A DNA stretch of 64,000 nt from Camelus dromedarius (lineage: Eukaryota), in the NCBI RefSeq assembly GCF_036321535.1, contig NC_087454.1:19158001-19222000 (forward strand), written 5' to 3'. Shown in pieces: positions 1-64,000 of the stretch. Position 1 is the first letter of the stretch, and the number at the start of each line of letters is the position of its first letter. The position numbers and the translations under genes are program-made. The notes beneath the pieces are model-generated. The model saw only the letters and a program-made list of their open reading frames with translations, was not told the DNA's origin and ran no database searches.

Positions 1-274
1 TTAATACATATTTTTACATTATCTGGAAAAGCTTATGCATTTGGATAACTGTTTAGGTAAGCTCCCATTTATTGAGAGCTTAATATTTCACATATGGATA
101 GTGTGTTAATTAACATACACATTATCATTTTTCCATTATGTCAACTTTGCATACATGACTATGTACTGGGCCTGTTACCAGACAGGGCAAGAGATATAGA
201 TTAAATGGAAATTACTGAGGAGCAAGAAACAACCTGAGAATATTTGCATTTGCTACACAAAGTTACTATAGAGC

Positions 275-365
275 TTTTTTATTTTAATGGAGGTACAGGG
301 GATTGAACCCAGGACCTCCTGTATCCTAAGCGTGCATTCTACCACTGAGCTTTTCCATGCCCCCT
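275..365 (-). mobile_element. Vic-1-type tRNA-Ala-derived SINE
   Basis: Reverse complement shows AGCTCAGTGGTAGA...GTCCTGGGTTCAATCCC (A/B boxes) followed by an A-rich tail. Confidence 0.85.
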
Positions 366-694
366 GCATAAAACTAAAGTAATATTTAAGAGTTGAAGGA
401 AATGACCAGCCTGACCAACCACACAGGGTGGTCTGACCTCTTAGACACATCCACACCATGCTCCACGGCCAGCAAAACGCAAATGTTCCTACACTCGAAT
501 TTCTGTAAATGACAACACCACTGGCTTCATTTTTGCTGGTGGTCTCTGGTCCCTTCCCTTGTTTGCTTCATCTTTGCCCAGAGACCATGTCATCCAAGGG
601 TAGGCTTGCCCCAGCTCCAGAAATCCACCCCTTTTCCAGAGATGTGAGGCAGTTGACAGCATGGAAGTGAGTGAGGCAAGCTCTTCAGAGTGAG

Positions 695-930
695 TAGTGT
701 AGTCACTGTGAGGACCAGTGCTGGGGCTAGGATGCCCGGCTTCAAATCCCAGCTCTGCCACCCCCTAGTGGTCTGGGCTTGGGCAGGTGACAATTTCTTT
801 TGTGCCTCAATTTCCTCATCTGTCAAATCAGAATGATAATAATTTAATGTTTGATTCACTGTCAGAGGACTAAATGAGTTAATACATGCAAATCACTTAG
901 AACAGTGGCACCTAGAAGCTTTTAATAAGG
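695..930 (+). mobile_element. MIR SINE
   Basis: MIR core: ttcaaatcccagctctgcca..gtgcctcaatttcctcatctgtcaaa..aaatgagttaatacatgcaaa. Other MIR fragments at about 3030-3170, 7965-8060, 18880-19075, 28085-28320 and 55230-55400. Confidence 0.75.
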
Positions 931-1464
931 TGGGAAGCTTTTGGTTTTGGTTTGTTTGTTTCAAATGCTGTAATTTCTCCAAAGTGGCTTTGGTTGGCTA
1001 GCCCCTCCCAGTCTCCGCTCTCCCAACCCTCCACTCCATGTTCATCTCCCATCCAGCTGTTGACAACTGGATTAGTGCTAGACAATTTTGAGCACTCTAC
1101 AACCCCAAACGCTGCCCAGGAAAGCATCTTGTGCATAGATCTCTTACCTGAACCTGAACTTGTATCACAGAGGAAGAACATCACAGGCTATTTTAGGTTC
1201 TGGAAGGAGAGACTCCCCACTGGAGAGGAAATCAGGCATGCACAGAGAGTCCTCTTCCCACCTAATTCATCCTCCAGACCTTGACTTTCACTCTTCAGAA
1301 GAGTCAGCCTGCTTGTGCCCAAACTCCGGCTGCCTTGCAGAGAAAAGTGAACACACAACTCCCAGACTCAGCTGACCAGAGTCCAGCCTTCTAGCCCCTT
1401 GTGCTCATCACAGACAAAAGCAGAAGATCTATGTCCCAGTCATGTTCCTAGCCCTTGAGCGGTG

Positions 1465-1660
1465 CCACCCAATATAATTTTTTTGATGATGGATATGGTC
1501 TGTATGTGTGCTGTTCAATGCAGTAACCACTAGCTTTGTGTGTTACCGAGCATTTGAAACATGGCTTCTGTGCAATCAAGGAACATAATTTTTAACTTTA
1601 TTTAATTTGAATTTAAATGGTCACTTGTGACCAGTGATTGACCAGTATTGGACAACATGG
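1465..1660 (+). mobile_element. MER3-like hAT-Charlie MITE
   Basis: gatgatggatatg..tgttcaatgcagtaaccactagc..gcatttgaaacatggct..ttttatttaattt..gtattggacaac resembles the MER3 consensus as recalled. Confidence 0.7.
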
Positions 1661-2709
1661 CTTTAAATTGTCCATCCTCAAAATAAATAAATAAATAGTC
1701 TGTCCTGACTTTTTTTTTTCTTTTCTTTTTTTTTTTTTTTTGGATGCAACATCCTTATTTTACAACTGGCAAATAACTGTATTTCTATATTTTTCAAACT
1801 GGTGCTAGTACTAGTCTCATCCTTCAGTGATTAGCTGAGTCTGGGGAAAAGGATGATAAGGGAGAAGGTCATATTTCCATCCCAGATCTTACTCCCCCCA
1901 AGACACTGAGGAAACCAGAGAGTGATGCCCGCATCCTGGTGCTGGTCCATCCTCGGTGCCTGTGTTGACTGACAGTTGCTGACTGTGCGGATCTTCCTTT
2001 CTTCATGTTTGTCCCTCTGAGCACAGGTGACCATCAACTCCTGACATTCAATTCATGATTTTCCTAAATATATTCCTTGGGAGCGAGAAGCTAACTAAGC
2101 CCAAGCAACCCATCACACCTCTGAACACCAGAAGGGGCATTTGGACTTGCAGTGGGAGGTCAGACACCAAGAAGAATGACCTGGTGATGACAGTTATGAA
2201 ACAGTTAGAAACAGGAAACCAAGTCTAAATGTTCCTTCTTTAAAAAAAAAATCCAACAAAGTTCCCTCTCCCTTGGCTAAAACTTAGAGAAGAGGGGCTG
2301 AAGGGTACAGATCACATGGGCAAGCCTCATCCTGAGGTCCAGTGAACGGTCCATCCCAGCAGGTCAGATCCTAGAAGCCCCTTCGAAGGCTGGGCCACCA
2401 GGAGGGAGCGGGGGAGGAAGGCGCAGTACCAGGCAGCCTCTGCTCCGCAGCTCTGAGGGGGTGGGGAAGGCAAGCCCTGGTCATCCCCTCCGTCTGTAGC
2501 CCTTTTGTGTAAGTGCCTGGCAAGGATGACTCGGGGCTGTTCCTGGGAGCACAGCTGCAGCTCTGTGGGGAGGAGGCAGGGCCCCTGGGCAGCACTGCCC
2601 TCCCCGATACTCCCCTGGGGCTTTTTCAGTGGTAGGGGACATGTGCCCTGAGGGCCTCTGCTTAGCCTGACCCTGATGCAGGGGCTCCCTGTCCCCACTG
2701 ACAGCAGTG

Positions 2710-2794
2710 ATGGCAAGTTTATTGAGCGCCTCTCTGCCCAGCTGCCTCCCATCCCTCCTCTTCCTCCTCCTCCAGCTATCTTCCAGCTCCGCAG
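2710..2794 (+). CDS. MOG: MOG exon 1 (signal peptide MASLLSASLPSCLPSLLFLLLQLSSSSA-G)
   Basis: ATG at 2710, hydrophobic leader, phase-1 donor GCAG|gtaaga. The eight exons join in frame to a stop at 11627-11629. Confidence 0.95.
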
Positions 2795-3802
2795 GTAAGA
2801 TTTATCTTTATTCCTGCCCTGGGAGTTCCTGAGAATAGAAAGACTAGTTCTCTGGGCTCACCTCCTTCAGCTCATCCTCAAATTGCTATACAAGTTGTCT
2901 TTCCGAAATGTAGATGTGCTGACAGGGTTCCCCTCAGACACCTTCAGGGTTTCCCTACAGCCTGCAGAAGGGACCCCAACTCCATCACAAGACCTTAACT
3001 GAAGGCTCTTCTTGAACTCTCTCTTACCTATCTTTCCAGCTTCGGTTTGTCACCTATCAAATGGGGACTATCATAATAACAGCCTCTGGGAGTTGCTGTC
3101 AGGGTTCAGTGAGATGAGGTCTATACTGTGCTTAGTCATGCCTGTCCCTTGGTAAATCTCCATAAATGTTTGTTTTGAGTCATAGTGTCTTGTCGTGTTT
3201 GGAGTTCTGTTCTGCACAATCGCGCACTAGTAAGTTTTTATAGAGGAGCTCTGCTGTCAAAAGACATATTTCCAACCTTAGGGAGCCACCTATCAGAGGA
3301 GGCCCAGGCCATGCACGCCCCTGGGAAATCGTTGCAGGTCTAGTGGAGAATCCAGCCTCATCTTCTAGTAGCTCCAAATCTGATGAGGAGATATCCCACA
3401 GAGGAAAAAAAGACTGGGAGTATGTACAGGGCAGGGTCTAGGAGCTGTACCAGGGCTGAAGATACAGAGGAAAAAAAGAAGGATAGAGAGCCACCTCTAG
3501 GGTGGAAGATCTCAGAGGAGAAGAATTTGGGACCAGGGAGCAAACCAAGAAAGAGGGCTGAGAAGTGATGGAGAGAGGGCTGCAGAGAAGTGACCAAAGC
3601 AAAACGTTTAATGGGAGAATAAGGGTCAATTTGGCCATATCTGAAGAGGGAGGCTATATTCCAAGGTGAGACCTAAAGGCTGGGATGACCACATGCTAGA
3701 ATGTTCTATCCAGGGCACTCAAAATATCTCTATAACCAGAGACCTTTAAGAAAAAAATGAACTCTTCTCTGGCTGTAGAATGTTATTTAAAACATGCATT
3801 CA

Positions 3803-3936
3803 GGGGGCGGAAATAGCTCAGTGGTAGAGCACATGCTTAGCATACATGAGGTCCTGGGTTCAACCCCCAGCACCTCCATTAAAAAGGTAATTCAATAAAT
3901 AAAACTAATTACCTCTCCACCCCACCCCTCAAAAAA
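3803..3936 (+). mobile_element. Vic-1-type SINE (MOG intron 1)
   Basis: GGGGGCGGAAATAGCTCAGTGGTAGAGCACATGCTTAGCATACATGAGGTCCTGGGTTCAA head plus the family tail AATAAA..CTAATTACCTC. Confidence 0.88.
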
Positions 3937-4081
3937 TCCTGTTAAAAATCAAGTGTCTTCTTCTTGCCCTGTTTTGATCAAGTGTCTTCTTTCCCTATTT
4001 GGAAGCAACCCTTCCCACGACATGCTTGTTTGTCAAGGTTCCCTCTGATGCCCAGTTTCTTTTCTTTGGCGTATTGGACAG

Positions 4082-4429
4082 GACAGTTCAGAGTAATCGG
4101 ACCAGGGCATCCCATCCGAGCTCTGGTAGGGGATGAAGCGGAACTGCCTTGTCGCATATCTCCAGGAAAGAATGCTACAGGCATGGAGGTGGGGTGGTAC
4201 CGGCCCCCCTTCTCCAGGGTGGTTCATCTCTACCGAAGTGGCAAGGACCAAGACGAAGAGCAGGCGCCTGAATACCGGGGCCGCACGGAGCTGCTGAAAG
4301 AGACCATTGGGGAGGGGAAGGTGACCCTCAGGATCCGAAAAGTCAGGTTCTCAGATGAGGGAGGTTTCACCTGCTTCTTCCGAGATCATTCTTACCAAGA
4401 GGAGGCAGCGATGGAATTGAAAGTGGAAG
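4082..4429 (+). CDS. MOG: MOG exon 2, IgV domain
   Basis: GQFRVIGPGHPIRALVGDEAELPCRISPGKNATGMEVGWY...FTCFFRDHSYQEEAAMELKVE. 348 nt, ag/gt borders, both Ig cysteines and the N31 sequon (NAT) present. Confidence 0.99.
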
Positions 4430-5555
4430 GTGAGTATTGCGAATATTAGTAGGTATGATCTGTTGAGTGGCCAAGACCTCCCTTTGAGACTTCAATCATC
4501 CTCTCCACTGAAATGAGATCCTTCAATCCAAACACCTCACTCCTGGAAATCCAAGCCATAGAGGTATGCACATCAGTATCTGGGAATTTATACACACACA
4601 ATGTCCGCTGCATCATTATTCAGCATGGGAAGGAAACCGGAATCAGAGTCCATGCCCATGAGTTGGGAAGTGATTGAATAAACACTGTTATCCATACAGT
4701 GAATATCATGCAGCCATTAAAAGTTTGTTTTAGCACCATACCACCGGCTTGGAGGTATCCCAAAGATACTGTTGAGTGATAAAAGCAAGCTACAGAATGC
4801 AGAGAACAAAGACAAAAGCTTATGTTTTAAAGATCAGAGAAATATATAAAAAGATATCCCTAAGAAAGCTAATTCACCATGGGGGAAAGGAGGGAGGATG
4901 GGGTGTGATCTAAACAAAAAAGAACAAAGGCCATAATTTTATCCATATGATCATATGTATCCATTTATGTAAAAGTATGTATAATATGTACATTTGTGAG
5001 TACATACAGAGAATTTTTTAAAATTTTAAATAGGAAAAATTGTAAAGATAGGCAGCAAAATCCAAAGTAATCAATTCGTGATTATTTTGTGCTACTGGAG
5101 GGGAATATGAGTAATCTGAAAATTAATCAAAATATCCAAGTGGACTTTTCCCCTTCTTGTTTTGCTTTAGACTGTCTTTTTGTTTATTTGTTATTCAACA
5201 AAAAAGCCTTATTCCTAACGAGTCAAACTGATCAAATTCTAGTACAATGAATCCCTCAGTTGATGTATTTGTGATGTTTTATTAGACAAGGAATATTATT
5301 GAAGAACATATTCCTGTTCTTCTAAATACAGTCCAAGTGAAGTAAACAAGTAAAACAAATATCTGAATATAATCATAGAAAGAGATGTTACCTATGGGTT
5401 TTACCTCCACTGCTTTCTTTCTCTAGAATTTCGTTTTCAGTAAGTCTTGTGCTATGGATGACTTGGGCATTTTTTTTGTTTTTTGTTTTACCCTGGAAGG
5501 GTTAAGATTTGGACAAGGGGAAGTGGGTGGAGCCGGAGCTTTGAAAGTTAATTGC

Positions 5556-5659
5556 TATTTGGAGGGGGTGGATACAGCTCAGTGGTAGAGCGCATGCTTA
5601 GCATGCAGGAGGTCCTGGGTTCAATTCCTAGTACTTTCATTGAAAAGGAAGAAAGAAAA
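5556..5659 (+). mobile_element. Vic-1-type SINE with 13-bp target-site duplication
   Basis: tRNA-like head with A-rich tail, flanked by GAAAGTTAATTGC at 5543-5555 and 5660-5672. Confidence 0.9.
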
Positions 5660-6050
5660 GAAAGTTAATTGCAAAACTAACTTAGTTGCAAAAACTCTTG
5701 GGAGGCCGGAACCTCAGGTCATTTTCCTTTCCCTCCACCTGACCTGTAGCTCAACATCAGACAATCGGTCACTTTAGTATCGCCAGGGCTCCAGTTGCAG
5801 TGCTGGGACCAGAAGATAGCATTGTATGCGGGATAACAAAGACCTATTTCTAGAGACAGATTTCAGGGACATGAAAATAGCTTTGTGTGTCACAGAATGT
5901 TCTCCACACAGCTGTTTTCTTTGGGGGATTATTTTTACCTGGCAAGATGTCTGATATTGAGGACCTCTCCAGTTTGCAGATTTTCCTCATTTCTGTTTAG
6001 CAACTTCCTACCTTAATAACTCCCTATCCCCACCATCAAACAAAGCAAAG

Positions 6051-6115
6051 CAAAACAAAACAAAACAAAACAAAACAAAACAAAACAAAACAAAACAAAA
6101 CAAAACAAAACAAAA
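6051..6115 (+). repeat. (CAAAA)13 pentanucleotide microsatellite in MOG intron 2
   Basis: Thirteen perfect units read directly. Confidence 0.97.
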
Positions 6116-6459
6116 AAAGCCCAAAAAACAAAAAAACAAACCTGCCTCAGGGAGTTTTTCTCAAACTTGTCCAAGTTTTCCTTTGGGTTGGTTTCCACAT
6201 TCCAACCTTCCTCCTGTCATAATCTCCATGCCTAAGAGTCTTTTTAAAAAAGTGTTTTAGGAGTAAACAATGGACCACCCACCTAGCCTGGGGATTCAGG
6301 AAGCTGAGGCAAATTTAGGGCTGAAATGCAGTAACTATATGATTGCCAAGTTTCAGGTGTAATTATCTCCTTTCTTTCTCTAAAGAGTTTCTAGTCTTTC
6401 TTTCCAACTTTCATATTTTTCTTGTCATTTTTGTGGTTTTATTCCTAGTTGCCTGTAAT

Positions 6460-7060
6460 CCTTTCTTTGAACTCTTCATTATGAACCTTAAAACATATAC
6501 AGAAGTAGAGAGATTATTATAATGAGCCTCCAGGTTTCCATCACCTGACTGCAACAGTTATGACCCAAGGACCGGCAACCTGTCTCATTTGACTCCACTC
6601 ATTACCATCCTCCCCAACTGAAACATTCAGGCAAATCCTAGGCAGCATTATCGTTTCATTGCTAAATCCTCAAGAATGTAAGCCTGAAATAGAAAAACTC
6701 TAAAAACAAAACAAAACAAAACAAAACACCCCAAATACTATAATGACATCTTTAACAGACATTTACCAATACTCTGTGCTCACATTTTTCTGATTGTTTT
6801 ATAAATGTATTTTTACAATTGGGTTTGCTTGAATCCGATCCAGACAAGATCCACAGGTTGGTTTTTGTCCTGTAGAGTTTCCGATGGTTTAGATTTTGCT
6901 GATTTCATTGCCATGCTGTTTGGACGGTGTTTCAAACCCTGGATTTCCTGTAAACTCATAGATTAGAATATGCATAGTCAGATTCAGGTTTGATTTATTT
7001 TGTCAAGCTTGCTTAGTGTAATTTCAAAATGTTGAACTTAAGTGGTATTTTGAGATTTCT
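6460..7060 (-). mobile_element. Old L1M 3'-end fragment
   Basis: ..ttcattatgaaccttaaaacatatacagaagtagagag.. is typical of reverse-oriented L1MC/ME 3' ends. Confidence 0.55.
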
Positions 7061-7690
7061 GCACCAATTCTGATGTGATATGAAAATACTTGATTTTTAG
7101 GAATGACGAATTCTCAAGTTCTGTTCACATTGTTGTGGGGGGTTGCCTACAAACACAATTGAAAGCAACATTAAATTTCAGTTTAAAAGTTACTGAAAAT
7201 AAATGTTTTTTTCCTGTTTAAGTTCACCGATGCCCTTGACTTCCTATACCTCCATCACTGTCTTAGTTCAGGCTCGTGTTTTTTATTTTCACTATGACCA
7301 TGGCCTCTTAAATGACCTCCCTCCCCCGCTCCCCAGTCCTGCAGTTGATAAATCAGATCTTGTTACTCCTCAGCATGGAGTCCTTCAAGGTACCCCCTGG
7401 CCTGGAGGATCAGATCTAAGTCCCTTCTGTGGGTCTTAAAACTCTCCAGGACCAGCCCAATATAGAGGCTAGACTCCTATTATTCTAAGCCACTGGACTT
7501 TCCTGGAAACAACCACTTTTCCTTTAACTAAGCTCAATCAGGTGACAGGTGACTTAAGATGTCGGCTCTAAGTCTTCATCTTTGAATCTTGGTGATATTG
7601 TTCCTTTCTTCAACATGACTTAACGGAGCCTCAAGCATGGGGCTGGGAGTCGAGGGTACAGCGCTGGGCCATGCCGGTTCTGCCTTTCAG

Positions 7691-7804
7691 ATCCCTTCTA
7701 CTGGATCAACCCTGGAGTGCTGGTTCTCATCGCGGTTCTGCCTGTGCTCCTCCTGCAGATCACTGTGGGCCTTGTCTTCCTCTGCCTGCAGCGCAGACTG
7801 AGAG
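7691..7804 (+). CDS. MOG: MOG exon 3, transmembrane domain
   Basis: DPFYWINPGVLVLIAVLPVLLLQITVGLVFLCLQRRLR. 114 nt, tttcag|...|gtatgg. Confidence 0.97.
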
Positions 7805-9084
7805 GTATGGACTGGAGGCAGGGTGGCACCCTCCCCCGAAGTGACCTGGCCTCTTGGAGCGTGGTCAGTTAATGTTTACTCTTGAGTGACTTCTGGGTTC
7901 AGAACTCACTCTGTAATTATAAGTTTTACATCTTACCAAATGTAAATATCACTTAGATAACAGGACCCCATTTTACAGAAGAGGCAACTGAGGCCTGGCA
8001 TGATTCAGAGACTTACTCAAGCTGACTCAGCTTATAAGTGGCAGAGCTCAGGTCTAATCTTCCATCTTCTGGGCCCTGTACCAGCCCTAGCAGCTCAAGC
8101 ACCTGGGGGAGTGTGAGCTTCAGAATCGGGCAGGACCGTGCTATTAGGAGGTTTAAATAAAGATCCTGTGAGTAAAAGTCCCTACCATGGAGTAGGTGTT
8201 TGAAAGTTGTTTCCTCTTGCTTTTCCATTCAACACAGAGGACTCAGGTTCAGCGGTCTAAGGAGCTCTCTTGTGCCCAGAGCTTCCATTCGGAGACTTCT
8301 CCCCCAACCAAGTGCTCTCAAAGCCAAAGCCAGCAGGACCTTCAATCCCCCACCCCCATTCCTAAGAGGGTAAAGCAGCCAGGAGGGCTTGGAGTATGTC
8401 AGGGGGGATGTTGGTGGGATCTTCTCCCCTTGACCTCATCCCAGATACTGTTACCTCTTCTCCCAAATGAGAAAGGTCTTCAGCCCACTTGGCTGAGCAG
8501 AAAGAACCTGACTGGTGGGGTTAGGCAGCCTGGGTTAGAAGCCAGCTCAGACAGTGACTTGAACTCTCCAAGCGTCCATTGCCTTGTCTAGTGGAGACGA
8601 CAGCCTCCCTCCTACATCATAAGGGTGGATTAAAGGGGCGAGTCTTATGGAAAGTCCCTAGTACTGAGCCAGCCACCAAGTAGCTGCTCAACAAAACATT
8701 TAGTTCCTTCCTCATTCAGGTGGGAAGTGGCTTTAGATTTACAAAGTGACAACTCAGCAGGGGGTGGAGTGGCTTTGTGAACTGTGCCACCAAGAAGCGG
8801 AGCAGAGAGCTGTGGGGGCGGTAATAAAACTTTAGGTTGATTTGGGGTATTGGTGGACAGTGTCTACCAGGGTTCTCAGCTCTCTTTACCGCAATATGGA
8901 ACCCAGACAATAGTCAGGGAAAGAGCTGAACTCTTGGTTTCAAACTCAGTGCCCTTCTCACCCTCCTAAGGACGCTCCCAGGCAGCTGAGAAACAGCCCA
9001 TAGGAAGGCCCAGGGCGCTGGGTGTGGAGGCGCCCCATCTAGTGCCTGAGCTGGAACTAAAAGTGTCACCTTTTTCTCTTTTAG

Positions 9085-9105
9085 GAAAACTTCGAGCAGA
9101 AATAG
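9085..9105 (+). CDS. MOG: MOG exon 4 (21 nt, GKLRAEI)
   Basis: ttttag|GAAAACTTCGAGCAGAAATAG|gtgagt. Confidence 0.95.
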   Translation, partial: ENFEQK

Positions 9106-9448
9106 GTGAGTTCTGGGCACTGTCCCTCCCCAGCCCTCCTTCCTGGTCTTTTGGCATAACTGAAATGGTCATTTTCTCAGACCACCTCTGCCTCTGTCCC
9201 AATACTCTGTGCGACCTTCAGGCGGGAGCTTCACAATTGAAAACTCCTATAACCAGCGGAGAATTGTAGAAAAGTCTCGTTCCTCTTCCCTGCCCTTCAG
9301 CCAGGGTAGAGTGAAATCCTACAGTCTCCTTTCCTCCATCATGCCTCACAACTAGAAGCAACTGTAAGCGATTAAATAACAAAGGATCAGAGGAGACAGG
9401 ATCATTTTGAGCGCCCCACTAAGTCCCTTCCATCTGTTCTTCTTTCAG

Positions 9449-9469
9449 AGAATCTCCACCGGACTTTTG
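9449..9469 (+). CDS. MOG: MOG exon 5 (21 nt, ENLHRTF)
   Basis: tttcag|AGAATCTCCACCGGACTTTTG|gtaagt. Confidence 0.95.
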
Positions 9470-10329
9470 GTAAGTCTTGGGGTACCCAGCTCCCCCAGGT
9501 CAGCTTGGCGTTTCACTGGTTCCTGTCACCTGGGGAGATAAGACCCCTGGCTCCTGGGTGGTTTCCTCCCTCTCTTGTTCTTTCTTTGAATGTCATCATT
9601 TGCGTCTAGGATTGGTTAAATAGCAAATACACTATAAATTACACTATAACTAACAGCTTCCCAAATGTTAACTCATTCTGTAGGAATTACAAGTTCTTTA
9701 TGTGCCTTATTTCTTTTTTCAGGAATTACAAAGGGGAGATAAACAGATTCTTTGCACATACAATTGATGCTTAGTTGAGGAGGTGATCGATATACACAAA
9801 TTAACAGGAGAACAAAGTACATATATATCATCAAAGAAACTCACACGGAGGAATGAGCTTTCTTGAGTACAGAATGAGGAGCTGTAACTACACATGACTA
9901 CTCAGGGAAGGTTCTTGGGGAGGGTGAAGACACCAAACCCCACTAGAATGTTGGCCCAAGGATATGGAGTCTGTCCTTTTTGCTCACTGCAGAGCGTCCA
10001 GTGCCTAAGGGCAATGCCCACAACAGAAGGGCACCCAAATATCTGTTGCATGGATGTTGCAGAAATTATAAGGTGGTCCCTGCTTGGAGAAGCCTTCCTG
10101 AACAGCCTCTCCTCCTGACTCTAGGTACCCCTGAGACCTAGCACAGGAGAGCTCCACCCTGGCATTTAATCGGGAGTGCAGAAGGCACAACACACTCAGT
10201 CTGCAACTCAAAGAGGGAGGAATAGGATCTCTGCTTTGTAGGATTTGAATAACAAAAGGTCTTCACTCTTTTTGTATGGGATGTACCTCGTGGACCCCTC
10301 CCTTCCCAGGATGTTTTGAAATGTACACA

Positions 10330-10700
10330 TAAAATATAACATGCAGAATTACGAAGAAAACCATTGCATTGAAATATAAACAAATTTGTGACAAATGTCC
10401 CTTTAAATAACAAAAATACATTAATAATGTAGCAGCAGGTCTAGTAACTTGCCATTTCAAAATATTGATAAACAGTATTTTGAGACTTCTGCAACAACTC
10501 TGATAAGAATATGGTTTCCATTGATGATAAAGTCAAAAGGACTGCTGATAACTGATTACCTACATTTTTAGTGGAAGAAAATGCTAAATTCAGTTCAAAG
10601 TTAGCAAAAATTAAAACGTAGTGCTTTTCTCATCCAAGTTCATGGACTCCCTGGATTCTACCCAGACTCCTTTGGTGTTCTTGGAACCCAGGTTAAGAAA
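10330..10700 (+). mobile_element. hAT-Charlie-type DNA transposon fragment
   Basis: Terminal ..ttcatggactccctggattc...cccaggttaagaaacc resembles a Charlie/MER end. Confidence 0.5.
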
Positions 10701-10788
10701 CCCAATAGTAAATGGGGGAGGTGGGGTGGAGGTGGGACAGAAGGAGGAACACGTGTTAATCTTACTTGTTCTGTGGCAAACGCTTCAG

Positions 10789-10905
10789 ATCCCCACTTTC
10801 TGAGGGTGCCCTGCTGGAAGATAACCCTGTTTGTAATCGTGCCCGTTCTCGGACCCGTGGTCGCCTTGATCATCTGCTACAACTGGCTACATCGCAGACT
10901 AGCAG
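10789..10905 (+). CDS. MOG: MOG exon 6, second hydrophobic domain
   Basis: DPHFLRVPCWKITLFVIVPVLGPVVALIICYNWLHRRLA. 117 nt, cttcag|...|gtgcag. Confidence 0.97.
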
Positions 10906-11206
10906 GTGCAGTGGTGGGGCAGCAAATAGGACCAACAGAGCAGTAGGGGACCAAGCCAGCCCTGGAGGGGAAACAAAAAGGGTGCATGGACGCAGGGCCC
11001 AAGAGTCGGAGCTGGGACTTCCTTTCTGCTCTGTGCCCATGGCCAATCCCCGGCTCCCCAGAGAATCCATGAGGACCATTTTCTGAGATCTGAGGGGTCT
11101 CTTAGTGGAAAGGGGGTAGGAGGTGCCCAACTGTGAATTCCACAGGGCGGATGTGGGGAGGGAGCTGGTCATCTTCCCCCCATCACCTATTTCTCTTTGA
11201 TTCCAG

Positions 11207-11227
11207 GGCAATTTCTTGAAGAGCTAA
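11207..11227 (+). CDS. MOG: MOG exon 7 (21 nt, GQFLEEL)
   Basis: ttccag|GGCAATTTCTTGAAGAGCTAA|gtaagt. Confidence 0.95.
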   Translation, partial: GNFLKS

Positions 11228-11615
11228 GTAAGTCTTCTTCTTTTTCTTACGAGAACAAAAAACCAGGAAAGCAGCCAGGGGAAGGGGGGTTACTGAGGGA
11301 TCAAAATCCCAGAGGAAAGGAGGGGTGGGCAAGCATGGGTGGAGGGAGGGAGGACTCCTCCTGGGAGGTGGAAGCTGGGGGCACGCCCACCTACTGCCTG
11401 ATTTGCCCACCTCCATGCCCCTCTCCTGGAATCACACTCCAGCTGGCCTCCTCTCCCGTTCCTACAGCAGCTGCCCTGTGCCTTACCTCTGAGACCAATC
11501 ACTGAGGCAGGCACAGAGATCAGATGACTTCACGGGGCTTTTATTCTACCTGGTTTAATGGTTTCATCATAGAAACTACCAACAGACTTTTCAAGTTATT
11601 TTCTCCTCCTTCTAG

Positions 11616-11629
11616 GAAACCCCTTCTGA
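11616..11629 (+). CDS. MOG: MOG exon 8, alpha-type C-terminus RNPF*
   Basis: ttctag|GA AAC CCC TTC TGA completes A+GA = Arg, giving the canonical ...EELRNPF end. Confidence 0.95.
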
Positions 11630-12592
11630 ATAATTTTGCATCTCGGCAGGGGTGGAGAAGAGCCTGGTTGCTCCAAGAATTGATCCTAGGGGATGTCACA
11701 TTCGTCAAGTTGCACACTCATTGGCCTCTTCGCTATGGGGACATTCCAACCTGCACTTCTGGGAATGCTCTGGATTCCAAGTCGGATCAATTTCTTCTGT
11801 CATCTACCTTGTCTCTCCCTTTCCCCAGATTGTTACCCACATCTTTCTGCTCCTGTCTCCCATCTGGAACCCCTCTCTGGCCACAGCCAGGCTGGTGATT
11901 TTCTCTCCTTTAGAGGACACCTGTGCTGGGGAGTAACACAAAAGAGGGTCTCTGCCACAAACTGGAGACCAGGGACCTCCTTGCTGCAAATTCCAGCATG
12001 CCAACTTTGCAAATGGCGGTTGTTTCTTCCAAGATCTCAGCCCTGAGGGGCGGAGCTGAGAGGTGTGCAGGGTTGAAGGGAAGGCGCAGGAAAAGTCCAA
12101 AACATCCGAGAGCCAAGTGACTCCTGCAGAGTGAGGACATGGGGAGCCCTAACCAAAACCAGGAGAAGGGGGGAACCCACAGAAGGCTGGCCAGAGCTCC
12201 ATCTTGCCCGGCAGCCTTCCAAGGAGCCAGGGGAGCCAGGGATGGGAACTGGGCAACGTGCCTGCATTCAACTCTTTCTACAACCACATCTAGTCCAGAC
12301 GGGTCCCTCAGACTCTCCCCCCACCTCATCCTTATTCTCCCATCTTCATACCTATTGGAGTGTTCACTGTTTTATTCAACAATTACTACTTGATGGTCTA
12401 TCAGACACAAAAGAAACAAGCTAGGTGCTAATTAATAACAATACAAGTTTCCATGTGCCACTCCTTGTCCCTTTTCCTTTCTAGATTTCCTTCATTACCC
12501 CCTTACCTGGGTTCCTCTACCCCCAGTCTCCTTACCCTGGAGGTTAGTCTTCAGGAAAACCAAACAGAGAAAGACCTGGACAGAAAGGTCAT

Positions 12593-13857
12593 TTATTTCT
12601 GTTCCAAGACCTTTAGTTGCTTTCTTTCCTCTGCCTCCCTTCTCCCCTCCCCTCCTTCCCTCTTCCAGGGGTATGGATCCAGAAAAAAATCCATTTCCTT
12701 CCCTGCTGTAGGGGGTGTATCATGAAAGAAGCCAAGCCACTGACCCAGGAGTGCCCAGCATTGATGCGGACTCCCCAGCCACAGCCCCTTGGCTTTGTAG
12801 CCCCCCCAGTGGCCCAAAAGGTCCTCCTTCTCCCCAAAGCAGACGTCGCAGATAGGGCAGCGGTAGACCTTCTGCTTCCAGTGAGTCTGCTGGTGCCTGA
12901 CCAGCCCCGAGAATAAAGTGAAGGACTTGCCACAGTGGAAGCAGCAGTTGGACTGCTCTGTGAGGTGGGCCTTCTGGGGGCCAGGGAGACAGGCTCTCTT
13001 GCTGAAAGTCAAGGGACAGTGAGAGCCAGATACCTTGAATCTTGAAGGCTTTTCTGGGTGAGAGTTGGTCTTGGAATCCAGGAAGGTGGCTCTAGTATTG
13101 GTCGCCTGGGTCCCGATCACAGGCTCTGGGGTTGTAAAGACGGGGGCCTGAGTTTTCATAGTGATCACTCGGTTCTTGGCTACAGGTGCCTGGTTCTTAT
13201 CTATAGATGGCTGGGCCCCAGCCTCAGGACCCTTGGTTTTAAATGCAGGTCCTTGGGTCCTGGCCACTGGTGCCTGGTTCCCAGCTGTGAGTCCCTGGAA
13301 TCCAGCTGCGCTATCTGGAATCCTCACAATATGCTTCTGGTTTCCAGTCCTCTGCTCCTGGCCTTGGTGTGTCTTCTGGTGGCGTTTGAGCTCGGATTGG
13401 TCCCGGAAGCACTTCCCACAGAAGGGGCACGAGTGGGGCCGGTAACCCAGATGGACGCGGCGGTGACGACTCAGTCCAGAAGCGTCACAATAGGTCTTGT
13501 CGCAGAGCGAGCAGCGGAAGGGCCTCTCCCCCAGGTGCATGCGCCGGTGGTAGCTGAGGGCCTTGGGGTTCCGGAATGACTTCCCACACTGGCCGCAGGT
13601 GATGTTATGCCGCTTGGGACTGTGAACAAACTGGTGGCTGTGGAGGCCGGAGCGCTTGCTGAAACACCTGCCACAGATGTGGCAGGAAAAGGGTGGCCCC
13701 GCCCAGGATGCGGGCAACACTGACGTCCTGTCCAGGGACCCAGCTGGAGTGGAGGAGGGGCTCACCCCTCTGCCAGCAAGAGGGACCTTCTTGTCATCAC
13801 TAGTCCCCTGATCTCTCTCACTTTGACTCTGTTCTTCAAGTTTCTCCTTCTTGCCTC
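12593..13857 (-). CDS. ZFP57: ZFP57 last exon, C2H2 zinc-finger array
   Basis: Fingers include [21 protein letters not shown] and [21 protein letters not shown] (the methyl-TGCCGC-reading pair). Acceptor ccccccag|GA, phase 1. Confidence 0.97.
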
Positions 13858-14661
13858 CTGGGGGGAACAAGGAAGAATAACAAGCTCTCCATTCAGTTCA
13901 GTTTACTTCCCCCACTCTTGCCCTCCTTCTCCTGCCCAACATTCACTCTCACTCTTAGACCTCAGAGGCCAGAGATAAGAAAAAAACTTCAGGGTTTTCG
14001 AAATAAAAGCAAATAAAAATTTAACTGGAATCTTCCAACAATATCAGAGATCAAAATTTTAACCTATAACCACATTTCTTGAAATCTGTTTCCTGTTGTT
14101 TTTCAATATTGTTCATACTCCCACCAGCACTCCACAGACACCCACAGGTGACCTTGTAAATTGGGACACATGAGTGAAAGGAGATGGCATTAATAATCAA
14201 GCAACTGTGTGAAGCATAAACCAGGGCTGTTCTGGCAAACCAGGAGGTGTGGTCAGCTCAGACTTAAATTTCTTTCAAGTCCTTATTCAACTCTCAGAAG
14301 CAAGTCTCCACTAATCCAACTCAACATCAAGCTCACCTCCCTTCCCTTTCTTTTCTCTTAGGAAGGATTTTTTTCATCACAGGGGTATCACTGACATAAG
14401 CAGCCCACATGTAGTCTATTCACTTGTCCCTAGAAACTGAAGCTATTCACTTGTCCCAAATGGCTTCCATACTCATCTTCTTGAAGCCAAGGGACTTGCA
14501 CGGATGATCTCAAGGTTCCTCCCAGCTCCAAGTCTGACCAGGCTGGGAGGATGCAGGCTAGGAGTGGAGATGCAGAGCCCTGGTCCTCTTAGCCAGCTTT
14601 CCATCCTCCCAAGGCACGTCTCGGGCCCTTTTCACCCTCCTCTCTCCTCTGCAGTTCTTAC

Positions 14662-14763
14662 CTGAATGAAGACCTCCATTTGAGGGACAGAGATCTGCTC
14701 TCCACTGTTTCTCTTCTTGTTCAAGCTTGGTGATCAGATCTGGATTAGACAGAAAGATTCTGG
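14662..14763 (-). CDS. ZFP57: ZFP57 exon after KRAB-A ([22 protein letters not shown]..., KRAB-B-like)
   Basis: 102 nt, ctccag|...|gtaag on the minus strand, phase 1/1, matches recalled human [22 protein letters not shown]. Confidence 0.93.
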
Positions 14764-15050
14764 CTGGAGAGGGGGAAGGAGAGGAAGAGTTGAGGTCCCC
14801 CCCAGGCTCCGCCCCTTCACACCTGATGGGGACAACAGGCTACCTTCTTCTGTACCCTTGGTTTAAGAACCATAATCTGGGACACTCAGGTACAGGGAGG
14901 GGACACTCAAAAGGCCAGCTCCTAAAAAGTGCCTGGTATGTAATAGGAGTGACTCAGTAAGTATTGGTTGGATGAATAGGCAAATTTGCAAACTTTGAGA
15001 ACACTGTCATCATGTTGCAAGTGTTATCTTTGCCTTCATGCAAGCTTTCA

Positions 15051-15404
<354 letters not shown>

Positions 15405-15769
15405 TCAGAAAACTTAGAGAAAAGGGAAACTATGGAAGGAGGGGAGAAATATGAATAGACAGCAACTTCAGTGCGCAGACAGAGAAGGAAGGATGGAGAG
15501 GAGGGAAGAAAAATGTTGGGGGAGGAAGGAGGGGTATATAATGAATAGAAATAGAAAGGAAACAAATGAAAAAGGCTGCCACTCTGATGAACTTCAGCAA
15601 GTACTCCATGAAGGATGCCAAGGGAGACTGAGAAGAGCCTTGAGCCTCTTTTCCTGGGTGTTGTTCAGCTTGGAATAGTCTGAGATTCCATCTGGTCTAT
15701 AGACAGGAAAATGGGTGAAAGGGCTCCCAGGGTCCAGGACTGGTCCCTCCTTCTCTAGCTTGGTCTCAC

Positions 15770-15895
15770 CTTCACCCACATCTTCCACCAGCACTCTGTC
15801 TTCACGGCTTCCTGCAGAGCCTCTTCGTCCACCCCAGAGAGCAGCTTCTGTACAGGTTCGATTGTCTTCGGCTGGTCAAACACCTTCTCCTTCAT
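15770..15895 (-). CDS. ZFP57: ZFP57 first coding segment (MKEKVFDQPKTIEPVQKLLSGVDEEALQEAVKTECWWKMWVK)
   Basis: Resembles recalled human MFEQLKPIEPVQKTLPWV...DCWREARVK. Phase-0 donor AAG|gtgaga. The exon acceptor is probably at 16254. The start codon is uncertain (in-frame ATG also at 16024). From 15895 the CDS is 1620 nt (539 aa). Confidence 0.8.
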
Positions 15896-17399
15896 ACTGT
15901 CTTTGTCTAGCTCTATCCACTCCTGGCCTGGCCCCCAAGGCTGACTAGACTCCTTCCTGGAGCCATCTACCTCCCCACAACTGAGTAGACAGAGAGATTC
16001 TGCAAAGGTCCCAGAGTTTGACATGGATTCCCGTGGCAAATGTATCTGCTCCAGGGGGCAGTCTTCCTTTTAGGTTCTGTCGTCCAAATTCTTTTCTTTC
16101 ATAGCCAAGAACACCTTTGGTCCCCTCCAAGCCTAGGCTATAGAGTTCAGGGACCCGGTCACCATTGTTCGGTAACTCCAGATTAGGGCTCAGAAGATGT
16201 CTGCCTTCTGGTTCACCCTGCTTCCAGCCATCGGCTGGTGCCACCTCTAGGAACCTGAGATCAGAGAGAAACAAAACATATCAGCAAGAGGGGGAATGAG
16301 GAACAACAGCTTCCTTATTTGGTCCAGGGCCACCAAGAGTCACTGACCCCCTGCTTTGTACCTAAAACCTCTCAGCACTGGCCCATGGGATAGCAACTAC
16401 TGACCCCTTTTTAAGGAACCTCAAGTACAGAGGTGCTAGGTAACGTGATCAAGGATACCCTTCGTCCACAGCAGAGTTAGTGTTCAAAGCCTCGACTCTG
16501 TATTGCTGAGGACATGATTTTTGCTGTCCCAAAGCCCTCTCTAGAGCAATAGTACGGTATTCTGGAAAGAAAGCACATGCCTGAGGTAACCAGCCCTGGA
16601 TCTGTCACAAACCACCTTGCGCAAGTTTCTTCATTCTGGTTTCACTGGAAAATGAGATTAAAGGAGATCTCTAAGATCCCATCTAGGCCCCCAAAATATA
16701 CGGTTATGTGGATTTTTAACAGGTACAGATTCTTGTAAAGAATGATATCGATGACAACTCAACAGCAAACACTTATTCAGGGCTCGCAGGGCCCTCGAGG
16801 GAAGTTCCTGCTCAGAGGCAGACATGGCTGAACTCCCACCTCCTCCTGAGATGGAAGGAATAGAATAAAGATATTAAAACCTGTTGACTTTCTTCCTTTC
16901 ACTTTTTTGGATGGTGGTAGAATTGAAAACACCAGCAAGGAAAAGGGCATTTAACAATGGAATGGAGTTAATGGGATGGCTAAAAAGAAGGCAGATGCAA
17001 GAGAAAGATGCATTCCTGGGAGGTGAAGCTAGCTTCCGCCCCGCCCCTCCCTCCCTCCCTCTCCTTCAAGACCATCCACAGTCATTCCAAATGAGGTGTG
17101 CAGGTCTGGGTGGTTCTACTCTCCAGCCAAAGGTAATAAAAGTAATACTTCCAAACAGTTTCAATAATAGTATCCCCAAGGTCTGGCTTTCCTGTTCTCA
17201 GTACCATCTCTGTCAGTAGCTGTCAAAAAGAGGCCCACGGCCCAGATTCAAAGCTGGCTCTCTGGTTTGGGAAGGGAGCATGACTGTGGAGACTTAATTT
17301 CTGGCAGCTACTGCTTGCCCCTGGCACTATTGCCTCCCGTAGTACTTTCTACAGTCACAAGGCCCAGAGCTCCAACCGGCTGGCCCGAGAGTGGAGGGA

Positions 17400-18460
17400 G
17401 GCTGAGTATAACTCAACAGACTTCCGGCGCAGGCCGGTCTATCTGTTCCCGGGCCTGTCCCCGCCCTTCCAGAAAGCAATTCCCTCGAGGGCGTGTGTCG
17501 CCATTTTCCAGTCTTCTGAGTCCACCCAATCTCCCTCTAACCCCCAAATCCGTCGGTGTTTTCCCACAGCAGTTCTGAGAACGATTCAAATCCCCAACAC
17601 ATCTGCCAGGCTTCGCGGGGTCAGCCTTCGCGCCCCCTCCCCAGGTGCTCCAACCAGTAGAGTTTTCTGCCCTTCGGTCAAGCAAAACGACCCTCAAGTT
17701 TCGCCCTTCTCACGCGGCCTTCCGGGCTCTGTGCTCTGTCCCTCGAGGGCCCTTCCCACTCCTGCCCAGACAGGTCGCACGCCCAGCTCCTGCACTCCAG
17801 GCTCGAGGGCTCCCGCGGGCCGGGACGGAAAGTTCTGGTCACCATCGCGTGGCACCTCATCAGTACCCACTGAAATGGTCCCGTTGACTGGGACGGCACT
17901 GCCCGATGATGCCCATCTGCCCCAAAACTTCATTGCTGGGATCCCATCTTTTTCAACACGTGCCAGGAGCCCCTTCTCTTGGCCAAATCCCCAACGTGGC
18001 AGGAGTGGTCGCCGCACCAGGCCACACCCTGACTCACGCAGGTTTCCCCAGGGGCCCCAGAGGTTGGAAGCTCCTCCAAGATCAGCAGGCAATGCTCCGC
18101 TCCCTTGCAGAGGCCAGGGGCGGAGGAGCACAGGACAAAGACCCTTCATTAGCCTCCACCGCGGCGAGCTCAACTCCCGGCTGTCCCTACTCACCCGCCG
18201 CGTGCCGAGGCCTGGGACTTCGGGACGCAGGGTTTCCGGGGTGGGGGCCAGCGGCGAGCCCGCTCCGCCCCAGCGCACTTTTACCGGGCGCCCGCGGCCC
18301 CGCCCCGGCCCCGATCTCCCCGCTGGTTTCCGCAAGCCCACCGCGTACCCTGCCGGGATAAGCTGTGGGCCCGCCAAGGTCAAGAGTTCACAATTTAGGA
18401 AGCTTAAAAGGAAGAGGGCCCGCCCCGCCTCACTAGCCCATCCCTCTGACCAATTGCAAC
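17400..18460 (-). promoter_or_regulatory. CpG island / probable ZFP57 promoter with non-coding exon 1
   Basis: Dense CpG, GC boxes at about 18296-18310 and 18418-18428, and a strong minus-strand donor CGG|GTGAGT at 18194. Confidence 0.65.
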
Positions 18461-20599
18461 CACTGGTCCCACCTAGCGCTGGGATCTTTCCTTGTTCCCA
18501 GTCTTAATTGACTCTTGGGGAAAAAGGATTAAATTACCTCTGATTAAAACACACAACCATCAACCACCATCACCCAGAGCCCAAAGGAAAAATGAGACCT
18601 TCATGGGTCCCCAGAAAGAGACCTGGAGGCATATAGCACCTTAGGAAAGCAAAAGCAAAGGAGGAGAACACTCACTGTGACTTAAATAATGATAGCTGAC
18701 AGAGGTGGGGGCAGAGAGCACCACGCCCAGGTAAAGGTCTACTTCCCATGGCCATGTAACCGAATCCAATTCAACCTTTCTCAGCAATGCCTTTGTTTTT
18801 TTTAATCAGCTTAACAAAAATCATTTATTTTCTTTCCACTTAATTACCATTTAACCATCCACCACTTTGTATTATGATTTTTTATTTTTCACATTGGCAT
18901 GGGGTTTTACAATATATACAAAACTTTTGTAAACATAGCCTCCATTAAATCTGCACAAACACCTTGTGAGGCAGGAATTGCTATTCTGTCTTAATAGGTG
19001 AGGAGACAGGCTGAGAGATGTTGAGCCTTGCTGGAGCTGCACTGGGACGGGAACCAGACTTTCAGGTCTGCACACTAAGTCTCGGCTCCATGGTTAGTAC
19101 TGGATGGCTGGCAGATGCAGGTTTAAGTCTCTTAGCGTTCTCAAGGGACCTGACACTGTGCTCTGCCCTTGCGGATGTACAATTCATGTCAGAGGCTGAG
19201 AGGCTCCTGTACAGTCAGATGGAGATACTCTGCTGGTGGAGAAGGCAGTGGGAAGAGCATGGGATTGAAGCAGCTGCGCAGATTACCATCTTATTTAGAC
19301 CAACATGAAAACAGGCTGGGGGAGGGATAGCAATTATGCTTTCCATTTCCATAAAGGAACTAAATCATCCTTTCAATAAAGACAGGATCTGACCCTACAC
19401 AGGCTTGAACCTACCTCACTTGTCTTACCCTAATCCTGACCCTGCTTCCACATAACTTTATTTACAAAACTAGGCAGCTAGCCCCTACACCATAGTTTGC
19501 AGATTTGATTTGATCCTCAAATCTTGAGAATCAGCGAAGAAAAGTGGGATGAATAGGACATTTATTCATTCATTCAGTAAGCAATAGACCATAGGTTTGG
19601 GTGGAGGGATTGGGACAGAACCAGTTTTATTCATCTCCGCAGCTCTCTCGGCAGCATTCAGTGCAATGCTTAGTTTGCAGCAGATGCTCAACTGAGTAGA
19701 GGAGTTTCTAGCTAGACAGTAGAGCAGCACCATATGCATTATGATGCAGTGCAAAGTCCTAAAATAGAGAAGAAACCAAGTAAGGGAAACTGATTCAACT
19801 CATGACAGCAACGGAGGAGCATTGTGAAATGTGGGGTAGGGGTTGGGGGGACTACACTGAGGTGGAACAAGCTATAGGACAGATATTGAGGTCTGAGTGT
19901 AAAGAGGATGAGGTGGGGGAAGAGAGTTGGAGGAGAGCCAGGTATTGTGGGAACCTCTATTTATGGAGCCAGGGTATAAAGACTCTAAGGGCCTGAGTTT
20001 GATAGAATAGAGGGCTGTTAAGAAGGGGAAAAGGGAGAAGCCCTTCTGGTTCTGATCTACATGGTTCCAAATACTAACACAAACCCTTGAGCTAACAACC
20101 AGATTTATGATGAAGACTCCAGGATGAAGTTTACTAATAGCCACGGTACTATTTGGGCAGCTGTCCATGAATCAACTTCCTGATTCTCAGTCTGTAACCA
20201 TTGCCCCAGTTCTTTCTCATTAACAGACAATAAAATGGAAGACCTCACCCCACTGTAACAATCTAGCAAGCTGTGGCAAGATCTCTATTGTTGGAGCCCC
20301 ACAAACCCTCTGAGCCACTGCTGGAGGAGATCATTGAGAAGATGTGACTGCCAGTGGACCTGAGAGCCAGACCCAGGCAATCCAAGGCTCCTCACTGCCT
20401 CCCCTGTCATTGGAATGTAAATTCCAACTGCCATTCTCACACAAAGAGCCATTTCAAGGACACAGTCTTGAGAGAATGTGTTGTTGAGGCCATCTGGACT
20501 GAATATGTGATTGAACCCAGTTAAGACTGAACCTCTTTTAAGATTCTGGTGGGGCAGTGCAGAGATCTACTCTCCTTGCAGCCACCAAAGACAAGCCTC

Positions 20600-22050
20600 A
20601 TATGTAAGCTCCTGTGCTTATTAAAACAGCCACCAACCAATCTGGAGCAGCCTGCCTCTTTCTTTGCTCTTTCCTTGTCCTCACTGTATAGGGACCAGTT
20701 TCAGAGTTCACAAAGGAAATTCCCAACAGGTGAACCAACAGCTGCAAGTCAATGTGATGGATGATTTTGCTGATTGGAGCCTCTGGCAAAGGGAGGCAGC
20801 CTGTTCTCTGTGGCACCCCTTGGGGTTTTGGACCTGCCACCTTCCTAACATGGTTACTGGGTGCACTCTTTTTGAAAAGCAGCATTAGTTTGCAATTGGG
20901 CTCCTATCAAAACTAAACACTTGACCCATGGAGGCCTTTGGACATTCTGGCTTAATATTCACATTTGAGGGTAGGTCAACTTGGACTTGACTTCTAACAA
21001 AGTGGGAAGAACCCAATAATCTTCACTTGGAAATGGTATATTTAAGGATGTAGCTGGCCTGGCCTCAACACCTCTACTTTACATGGAAAAGTGGCAGATA
21101 TCGCTCTGGGAAAAACTTTACCCCCTACTCTACCAGCTGAAGCAAAGCTGCTGGTTCAATGGGGCTCTCAGTCCACAGAGAGTCCCTAAATGCTTGTGAC
21201 TGAGACTGTGGTTTGGGTAAGCTGAAACCCAATGCTGCCCCTGGCTGACACAGCCGTGCAATCTCATTGCCAGTGATGCAGAATCAAAAAATGGAATGTC
21301 GTCGCTCCGCTTGGTGGGCAGAGCTCAAGGCCATTTCATAGTTCTCACCAATAACCCCTTTGATCAACCTTCCTATAATTTTACTAACTCTCGGGCTGTT
21401 GCCAATGGCCTGCTTATTTGGTCTGCCGTTTGAAAAACTAGACTGGCTAGATATCTCTCTTTGGAGCTACATACTGTGGAAATAAACCATAGCTGCTTAT
21501 CTGGGTCACTCAGGTGAATGCCCACAGAAGAGCCTGGTCTCTGATAAGATCGACCAGAATCAAGCTGCTGATGGAAACGTTTTGTGAAGATTATCCCCAT
21601 TGCTGCCTGGGTCCATATCATACCAGACATGGCAAGACATTCACCATCACAGACTGGGCACAAAGTAAAGGAATCAGTTTCTGATTTGGACTTATGACTA
21701 CTGCCAAAAGTTGACTTGTCTTACAATGAGGGAATCCACATAGAAAGAAGCACTGTCCACACCTGCTCCTGGCAGATGGACTTTATTGGATCTTTGACCC
21801 CCTCTCAGGGCTATCAGCGGTGCCTCTCCACTGTTGCCACTTTAGGGTGCAGTGTTGTTATTCTAGGTCACCTCCTCCATCCATACCATCATGCCCCTTG
21901 AAGCTAATCTGTGTCATGTTTTCAGCTTCCCAGAAAACATGACAATGGTGTGCCTTTTATTGCAAAACCACTTGGCAATGGGATGATAATTAAGGTATCA
22001 ATGGACCTTTCATGTTTCCTACCACCATTCACAGGCTGAAACAGCCTTCT
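20600..22050 (+). mobile_element. Degenerate ERVL (class III) pol remnant: RNase H and integrase
   Basis: Broken frames give PLGFW...FEKQ (about 20817), WAELKAI (21315), FTNSRAVANGL (about 21380) and WQMDFIGSL (21770), in the expected pol order. Confidence 0.85.
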
Positions 22051-22369
22051 CAAAAGCTGACTAAAAATGATATTTTACTTTCTTCCTCACCTCCTCTTGG
22101 CCCACATACCTTAGTAAGACATCTTGGTCATGAATCTGCTGTCCCCCTGAAAGTATCATCTCCTCTAGTAATGATCAAGATGAAAGGGGTGGGAGGTCAT
22201 ATTTTGGAAATCCCTGGACATGATGCTTCTTTTTCCTAAGAGCCAAACAGCAACCCCAGGCTGCCCTAGCTGGTACATCCTCTGGGTGGCAGCCCAGCTA
22301 AAGGCGAAGTCTAAGAGATCCAAACTTACCTCTGGTCCAGCTACTTGGATTCTTTTGTTGGGTTTACTT

Positions 22370-22730
22370 GGTCCTAGATTATAAGGATAATGACCACTTG
22401 TTTCAGTTCACTGCTCATTAAGTCCCAAGTCCCACACAGACCAAAGTTGGGGACATAATCAACCTCTGTAAGTTTTATGAAAATGTTCTTGTCCCTCTTA
22501 TTGAAACAGGGAAGGATTATGATTGGGGCCATTCGAGTCACATGCCAACCCCTGTAGCCAATCACTGGCTACACTGATGTCAAGCGCTATAGCCAAGAGG
22601 ATGGTATTATGATTGGCTGGGACTTGTGGTGGGGGTAAGCAGTTCCCTGAGGGTGGGATTTTGTTTATGAGAAAAAGGGACACTGGACAGGCAAAAACAG
22701 ACGAAAACCCACACTTATAGACCACAACTT
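22370..22730 (+). mobile_element. MaLR LTR (MLT1K/J-like)
   Basis: ..gagtcacatgccaacccctgtagccaatcactggc..tgattggctggg..caggcaaaaacagac resembles MLT1J/K. Confidence 0.6.
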
Positions 22731-24327
22731 CACATATATAAATAAAGGAGTAACTAGATATATTACATGCACATCCCAGAAAAACTGAGAAATCCATTGG
22801 CTAAATTTCCTCTCAACATAATTTTCTGTCAATATGGAAGACTTTAGATAGTTCATTCTCAGCTTAGTCAGGAAGTGTTCATTTCCCTGGAATCAAGGTA
22901 TGTTGATGATTAAATGAGAAAATAAATGGTCTTTGACACATGGCAGACAAAAAGTTTTATTTTCTCCCACCATTCCACTATTTCTCCTTTCTGCTATAGG
23001 GTTACGAATAAAAATATAAGTCATGATTGGTGAGAAACACTTTATTCACTATTTGAATTGAGAGTAGGAAACATGTGAATTTTAGAAAGCCTATGCTGAA
23101 TGGCATTGCTGATCTGCTTACCATCCCCCATGAAGGATAAAAATACTCTTGTGTTCAGCCTTATTCTAAATTGTGGTTCTATTCCAATGAGAAACTTTAT
23201 AATTAGTTCTATTTAAAATAACACACCAATCTTGTATACCTTATATCCTCAGGCTCAATTTTCAAGCCACTTCGACTTTCATAATTAAAGATAATATCAG
23301 GCATGCTTTGATGAGTTCAAAGTCTCATGTACCTGGGTATGAGGGTCATAGTAATTATCTGCTTTGTCTTCTTCCCCTGTGACCTGATAATCTCTATTTT
23401 GGACCTTCTTAACCTTCAACTATTGACTCAGCTCAGTCTAAGTCTCAGACTTGTCCCATCCTTAGAGGAACCCAATTCAATAGTTCTACAGCCTGGATTT
23501 GTCAGTGCTTCTATTCCTAGTCTGGTATTTTATCCTGCTCACTTATCTTGTTCTAAGGGATTTGGTGGATTGATGAGCACTGAAGCCAGAATGCAGGGAG
23601 CTGGTATAGACTTTCTAAGAGACTTGGCTTTGAAGGGGTGCAAGGAAGTAGCATAGTAGCTTATTTAGAGGAGGGATATTTGAGCACATTTATAGGTAAA
23701 AAGGAATGATCTAGTTTTTTATTCTTGGCCATATGATGCATGAAATTGCCCTGAGATCACCAGTTGCTTTTATGCTAGATTTGGAGGGAAAAGAGCAGCT
23801 GAGACCAACTTGTGTGTCCAGCAGTGAGTATCTTCGTGGTAAACAATTATTGACAGGTTACTTTTCAGTCTCACTCAAAGGGTTTATCATTACCCTATCG
23901 ATTTGAATTTCTAAGTCTTCTGCCTCTTGTATCTTGATAATCCACATCTTTACAAGGTATATAATCTAAAGCTGGGATGTGATGATGGGAGACCAGAGAA
24001 CAGACAAGACAAAAAAGTCTGCATGAGGCAAATCAGGTGGGTAGGAATGAAAGTTTGGTATGTGTCCTAGTCATATTCCAGAATAAGCAAAGAGAGAGCC
24101 AGTTCCTGAACCCAATTTAAGCAACTTTAGCCACCTCATTCCACACAGTTGTCTACTGTGTTTTTTAAATCACTTCATGGGATTAGGGAACCTCTCAAAT
24201 ATAAAGGACACTAAACTTATACTAATGTAAGATAAGCACTGATCTATCATAGCTGCAAATATTGTCAAAGACAGACAACTAACTGTGGGACTGAAGCCTA
24301 GAACACGGGAGTTATGTTTATCTAGCG

Positions 24328-24531
24328 CCATGCTGTACAATATGGCAGTCTCTTGCCATATGTAGCAATTTCAAATTAATTCAAATTAAATAAAATTAAA
24401 AGTTCAGTTCCTCATTTGCACTAATCACATTGCAAATGTCCAATAGCCACATGTGGGAAATGGCTACCATACTGAAAAGCAAAAATATAGAACAATTCTA
24501 TCATTGCAGAAAGTTCTATTGGACAGTGCTG
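24328..24531 (-). mobile_element. MER3-like hAT-Charlie MITE with 8-bp TSD
   Basis: Ends ..gaaagttctattggacagtgctg. Flanks ATCTAGCG / ATCTAGCA match the 8-bp hAT target duplication. Confidence 0.8.
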
Positions 24532-25677
24532 ATCTAGCAATATCCTGGGTAAAGGGTGTCCTGCTAATTCAGAAGGGTGGGCATCCGATTATCATAACTA
24601 AAGTATAATATTTGTTAAGCCATCCAGTTTCCATTTCTCTGATTCTCTACTCACCAACTCTGAACTGCTACTTTCTCAAATTTCTGGTGTCTGGAAAGAA
24701 AATGAACTAACTGGAAAACAACAAATTTCATCTTGCTTGGCAATCACAATTCCCATTAAATTCATAAATTTGCTTTCTGATTTAACAATGAGTGCTGGAG
24801 AATATCTATTTGAGAGAAGGTCAGTTTGCTTACCCCCGAGTGAATCCAAACATTGGGAAGGTCTTGCTGGAGTGACAGAAAGTGACAAAATACAGAGCTG
24901 GAAGAGACATGAGAGACTACCACCCTCCATTCTCTGACTTCCTTCTCCTCACCCTGCTCACCTCAGCCAGGCTAGGTGTCCCCACTCTGTCCACACCTGC
25001 ACATACCTTTATCATAACCCTTACTATTTTATTATTCGTTTTTAAAGTGATCTATGCCATTAATTATAAACCAGCTAAGGGCAGAGACTTCTCTTTATTC
25101 ACCCCCAGTAACTAACAATGCCTGGCACACAGGAGGTTCTCAAAACTAAGCTTCTAATACAAATAAATTGGATGGTGCAAGTTAGACTTTTAGGGCCCGG
25201 TTAGCAGTTCCCTGATAAAGGTACGAATGGAAAATAAAAGACCATATAGTGACATACAGCAATCTCATCAAGCTAACCTTGAAGTTTGGGAGCAGGGGGA
25301 ATGGAAGAGGCAGATTAGAACAATTCCGAATTCACCATCATTGCTCAACCCAGGGCTTCCCAAGTGGGAAATCTAACATTTATGAAACATCTAATATATG
25401 CTAATGTTTCACAAAAATGAAATCCTCCCATAAATGTTATGAACTATGATTCCCACTTTACAGATTAGAAATAAGCATCAGAAAGGATAAGCAACTTGAA
25501 CAAACACAAGGCGACTAAAAATAGCCAAGCTAGTTTTAAAGTCCAGACCTATCTGACATTTCTGTATCAGACATAAATGGGAATAGTCACTGAACCTTGT
25601 GGAAGAAAACTAGCATTGAAAAAAAAAAAAGGTTCATTTAAGAGACATGGCTTCATCATAAAAGCACGGAAACTCCA

Positions 25678-26427
25678 CTAATCTTTTATTTTTCCTATTT
25701 GACTTCTCAAGAAGCGTGGCATAGTTAAGAATTTTCTTTGATATGGTTTGATATCTGTATTCTCTTCTTCTCTATTCTGAGGCTTTTCCATAAGAATATT
25801 CACTTTAATCCGACTGCTACTGCATGGCTGGAAAAGTGGATATGTAATAATGCTTTCAAACTCTTTTATCTCTTTCTTTCCTCTCTCAAGCTTCTCACGT
25901 GTAGGCGGCTGGCTCTGGGCTTTTCTCAAGACTTTTTCCTGGAGTTTTTTTCTACAAGTTCTCTGCCTCGAATCATGTGCTCCTGGTGATCTTTAATTTG
26001 CATCTGTTCCCTCTCATTTACCTGCCTTCTTCTCTGTGAGTTCTGGATGCCTTGCTTTTCTGGCACAATTTTGGGGAATTTTATTCCACTAGGGCGTTGT
26101 GGTAATGGCCTAAATTTTTTATTCTTAAACTCTCTGACCTGTCCTACTCAATGTATGTGCCTTTCTATGTGTTTCATTTCTCTCTCAGGTACCAAATAAT
26201 ACCGTTTTTGTCTCTCTGCGCTTTGGGTTGTTTCCCCCTCTAATCTCTTCTTGATTTCGTTGCCTGTCTCTTGTTCTTCCATCACTTCTTTTATTATAGT
26301 AAGACTCCGCTTTGGCAAGCCAGTAGTCAGGAGAAAGCGCTTGCTCCCTACAGAGTGCTTCCCGCTCCTCTTGATATTTTTGAATTATCAGTTGTCTTGC
26401 TGATGTTGTATGCATGCCACCTCAGTT
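25678..26427 (-). pseudogene. POLR1HASP: ZNRD1-AS1/POLR1HASP orthologue, last exon, disrupted
   Basis: Translated pieces ETTQS..YYLVPEREMKHIERHIH, NSQRRRQVNEREQMQIKDHQEHMIRGREL and KEIKEFESIITYPLFQPCSSSRIKVNILMEK..PYQRKFLTMPRFLRSQIGKIKD* closely match the recalled human putative ZNRD1-AS1 protein. Lesions: TGA 26422-26424, frameshift near 26286, TGA 26148-26150, and a 1-nt deficit in the A-run 25945-25951. Confidence 0.88.
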
Positions 26428-26822
26428 CTGCCAAAGTGAGGGACAGGATTTTATGATGTGACTGTCTTTTTACTTTGAACACATTTAAATAGGAGCTTAT
26501 CTTCATTATTGACACCAAGAAAGGACACATGATCTTTCATTTACTTTGGAGTAAGTAATAGTGATTTTGATTCCATCATTCCTAGGGGAGCCTGCGAGGC
26601 TCTGAAAGTAGGAGTACCCACTACCAAAATAACAGTTTTTGAAAAACATAGTGTTGGGAGTTTTAAAAATAATACTTTGCTTTGCAAGTAAAGATTTAGC
26701 TAGAAAACATCTGTCAGTGTGGACACACTACCAGAAGGTGTCACTTGGGCAAAAGGATTTTAAACCTAACTTTCCTTCTCCTAGTTGTCTCAAACTGTAT
26801 GATGTGAAGATAATTTATTTAC

Positions 26823-26898
26823 CAAGATTTTCTTCTCCAGTGGGGACTGCTGACCTGCAGCAATCCTGGGATCTTTAGATACTTTAGCCCAAGCCAAT
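26823..26898 (-). pseudogene. POLR1HASP: ZNRD1-AS1/POLR1HASP orthologue, 76-nt middle exon (LAWAKVSKDPRIAAGQQSPLEKKIL, open)
   Basis: tttttaatcttacag|A TTG GCT...ATC TTG|gtaaat. Phase 2 in, phase 0 out, consistent with both neighbouring exons. Confidence 0.75.
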
Positions 26899-27142
26899 CT
26901 GTAAGATTAAAAAGCAAAGGTAGATTAGAATGTGGGAGATACCAGAACAAATTTGATTACAGACTGACTGAACCAAAACACCCAATTGTTTTGGCCAAGG
27001 CCAAGGGTATGTCCCTCAAAAACAGAAAACCTGATAATAAGCAGGACTACAGCAGGGCCAGTCCCAATGGGAAACCACTGCATTCTTATGGTGAAGAATA
27101 ATAAATGCTCCTTTAATAAGAACATATAAATAAGAGCATATA

Positions 27143-27523
27143 CAGTCATCCCTCAGTGTCTGCAGACTACCCCCTAACATACCTTGGTTCCAGGATCACT
27201 TCCAGATACCAAAATTCATGCACTAGTCCCTTATATAAAATGACATAATAATTGCATATAACCTGGGCACAGACTCCTGTATAACTGAAATTATCTCTCA
27301 ATTAATTATAATACCTACCACAATGTAAAATTATGTTAATAGTTTGTAAATATAATGTAAATAGTTGTGAGTACAATGTGAATGCTATGTAAACAGTTGT
27401 CAGTGCATGGCAAATTCAAATTTTGCTTTTGGGAGACTTCTAGAATTTTGTTTTCCAAATATTTTCCACCCACAGTTGGTTGAATCCGTGGATGGAGAAC
27501 CCTCAGATACAGAGGGCCAACTT
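27143..27523 (+). mobile_element. MER2-like Tigger MITE in POLR1HASP intron
   Basis: Terminal inverted repeats CAGTCATCCCTCAGTGTCTG / CAGATACAGAGGGCCAACTT with TA flanks. Confidence 0.85.
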
Positions 27524-27552
27524 TAAGGCTTTCATATAAACTAAAAGCATAC

Positions 27553-27866
27553 TTCTCCTGTGAACTCAATGTGGACCATTCTGAGTCTTGTACCAGGGAC
27601 TGAGAGAGTGAAGAGACAGGCTCCTTGGAGATGCATTGCCCAAGCACATCTATGAGAGTATGCTGAGTCCCACAGCCTTCTTTGTCTCCTGAGATAATTC
27701 TCGACTTCAGTGTTATCAGTTCATCCCCCTTGTGCAGTTTCTTGAGCCGGGCCATCTCTGCCTCTATCAACACATATAGTATCTCTGCCCCATTATCTTT
27801 TGTTCTGAATTCTGTTCTTATTTGATCGCCCACCCCTCTGCTTGCCTGCCTTACTCTACCAATCAT
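27553..27866 (-). pseudogene. POLR1HASP: ZNRD1-AS1/POLR1HASP (Tctex4-type) orthologue, first coding exon (open, 104 codons + 2 nt)
   Basis: ATG 27866 lies 8 nt after a candidate acceptor (tttag|). Open frame MIGRVRQ...WSTLSSQEK. Phase-2 donor GAG AA|gtatgc fits the next exon. Confidence 0.65.
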
Positions 27867-28474
27867 CCTTCACCCTAAATCATTATGAGATCATTCCCCA
27901 TTGATATCCTGGGGATCAGAATTTGTAGTTACCCTAGGTTTATGTATAGGACAGGCTGATGGCAACACAAGTGGACTATCAACTTTTTGTGTGTCATCCC
28001 TGGTCTAAACTGAGTTTACTGTGAGGTCATAAATAAGCCACTAAGGATCTCTGGCATTTCATCTCTGTACTTTTGTTTATACTATTTATGGTTTGGAGCA
28101 TGGGCTTTGAAACCTAACAGGGCTATGCTTGAATCCTAATTCCACCACTTTCAAGGTGTGTGATTCAGGGCAAGTAACTTAATCTCTCTCTAAATCAGTT
28201 TCCTCAACTATAAAATGGAGATATAAGACAAAATTTCACCTCTTGGGGTTACAAAGAACAAATGAGATTACAGAGCCTGGCACAATGCTTGATAAAAGTT
28301 CTCAATAAATGTCAGTTGTCTATCCTCCACAGGTCACGCCCTTGCCTAGGAAGTCTTTCTAGTCTACTGTATGTAACACTGATTTCTGCCTTTCTATGAA
28401 CAGATTTTCTACTTCTGCAATTCATTTGAAAATTAGTCATAGTTTCCATTGTGATATCTGTATTCATATATCAC

Positions 28475-28604
28475 TTTTTTTCTTTTTCCAGGGGGAGGTA
28501 ATTACATTTATTAATTATTATTTTTAGAGAAGGTACTGGGGATTGAACCCAGGACCTCATGTATGCTAAGCATGCACTCTATCACTTGAACTATACCTGC
28601 CTCC
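28475..28604 (-). mobile_element. Vic-1-type SINE
   Basis: Same head and tail (GGGGGAGGTAATTA..) in reverse orientation. Confidence 0.88.
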
Positions 28605-30029
28605 AGATATCAATTTTAATGTTTTGATGTTGAAATTCAGACTCATAAAAGAGTGGAGGCTATCATTTTTTTTATCTACAAATACAATGGTCTATCTATA
28701 ATATCAGAAAGGATCTGATACCAAATATTGGCTCTCACTGACCTCAGGCACATTCTTAATTGCCTATGTATACCTATTTTGAGATTTTTAAAAATGTAAC
28801 CACCTTACTTTTATTTGTCCATACGTAGTATCTAGCACAGTACTTAACATTAGAGTCTGTAATCCCATGTTCTCAAAAGAAATTATTTCTTGATTAGTGA
28901 TTAATTATCCTTATCATCTATCTGAGCATCTTTCCCTCTTACATTCCTGTATCATTTTATTAAAACATTTACCAGTCTTCCTTGAAGTATACAGGCGTAT
29001 TTGTTTTATATGCCTATCTTGGGCACTCACATTTTGTCCTATAAGTGTATACTTTCATTGTATTCTAATTAGTCACTTGTACTCCTTAATGTCAGAGAAC
29101 ACAGTTATCAGCTTTGCAGCTCCAACTTCTGCTCAAAGACTGGCACTGGTGCTTAATAAATACTAACTGAGCAGACTGTGAGCTTTTGTTGGGTAGGGCC
29201 ATGACTTCTAATGCTGTGTTCCTTAACTACATTAGGACAATATTCAACTCTGGGTTGATCTGCATTGAATTTTGTCAAACTTTAAAGGGAAAGTTGGGGA
29301 GAAAAGATGGTAATTTTCAATTTCCGCTTTCAAAGGAGACAGACACAGAGAAGTGAGAACAAAAACTTGCCTACCATCGTGGGCTCAGCAAAAGACCTCC
29401 CTTTCTAAGACAGACAACTTATTATGGGGCTTGTCACTCTCCAGCAGATTGCTCAAGAGTTTTAACCCCCTCACTGTTTGTCTTTCCATTCTTGCAGAGA
29501 AGCAGATCAAAGCCTCTCTCAAGGATAGATCACAGGTCGTTTCCTTTAAAGGAGAAACTAGTGATGGCTCCAGAACTTTGTTATGTTAGGAGTTTAGCAC
29601 AGCTATCTGGTTTAGTGGGGGCTGGAAAGACTGGGAGAGAACTAGGAAACTCATCCAGAAGCTATCCCTTCAGAACAAGTTTCTATTTTAGATTGTAGGT
29701 TACAGATGAGTTAAAATAGCAAGGTTTCTAAAAAATACTTGTCCTCATGTTTTATAAAAGATAGGGAAATGTCAGCTGCCCACCTAATGGATGACGGTGA
29801 TGATTTAGAGTTGGGCAGATGGGAGGCAGGGGACAAGGTGGATGGGGATCCGTAATTAAAAGCCAAACTCTACAAGTCTTATTGAAAGCCTACCCAAGGC
29901 TGCTTCCTTGACTAATGCTATCCTCCCTCAACCCGCAGACATTTAAGGAGGAAAAAGTCCCAAACTCTTCTGTTCTGCCACTTCCAAAGTCCTGAGGCCC
30001 TTCCCAAGTGTCCTACATCATCATTTCGT

Positions 30030-30830
30030 TCCTAGAGACTAGGCATTCCTCGTCCGCCTTCACCCTCACCACTTCCTGCCCCGTAAGAAGTCGACTCACT
30101 GCCCTTCCAAGGGCCCAGAACAGCCCCCACAGTACGCGAGCCAGGCCGGACTCTGCAGAGAGCCCCGCGAGGCCCAAGGAGCGCTAGAACTGTAAATTCC
30201 ACAATGTTCCGCTTTGTTTTTAACCACTGTCCAGCAGCTAATAAATTCGCTAGTTAGTACGATTTTTCAGGAGAACTGCCCCCCGTGACTACGTCCCTGT
30301 AAAATCCGAGACCAATAAAATAAACATCCCAGGACTGAGTCCTGCGGGGAAACGTAACGGAAGACGTAGCTTCGATCACGTTTTTTTATCAGACGTCACA
30401 GAGCCAGGCTGAAGGTGGCGTTACAAACTCCCTTCAAAGAGGTTCCTCTCCCTCTCTACGGACCACGTCTGCGATTAGTTATGACGTCACAGCCAATCGT
30501 GAGCCCGGACGCACAGACGCTCTAGCCCGCCAGGCGCTCACTGCTCCATCGCCGCGCAGAACTGGCGCTCTAGGCCGCCGCGTTGGTTGGCCTCGTTCGC
30601 CTGCTCCAGGAAAGGCCCCGACTTGTGGTATTCGAGGCGGGCTGGGAATTCCGGACCTTTGGGTTCCTTGGCCGCACAGGCAAAAAGCATGCTTGGGAGG
30701 ATGGCTCCGGTTCTGTATGCTTAGGTCCAGGGACAGAATAGGAGTGACCCTTCAGTGGGGAGGGGGCTACTCTCTTTCTTTTGTTAATAAATTTCTCATC
30801 CCCTGCGTAGCCTTCGACCACCGGTCCGTC
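30030..30830. promoter_or_regulatory. CpG-island bidirectional promoter of POLR1H and POLR1HASP
   Basis: CpG-rich. Full CRE TGACGTCA 30482-30489, CCAAT 30493-30497, minus-strand donor GCA|GTGAGT at 30099 (candidate antisense exon 1), POLR1H acceptor gcgtag| at 30810. Confidence 0.8.
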
Positions 30831-30966
30831 ATGGAGCTCGCCGGCACCTGCTCCAGCTTTCAGTCAGACCTGGATTTCTGTCCGGATTGCGGCTCGGTCC
30901 TGCCTCTGCCCGGAGCTCAGGACACGGTTACCTGTACTCGCTGTGGCTTTTCCATCAACGTGCGAG
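30831..30966 (+). CDS. POLR1H: POLR1H (ZNRD1, RPA12) first coding exon, N-terminal zinc ribbon
   Basis: MELAGTCSSFQSDLDFCPDCGSVLPLPGAQDTVTCTRCGFSINVR, donor G|gtgagg. The four exons total 372 nt (123 aa). Confidence 0.97.
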
Positions 30967-31210
30967 GTGAGGCGCTTGTACGCAGCGGCCCCGGCCGAGG
31001 GCCCAGCATGGAAGGGCCAGAGCCTGGGGGACTTCACGATCGGTAGTACTGAAGAGGGGGACCCTAAAGCAGAGGATCAGGCACCTATACTTTTGGTCTT
31101 GGGACGACATCTGAAGGGAGCAATATAAAGCCTCCTGGTCTAATCCAGGGAGTCGTGGGTGCCAGACCCCCTCTGCTTGTCTCAGCAACCAATTCTTACT
31201 GCCTGCGCAG

Positions 31211-31311
31211 ACTTTGAGGGGAAGATGGTGAAGACTTCATTTGTGTTCCGCAAACTGGGAACAGCCATGCCTGTATCAATGGAGGAAGGACCTGAATTCC
31301 AAGGACCCGTG
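31211..31311 (+). CDS. POLR1H: POLR1H second coding exon
   Basis: DFEGKMVKTSFVFRKLGTAMPVSMEEGPEFQGPV. gcgcag|...|gtaagt. Confidence 0.96.
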
Positions 31312-31508
31312 GTAAGTGAATTACATCGAGGACTGGCCCCGTTAGGAGGGTGGGAAAGAAATGGAGAGGCGATTGCTGAGATCTGGAGAGTTTTGTACTC
31401 AATTCCAAGGGGAGGAGTGGGGGTCTTTAAAACAAGAGAGTCTGAGGAGTGTAATAACCTGATTATATGTGAGAAGTAGGGGGAATTATTAACCCAGTTG
31501 CTTCCCAG

Positions 31509-31618
31509 GTTGACAGGCGCTGCGCTCGATGTGGTCATGAGGGAATGGCTTACTACACCAGACAGATGCGCTCAGCGGATGAAGGGCAGACTGTCTTCTA
31601 CACCTGTACAAACTGCAA
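31509..31618 (+). CDS. POLR1H: POLR1H third coding exon, TFIIS-like C-terminal ribbon
   Basis: [37 protein letters not shown]. The RSADE acidic hairpin is intact. Confidence 0.97.
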
Positions 31619-31969
31619 GTGTGTATCCTTTCCCTTCTCTCTGCCCTTTCTCAGTCTGTTTGCTACCTGAACAAATCCAGCGATTTACTTTTTGTACTGC
31701 ATAAATCATTGTCTCCTTGGTCCCATCCCTCATTTCTGTACAGTTCAAGTTATAGGGAGATTTGTGGTCGTGGTTTTTTGTTTGTTTGTTTCTTGCCTTT
31801 TTTTACCCCCAAAGTTACACTTTTCTCTTTTCATACCTAGTCGTCTAAATCTTTTAGGATATTTAAAAGGAAATGAAAAAATACAGGAGGCAAGTGTTGT
31901 TCTTTGATCAGTACGTTACAGTGGAATCACCCACTACACTCAAGGTAGTTTTACTTGGATGAGAATTAG

Positions 31970-33400
31970 TCATGGATGATTTAAAGAACATGAGTTCTCA
32001 GAATAGTTTTAAGGACTCCTCTATTTTTTGGTGTTCTGCAGTTTCACTACAATATATCAAGATGTGGCTTTCTTTTATTTATCCTGTTTGGGATTTGTTG
32101 GGCTTTCTGAAAGTGAGGATTGATTTTTTTTTTTTTCCTATCAACCTTGGAAAATTATCAACCATTATCTCATTGAATATTGCCTTTCCCCCATGTTCTC
32201 AATTCCCACATTCTGGAGCTTTCATTAATTAGTTGTTTCTTAGATCTTATCTTCTACCCGCCATTTCTCTCACCCTGTCATATTCTCCATCTCCTTTCTT
32301 TTCATTGCTGCCTCTGGGTAAATTCTTCTGCTCTTTCTTTCAGGTCACTAATTCTGTCTTCATTTTACTTAAATTGTCGTTACTTAAAATTTTTTTCTTG
32401 AGTTCTACTTGATTATATTTCAAATCCCCTCAGATTTTTTTTAATAATTTGTAATTCTTCAATATTTTAAATTGTTCCTTTTATCCTTAAAATATGTATT
32501 ATACTTAAATACATTAAACATGATATATTGTGTCCGATAATATATCTGATAATTCTCATACCCACAGGTTTTGTGGGTCTGATGCTGCTGTCTGTTATTT
32601 CTGTTGACTCTTGCATGGTGCTTTTTTTTGTTTTGTGATTTTTGACTATAAGCTCAGACTTTTTTAGAATTTGAAATATGAGACTTCTTTGAGGCCTGGG
32701 GTGAAAGCTATATTCTCAGCATTTGTGTTTCCTGTTCAGGTGCCTTGAGGCACTACCAAGCCAGAATCATGTTAAATTAATTCTCAGCTTCATGTATTTT
32801 GGAGAACGTAGGTAGTAAGAATTTGGGCTGCAAATCTAATGTAAAGGCCAGCTTTTGGTTAGAAATTCTCAGGATAGATTTTTTTTCTCCCACCATCTAG
32901 TGAGACAGTCAAATTCCTCTTCTGCAGAATTGGATTTTTTTTTCCTTGTTCACTTTTATATAGAGGGGTAGCCTCTTGGGGGTCTCAAACTTATGCAGAG
33001 TATCTCCTGTCAGACATTGTTGATTTGTCTCTGGTTCCTCCATGGGGCTGTCAAAACAGCAAGGGCACCATGTAGCAGGGGCTTCAGTTTTAATTTCCCT
33101 GTCTAGATTCCTGGTTTTATATCATTTCACCCAGTGTGAAGATGGCCTTTACTTTCTTGCCATCTCATCAATGGATTAAAACTATAGTTATATCTTTTGA
33201 GAGTAGTTTTTCCCCATTTTGACCTATTTATTTTTACTTTTTTTTTTTAATGAGCAGCAGTTTTTAATTTTTATGAGGTCTGGTTTATCCTTTTTCTTTT
33301 ATGGCTAGTGCTTTCTGCTTCCTAGGAAACCTTGGCATACTTCATAATTCACAAGATATATTTTTTAATCCCAGCATCTTAAAGTTGTCTTGAATATGTG
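31970..33400 (-). mobile_element. Old L1M fragments in POLR1H intron
   Basis: T-rich antisense L1-like sequence (e.g. ggaaaattatcaaccattatctcattgaatattgcc). Confidence 0.55.
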
Positions 33401-33535
33401 GAGGGTTGTTAAGGGGAGCTAGTCCTCCACCATCATAAATGAAAGTCCTTCTTGGTATTAAATTGAGTGCCTCATCTTACACTGCTAGAACCTCTTCCTT
33501 TGTTCAAATATAACAAGTCTTTTCTTTCTTCATAG

Positions 33536-33560
33536 GTTCCAGGAGAAGGAAGACTCTTGA
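33536..33560 (+). CDS. POLR1H: POLR1H last exon (FQEKEDS*)
   Basis: cttcatag|G TTC CAG GAG AAG GAA GAC TCT TGA. Confidence 0.95.
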
Positions 33561-33800
33561 TTTTTTTCCTGAGCAACTCAACAATCCCTCCTTCTCCTTG
33601 GAAGGTGAAGGATATTGGGTTCTTAGGTCTTTGTCCACCTTCTGGTTGCACTGTTTTGCTCCCAGAGGAAAAGCATATTGTCATGTGGTGATTACCATTG
33701 TCCTCAGAGTACTCCTACCCTGGTTGAGTTTCCTTTTTAAAGTTTTATTTTTCTTTAGGAGCCAGACATATGTATGTTATTTATAACCTGTCTTATTCCA

Positions 33801-33806
33801 AATAAA
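33801..33806 (+). terminator. Candidate POLR1H polyadenylation signal
   Basis: AATAAA about 240 nt after the stop codon. Confidence 0.6.
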
Positions 33807-35329
33807 TTTAGTTTACAGAAATACATGTGTTCATTCAACAAATATATCATCTATAAAAAGATAATATAAATTAGTACATAAGAAAGAAAAAGAAAAATGG
33901 AGCCAGGATTGAGGTTAATATAAAAAGGCAATTAAAAGTATTCCCTCCCTATCTAAATCTATTTGGTTCCTGAATTTAGGGAAACAAAAAGTAGGAGTTT
34001 GGATAGGGAGAGATTCAACAGAAAACTTATCCAGATTCATTTGGTATGTAAGTTTGGACAAAAAAAAAAAAAAAATCTGACACTAAGAGATACATGTGGA
34101 CATTTTGGAAAAATTTTTTTTATTGTTCTTGAGACAAATTTTATATATATATACATATATATATTCATTGTAATAGATTCATATATAGAAAGGTAGAAAG
34201 AAAAAAGTAAAAATTCCAAAGGGATCCCACTCCACAGAAATATTTAGATTTTTTTTTTAATGGGCTTTACTATATATACATGCTGAGTTGTATCTTGCTT
34301 TTTTCAGTTTGAACCAAAAGCTTAGAGGGGAAACAAACACGTAGTCCAGGCACAATAAACATATTCAGATTTCAGTCTGGGAATCAGCATTCCTGCATTC
34401 CTTGGTTTAAATGGTGATCAGAGGATGACAGTAATGATGATTATCTTGTAATTGTGTGGCCCTTTATATATTGAGAGCTCTCGTACTATCTTGCTTGACC
34501 CCCACAGCAACTTGTAAGGATGAAGAGGGCAGTCTTTGCTGTACGTTTGAACACTTCTGGTAGTTGACTTTTCTGCCTGACTCCTGAAATCTAAATCAAA
34601 TCTGTTCACGTTTTAAGCCTTTCTCTGGCCTGTAACACCGACTGGATAAAGTCCCAGTTTCTTAGCAAAGCATAAAGGGACGCTCATATAACCACGCCTA
34701 CCTGGCAATCCTCATCTGGCCCTTACATCCCAGCAGTACAAAATTGCATTTCTTTCAGTGCACACAATACGACTTTGTAACTGCTTTCTTTACCTAAAAC
34801 AGCCATTTGTCTGTTTTCTGAGATACTTTTTCGCTCCCTGAGAAACATGCACATATTTTTATTTTAGCATAAATTGGCCTGTATTGTAATTTATGACCAT
34901 TTCTATGCCTTACTCTTACTCATCTCCACCCCAGAGCGAGTTTAGGCAATATATAACTAAATTCAGCTTCACAGATGAGATTTACATCTATGTTAATATC
35001 CCAATATCATATTTTTGTTAGCATTTTTGCCAATCCTCCTCACTAGACCGGGAGCAAAAACGCAGAATCTGAGTATTTTATGCACTTCCATCTTCAAGTT
35101 CTAGCGCAGTGACAGGAAAAAATCCAATCTGAAGGTGCATTAAGTGCCCCGCTCAAACACCTACAGGCACAGGGCGAGGACTAGAACTCAGAATCAGTGT
35201 TTCCAACTGCTTCGAGGTCCCGATTCTCTAATTCCCAGACGAAACAATAAGAGGGAAAGATAGGCCATGGTAGGTTCACTACTACTGTCCCTTAGTTTCT
35301 CCGCCCTTCCACACATCCAAGGGATGGAG

Positions 35330-35824
35330 TCTGGGAAAGTGGGCTCAGCTGCTGGATGTCTGAACCCAGTCCGCTGCGCCAAGCCCGTATCTACCCTTCC
35401 AGACCGCGGGTTCCTGCTCTGTTGCGCAAGTGCCCGCTGCCCCCGACTGCGCCTTCCCTGCTCCCACACCGCAGCGACGCCTCTTCCACCAAATTTGTGT
35501 CCCCTCTTTGCGGCGTCTGCGCGCTGTCACATTACAGCGGAACTAATCTGACGACCCTGCGCTTTGACGCGTGTAGTGCGGGGAAAGGAAAAGTGGGACC
35601 ACAGACTGCGTCATACCCGGAAGTGGAGAGCCGGAAGTGGGGTTGGACAGGTTATCCCCAGGGGTGGGGCAGCGGAGGCCCGGGAGGAGGGGGAAAAAAG
35701 AAGGTGGAGGATCCTGGCTACTAATCTGAACTGATACCGATTCTCTTAGACCTCAGAGACTCAGAAAAGAGAGAAGGGTGTCTCATCCCCCTTCCTCCCC
35801 TCCTCCCTCTCCTCAGCCTTAGCC
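35330..35824 (+). promoter_or_regulatory. PPP1R11 CpG-island promoter with tandem ETS sites
   Basis: CCGGAAGT at 35617-35624 and 35631-35638, TGCGTCA just upstream, CpG-rich. Confidence 0.8.
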
Positions 35825-35893
35825 ATGGCTGAGGCAGGGGCCGGGCTGAGTGAGACCGTCACTGAGACAACGGTTACCGTGACAACCGAGCCC
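35825..35893 (+). CDS. PPP1R11: PPP1R11 (inhibitor-3) exon 1
   Basis: gccATGG Kozak context, MAEAGAGLSETVTETTVTVTTEP, donor |gtgaga. The three exons total 381 nt (126 aa). Confidence 0.97.
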
Positions 35894-36997
35894 GTGAGAA
35901 AGGCGGGGGGAGGCGCTGTTTAGGGGTCGGGGAGATACCGGGAGGGAAGGGATAGGGCTTTGGAGAGTTGCTGGAGGGGCTGGGCCTGGGGATATGGGAG
36001 GAGTGGGATTGGGAGAATCGCAAGGTATTGGGGATTTTCGGTGTGTCAGAGTTGGTGCAGAAGGCTGGTCCAGCGACGTGTAATAGAGTTAGAATGTAGG
36101 TGATGCTGCTTGGAGTGGTGGTGTGTATAATTGACGGAAGAACAGGAACTTGGGGATTAAGGAGCCAGGAAGATGCTGGGGGAAAATGAAGGGCTGTGTA
36201 GCAAGAAAGCATGATTGGAGGCCAGCTATAGGGGAATTTGACTGGAAGCATATTTATCAATAAATATTTGTTAAAAGGATGAATGTAAAAGGAAGGAGAG
36301 GAAATGAGGGAACAAGAAAAGGGAAATGAAGATAGTCTTTTGAGAAATCAGAGGAGATATAAATAGAGGGAAATGTAGCATTTTTGCAAAAACAGGTTAA
36401 GTTGCTTTCAAAGGGAGAAGTTGTAGTACTGGGTTTAGTAACCCCCCTGATTAACGGAGTTTGGAGTAATAGTTACTAGAGCTGCCAGGATACCAGGGAA
36501 TAGTTGGATAAGAGGTGAGAAGGGCTGGGCTTGAGGATGAGAGAGATGAGAATGGAATTCTTTCTTTAATGGGAAAAAGAATAGGGAGGGTCTGGAAAAA
36601 AAGAAAAGGAGATCAAAGATTAGGCATTGGCGACTGAGAAAACAATGTCCATGTATTAATACCACCAAGAATGATTTGGGGAGGAAGACGGAGAAACAGC
36701 GAGGATTATATTTTCCTTTGAAGATTTGCTGGGACCTTTCCTAGGTTAGGAATTGTGTCTTCTCTGTATACTAGTGGTTTACCAAGAACAGGAAATAATA
36801 CTTCATGATTCCTCAAGGAAATCCCCGAGGTCAAAAGCCTATTCTGTTTTATCTTCTCTCAGCACTCAGCTCCTCTGGCACCATGTCTATGATCCTGATT
36901 GAGCTGGGGAAGGGAAAAGAGGAGACCCCTGGGAGGCAGTGGGAAAGGTTAGTAGGAGGGGACTAGATGGGTATGCCCATCCTTCTTAACCTTCCAG

Positions 36998-37106
36998 GAG
37001 AACCGGAGCCTAACCATCAAACTTCGGAAACGGAAGCCAGAGAAAAAAGTGGAATGGACGAGTGACACTGTGGACAACGAACACATGGGGCGCCGCTCAT
37101 CAAAAT
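36998..37106 (+). CDS. PPP1R11: PPP1R11 exon 2 with the PP1-docking KKVEW (RVxF-type) motif
   Basis: [36 protein letters not shown]. ttccag|...|gtgagt. Confidence 0.98.
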
Positions 37107-37534
37107 GTGAGTCATTGTTGGCCCCCAGTAACCCTGGAGTTCTGGCTCCCCTCTGCATATCTTCTGCTTCTCACAGCCACTGACCTTCCCAAAGCCCCCA
37201 GATGCTCATAATCCTGTTGCTGCCTTGGTGGTTCTCTGGCATCAGGGAGAGGAGGTTAAAGTTAGAGGGAAAGATGTAGGGAGGGGCTTGAATTGGGGTG
37301 TGCCAAGGCCTGAAGCCCAGAGGTATCGGAGGTGAAAGAAGTGGAGCTTGGGATTCCTGGCAGAAAAGGACAAAGGGGTTGGGTGTCTGAGTCCCAGGGC
37401 GTGGGCCTCGGGAAGCTGGATCCTGGAAGGTAGGAGAAAAGGCTGAAATTTTTACTGAGATCCAGTGGGAATGGAACTGACACTATATCTTAATTCTTCC
37501 TCCTTTTTAACTGGGCTCCTCCCTCCAAATCCAG

Positions 37535-37737
37535 GCTGCTGTATTTATGAGAAACCTCGGGCCTTTGGCGAGAGCTCCACGGAGAGTGATGAGGAGGAAG
37601 AGGAGGGCTGTGGTCATACACACTGTGTACGGGGCCACCGCAAGGGACGGCGTCGTGCAACCCCGGGACCAAGCCCCACCACCCCTCCCCAGCCTCCTGA
37701 CCCCTCCCAGCCCCCTCCAGGGCCAATGCAGCACTAA
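37535..37737 (+). CDS. PPP1R11: PPP1R11 exon 3
   Basis: [35 protein letters not shown]...PPPGPMQH*. Confidence 0.98.
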
Positions 37738-38760
37738 ATTCCTCTCTCCCCCACCATTCCTGTGTTTGTCTGGTCCTGAATGTATTCATGTGGCTACCTG
37801 GGGACTAAACCCAGGGTTTGATACCTTCTCAAGCCCCCTCCTCCCCTCTCCTCTGCCTGATAGAAGGAAGAGGAAGAGAAGGGTGAACAGAGATCCTGGA
37901 ATTCTGACTTGCTGCTATTCCAGAACCCAGACTTATGGGTTCCCCCAGCCCTCATTTCTCCTTGCAATACTCAGCATCCTCTCTCCAGGGATCCAGGCAT
38001 CTTGGTCCCAGTCTCTCCCCTTTGTTCTCACTGCCAAACTGCCTGTCCTGGGATCCCGTTATCTTGCCCCCTTGCACTCTCTACTTGAGTCCCAAACACT
38101 TCAGTTGGGTTTCCAGCAGCCCCAGCTTTCACTGCCAGGGTCCTAGTCAGATTCCAGGCAATCTTGCCCCAACTGTGCTTGTTAATCCTGGCTTAGCGCT
38201 CTTCCACTAATGTATTTATGTCACCCTAACTCGTAGTCCTTGCCTGTGGGATGTGAGGTCTTACAGGAGACCTCAAGTCTCCTAGCCCTTTCCCTCCTCT
38301 TCTGCCCACTCCTTCTGCCCTTAAGAGGAGTTAGGAGAGAGAGAGAGGTCTTTGTCATTCTCACCTTTAATGGGAAATGGAAAAAGAAATAGTCATGTCC
38401 TCTCTCCTCACCCTTCTCATGTGATCTAGGGTTTCTGACGGAGCTGGCTTCAGGACTGGTCACTTAGAGCCAACTATCTCCTTAGCATTTGGTCTTCCAG
38501 CTTAGGAGACAGATCCAACATGGTCCCAGGGGCCTGGGTCCCTGGGAAAGGAAGGAAAGGGGAAGGAGCGAAGAGATGGGGGTAGGTCGCCTCCACTGCA
38601 CTCTTACTCCTTCCTTCCTAGGCTTTGATGTCTCACCAGCCCAGATGTCCAGCTCTCTGGCCCTCCCCTCCCCTTACTGGGATCTGGATGTCATTTTCCA
38701 GGCTTCTTGCCATGCAGAATTGCAGAGATCAGTCAAATCCATACCACCACTGAGATCTCA

Positions 38761-38766
38761 TTTATT
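38761..38766 (-). terminator. RNF39 polyadenylation signal
   Basis: TTTATT on + (AATAAA on -), about 830 nt after the RNF39 stop. Confidence 0.7.
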
Positions 38767-38781
38767 GCCACAGATGCACAA

Positions 38782-38787
38782 AATAAA
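38782..38787 (+). terminator. PPP1R11 polyadenylation signal
   Basis: AATAAA about 1 kb after the PPP1R11 stop. Confidence 0.7.
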
Positions 38788-39597
38788 TAACCCAACATCA
38801 TAAAACGTGTTAAATACGGGCCCATTTATACATACGGGGAAAGATGTGAGGCTATATACAAGGGTGGATTTGGGGTGTCTGGGCCATTCCCAGGTTGAGG
38901 AAAGTAAGGGTAGCACCATTGGTTCCTTGTATGTGCAGGGGGGAGTTTTAAGAAGGTTCTTAATGGGGAAAGGCTGTAAGCAGGAAAAGTCGTCCAGGTG
39001 GAGTAGAACGGGCCTGCCCCCACCTCCCAAAAAAGGGAGTCATAAGCTTCCTAGAGGACCTTAAGGCTGGGGCCAGAGTCCAGCCTCTTGGTTTTGGGGA
39101 GGAGGCTCTTGCTTCTCTTGAGGACAGGGCAGGGAAGCCCAAGCCTCAGAGCTGTGGAGAGGGCACTGGGCCCTTTGCCAAGAGGAGAGGCAGCAGTGGG
39201 AGGTAAATATTTGACCCGCAGGGCCTGTGTGTATTAAACATGGACCATTTACCAGTACTAATGGGGCAGGCCTGTTCCCCAATTCAGGCCTGGGATAGAG
39301 TATGGTAGAAGGGGAGGGATCCGTTGGGAAGTACTAGGGTAGCCGTGGGCGAGAAGCCTCTCGAGAGGGAGGGGGCAGGAATGGATTTGACTTTGGGCAT
39401 GGATGTGGAAACTGGAGGCCAGTTGAGGTCCTAACTATTTGGGAGAAAAGAGACCATGTAGGTGGGCGGGGGGTGCTTATCAGTTCTGCCGCAGTGGGCA
39501 TGTGGACATGATCCCGGGAATGAGTAAGGATTTTTGTGTCCCAGAGGAACCAGCCTCGCTTCGGGCCAAACCGGCGTGGGGGGTGTGGGCGAGCGTC

Positions 39598-40178
39598 TCA
39601 GCCTTCCCCGGGCACGATGCGTAGCGGGGCGCGGGGGTCGCAGGTGCACAGCAGCGGGAAGACGCGCTCCCCCAGGGGGCCGGGCGCCTGGAAGGCGAAG
39701 AGCAAGTCGAGGGAGCGGCCGTCGTAGAAGGCCACGCGGCCCCGCTCCCAGTCCAAGTCCACGCGAATGCGCCGCGGCGGGGGCCCGGCGCCGCCCAGCG
39801 GGGTGGGCTCCGGGGCTGTGAGCGCCCACAGGCGGCCGCCGCGGCCCTCCACGGCCCACACGGCCCCCGCGGGGCACAGCCCTACTCGGCCCTTGCGTCG
39901 CACCGACTCGCCGGCGGCGCCCACGGCATAGCGGCTCTCCCCGTCGTCCTCGTCCTCCCCGGAAGAGTCTCCGCAGGAGGCGGCGTCGGCGGTCTCCACC
40001 TCCCAGCAGTGGCGGCCCGCCCCGAAGCCCTGCGCGCCCAGCACCGCCGGGAGCTGATCGAAGCGCGCCGGGCTGTCAGGAGGCGCAGGCGTCCCTGGCG
40101 GGGCCAGTCGGACACCGCGGCGGTCCGCGGAGACGAGCAGGCGCCGGTGTGCGGTGCTAGGGTCCAGGGTGAGGTCGG
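39598..40178 (-). CDS. RNF39: RNF39 exon 4, B30.2 (PRY/SPRY) domain
   Basis: ADLTLDPSTAHRRLLVSADRR...FDQLPAVLGAQGFGAGRHCWEVE...RIRVDLDWERGRVAFYD...FPLLCTCDPRAPLRIVPGEG*. Acceptor ctccag|CC. Confidence 0.97.
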
Positions 40179-41135
40179 CTGGAGAGGGGAAGGCAGGGGA
40201 AGACCGTGTGAGAGGCGGGACAGGATGGAGAGGACTCTGCGGAGGGCATGGAAGAAGCCTAGACAGCTCAAAAGGCGACTGTAGGACCAAAGACGGTGAA
40301 GGCACATGAAGAGCAGACCCAGGCAAGACCAAACCTGCGCTGATGGGCCACTTCCTTCTAATGAATTGGACTTGAAGAAGGACCCTACTGGCCCAGAGCA
40401 GGGAGCACAGAGCAGAGATCAAAGGGCAGGGGGAGGGGGGTTGCCTGGTTTGTAGGGATAGGGGAAGAGTGAGGCTGATCTGACTTCTGGGGAGGAGTGA
40501 GGACTGATACCTCAATCTGCAGCGTCTGGGATGGGGCATGAGAGCTGGGTCAACAGGATAGGGAAGGTGGATGTAAAGAGGAAGACTGATACCAGATACC
40601 AGCACCCCAAGTAATAGAGGGAAGGGCCAGAGTAAGGAATCCAAAGCATCTTGAGAAACCAGCCCACCACCCACAGGAATAGGTGGGAGTAGACAGGCCT
40701 ATTTCTATAGGGAGGGAGGAGCAAAGGAGGAGAGAGCAGGGGGTGACAGCCAAAGAACCAGAAAGAAATAACCATTGGCCTTGTCCGTAAGGGGTGCTTT
40801 GAAGAAAGATGTCTAGATTAGGGGTGCTAGAAGCAATCTGGGGTTAGTAGGATGGTGAGTGACCAAGAGGATGGAGCACCTTCTCTAGGCAGTTTAAAGA
40901 AGGGCAGAGGGCAATCTTGGGAGTGACTGAAGTCCCCAAAAGCTGCAGAGAAGGCCCAGAGCCCCAGGGGCAAGGAGATGCAGGAGTCCTGGGACGCTTC
41001 TGGAAAGGAGGATGAGAAGTGGTAGAAGCAGAGATTCCCCAGAAGCAGCCGCCCTCCAGGGGTCTGTTGTGTGACTGTATGAATAAAAAGGGAGAAAGTC
41101 TGGACTATGAAGTATTAAGGACCTTAAGACCTTTT

Positions 41136-41354
41136 TGTGGGCTGAATTGTGTTCTCTCTCCAAAATATGAAATCCTCCAATACCTCAGAATTTGACTATT
41201 TAGAAATAGAATCTTTACAGAGGTAATCAGGTTTAAATGAGGTCATTAGACACGTGAAGTGAAGGAGAAAACGCAGGGAAAATGCAATCTCCAGGCCAAG
41301 GAATGCCTCAGCCTACCAGAAGCTAGGAGAGGGTCCTGGAACAGACTCTCCCTC
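41136..41354 (+). mobile_element. MaLR LTR (MLT1A/C-like), truncated by assembly gap
   Basis: Starts TGTGGGCTGAATTGTG, contains aggtaatcaggtttaaatgaggtcatt and caaggaatgcc..ccagaagctagga. Confidence 0.8.
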
Positions 41355-41497
41355 NNNNNNNNNNNNNNNNNNNNNNNNNNNNNNNNNNNNNNNNNNNNNN
41401 NNNNNNNNNNNNNNNNNNNNNNNNNNNNNNNNNNNNNNNNNNNNNNNNNNNNNNNNNNNNNNNNNNNNNNNNNNNNNNNNNNNNNNNNNNNNNNNNN
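41355..41497. other. Assembly gap (143 N) in RNF39 intron 3
   Basis: N run. No RNF39 coding exon is missing across it. Confidence 0.99.
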
Positions 41498-41581
41498 GGA
41501 TGTGGTCATATTTGAGAGAGAAAAGAGAACAAACAAACAAACCAGACTTTCGTTCAGTTCCCTCCCTTCTGCCCTCCTTAC

Positions 41582-41673
41582 CCGTCAGTCTATGAAGCAT
41601 GTTTTTGACCACGGGATAATCTTCAGGGAGATCATCCTCTGAGTTAGATGACTTGGGCGTTGGGGCATCAAAT
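41582..41673 (-). CDS. RNF39: RNF39 exon 3
   Basis: FDAPTPKSSNSEDDLPEDYPVVKNMLHRLT. 92 nt, ctccag|...|gtaagg. Confidence 0.95.
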
Positions 41674-41885
41674 CTGGAGAGAGGAGGGAGAAGGGTCAGG
41701 AAATTGGTAGACACCTGCCCCCTGATGCCCCCACCCCTACCCTACTCATATCTCTGGAGCAGAAAAGGGTTAAGCTACACCCTGAAAACGTGTCTTTGAG
41801 TGGGGATGGAGATGTGGGACCTGGGAGAAGGTGATGGATGTGGCAGCTGGTAATAGAAAAGAAGAAACAGTAAAAATGGACTCAC

Positions 41886-41908
41886 CTTCTCCACGTCTTC
41901 CTATTATC
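41886..41908 (-). CDS. RNF39: RNF39 exon 2 (23 nt, DNRKTWRR)
   Basis: ctgcag|GATAATAGGAAGACGTGGAGAAG|gtgagt. This is the 23-nt linker exon typical of TRIM-family genes. Confidence 0.92.
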
Positions 41909-43616
41909 CTGCAGTGGAAAGAAGAAAACATGGAAGTGAGCTCTGGGCTTCAGACTGTGGGGAGCCCTCTCCCTCCACCCTCTCCTCAGGTAGCTGGGTC
42001 TGAGTTGGTGAGGTCCCTCCCCACCTCCGAGTGATCTCACCCTTTATCCCCTGCGGTCCCTTTTCCTTTCATTCTCCCCCTTTGCCTTTCCTGAGTCTGC
42101 CTTCCCTCCTTCACCACTTTCCCATCCATCTAACTCCACCCCCTATCATCCTCCTCTCCTTCCTAATACCCCAAATCCTCTCAGTTCCCCATCCCCCAGA
42201 GTCCTTACCTGTCTTTGCTTCCTGCCCTCCTCCCTTCTCTGTCCCTTCTCTGTGAATAGGATTGGAAACAATCCTTCCTGAGGGTGTATCCCAGATAAGC
42301 ATCCCCCTCCTTCTCAATCACACAGACCAAACACATACCCAGAGCCCCTGAGCTAAGAGTTCACATATAAAAGCCTTATAATAACGCTGCTTCACCTCTT
42401 GCCATAAAAGCCCAGTGGCGTTTATTGGTCCCTTTGTTCTGTATCTCTCTTCCCTGACCAAGGAGGCAGCTGGACTTTGATGTGTCCCAGAGGGCCCAAC
42501 AGATCTGCAGGGTACTATGGGAGCCAGGAGAGGGCGCTGGATACTCCCCCTCCAAATAACTAGGATTCCCTCTTTCCCCTTCCCTATCCATTGGGAATGG
42601 TAGGGGCAGACCAGTACGGTGGTGAAGAAGAGAGGAAAGGCAATTCGCCTAATTATGCCAATTACACCTAGACTAATTAGGTATATGTAGACTTCAAAGA
42701 GTGGAAGAAAGACCCAAGACCGGCTCTGCTGCTGGGGAGAAGCCAGTCGGGAATCCAGGACGCCTGGGGGTCGGGCAAGGGAATGGGGTTGGTTGGTGGC
42801 CAAGGAGTCAGGGCCCAGGAGGGACGCTGGGGGATGGGTGAGTGGGTGATAAGGGTGGATGTAGAGAGGAGCCGGAGGTCCCCACGGCTGTTCTCCCGTG
42901 CCTCGCCTCCACTCATCGCCGCCTCTGCCTGGGGCCCTGGGAGGAGCGGAGGACAATGATAACAAACACGGAGCAAGGCTTAGGCCAGAGCCCCAGGAAC
43001 CTACCCTACGACGCTACAGGAGAATTTGGATCTGCCTCCTCCTCCCTTCTCCCCTCCTTTTAACAGCCCCCTGCTTCTCTCCCCTCCACTCCAGCTTTTC
43101 CTCCGACCTCCTTCCTGCTCCTCCTTCCTTTGGCTAGTTCTGAACTCCCTTACCTCCCCAGCCCCCAGCTCGCTTCCGCCCCCGTCAGCTTCCTCCCTCC
43201 ACTGCCCCCACCCCCGTCCCATCCCCACAGCCTGCTCCCTCCCCTCCGCCAGGTCTCCTCCTCCTAGGTGCCTAGGGGCGTCCCTCATCAGCCTCCCAGT
43301 TCCCCCGTTCTTCGCAGAGCCTCAGGGGTCTCCTCAAGTTCTGTCTAGTGCCCCCAACGCCTTCTCTCCAGCCCCTCTAACGAGGCTCAGGCATCCGTCC
43401 AGCCGCCTTCCCTCTGGGCAAAGTGTCAACTTCGTCCCGTCGTTCTTCCTGACACCTCTCACTTGACAGCTGCTGGTCGTTTGCTTTTCTCCATCTTTTG
43501 CCTAAACTTCCAGAAGGGCCTCGGCTCGGGAAGTACCATTCCCCGCTTCCCCAGGGAGCCACGGATCACCCCGTACAGAGACAGCAGCGGACTCGCGAAG
43601 CGCACCCCTGCCTCAC

Positions 43617-43982
43617 CTCTCCGTGCGGGTCCAGGCAGCCCATGGTGGGGATGCGGCCCCCTCGGCGTTTCCCCGTGCGCGCCCCGGGCTCGGCCAGCTT
43701 CTCGCACAGCCCGCGGCTGATGCGCACCTCCACGGCCAGCCGCACGTTCGACCTCAGGCTGCGGCGGGGGCACGGCAGGCCGCAGCACGGGCAGGCGGTG
43801 GGGGACGCCTCGGGGCCGGTCGCCGGCGGGGTCCCCCAGCAGCGGGCCAGGCACGCGCGGCAGAAGCTGTGCTCACACGCCAGGAGCACTGGGTCCTCGA
43901 AGGGGCCCCCGCACAGCGGGCACGTCGCCAGCTGCTCCAGACGCTCCACCAGCCCCGGGCCCAGCAGCTCCGGCGCCTCCAT
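43617..43982 (-). CDS. RNF39: RNF39 exon 1, C3HC4 RING finger
   Basis: MEAPELLGPGLVERLEQLATCPLCGGPFEDPVLLACEHSFCRAC...CPCC. Donor GAG|gtgagg. Total CDS 1062 nt (353 aa). Confidence 0.97.
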
Positions 43983-44170
43983 GGGGAGCCAGCGTCTGGG
44001 CGCCGTCCCTTCCGCGACCGCCTTCGGGTATGCAGATGGCTGAGCGCCTGTGCCGCTGGTTGCGTCGATGCCCCTCTCTCCGACTCCCGCATTAACTTTC
44101 CGACACTCTTCTACCTTTCTGCTGGAATCGCCTCTCTCTTCAACCAGTCTGTCTCCGCCAATCTCCCCAC

Positions 44171-44186
44171 TACGTCAGGCTTTATA
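44171..44186 (-). promoter_or_regulatory. RNF39 TATA box with adjacent CRE-like half site
   Basis: The minus strand reads ccTATAAAgccTGACGTag, about 200 nt upstream of the ATG, in a CpG island (about 43350-44350). Confidence 0.65.
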
Positions 44187-44797
44187 GGGAGGAGGAGGCC
44201 CCTGCGGGAGGTAAACATCAGGCCTTGCGTAACACCCCATCTGGTTCTCCTGCTTCCCGGGTAAGGTTTGGGGGAGGAGGGTGGGAGGCAGGGACACCTA
44301 GGTCTCGAGCCGAGGAGGTGGTCGCTAGGGGGCGCTATGGGGGCAAGGGAGCAACGTGCGCAGTGGCAGCCCCTGTAACCCCCAGGAGAAGTCCGAATCT
44401 CACCTCCCCCTCCGCCTGTGGTGGACGGATGGGCAGAGTGCCCAGGCTCGCTTTTGGCATGTGTGCCCACATCGCCAGCGTATGAGTCATTCCAGGTGGC
44501 TGGCACACCTACATCTGGGGGCTTGGGGCCCCGGAAACACAGATCCTGATTTGTGTGGCTTTGGCAGGCCTCTGAGCGTTGGTGTGTGGCTGTCATTCCA
44601 GGCCTCTCTTCGTTCCATCTTCCTGCCTTACCTATTAAGGGCTTAAGGACACTGAAGCTTTGGGATAAGGGGTGGGGAGCAGGCGCCCACACTCCCTCCT
44701 CAAGGAGTCAGGGTAGGGCTCTCTCAGCTCTACCCTGGGCTGGTGCCCAGGGCCTCTCTTGTTACTTTCTTCCTATGTCTCTCTATCTAGTTGTTTC

Positions 44798-44828
<31 letters not shown>

Positions 44829-45704
44829 TTTCCTGTATATGTTTTGATTTCCACTCTTCTCTTTCTCTCCTTCTTTGGAATGTACCTAAAGGTTATCAAT
44901 TTTCACTCTTTTGGTCACCTGAGGCCCAGAGAGCTGGCATTGCCAAGGCCATGCAGCAGAGAAATGACCTGCAGTGGAACCATACTCAGATCTGAGTTCT
45001 GTCCTTGCTGTGACTCCACCCTGCCTCTTTTTAATTTCCAATCCCTGAAACTCCCTTCTGCTTTCTGATTGTTCTCAGATCTTTCCTCATTCCCTCTTTC
45101 CTCACCTCTCCTCTTCCCTCTTCTCAGCCCTTCCTCCCTGCTCCCTCCTCTTCCCAGTTCCTCCGCCTCTCTTATGCCAGGCCTTTCTGTCTGGACACCC
45201 CTGGGGGGTTGTGAATCAGTAAACATTCAGATTATCTACAACTATGATCACACACGTTATTGTACAAACATACATGTGCATCCCTCAATGTCCAAAAGCC
45301 CCAAAGTGTACAGACTTATAGGCATGCCGACATCACAGATGCCTGAATAGTCTCATATCTCTGGCACAGACACCCAGGATTATTTGGGGACAGATAGACA
45401 TACTCAAAGAAAAACATGCAAAGAGACACTGTCATTAGTTTTATTGTCAACGAGAACAACAACACAACAGCAGTAAGTCTTTATGGGGCAACAGCACGTT
45501 ATTAGGCACCCCCTGCAGGCATCGTTCTCCCCCTCTACAATCAGGGAGCCACTCAAATATGACACTCTGATAAACAAACTTTGCAAATAAATATGTCTAC
45601 ACTCTTCTTGGAGCAAACCTCCCAGCTCCACATTTATAAAACGCACAGCCACCCAAACAAGACTACAGATATGACCAAAATCTGTTTTGTAAAATGGACT
45701 TCCA

Positions 45705-46201
45705 TGTTATAGTTAANNNNNNNNNNNNNNNNNNNNNNNNNNNNNNNNNNNNNNNNNNNNNNNNNNNNNNNNNNNNNNNNNNNNNNNNNNNNNNNNNNNN
45801 NNNNNNNNNNNNNNNNNNNNNNNNNNNNNNNNNNNNNNNNNNNNNNNNGAGGTTATTCTAGATTATCCAAGGGTCCTGAAAAGTGGAGGACAGATGCAGA
45901 AGAGGACAACCAGAGAAAGAGAGAAACAATGAGAAGCCCTCAGCCTGACATTGCTGGCTTTGAAGACTGAGGAAGAGGGGCCATGAGCAAAGGAGGTGTC
46001 AGTCTCTAGAAGCTGGAGAAGACAAGGAGATGGATTCTAGATGGAACCTAGCTCCACCGACACCTTGATTTTACCCTTGTAAGACCCAGTTCAGACTTCT
46101 GAACTGCAGAACTGTAAGATAATAAATGTGTGTTATTTCAAACATTTCAAACAAAAGTTTGTGATAATCTGTTACAGCAGAAAATAAGAAACTAATATAC
46201 A
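45705..46201 (+). mobile_element. MaLR LTR (MLT1D-like), spans a gap
   Basis: gctggctttgaagac..tctagaagctggaga..gaactgtaagataataaatgtgtgtt..gttacagcag..aactaatataca end. Confidence 0.8.
45717..45848. other. Assembly gap (132 N)
   Basis: N run. Confidence 0.99.
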
Positions 46202-46529
46202 TGCTTTCCCTTTCTCCTTGTCTCTGGCCTTTTGGGACTGTCTGCACTTTTCTGTTTTTGCTTCTTTCAGTTGGTAGCATTTTTTGGATTTCTCTGCCTC
46301 TTTAGGCCTTCTTGTCTGTCCTCTTCTATTTCTCTCTCTCTCTCTTTTTTTTTTTTTTTTTTTTTTGATTGCTTCATTTTCTCAGCTTCAAGGCCTCTTG
46401 GACATTGGACTCTTCCTGGATCTGGGCCTGGAATGTCAGAGAAATGCCTCTGAGTCTCTTCACCAACTGTCACCAACCCAAGTGCCTTTCTGTGACTCTC
46501 AAGTTCTTGCTGGTGCTTCACATCCTTGG

Positions 46530-46675
46530 TAGAACTTTAAAATCATCAGGGGGAGCTTTTAAATTCCTAATGCCCAGGAGACACCCCAGATCAACTAAAC
46601 AGACTCTCTGGGGTTGGGTTCCAGGAATCAGGAGTTTTGAAATCTCTCCAGGTGATTCCAATGTTTAGCCAAGGG
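46530..46675 (+). mobile_element. MER5A-like hAT MITE
   Basis: ..cacccccaga-like core ..ttttgaaatctctccaggtgattccaatgt.. resembles MER5A. Confidence 0.65.
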
Positions 46676-49600
46676 GGGGGACCCACTATCTTATATGATG
46701 AGGCTGTAGGTGGACCTGTCCCTCCCCGTTTCACTCCTTATGCTCCGCCTGGTACCTTATATTTCCTATGCCTTGATCATGACAAAGTTGACCGCACTGC
46801 CAAACCTTTGCCCTCACTGTTCCTTCTGCTCAGGCCCTCCTTCCTCTAGAGATTTCCATGGCTGTCCCTACCTTCTCATTCAGGTCTCAATTCAGAGGTA
46901 ACATATTCAGAGAGGACTTCTTTCACCGCTGTATCTCAAGTAGTTTTCCTCAAAGGCACTATCTCTTTACTTAGAGTTATTGACTCATGGTATTTTGAAC
47001 TATCTGAAATGATCTAATTATCTGGTTTGAGCTGTTTCTATCCAATAGAAGGTAGCTTTGTAGGAATAGGAAGCTAGCCTTTGTGTTCACCACTGCTTCC
47101 CCTGAACCTGGAAGAGCATCTGGCACACAGCGGGTCTCAATAAATATATATACCCAGTCATTGAATTGCCCATCAGCAAGAGGGCAAAGCAAAAGGGTCT
47201 TTTGACTGACTCTGCTTAGGTCTTCTAAATGCCGGACAAAGATATTATCTCTCTCAACAGTCATTCCTCACTGGCAGACGTCAGGCACAACAGCGCTGGC
47301 GGATGCTCATGTGATGTGAGACATGGCGTTCAGTTTGGCTCAAGGAGCTCATGATCTAGTTATCACTTGCCTTCTGTAACCAGATGATGAGGATTCCTGC
47401 TAACAATGCTTTAGCTCAGCTTTTAAGCTGTGGTTACCATGAGTTCACACTTAATGATTCTAGGACATACAGTGCAGGGAAAATGTATTTGGAGACCGAC
47501 ACTGCCAGGAAGTGTCTCACTTCTCAAGACTTTTTCCCTCCGTCTCCGGAATCCCTAACAACTCTACACTTGATCCTCTAATTCCCCCTTAGGTTTATTC
47601 TAGCTCCAGAGAGCCAGATGGGTGGAGGTGATTTTTGGTGTGTGTTGGCTTGGCTTGCTCCGGTTGACCATGACTGGATCCTGCCTCTCTGTTTGCACCG
47701 TATCTTCCCACTCCTTCCAACTCCATCCGGGATGTCTGCCTGCAATGTTGTGGAATGTCATAGCCAGATACCCATGTGTGACATTAGGGATGCTGGGTGG
47801 AAAGGCCTTACCCATCCCTTCATTTCTTTTCCTTCTCTTCCATTTTCCCCCCTCTCTTTTTGTTTATTCTTTAGTCTATCTCCCCTCCACATCAGTAACA
47901 TCCCCATCCTTTTAGAGTCTACAAGTCTTTAGGAGCCTTGGAGGGGGAGAGGTAGGTATGCAAATGTGTTTGGGAGACTGAAGACAAGACAGTCATGGTC
48001 CCTGCCCTTAGGAAGTATGGTAAGGCAGGTCAAGTACATCCATCATCAACCAAATCTGCCATTACTGAATCAGGGAGTGTGATAAGGCAAATAAGGTATA
48101 TCCATCATCAGCTGAGATCTGTCATTACCAAATTGTAAAAGTGCATTGAGGAAAGGAGAGTGAGTTGAAGATTATGTTTACAGAATGGAGAATGAGTGGA
48201 AATGATTTCAGGAAGGCTTCCTGGAGGAGGTGGCTTGTAAATGAAAGGTGGCTTGGGTTGAGTGGGAAAGAAATGAAAAAGCCTGAACAAAGAATATGAA
48301 GCATCTTTGGGGAAAAAACTGGAAGTGGGAAAAGGGCCCCAGGAGGTAAGAAGCACAGATGAAGGAGACCACAGTTCTATCTCAGTTCCCACCTACCATG
48401 CCACTTCCCAAAGATCTTCTTCAATCTTGATTGCTTCTATAAAGAGTTGTTTTTTAAAAAAGACTCTGCTGTTTATAATGTGCCTTAACATACCAGAATG
48501 TCCTATTAGAGCATGGCATCTTTCCTATTCCATGGCTCCAAGAACTCTGGGTAAAACATCCCCTGGTGTGCAGGGCAGCCTCAGGAAGGGTGAACTTGAT
48601 GTTGAGATAGAGGACGAAGATTCAGTCAGATTAACCAAACAATCCTGAAGCTCAAAAAACGTGACCGAGGTTATAAGACTGTCACTCTCAGCCTGGTCTC
48701 TTATTTAACCCTGTAACAGCTGTGGGGTCGAGAGTCCAGCCATTTTACAAGAGGACTCTGGGATTCCAGCATGGTAGGGAATTTGCCTGGGTTCAAATAA
48801 CTGGTTAGAGGCAGAACTAGGGCTGAAATTCAGATCTACTGCCTCCAAATTCTGTGCTCTTTCCCTAAAACATTACTTCCTTTCTTCTGAGACTTTATTT
48901 TCCCTTCTATGTCCCTCCTGGAAGCCTCCTTTGCCCCTTCTTCCCTTAAATCCCTGCTTAAGGCTAATAGTTTCTCTGAGATGTTGCCCCTCCTTCAAGT
49001 TTATTCTGGATGCTCATTTATTCTTTTTCCTTCTGACAGCCCCCCATCAATGTCACTGACATTTCTTTATCCATCTTTTAAATTCCCCCTTAAACATTCA
49101 CTAATCATTCTTCTCTTCTCAGTGTTCCCTAGACCTTCTTGTTTCCCAATCCTTTAGCAGTGTTCCACGCATTCATTCATCCATTCATTTAATCATTCAA
49201 TGACTATTTCCTAAGCACCTACTATAGGTCAAACACTGTTCTAGAAATTGGGATATGTTGGTGAACAAGCCAGCCACAGTCACTTATCCTCTGGCAACTT
49301 AGATTATATTGAGAAAGACTAACAGTAAGCAAGTAAACAAATAAATCAATAAGATAATTATAGATGTGATAAGTGCTTTGGAGAATATAAAGTGGGTAAT
49401 ATAAGAGGAATTAACTGGAGGAGGTGCACACTGCTTTTAATAGGGTGTTAGAAAAAACTTGTCTGAGGAGGTGACATTTGAGCTGAACCTGAACTGATGA
49501 GAGGGAGTCAGCTGTAAGAAGAGTTCGGGGAGAGCTTTCCAGGCAGCAGGAACAGCAGGTGCCAAGGCCTTGGAGTTGGGGAAGATCTTGATGAAAATCT

Positions 49601-49800
49601 CATGCTCTGAGCTGTGATGAGAATGGTTTAATGTGAGATTGGAGAAGTACTAAGAGCTAGGCTGTGCAAGACCTTAAGGATCAGGATAAGAAATTGGGTT
49701 TTGTTCTAGGAAGGGCTTTGATTGGGGAATTTACATGGTTGAATTTATGTATTTAGGGACTTACTTTGTCTTAGTGGTCTTGTTTCTTCATTTCCTTTTC

Positions 49801-49926
49801 CTTTTTTGGCGGAGGGGGGGAGATAGGCAATTAGGGTTATTTATTTAGTTATTTATTTAATGGAGGTACTGGCAGGACCTAGTGCATGCAAAGCACCCAC
49901 TCTACCACTGAGCTATACCCTCCTGC
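49801..49926 (-). mobile_element. Vic-1-type SINE with B-box deletion and 15-bp TSD
   Basis: Flanked by CTTCATTTCCTTTTC at 49786-49800 and 49927-49941. Lacks the GGATTGAACC segment seen in the other copies. Confidence 0.85.
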
Positions 49927-50269
49927 CTTCATTTCCTTTTCTACCTCTCATCCTCCTTCTCATATTTATATTCAAGATGAGCATCTCATTCCCATGCCCA
50001 CTTCCCCCTCAGGGGAATGAGTCTTCGAAACAAACAACATATTAACATATATAGTACAGCCAATGTAGCTAATTTGATTCTGGTTCCTACTTCTATTACA
50101 GAGTTCAAAGAATTAGAGATTTGTAGAACATTAGAGTTAAAAGGATCATTAACCTTTACATTACAGATAAGAAAATTAAGGCCCAGAAGGGTGTCTTAGC
50201 TTGTCCAGGATAACTGGTGTGCAAGTGAGGAAGCTTTTGTGGTCCTCATAGTTCAAGAGTGCGAGAGCA

Positions 50270-50375
50270 GGGGGGAGGGTACAGCTCGGTGCTAGAGCAC
50301 ATGCTTAGCATGCCTGAGGTCCTGGGTTCAATCCCCAGTTCCTCTATTAAAAAAAAAAAGTAAAAAAAAAAAAAA
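50270..50375 (+). mobile_element. Vic-1-type SINE
   Basis: GGGGGAGGGTACAGCTCGGTGCTAGAGCACATGCTTAGCATG...GTCCTGGGTTCAATCCCC plus poly-A. Confidence 0.88.
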
Positions 50376-51065
50376 GCAAGAGCACGTTGCTTCCTGTCTC
50401 TTAGACATTTATCTCAATTTAAAAGGTCTTAACTGACCACTCAGTCTGTGTTCAGAGTTGGGGCCCAGCTTGACAAAGATTAGAAGGAGCAAATGACAAG
50501 GTCCATGCACAACCACACTGAGGTATGATAGTAAGTGTAACAACCACTGCCCACAGGCAGCTTAGAGTCTGTAGGGGAGAGAGATACTGACCAATCACAT
50601 GGTGTCTACAAGCTGTGAAATGAAGGAAAGTTCAGGGTGACGGGAACTGTGTCAGGTAGGTCTCAGTGCAGGAAGCAGAAATCACTCTAGGTATTTTAAG
50701 TAGCAAAGGATTTAATATGGGGAACTGGTTGACAAGAAAATCATTGAAAGGCTTGGAGAGTTCAAAGTCAAGAGGTCCTAACTGGACTCTTGGCTTCAAA
50801 GTCAATCACCACAGGTCAAAGTGCCGTAGCTACTGCTAACGTAGCAGCCCCGCCCCAACTGGGCTTCTCATGTCTGTTGGAACTCGTCCACCCTGTCTGC
50901 TACAGGAAGATTCCATCTCATTTCTGCCTTTCACATTTCATACAAATGCATCTAATTGGCAGAATTTAATTCATCTCCAGAACTCTAGCAGCAAAAAATT
51001 CTGAGAAATAGCTTTTTCTTTCCAACCTCTCCAAATAGAAAGGGAATGTAGTCAATCCACATATC

Positions 51066-51249
51066 TAGAGTTGCCAGGTAAAATATAGGCAGTTTTGAAT
51101 TTCAGATAAGCAATGAATTTTTTAAAATATAAGTATCTCCTAAATATGGTATGGGGCATACTTATGCTGAAAAATGACTCACTATTTATCTGAAATTCAA
51201 ATTTCAAGTAGGTATCTTGTATTTGTACTTGCTAAATCTAGCAAGTCTA
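51066..51249. mobile_element. MER53 palindromic MITE
   Basis: Termini TAGAGTTGCCAG / CTAGCAAGTCTA. Perfect 16-bp inverted arms at 51094-51109 and 51186-51201. Confidence 0.88.
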
Positions 51250-53385
51250 CAAAGATCCAGCACAGAGACTGATAGCAGGGAGCTCTAACTTAGAAGGGGG
51301 TTGAGGAAGTCCTCTCTGAGGAGATGACATTTAGGAGAAGACCTGAGAGATGAAGAAGGGTTCCTCCGGCACAGAGAGGAGGGAAGGGTGTTCTAGGCAG
51401 AGGGAACAGCTTTGCAAAGACTCTAAGGCAAGAAGAGTTTGGGCTAATTTAAACAAAGCTGGCACGTGGGGAGCTGAGGGTAAAGATAATACAAGTTGAA
51501 TGAAAACTTAGGCAGAGACCAGATATACAGAGTCTTAAGCTTTGAGTAGTGGATTAAGACAAGCGTGGAATGGGAGGGACCCAGAGCCACTACATGCTAG
51601 TGGCCTCCCCCAGAGTTGTGTGAGATGGTCATCCTGAAGAGAGAAAACTATTCCAGTGATTTAGGTGAGAGATTGTGATGACTTAGGTAGGAGCCAGTGG
51701 AGCTGGAAAGGAGCAGGGCAATTTAAGATATATTTTGTAGACAGAATTGAAAGAAGTGTTGAGTGGTCATTGGATGGTAAAGGAGAGGAAAATCAAGGGT
51801 GAGCTCTTAGTTCCTGGAATGGACAGCTGGGTTGATGGAAGAGCTATTAGAGAAATGAGAAAAGCTCTTAAGGAGCTTTGGGTGTTGAGATGGGATCGTA
51901 AGAGAGGAGGAAGGGGCAAAGTGATGAGATACCTTGTTTCAGTCAGACAGCAGTGCACAGCTACTACTTTTCTCTGCAGAATATTCCCTAACATTCCCTT
52001 ACCTGCCTGCTCCTTCTGACCTCCCTCCCTGCTTTTCCCTCCATCATTTTCTCTTTCTTATTCTCTCTCTCTCTCTGTTTTTTTTGTTTGTTTGTTTGTT
52101 TGTTTTTGGTTTTTTTTTTTTTTGGTTTTTTTTTTGGCTTTTAGTCATTCTATTTCCTGGACAGTATCAGAAGCTCAGCCTGTGAGATGGATGGAGTGTG
52201 GGAAGCTAGACATGGAAAGATTTCTCATGATCCTGTGGTCCACAGCTTCCCAGCGGACCTGGTGAACCATTCACTGTCTCTTCCCTGGAACCAGGAAAGT
52301 GTGAGGCTGGGACGAGGAAGAAGAACTCAGACTGAAGCGACTGAGGACACGTCATTCTCCAGCAGATGGGAAACAGACTAGTCTAAACCCTTCACTTTAG
52401 AACTGAGAAAACTGAGGCCTTTGCCCATCCTGACTAAACCAGGTAAGAACCTGCAGAGTATGAAGGAACACACACCCCACTTGGAAACAGTGGAGTTTTC
52501 AAGATTTAACTCAACTCTTGTTATTTTTATGACTGTAAAGTGGAAATAATTATACTTATATCAGAGAGTTGTTTTAAGGACCAAAGGAAATAATTTATAT
52601 TCATTTATTCAACAAATGTTTATTAAGCACCTACTATGTGCCAGATACTATTGGGAGGTAGGGACTCAGTAGAGAACAAGGCAGACAAGAATCTGCTTCC
52701 ATGGGAAGTATACTCTAATGGGGAAAACAGATAATTAACAAATAAATAAGTGAAATGTACGACAGGTATCAGAAAACAACATAAACCTTGGAAGGAAGAT
52801 AGAGGTACTGCATAGGGTGGGCAGGGTTATAATTTCAACAGGTAATATTTGAGCAAGGATTTGCAGCAGGTGAAAGAATTAGACAATTGCTTATTTGGAG
52901 GAAGACTGGTCCAGACTGAAGGAAACTCAGGGGCAAAGGGTGAGAAGCAGAAGCAACTGATGTGTGAGATTTAGCATGAAGGCCATGTGGCTGGAGCAGA
53001 CGGAGCAGTGGGGAGAGTGGGAGGAAGTTAGAGAGGTGATGGGCTGACTGTGTGTGGTCTTGAAGCCATTGTGAGCACTTTCTTTGGCACTGAGTGAGGG
53101 GATGCAGGGAGGGGAATGAGGTGGTGAGAAGGGGCTGCTTCTGGATGTGAGTTGATGGAGAGCTGACAGGGTTTGATGCTGAGTTGGATGTGGGATATGA
53201 GAGCAAAATAGGAGTCAGCAAAGCTCAAAGAGATTTGGTTCAAGCATCTGGGAGGATGGTGCTGCCAGTGACTGAGGTGGGGAAAACTGTGGGGAGCCAG
53301 TGTGGGTGGGAAGTCAGGAGCTGAATGGTGGACGTGTAAAGCTGAGCTGCCTGTCAGCTATCCAGCTGCTTCATGAACTGTGCAA

Positions 53386-54150
53386 TGTCAGAGGAAATAC
53401 TCAATAACCATTCTATAATAAGGCTGGAAGAGAGTTTTATTCAACCCAGACTGAGGACTGTAGCCTGGGAAACAGAGATTCCAGGAGCACTTGAATTGCA
53501 TTCTGCCGGACTACAAAGTGAGGGAGGCTTATAAAGGCAAAAACCACAAAGTTACGCAAGTTGTTTGTCAAGAATTAGAATTGGAGCTGGCAAGAAGTAA
53601 GGGTGCCTGTTGAATAAGGATTGGTTGGGATTTGAAATGGTTGCATAGTTACAAGGAGAGACCTTGAGACCATAAGGTTGCAGCTGGCAGCTGCCAAGAG
53701 ATACTGTTTTGAGAATGGCTGGTGGTGTTTGATATAGTTCAGAAAATTCAAGTTCTCAGTGGTGCAGGAACGCATCTGAAACAACAATCACAATGGCCAC
53801 CCAGCTCTACTTTGGATTCCTGAACCACAGTTACTCCATTTTAATTTTTTTTTGTCCCCTTCCTCCTCTATTTTAATTTTTAAATGCATTTTTTTATTTT
53901 TAAATGCATTTTTTCTTTAATAGTCAGAGCAGATGTCTAATGCATGCTTGACAGGCCATAAGACAGGCTGTTCTAGTTAGCATAAAGTTCACACAAATCA
54001 TGCGTAAACCAGAATGACTTCCCCATACTTCACCATATGAACATTTCTTCCATCAAGCCCATGTAAGCATATGACATTATGAGTAGTGGCAGAGCCAAAA
54101 AGAATAGTTTGTTTATATAGAAATTTATCATCTTCAAAGTGTCCCCTCCC
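53386..54150 (-). mobile_element. ERV1-type LTR fragment inserted in L2
   Basis: Starts TG at the L2 break. Reverse-strand AATAAA (ttttatt, about 53436) and LTR-like composition. The far end is uncertain. Confidence 0.55.
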
Positions 54151-56324
54151 CCTCTTTTTTTTTTTTTTTTTGTTTTACTTTTTAAATTTTACTAACTACT
54201 CCATGACAGTGCATAACATCTAGTTACAGGGAAGAAACCAGGGTCCAGGTGTGCTTGTCCAGGGTCAAAGGCTGCAGGGGGCAGAGTCGACGCTGGGATT
54301 CAAGCGCTTCTCCCAACCCAGTGTTAGAACCCTGACTCCTGACTCCCCGGGTCAGACACAAAGAGAGTCAGAGACACAGACTATGAGTCAGAGAAATCAA
54401 GTCAGAAACATGAAAGGAAGCGTGAGGCAGAGCAGGGACACCCGTGAGGGAGACAGCAACACAGAGAATGACCTAGAAAAGCCTAATGAGCTGGCGAGCA
54501 GTTGAGAGGAGCCCCACGTGCCTCTCAGGTCTTGGCCCACATGACAGACTCTCCCTCCCTCCCTTCCTCTTTCCAGGTGACCTGTCACCAAAACATCACT
54601 GGCACGCTGCTGGCATCCAGCCTGCCAATTAGTTCAGGAGCCCCTCCCTTTGACTTCCTCTGGGGCCTCAGGTGTACTCCCTCCCAACACACCCCTCCAG
54701 CCCCGTGCTGCCCTGCCTTGCCTCCGGAAGGAAAACTGGCCTGGGGACCTGAGGACTCTGCGGCTCCCCTCACCAAGCCCCGCCCTGCGCGGAGCGTGGC
54801 ATCTCGCACCCTTTTATCTGCCACCTTTGAGCTTCTTGAAACCAAAGCTTGGTAGAGGCATCAATGGCCACTCCCGGCGCCCCCGCCCCATGGGTGGGGT
54901 ATGGGGGGGTGGGCAGGAAGGGCAGGGAGGGGCTTCAAGGAAGTGGAGGGAAAGGACCTCACCAAAGCTCGTGGGATGGCGTTGCGGAAGCTGTGAAGAT
55001 TCATTTACACCTAAGAGGAGAAAGGCAAGCCTGCGGAGGAGTCACGGGAGGAATTAATGGAGAACAGTGCCCACCAAATTAGATAAAGAGGACTGGAGGG
55101 TGAAACAATAGCACCAGAAATGAATGGAGGGCAGAGATGGAGAGGCTAGAGATGATCTCACAGAGTGACTGGGCTTGGGGAAAAGATTTGTCAGAACTCA
55201 GTTAAGTTGGAAGTGATTTTGGAGAAAGGGTTGTAACACTTGTTACTTTTTAGAGTGTTTTTAGATATTTTCATTTGCTTTATCCTCATAAAATAGATAT
55301 TTTTGCCCCATTATACAGATCAAGAAACTGAGGCTCAGAGAAGTTAAGTGACTTGTCCCAAATCACACAGCTGGATTCTAAAAGCTCTCCTGTATCCTTG
55401 ATACTAGAAGTGCAGCTGCTTCTGTACTAGAAGAGAGATTAGAATTTTAGGAAGTTGAAGATTTTCATGCAACAAACATTTATGGAGCCCTTTTTATGTG
55501 CCAGGCAATATGCTAAGCACCAAAGATGCTAAGACAGTCTGTCTTCAAAAGGCTGAGCTTAACTGGGGAGGAATGTGAGTGGTACAAACAGGACAGGAAG
55601 GCAGCCCAGATGACTGAGGGCTCTTCTCTGAGGGAGTGCAGCTTTCACAGAGAAGGTGACGCTCGGAAGAAGGGAAGTATTTCCCCAGTGGTGGTGTGAG
55701 AGGGGAGGAAGAGGGACTTTGAGGCGTAAGCAAGCAGTGTCTGGGAGCACTCCAAGGAGTTGAGTGCGTTAAAAGAGAAGAGAGGAGGGCTGTGAAAGGA
55801 ACCGCATGGAGATCAGTGACATTTAATTCAGTATGTACTTAAAACCATTGCATAGCTGTAGCACGGGCTGAGGAGGAAATCTTACAACTATACTGTTAAG
55901 GGATAATGAGAATGTGTCTCCATTATGTTGGAGTAATAGAAACTTACATGAAGTTAAAGGAACATTCATGGAGAATTTCTATGTGCCAGAGAGCATGCAT
56001 AATCATATACATTATCTAATCTAATCCATGTAGCCATTAAAAAGGATGAGGAAGACCTATTTGGACCGACTTGTGAAGATTTCTAAGACCCACAGTTAAA
56101 AGAAACAGTAAGCGCAAGATATTTTGTACTATGAGTTGTGAGCCATATTAAAGACACACAGGGCAGGGTTTGGTCAGAGGGAGCAAGGACTACAGAGCCA
56201 GGGAAGCTCATGATAGCAGGGTGTGTCTCTATGGTGAGGACGGTGGGTTGTGTCTGGGGCTGGAGCTAAAGGCTTCATATTAGCCCTGTTCTCCTAGGTG
56301 GGTCTCGGAGAGGTTGTTTCTTTA

Positions 56325-56575
56325 CTTTTTTTTATTTTTGTTGAGTTGTAGCTGCTGTACAATATTATGTGTTACAAGTGTACAAATTAGTGATTCACAA
56401 TTTTTAAAGGTTACACTCCATTTATAGTTATCAGAAAATATTGGCTATATTCCCTGTACAATGCATCCTTGTAGCTTATTTATTTTAGCCATAATAGTTT
56501 GTATCTCTTAATCCCCTCCCCCTCTCTGGCCCCTCCCCTGCCCCTTCCCCCACTGGTAACTACTAGTTTGTTCTC
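56325..56575 (-). mobile_element. L1 3'-end fragment (cetartiodactyl-type)
   Basis: T-tail followed by tacaatattatgtgttacaagtgtacaa..aaatattggctatattccctgt..ccccactggtaactactagtttgttctc. Confidence 0.8.
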
Positions 56576-58306
56576 AGGGAGTTTAAAGTGGGAAAAGCAC
56601 ACTGTGATGAAGCATGTTACAGAGGTGGTTCTGGCCACAGGTGGAGAAGGGACTAGAGCAGGGAGCGGGAGCGCGGGGGCTGCACAGGTCTGGAGTGTGG
56701 GATGGAGAGGAGGAGGATGGACCTGTGTGAAACTGGTCTGAGGGAGTGAGGAGGGGAGCAGGTCTCAACATCGCTGATGAGAGAAGAAAGAGGAACGCAG
56801 AACCAAGATTAGTTTTGGGGAGTGTAGTCAAAGTTATACACAGGCATGAAAAGTCAAATCATGAGCTAATGAGGAAAACTAGCAGCCCCACCCACCTCCA
56901 TCACTTTTCAACTTTTTTAGCTGATTGGCTTTTTGGTATTTGTCTCCATATCTGTAAACAGGATTTTATTACCCTATTTTATTTATTGCTCTTTCTATTT
57001 TAGGCATTATCTATTTGCTTTTATGAAAGAAACAACCTTTTTTTAACCATCAACCTCACTTGGTCCTCACCTTCCCTACCATCCTCACTTTAAAGCTGTT
57101 TAAAAAATACACACACACATTCATATATATATTTCCGTATGTACATAAATATGCACATAAATGCAGAGAAAAATGTCCTGAAAGACCATATCAAATTAGG
57201 ATCCAAGGGGTCACTGACTGCAGGAGACTTTCTTTCTACCTGTCTGGTTTACATTCTTTACAAGTGAATGTATACATTAATTACTTGTGTAGTTAAAAAA
57301 AAAAAACTAATCCACACAATAGTAAAAGGTAATTATCATCACCCACAGTTTACAGATGCAAAAACTAAAGCCCAAAGACTTAATTAATTTGTTCAAAGTC
57401 TTACAGCAAGCAAGCACAGCTGGTAAAAACCAGACTTGAGCCTGAAGGAGGAGAAGGTTGCAGCGTCGGGACACGACAAAAGGAAATGAAAAAGGAAGCC
57501 AGGAATCTTTAACAGGGGAGGAGCCACCTTTGGCAGAAAGGGGTCATGAAGGCAGAGGCAGGAGGCGGTAAAGCATAGCTCCTGATTGGAAGGAGGTGCC
57601 AAGGGCTCTGTGGGGGAAGGGATCGCACTAGTACTGAGACAGAAACACTGGACTACAGGACGCAAGGTCACGCCTGTCCTTAGGGAGCATCCCCAGAGAA
57701 CTCAGGTGCCAGGCATCTGCAGTGAGTCACTGGATCCCAGAAACTGACGGCAAGAGTGAGATCATCACCTCAAAAGGCAGAGAGCAGAGACAACAAGGCC
57801 CTTGGGGTCCAGGGAGCTTAACCTGTCTGGTCAGAGGTCACTGTCACAAAACCAACAAAGAATTCATATCTGATAGGTTTTCCTCAGGGCTTAAATGAGT
57901 AGGTAGGGGAGTCACTGTGAGGCTATGATATCAGGCAGGGTGACAAACAAAAACAGCCAGGCCAAGGAAACCAGCTGCAGAGTCTGTGCTGGGAGAAAGA
58001 GGGATGTCTGCGGAGCAGAAGCCTGGGAGAGGTCACAGCCAAGGCAGCTGGCCCCTCACTAATTGAGACCCAACTTCACCAGAGCCTGGGGTCACCTGTC
58101 CCCTCCCATGGCCATGGGGGCGGTGACCATGAGGGCTAAATGTGTCAGCCCTGTGACCTGGGATTATATGACTGAGTTGGGGGCTGGACACTGCAGATAA
58201 ATTCAAGACTTGATATATTTGAAAATTTCTTGCATTGAACATAAAAATAAACACACATGCGCCAACTCCACTGATTCATCCTTTCCTCATTTCCCATCCC
58301 AAACAC

Positions 58307-58858
58307 TGAGAGAACAGCCCAAAGAACCAAAGAACAACCTCTGACATTCAGAAGCTGGCTTGACACTCACAGGTAAACCATGTTGTTCTCCTATTAGGTA
58401 CAGAACAACAACCTCAGACAAATTTACTCTGAAGTCATATGAGAAAAAGCAAGACCAGTAATCTGAGCACAGACAAAAAAACGAGGTCACTACGCCACCC
58501 ACAAAATACTAAACACTCCCTCCCTTGGCCAAAAAAAAAAGGCTGCTACTTCTTTACCGATTACAACTCTACCTTCGTTCTAGTCTCCCCTTCCTGTAGG
58601 ATTGATTGAGATACCCAGTCATAGAATTTACCCTACTTCCTGACAGCATTCTATCTAGAGCAAATCCTGCTTCCTTAGACCCTCCCCAAAATTACCTAAC
58701 CAAAGGCCAAATCCTATAATAGGTTTTTGTTGTAATACTCTCTCACCCAGATGTCCCACATTTCCCTGTGGTGTGAGTTCTCTTTTGGTGCAAAGAGTAA
58801 TAAACCCAACTTGTCAACTACAGCTGTGTTTCTGGGGGTCTTTGGTATCTGGAGGACA
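58307..58858 (+). mobile_element. Solo ERV LTR (MER21/MER34-like)
   Basis: TG...CA termini, internal AATAAA 58799-58804 followed by a U5-like tail. Confidence 0.7.
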
Positions 58859-60241
58859 TGGGTAACACCCAGTGTTTCTTTTCTTTATTCTTACCCTCTG
58901 GGATCTACACTGAGGATCTGGACCCAGGCTGTGTGGGAAATGGTGGAAAGGCAGGAAGTGCTGTCAGAAGGGACATAACAAGACATGCATTCACTCAGCA
59001 AATATTTACTGGGCACCCACGCATGCCACACACTGTTCTAGGTGCCAAGGACAATAGGCAAATAGAGTAGGATCCAAGATTTTTCAGGAAGCTCTTTTGG
59101 GGGGGAGAGACACATGAACACACCATTATGATTGACAGATAATCACAATGATTGAGAGATGCCCTGGGGGCTGCTACCTGCTCAAGAAAAGAGGCATCCA
59201 CACTAGTGTAGCATGGGAGGTGGGCTTTCTGGGGAAGGGAATGCTTAAGGCCTTGGAGGCTGAGGACAATCTCATAAGAAGGGACTAGGAGACCAGGTAA
59301 GGGCAATGATAAACAGCGTGGTGAGTGGGGAAATTTTCCATGCCAATGATTTCATTAGAGTGAAAAATACTAAGCAGATTGGGGGAGGGATTAGGCTGGA
59401 GGCACCCACAATCGTGAAATGGAGTTGGGGGTTTGGCCTTTATCCTTTAGCAAAAGGGAGCATTATGGAAAATCTGTTGAAAGTTCTCTAAGTCCTGACA
59501 TGATGAGGTTATGTTTTTAAACATTATTTGAATGTCTGCAACTTACTGGAAAATGCATAAAATGGTAAGACAGACTGACGGATAGATAAAGGGAAGGATA
59601 GATGGAAACATTTGATAAGGCAATTATAGTAAAATTGTCATGTTAGAATCTAAGTGGTGGGGAGTTGGGTGGTCCCTGTAAAATTCTTCCAACTATTCTG
59701 TTTGAAAATGTTCGTAATTAAATTGGGGGGGGGGATGTGAATTATGTTGGCCTTGGTCATGGAAGACAGATTGAGCAAGATAAGTCTAGAGGCAGGGAGA
59801 TGAGGGAAGTAGCTGTCATAATGCAGATGAGTGCTGATGCCCTGATCCAGGCAGCAGCAGGATGATGGCTTGATCTAAGCACCCAGAGGATGGAGGGAAG
59901 TGCGTGGAGTCCTGAAGTAGGAGGAACATCAGCAAGGCTGGAGCCTGTAGGACTGTAAGACTGAGGAAGAAGAAGGACTTGGAGTTTAACACTCAGGTGA
60001 GGGTGACTGGGTGGGGGATTGTGGCAGCACATGAGTAGAGAATAGGCAGTGGGAACAGATCTGGGGAGGGGACAAGGTGGCTTGATGGTCATGAAGTGTC
60101 TGCAGAGACATGTTTTGGGACTCACAGACCCCTGGCTCCTTAAGGGAGCCTGGCTGGTGGGAGAAGTGGGGCTCATCCCTGTGGGTCTCCTTCTCTTGAC
60201 TGTTAGCCCAGTTTACACTGGACTTCCCCAAGGGTGGGTGG

Positions 60242-60944
60242 TGTTGCAGGGAAATGGGGTGCGAGAAGATGGCCATGTCCCAGGTCCTGGGCGAGTCCCT
60301 GGGACGCACCTCATCAGGTGAGGGTCCTTGGCTTTGCACAGGAAAGAATTCAAGAGGGAGCCATTGTAAAGTGAAAATGAGTTTATTCAGGGAAATACAC
60401 ACTCCGTAGGCAGAGGCAGCCGGCAAGAGGAGGCCTCAGAGCATGGGGTCGTCTAAGAAAGTGAGATCAGTCATGAGGCAAGGGGGGTGGTTAAAGTAAA
60501 AATAGATACACACTCCTTAGACAGGGTGTGTGCTGTCTCAGGAGGCAAGAGAGAGTAACCACAAGGTGCAGGGTTGTTAGTTTTTATGCACTCAGTAATT
60601 TCACAGGCTAACAAGTAGGAGGGTTATTCCAACTATTTTGGGGAAGGGACAGAGATTTCCAGGAATTAGGCCCCTGTCCACTTTTTGACCTTTTATGGCC
60701 AGCCTGGAAACTGTCATGGCACCTGTGGGGGTGCCATTTACCATGCTAATGTGTGACAACAGCGTATAATGAAGGTCAAGCTCAACTGGAAGTCAAATCC
60801 TCCACCACCTTGGGCCTCAGTGTCTGTGGGAGTTGAATCTACCACCATCTTGGGCCTAAATGAGTTTTGACCGGTTTATGTCCTATCCTCAGTTGCTGTG
60901 TCATTCTTTTAATGGTTCTGTCTGCCCCATTCCCTCCTGTCTCA
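60242..60944 (-). mobile_element. Solo ERV1 LTR (MER31-like) with 4-bp TSD
   Basis: TG...CA termini, GTGG at 60238-60241 and 60945-60948, reverse AATAAA (gtttatt, about 60382). Confidence 0.82.
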
Positions 60945-62059
60945 GTGGCACTGGTGGACTCTCCCTCCCTAGGGAGCAGCTCCTCTGCCCTCCTAGTGCC
61001 TCCTCAACTCCCACTGTGCTGTTTCCTCTTCTGCCTTTGGAAGACCATCTCTCTCCTTCCTCTGGAAACTAATACAGGGGTTGAGGGTGTCAAGGTAGAA
61101 GGCAACACCATGGAAAGCTTATTATTTGTTATAACCATACTTTTGTATATTTTATGATATTTTATCTTTTCAAGATGGCTTTTGTAAGTGCTTTGAGTTT
61201 AAGCATCAGTGTCATATCTGGAAAGTGGAGGGGTAAGGGATACCTAGTTCAAGTGGTTGTGAGGAACAAATGGAACAATGTGTATGAAACGACTTAGTAA
61301 ACTGTTAAACTCTGTAAACGAGTTGTTGCTAGCACTGTCATCACCGTGTAGAGGAGTAGAAAACACCTTGAACTAGAGCATGGAAATGCAGTCCCTTGGT
61401 CTCAGTAACCACTTGACTTCCCAGCCATGTCCTGTATGACTGGCCAGGACCTTTTTCAGGTTTGTCAGCTTCTGGAAGATTCAACAGTGCTCCTCTCCCC
61501 AGGGGCAGAACCGGGAGTGGTCACAGTTCAAGGTTAAGGCCAGGTGGGAAGACCTCCCCAGAGGTAAACTGTGCCACAGAGCATTCCTTCATTCATGAAG
61601 AACTGTGCAAGAAGGGTGGGAGAATGAAGCCAAGATGAGTAAGAAGCTGCTTCTGCCCTCGAGGAGTTCTCAGTCTACCCAGGTCAGTGCTCTGGCTTTG
61701 GAAGCGTGCACACTTCCTCAGAACCAGCCAAGAACTCTGACTGAGGAGGGCGTCCTGGAGGAGGTGAGGTAAAGCTGGTCCACCAAAATTGAGTGGGATT
61801 GCCAAGACATTTGTCTTTTGTGGGAAAAAGGAATTAGGAGACGATTTCAATTTAGTAAACATTTATTAATCAGATAACTCCTTCTAGGATCTGAGCTAGC
61901 GTCAGGGGTTAGAGAAAGAAAGTATGAAATCAACATAATTCAGTCCAGGAAGCTCTCTTGTTTTAATAAGGAAGCTAAATCTGCATAGAATTAAAGGAAA
62001 CAACTTCATAAATGGTGTGACATCACGGCGAGGGCTTTGAGTTCCTAATACAGGGATTG

Positions 62060-62420
62060 TGGACTGTGCCGCGGGGATGATTCTGAATGAATGTTCCGAA
62101 GGGGTTTCTTGAGGGTCCTGGTCTGCGTGTCCCTAGTCGTCACCTAACAGGCAGATGAGAGCTGCTTACGTAACCCGACGGCGCCTCCCGGGCGACCAGG
62201 GGAACTGGACTGGGGAGCCGGGCCAGGGCTGAGTGCGCGCTCCTGGAATCCGCGCTGGGGGTGTTGGCTCACCCCGGCCCGGCACCTGGGTCCGCCCTAC
62301 CACCGCGAAGACAGGCGCGCGGCAGCCCTGAGGTCGGCGGGCGACTCCCTACGCCTCCCACCTGGAACCGGGCGGCTGTAAACGCCCGGCAAGCCCGCCC
62401 CGTCTGCCTACCCCTCTCCC
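62060..62420. promoter_or_regulatory. Orphan CpG island
   Basis: Sharp CpG/GC enrichment with GC boxes and palindromic TTACGTAA (62166-62173). No recognised gene start. Confidence 0.65.
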
Positions 62421-62904
62421 CGCCCTGTTGAAGAGAGTCGAAGAGGAAGAAACCCATAATAATCTTGAACTCTGGCATACATCCTGGGTCTTGCTCTCCG
62501 TAGGTCATCTTGTCGTCCGGTTGGCTCTGGGTTTCCAAGCCTCTAGCCCATTTTACTTTTCCCAGATCACCCTGGAAACAAGGGCCGTCCTTCTCTGAGT
62601 TAAACTTCGATCCCTCACTTGGCAACAGTGTAAAAAGATTTTTGTTGCGCGTTGTGGTGGTGAGGGTTACAGAGGAGGATGCACCTTGTCCTGAGATTAA
62701 TTTTGGTTTCTGAGTATGAGGAAGTAGAAAAGACAGACAAATTTGTCTTTGAAAGGGAAACTACATCCTCTCCCACTCTAGCCTAAACCAATCTTTGATG
62801 AGAATCAACATCTTTTCATACCTTTGAAATGATGGTTAGGTTCTGAGTCAGATTCACTCCAAAATATTGACCGTGGGAGACCACACTTAGAGGATGTCTT
62901 TACA

Positions 62905-63359
62905 TTTCTTTAAAGTGTCAACTTTTTTATTATGGAAAATTTCAAACATACAGGATGTAGAGAAAAATAGTATGATGAACTTGTGCACCCATCTCCCCTT
63001 CAACAATGGTCAACTCATGACCAATTTTGTTTCATCAGTTACCTCCCACTCATCCTCCCCCTTTTCCCAGTGTGTTATTTTGAAGCAAATTCCAGACATT
63101 TTATTGATAAAACTTCAGTATACAAAAACTTCCTTTTAAAAAAGCACAATTATCACATCTTAAAAATGCACAACTCTTTAATATAAATGTACAGTCAATG
63201 TTCACATTTCTATTTCACATTTTAAAAATTAGATTACAATTAATTTGTTCAAATCAGTATGCAAACAAGTCCACCACTTCATTTGGTTGTTATGTCCTTT
63301 AAGTCTCTTTTAATCTATAGGTTCCCTTTCTTCCTCTCCTCCCTGCCCCCATCCCCTTC

Positions 63360-63391
<32 letters not shown>

Positions 63392-63850
63392 TTTGATGAA
63401 GAAACTTGTCCTTTGCTTGTGAATTTTCCCAAACTGGGATTTGCTGAATGCATCTCTGTAGCATTGTTAAAAATATTCTGATAGAGCCAAAACCCTGATG
63501 GATTCATCATTTTTGGCAAGTACACATCAAGTCGTTACTTCCTGTTGTATTACATTGGAAGGCACGTAATGTTGGATTGTCTCTCTTTTTATACTGTTAG
63601 GACTGATCGTTGGGTTTGGGTGTTGGCAGTCTGATTCATCATTGTAAGTTTCCCCACCAGCTTTTTCATATAATGTTTCTAGCAGCTGTTGATGAATATT
63701 GCCTAGATCCATTATTTCATTAGATGTTACAAAAGAATGATATTCTTGCATCCTTCGTTTATTAGCTAGAGTTTGTATAAAGAACTGTCCTTCAACCATT
63801 TGGTTATCTTAGATATATTTGTACAAGAATGGTAGCATAGTTTACTATAC
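62905..63850 (-). mobile_element. Old L1M (L1MC-like) 3' end
   Basis: ttttattatggaaaatttcaaacatac..gtagagaaaaatagtatgatgaac.. signature. Confidence 0.7.
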
Positions 63851-64000
63851 AGAAATTATACTACAATAAAGCTGTTTAAAAAAAAAAAAAAAGAATGGGA
63901 GCAGAAAAACTGAGTCTTTACTTATCAGTGTTCAGAAAGTTATACGGGTTCCTAGCATCCTCCAAAAATGACCAATGAGTTTATTTTTTAGTTATCACAA

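Follow-up and report, generated by a model that had tools for sequence, protein, structure and literature searches.

A three-exon frame divergent from POLR1H

The minus strand of the window (the whole 64-kb stretch of DNA that was analysed, to which all coordinates refer) carries three exons that splice into one interrupted protein frame, head-to-head with POLR1H. The first-pass annotation had proposed exons of 314, 76 and 750 nt, 1140 nt in total, with GT donors, AG acceptors and junction phases of 2 and then 0, and these we find as claimed. Exon 1 as first proposed runs from 27866 to 27553, starts with ATG and is directly followed by GT; its ancestral coding part is the 230 nt at 27553-27782, which end in phase 2 with the GT donor at 27552-27551. 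Exon 2 (26823-26898, 76 nt) is bounded by an AG acceptor and a GT donor and ends in phase 0. Exon 3 (25678-26427, 750 nt including the TAG at 25680-25678) is preceded by AG and contains four disabling lesions, such that it reads as a single frame only with read-through of two TGAs and with shifts near 26288 and in the A-run at 25951-25945.

Exact spliced mapping of intact orthologues gives exons of 230/76/756 nt in mole (Talpa), 230/76/753 nt in sloth (Choloepus) and 194/76/756 nt in hare (Lepus), where the coding sequence starts further in. With the conserved start position taken as the beginning, the window's exons measure 230/76/750 nt, and its exon 1 equals that of mole and sloth in donor as well as in length. 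The coding sequences of colugo (354 codons) and of a whale-like cetartiodactyl genomic contig, L012 (357 codons), are also intact throughout. Exon 1 shows 61–72% amino-acid identity to the colugo N-termini (P0002, P0029) and aligns to L012 with zero gap columns, while exon 2 measures 76 nt in mole, sloth, hare, colugo and L012 and is 92% identical to pig-like transcripts in which it is joined directly to exon 3. The translation of exon 1 retrieved, at 61% identity, a 242-aa colugo protein with the Pfam domain DUF5520, and this protein spans exactly the proposed junctions (...NPQE/KLAWAK...KKIL/NLGGVHTT).

The initial estimate of about 380 codons for the ancestral gene proved too long. The ancestral coding sequence has about 352–357 codons, full-length relatives (352–358 residues) start with MLYVLIEAERA, and the 28 codons upstream of that point, counted from the ATG at 27866 (27783-27866, minus strand), form a lineage-specific extension that is open here only and is 5′ leader in other species. 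Because in-frame stops lie upstream of the conserved ATG in four other species (L012, Talpa, Choloepus and colugo), and because a 1-nt deletion in the window's own leader (between 27810 and 27809) puts the ATG at 27866 in frame, these first 28 codons are, as judged from the alignments, non-ancestral coding sequence.

Orthology and gene family

In colugo, the locus L001 runs colinear with the window and has POLR1H (Zn_ribbon_TFIIS, PF01096) divergent from the DUF5520 gene; sloth (L008) and hare (L009) have POLR1H in the same divergent position. In the window, the sense exons of POLR1H, recognised via the pig-like transcript L003, are found on the plus strand at 30870-30966, 31211-31311, 31509-31620 and 33536-33567, with AG/GT boundaries. 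The window gene shares with this orthologue group the head-to-head arrangement with POLR1H, the exon lengths and phases, and its place in a protein tree (clade A, below). It lacks the full-length open reading frame of the group, and since it carries five lesions we class this copy as a pseudogene and not as a functional member.

Whole-library searches with the C-terminal piece, then with the hare protein, returned more than 100 relatives. A closer tier, with 54–76% identity to the hare protein and from more than 50 mammals, bears the names ‘putative uncharacterized protein ZNRD1-AS1’, ‘RNA polymerase I subunit H, antisense’ and ‘Znrd1as protein’. A tree of 34 proteins contains two eutherian clades, A (POLR1H-linked) and B (C10orf120-type paralogue), the latter separate with 100/100 support, and the window pairs with L012 (support 99/98) inside clade A (100/99). 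The sister of clade A is dasyurid marsupials, and that of clade B is koala, which has a long branch. Pfam DUF5520 (PF17658, gathering threshold 32.9 bits) is passed in both clades and by a marsupial protein, the scores being 56–78 bits for the intact orthologues, the paralogue and the marsupial sequence searched. When the pieces of the window were searched apart, only 26421-26287 matched, at 24 bits (E 2.4e-5).

Set beside mammalian ZNRD1-AS1/Polr1has (Lepus XP_062043130.1, rat NP_001102949.1), the window has the same locus by POLR1H, the same three exons and phases, 66–87% amino-acid identity piece by piece and a place in the same clade; the frames are open there, however, for about 280–358 codons, whereas the window copy has lost its start and has two stops and two frameshifts. 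The C10orf120-type paralogue belongs to the same Pfam family, has the same length as ZNRD1-AS1/Polr1has and holds motifs in common with it (DSEW..LS.QE, DPRIA.G..SPLEKKI, ERE..H.ERM.RGREL, YPL.QP and PPFLRSQ), but its identity is only 38–44%, it is absent from the window, and in sloth, meerkat and ground squirrel it is apparently on another chromosome. In human testis, C10orf120 is reported to be differentially expressed in meiosis or spermiogenesis (PMC10158017).

The gene had been described as hidden, which is not the case: its protein is in NCBI and UniProt for more than 50 mammals (as ‘ZNRD1-AS1’ or ‘Polr1has’), and its family is in Pfam as DUF5520. The accompanying view of an ancestral three-exon coding gene, divergent from POLR1H and without characterised function, does hold. 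Literature on Tctex4, HTEX4 and Znrd1as yielded nothing on protein function. No solved structure of a relative came up in the PDB, where the sequences of the mouse protein and the bovine paralogue had chance matches only (E > 0.2). An AlphaFold2 model made for the donkey orthologue showed long helices and disorder, and at pTM 0.23 it was too poor for a fold search.

Five mutations disrupt the frame

Alignment with five intact orthologues resolves four lesions in exon 3, all given here on the minus strand. At 26422-26424 a TGA replaces CTA (Leu). An 8-nt deletion between 26289 and 26288 then shifts the frame, the orthologues having AATAAAAGAATAATGGAAATGATG where the window has AATAAAA/GAAGTGATG; this is the frameshift previously placed near 26286. 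A second TGA, at 26148-26150, replaces CGA (Arg) by a CpG transition, at a site that is CAA in colugo. Finally, an A-run at 25945-25951 has lost 1 nt, from A8 to A7, with a further frameshift (the pig-like sequence has GAGAAAAAACTC, the window GAA-AAAAACTC). Each of these four lesions had been reported before, and in the DNA alignment none of the five intact orthologues shares any of them.

A fifth lesion, absent from the first-pass annotation, lies in exon 1. The conserved initiator ATG (MLYVLIEAE...), present in L012, Talpa, Choloepus and colugo, is ATA in the window at 27780-27782 (minus strand), which on this comparison is a loss of the start codon. Near the C-terminus, a change of CCC to CGC at 25714-25716 (minus strand) turns the conserved PPFLRSQ into PRFLRSQ, at a position where eight of eight other aligned sequences have Pro. 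The orthologue alignments, and the dN/dS figures given below, omit 25997-26039, about 15 codons.

Only fragments of open frame remain, and these ORF fragments should not be annotated as genes. A search with the frameshifted 76-aa ORF gave no relative with the same out-of-frame tail, and nothing was on record for the 176-aa read-through ORF of exon 1.

The lesions are present in independent reads

One alternative is that the lesions are assembly or sequencing errors and that the gene is intact in this species, and one lesion does sit in a homopolymer (A7), a classic error site. Read data, in which it had been suggested that the lesions be sought, argue strongly against this. The Logan contig L002, from a different run (SRR33129662), matches 26898-25651 gap-free and carries all four exon-3 lesions, differing from the window by one SNP, at 26098. 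Across 25600-27900, 12 DNA runs contain 100% of 244 sampled words, one of the 12 (X9) being unflagged as a possible source of the assembly, and over 25600-26427 five runs unflagged as assembly source, from three studies, contain 100% of 84 words. An 8-nt deletion and two substitutions are moreover atypical as error types, and we regard error as an extremely improbable explanation.

It could also be that the loss is not fixed and that the broken allele segregates as a polymorphic null beside intact ones. The recency of the loss as it appears from dN/dS (see below) and the one SNP between L002 and the window would fit with this. However, for one haplotype to have gathered five independent lesions implies a long period of neutral decay, and all DNA runs listed (at least nine samples, six studies) contain 98–100% of the words. 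Three protein searches likewise gave no intact close relative, at >90% identity, a result that is also weak evidence against an intact second copy in the genome. A segregating null thus seems very unlikely, and we take the lesions to be real.

The loss is private to the window's branch

In a codon tree the window is sister to (pig-like, (ruminant-like, whale-like)), that is, to Suina plus Ruminantia plus Whippomorpha, and a fully supported branch parts the cetartiodactyls including the window from mole, colugo, hare and sloth. This is where a camelid would be expected. A shared derived character places the window likewise outside ruminants plus whales: in ruminant-like and whale-like sequences (L010, L011, L012, P0102 and P0104) the ancestral TAG is gone and four residues, SVIS or LVLS, are added, whereas the window, the pig-like sequence and non-cetartiodactyls retain ...KIKD-stop.

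Exon 3 is open in the pig-like transcripts L003–L006, in ruminant-like L010 and in whale-like L011 and L012, and the protein models of peccary, vaquita and musk deer are uninterrupted over the C-terminal ∼200 residues. Since these other cetartiodactyl lineages keep exon 3 open, all five lesions are private to the window's branch, in accordance with the earlier proposal that the gene was inactivated independently in this lineage. Two further sequences, P0143 (ENA, ruminant-like) and P0144 (Logan, 11 contigs), have short ORFs with out-of-frame tails at sites other than the window's lesions, which suggests that the gene has been damaged separately in further lineages or that frameshifts are polymorphic there.

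Selection and the time of loss

To estimate dN/dS, pairwise Nei-Gojobori distances were fitted to a fixed tree, with no ancestral sequences involved. Among intact orthologues pairwise dN/dS is 0.35–0.57, which indicates moderate constraint. On the window branch it is 0.49 (bootstrap CI 0.29–0.90), compared with 0.45 for the rest of the tree, with P(dN/dS >= 1) = 0.016, and 4 of 61 strongly conserved columns are changed in the window, within the range of intact genes. Because dN/dS on this branch is not above background, the case for a pseudogene rests on the five lesions. Being near background, it also makes the loss look recent: the branch value is compatible with neutrality for anything from 0% to about 80% of the window branch, and the two stops and two frameshifts fit neutral evolution over roughly 15–30% of it. 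We infer, with a wide interval, that the loss is recent relative to the split from other cetartiodactyls, covering about 15–30% of the terminal branch.

DNA identity between the window and L012 is 0.86–0.92 in the exons, barely above the 0.85–0.87 of the introns, and for that reason conservation tracks alone would miss the gene. Its coding constraint is visible mainly in two ways: exons 1 and 2 lack indels, and dN/dS is near 0.45.

Transcription and the possibly shared promoter

RNA-seq runs from two studies contain 0.5–0.9 of the exon-3 words. The contig L002 begins exactly at the exon-2 acceptor, 26898, and retains intron 2; such a start would be expected if the assembly graph forked where a splice site is in use. 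Two alternative first exons of pig-like transcripts have homologues further upstream in the window, both on the minus strand and both with the GT donor kept. One, noncoding, at 30359-30436, corresponds to the 5′ ends of L004–L006, where it is spliced to exon 2, and the other, at 30870-30964, lies antisense over POLR1H exon 1 and corresponds to a part of L003 that is joined to exon 2. The upstream part of L003 is the reverse complement of POLR1H mRNA, an assembly merger across the overlapping first exons.

Around 30000-31000 a CpG island, with GC of 0.54–0.65 and a CpG observed/expected ratio of as much as 1.3, spans POLR1H exon 1 as well as the two candidate antisense first exons. Coding exon 1 (27866-27553) has no CpG island of its own, the island lying 2.5–3 kb upstream of it. 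The proposal that the gene shares the POLR1H promoter is accordingly plausible, on this sequence evidence, only for the isoforms with noncoding first exons seen in pig-like transcripts; the case for it does not reach the coding form or this species, and those transcripts skip coding exon 1.

These features bear on a further alternative, in which the full-length protein was lost and function was kept, either as an RNA that modulates POLR1H, transcribed from the bidirectional CpG island of POLR1H, or as a 131-residue N-terminal product of exons 1 and 2 that stops at the TGA at 26424-26422. Every splice site of the three exons is preserved, as is the donor of each upstream noncoding exon; exon 3 is present in RNA runs, dN/dS on the window branch is below 1, and the human orthologue is studied as a lncRNA regulating ZNRD1. 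After a recent loss, however, preserved splice sites and low dN/dS would be just as expected; it takes a chance 1-nt deletion to put the upstream ATG in frame, and coding exon 1 is skipped in the pig-like transcripts. Retained function of either kind therefore appears unlikely to us.

A probable unitary pseudogene

The reading that we consider highly probable is that the locus is a unitary, non-processed pseudogene of the POLR1H-antisense gene (ZNRD1-AS1/Znrd1as/Polr1has, DUF5520), its frame destroyed by five private mutations. As expected of a unitary pseudogene, the copy keeps its introns and its ancestral position, and its disabling mutations are verified in independent data. The gene dates at least to the therian ancestor, with three coding exons placed head-to-head with POLR1H, and its intact protein, without characterised function, is charged and about 353 residues long, with predicted long helices and disordered linkers. 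In this basal cetartiodactyl, camelid-compatible lineage, the start codon was lost and two TGAs, the 8-nt deletion and the 1-nt deletion were acquired. Since exon 3 is present in RNA-seq contigs, the locus is probably still transcribed and would now behave as a transcribed pseudogene or lncRNA, the maximal remaining product being, at most, the 131-residue N-terminal fragment from a fortuitous upstream ATG.

The human counterpart, POLR1HASP (ZNRD1ASP/ZNRD1-AS1), has the official name ‘POLR1H antisense, pseudogene’ (PMC12540707), in keeping with the earlier remark that the human locus is treated as a pseudogene or lncRNA; most of the literature treats it as a lncRNA. The gene of the window is thus regarded, in the human lineage, as a transcribed pseudogene or lncRNA (PMC12540707), and its lesions there are presumed to be different ones. 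Old World monkeys are intact (Papio, 358 aa; Rhinopithecus, 355 aa), so the human state would also be a lineage-specific loss, and by phylogeny, with intact monkeys and intact cetartiodactyls between them, the human and window losses would be independent. For the claim that the gene was lost more than once, the one basis here is the human gene's official name. A Gorilla protein (P0086, 298 aa) departs entirely from the consensus in its last 35 residues, after ...YPLFQPCGRSWIK, where baboon and snub-nosed monkey are intact; this tail is what a hominine-specific lesion, or alternative splicing in the gene model, would give.

As the human locus is officially a pseudogene, it was already accepted that the locus has a coding past. 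The novelty here is another inactivation confined to one lineage, with each of its lesions placed, and the locus itself is in all probability an ordinary unitary pseudogene of a gene that is known but lacks a characterised function. In the annotation of this genome, the ‘lncRNA’ next to POLR1H should carry the label of a unitary pseudogene of a conserved protein gene. As a second well-documented case in which one lineage lost the MHC-linked DUF5520 gene, it hints that the protein is dispensable or is backed up by its paralogue. With the function of the family still uncharacterised, this loss alone opens no new biology. A more far-reaching scenario, which we regard as unlikely, is that this ancient DUF5520 gene, probably spermatogenic, went from coding to transcribed noncoding independently in camelids and hominines within the last ∼10–20 million years, with transcription persisting in both (in the window, next to the CpG island of POLR1H), the RNA instead of the protein now under selection and C10orf120 covering the lost protein function.

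The public names of the paralogues ZNRD1-AS1 and C10orf120 are confused between species. POLR1H-linked orthologues are labelled ‘C10orf120 homolog’ in colugo, beaver, porcupine and Myotis, the other-chromosome paralogue is often called ‘ZNRD1-AS1’ in sloth, mouse lemur, rhino and cattle, and one POLR1H-linked orthologue is named ‘RNA polymerase I subunit H-like’. The window also contains two N runs, at 41355-41497 (143 bases) and 45717-45848 (132 bases).
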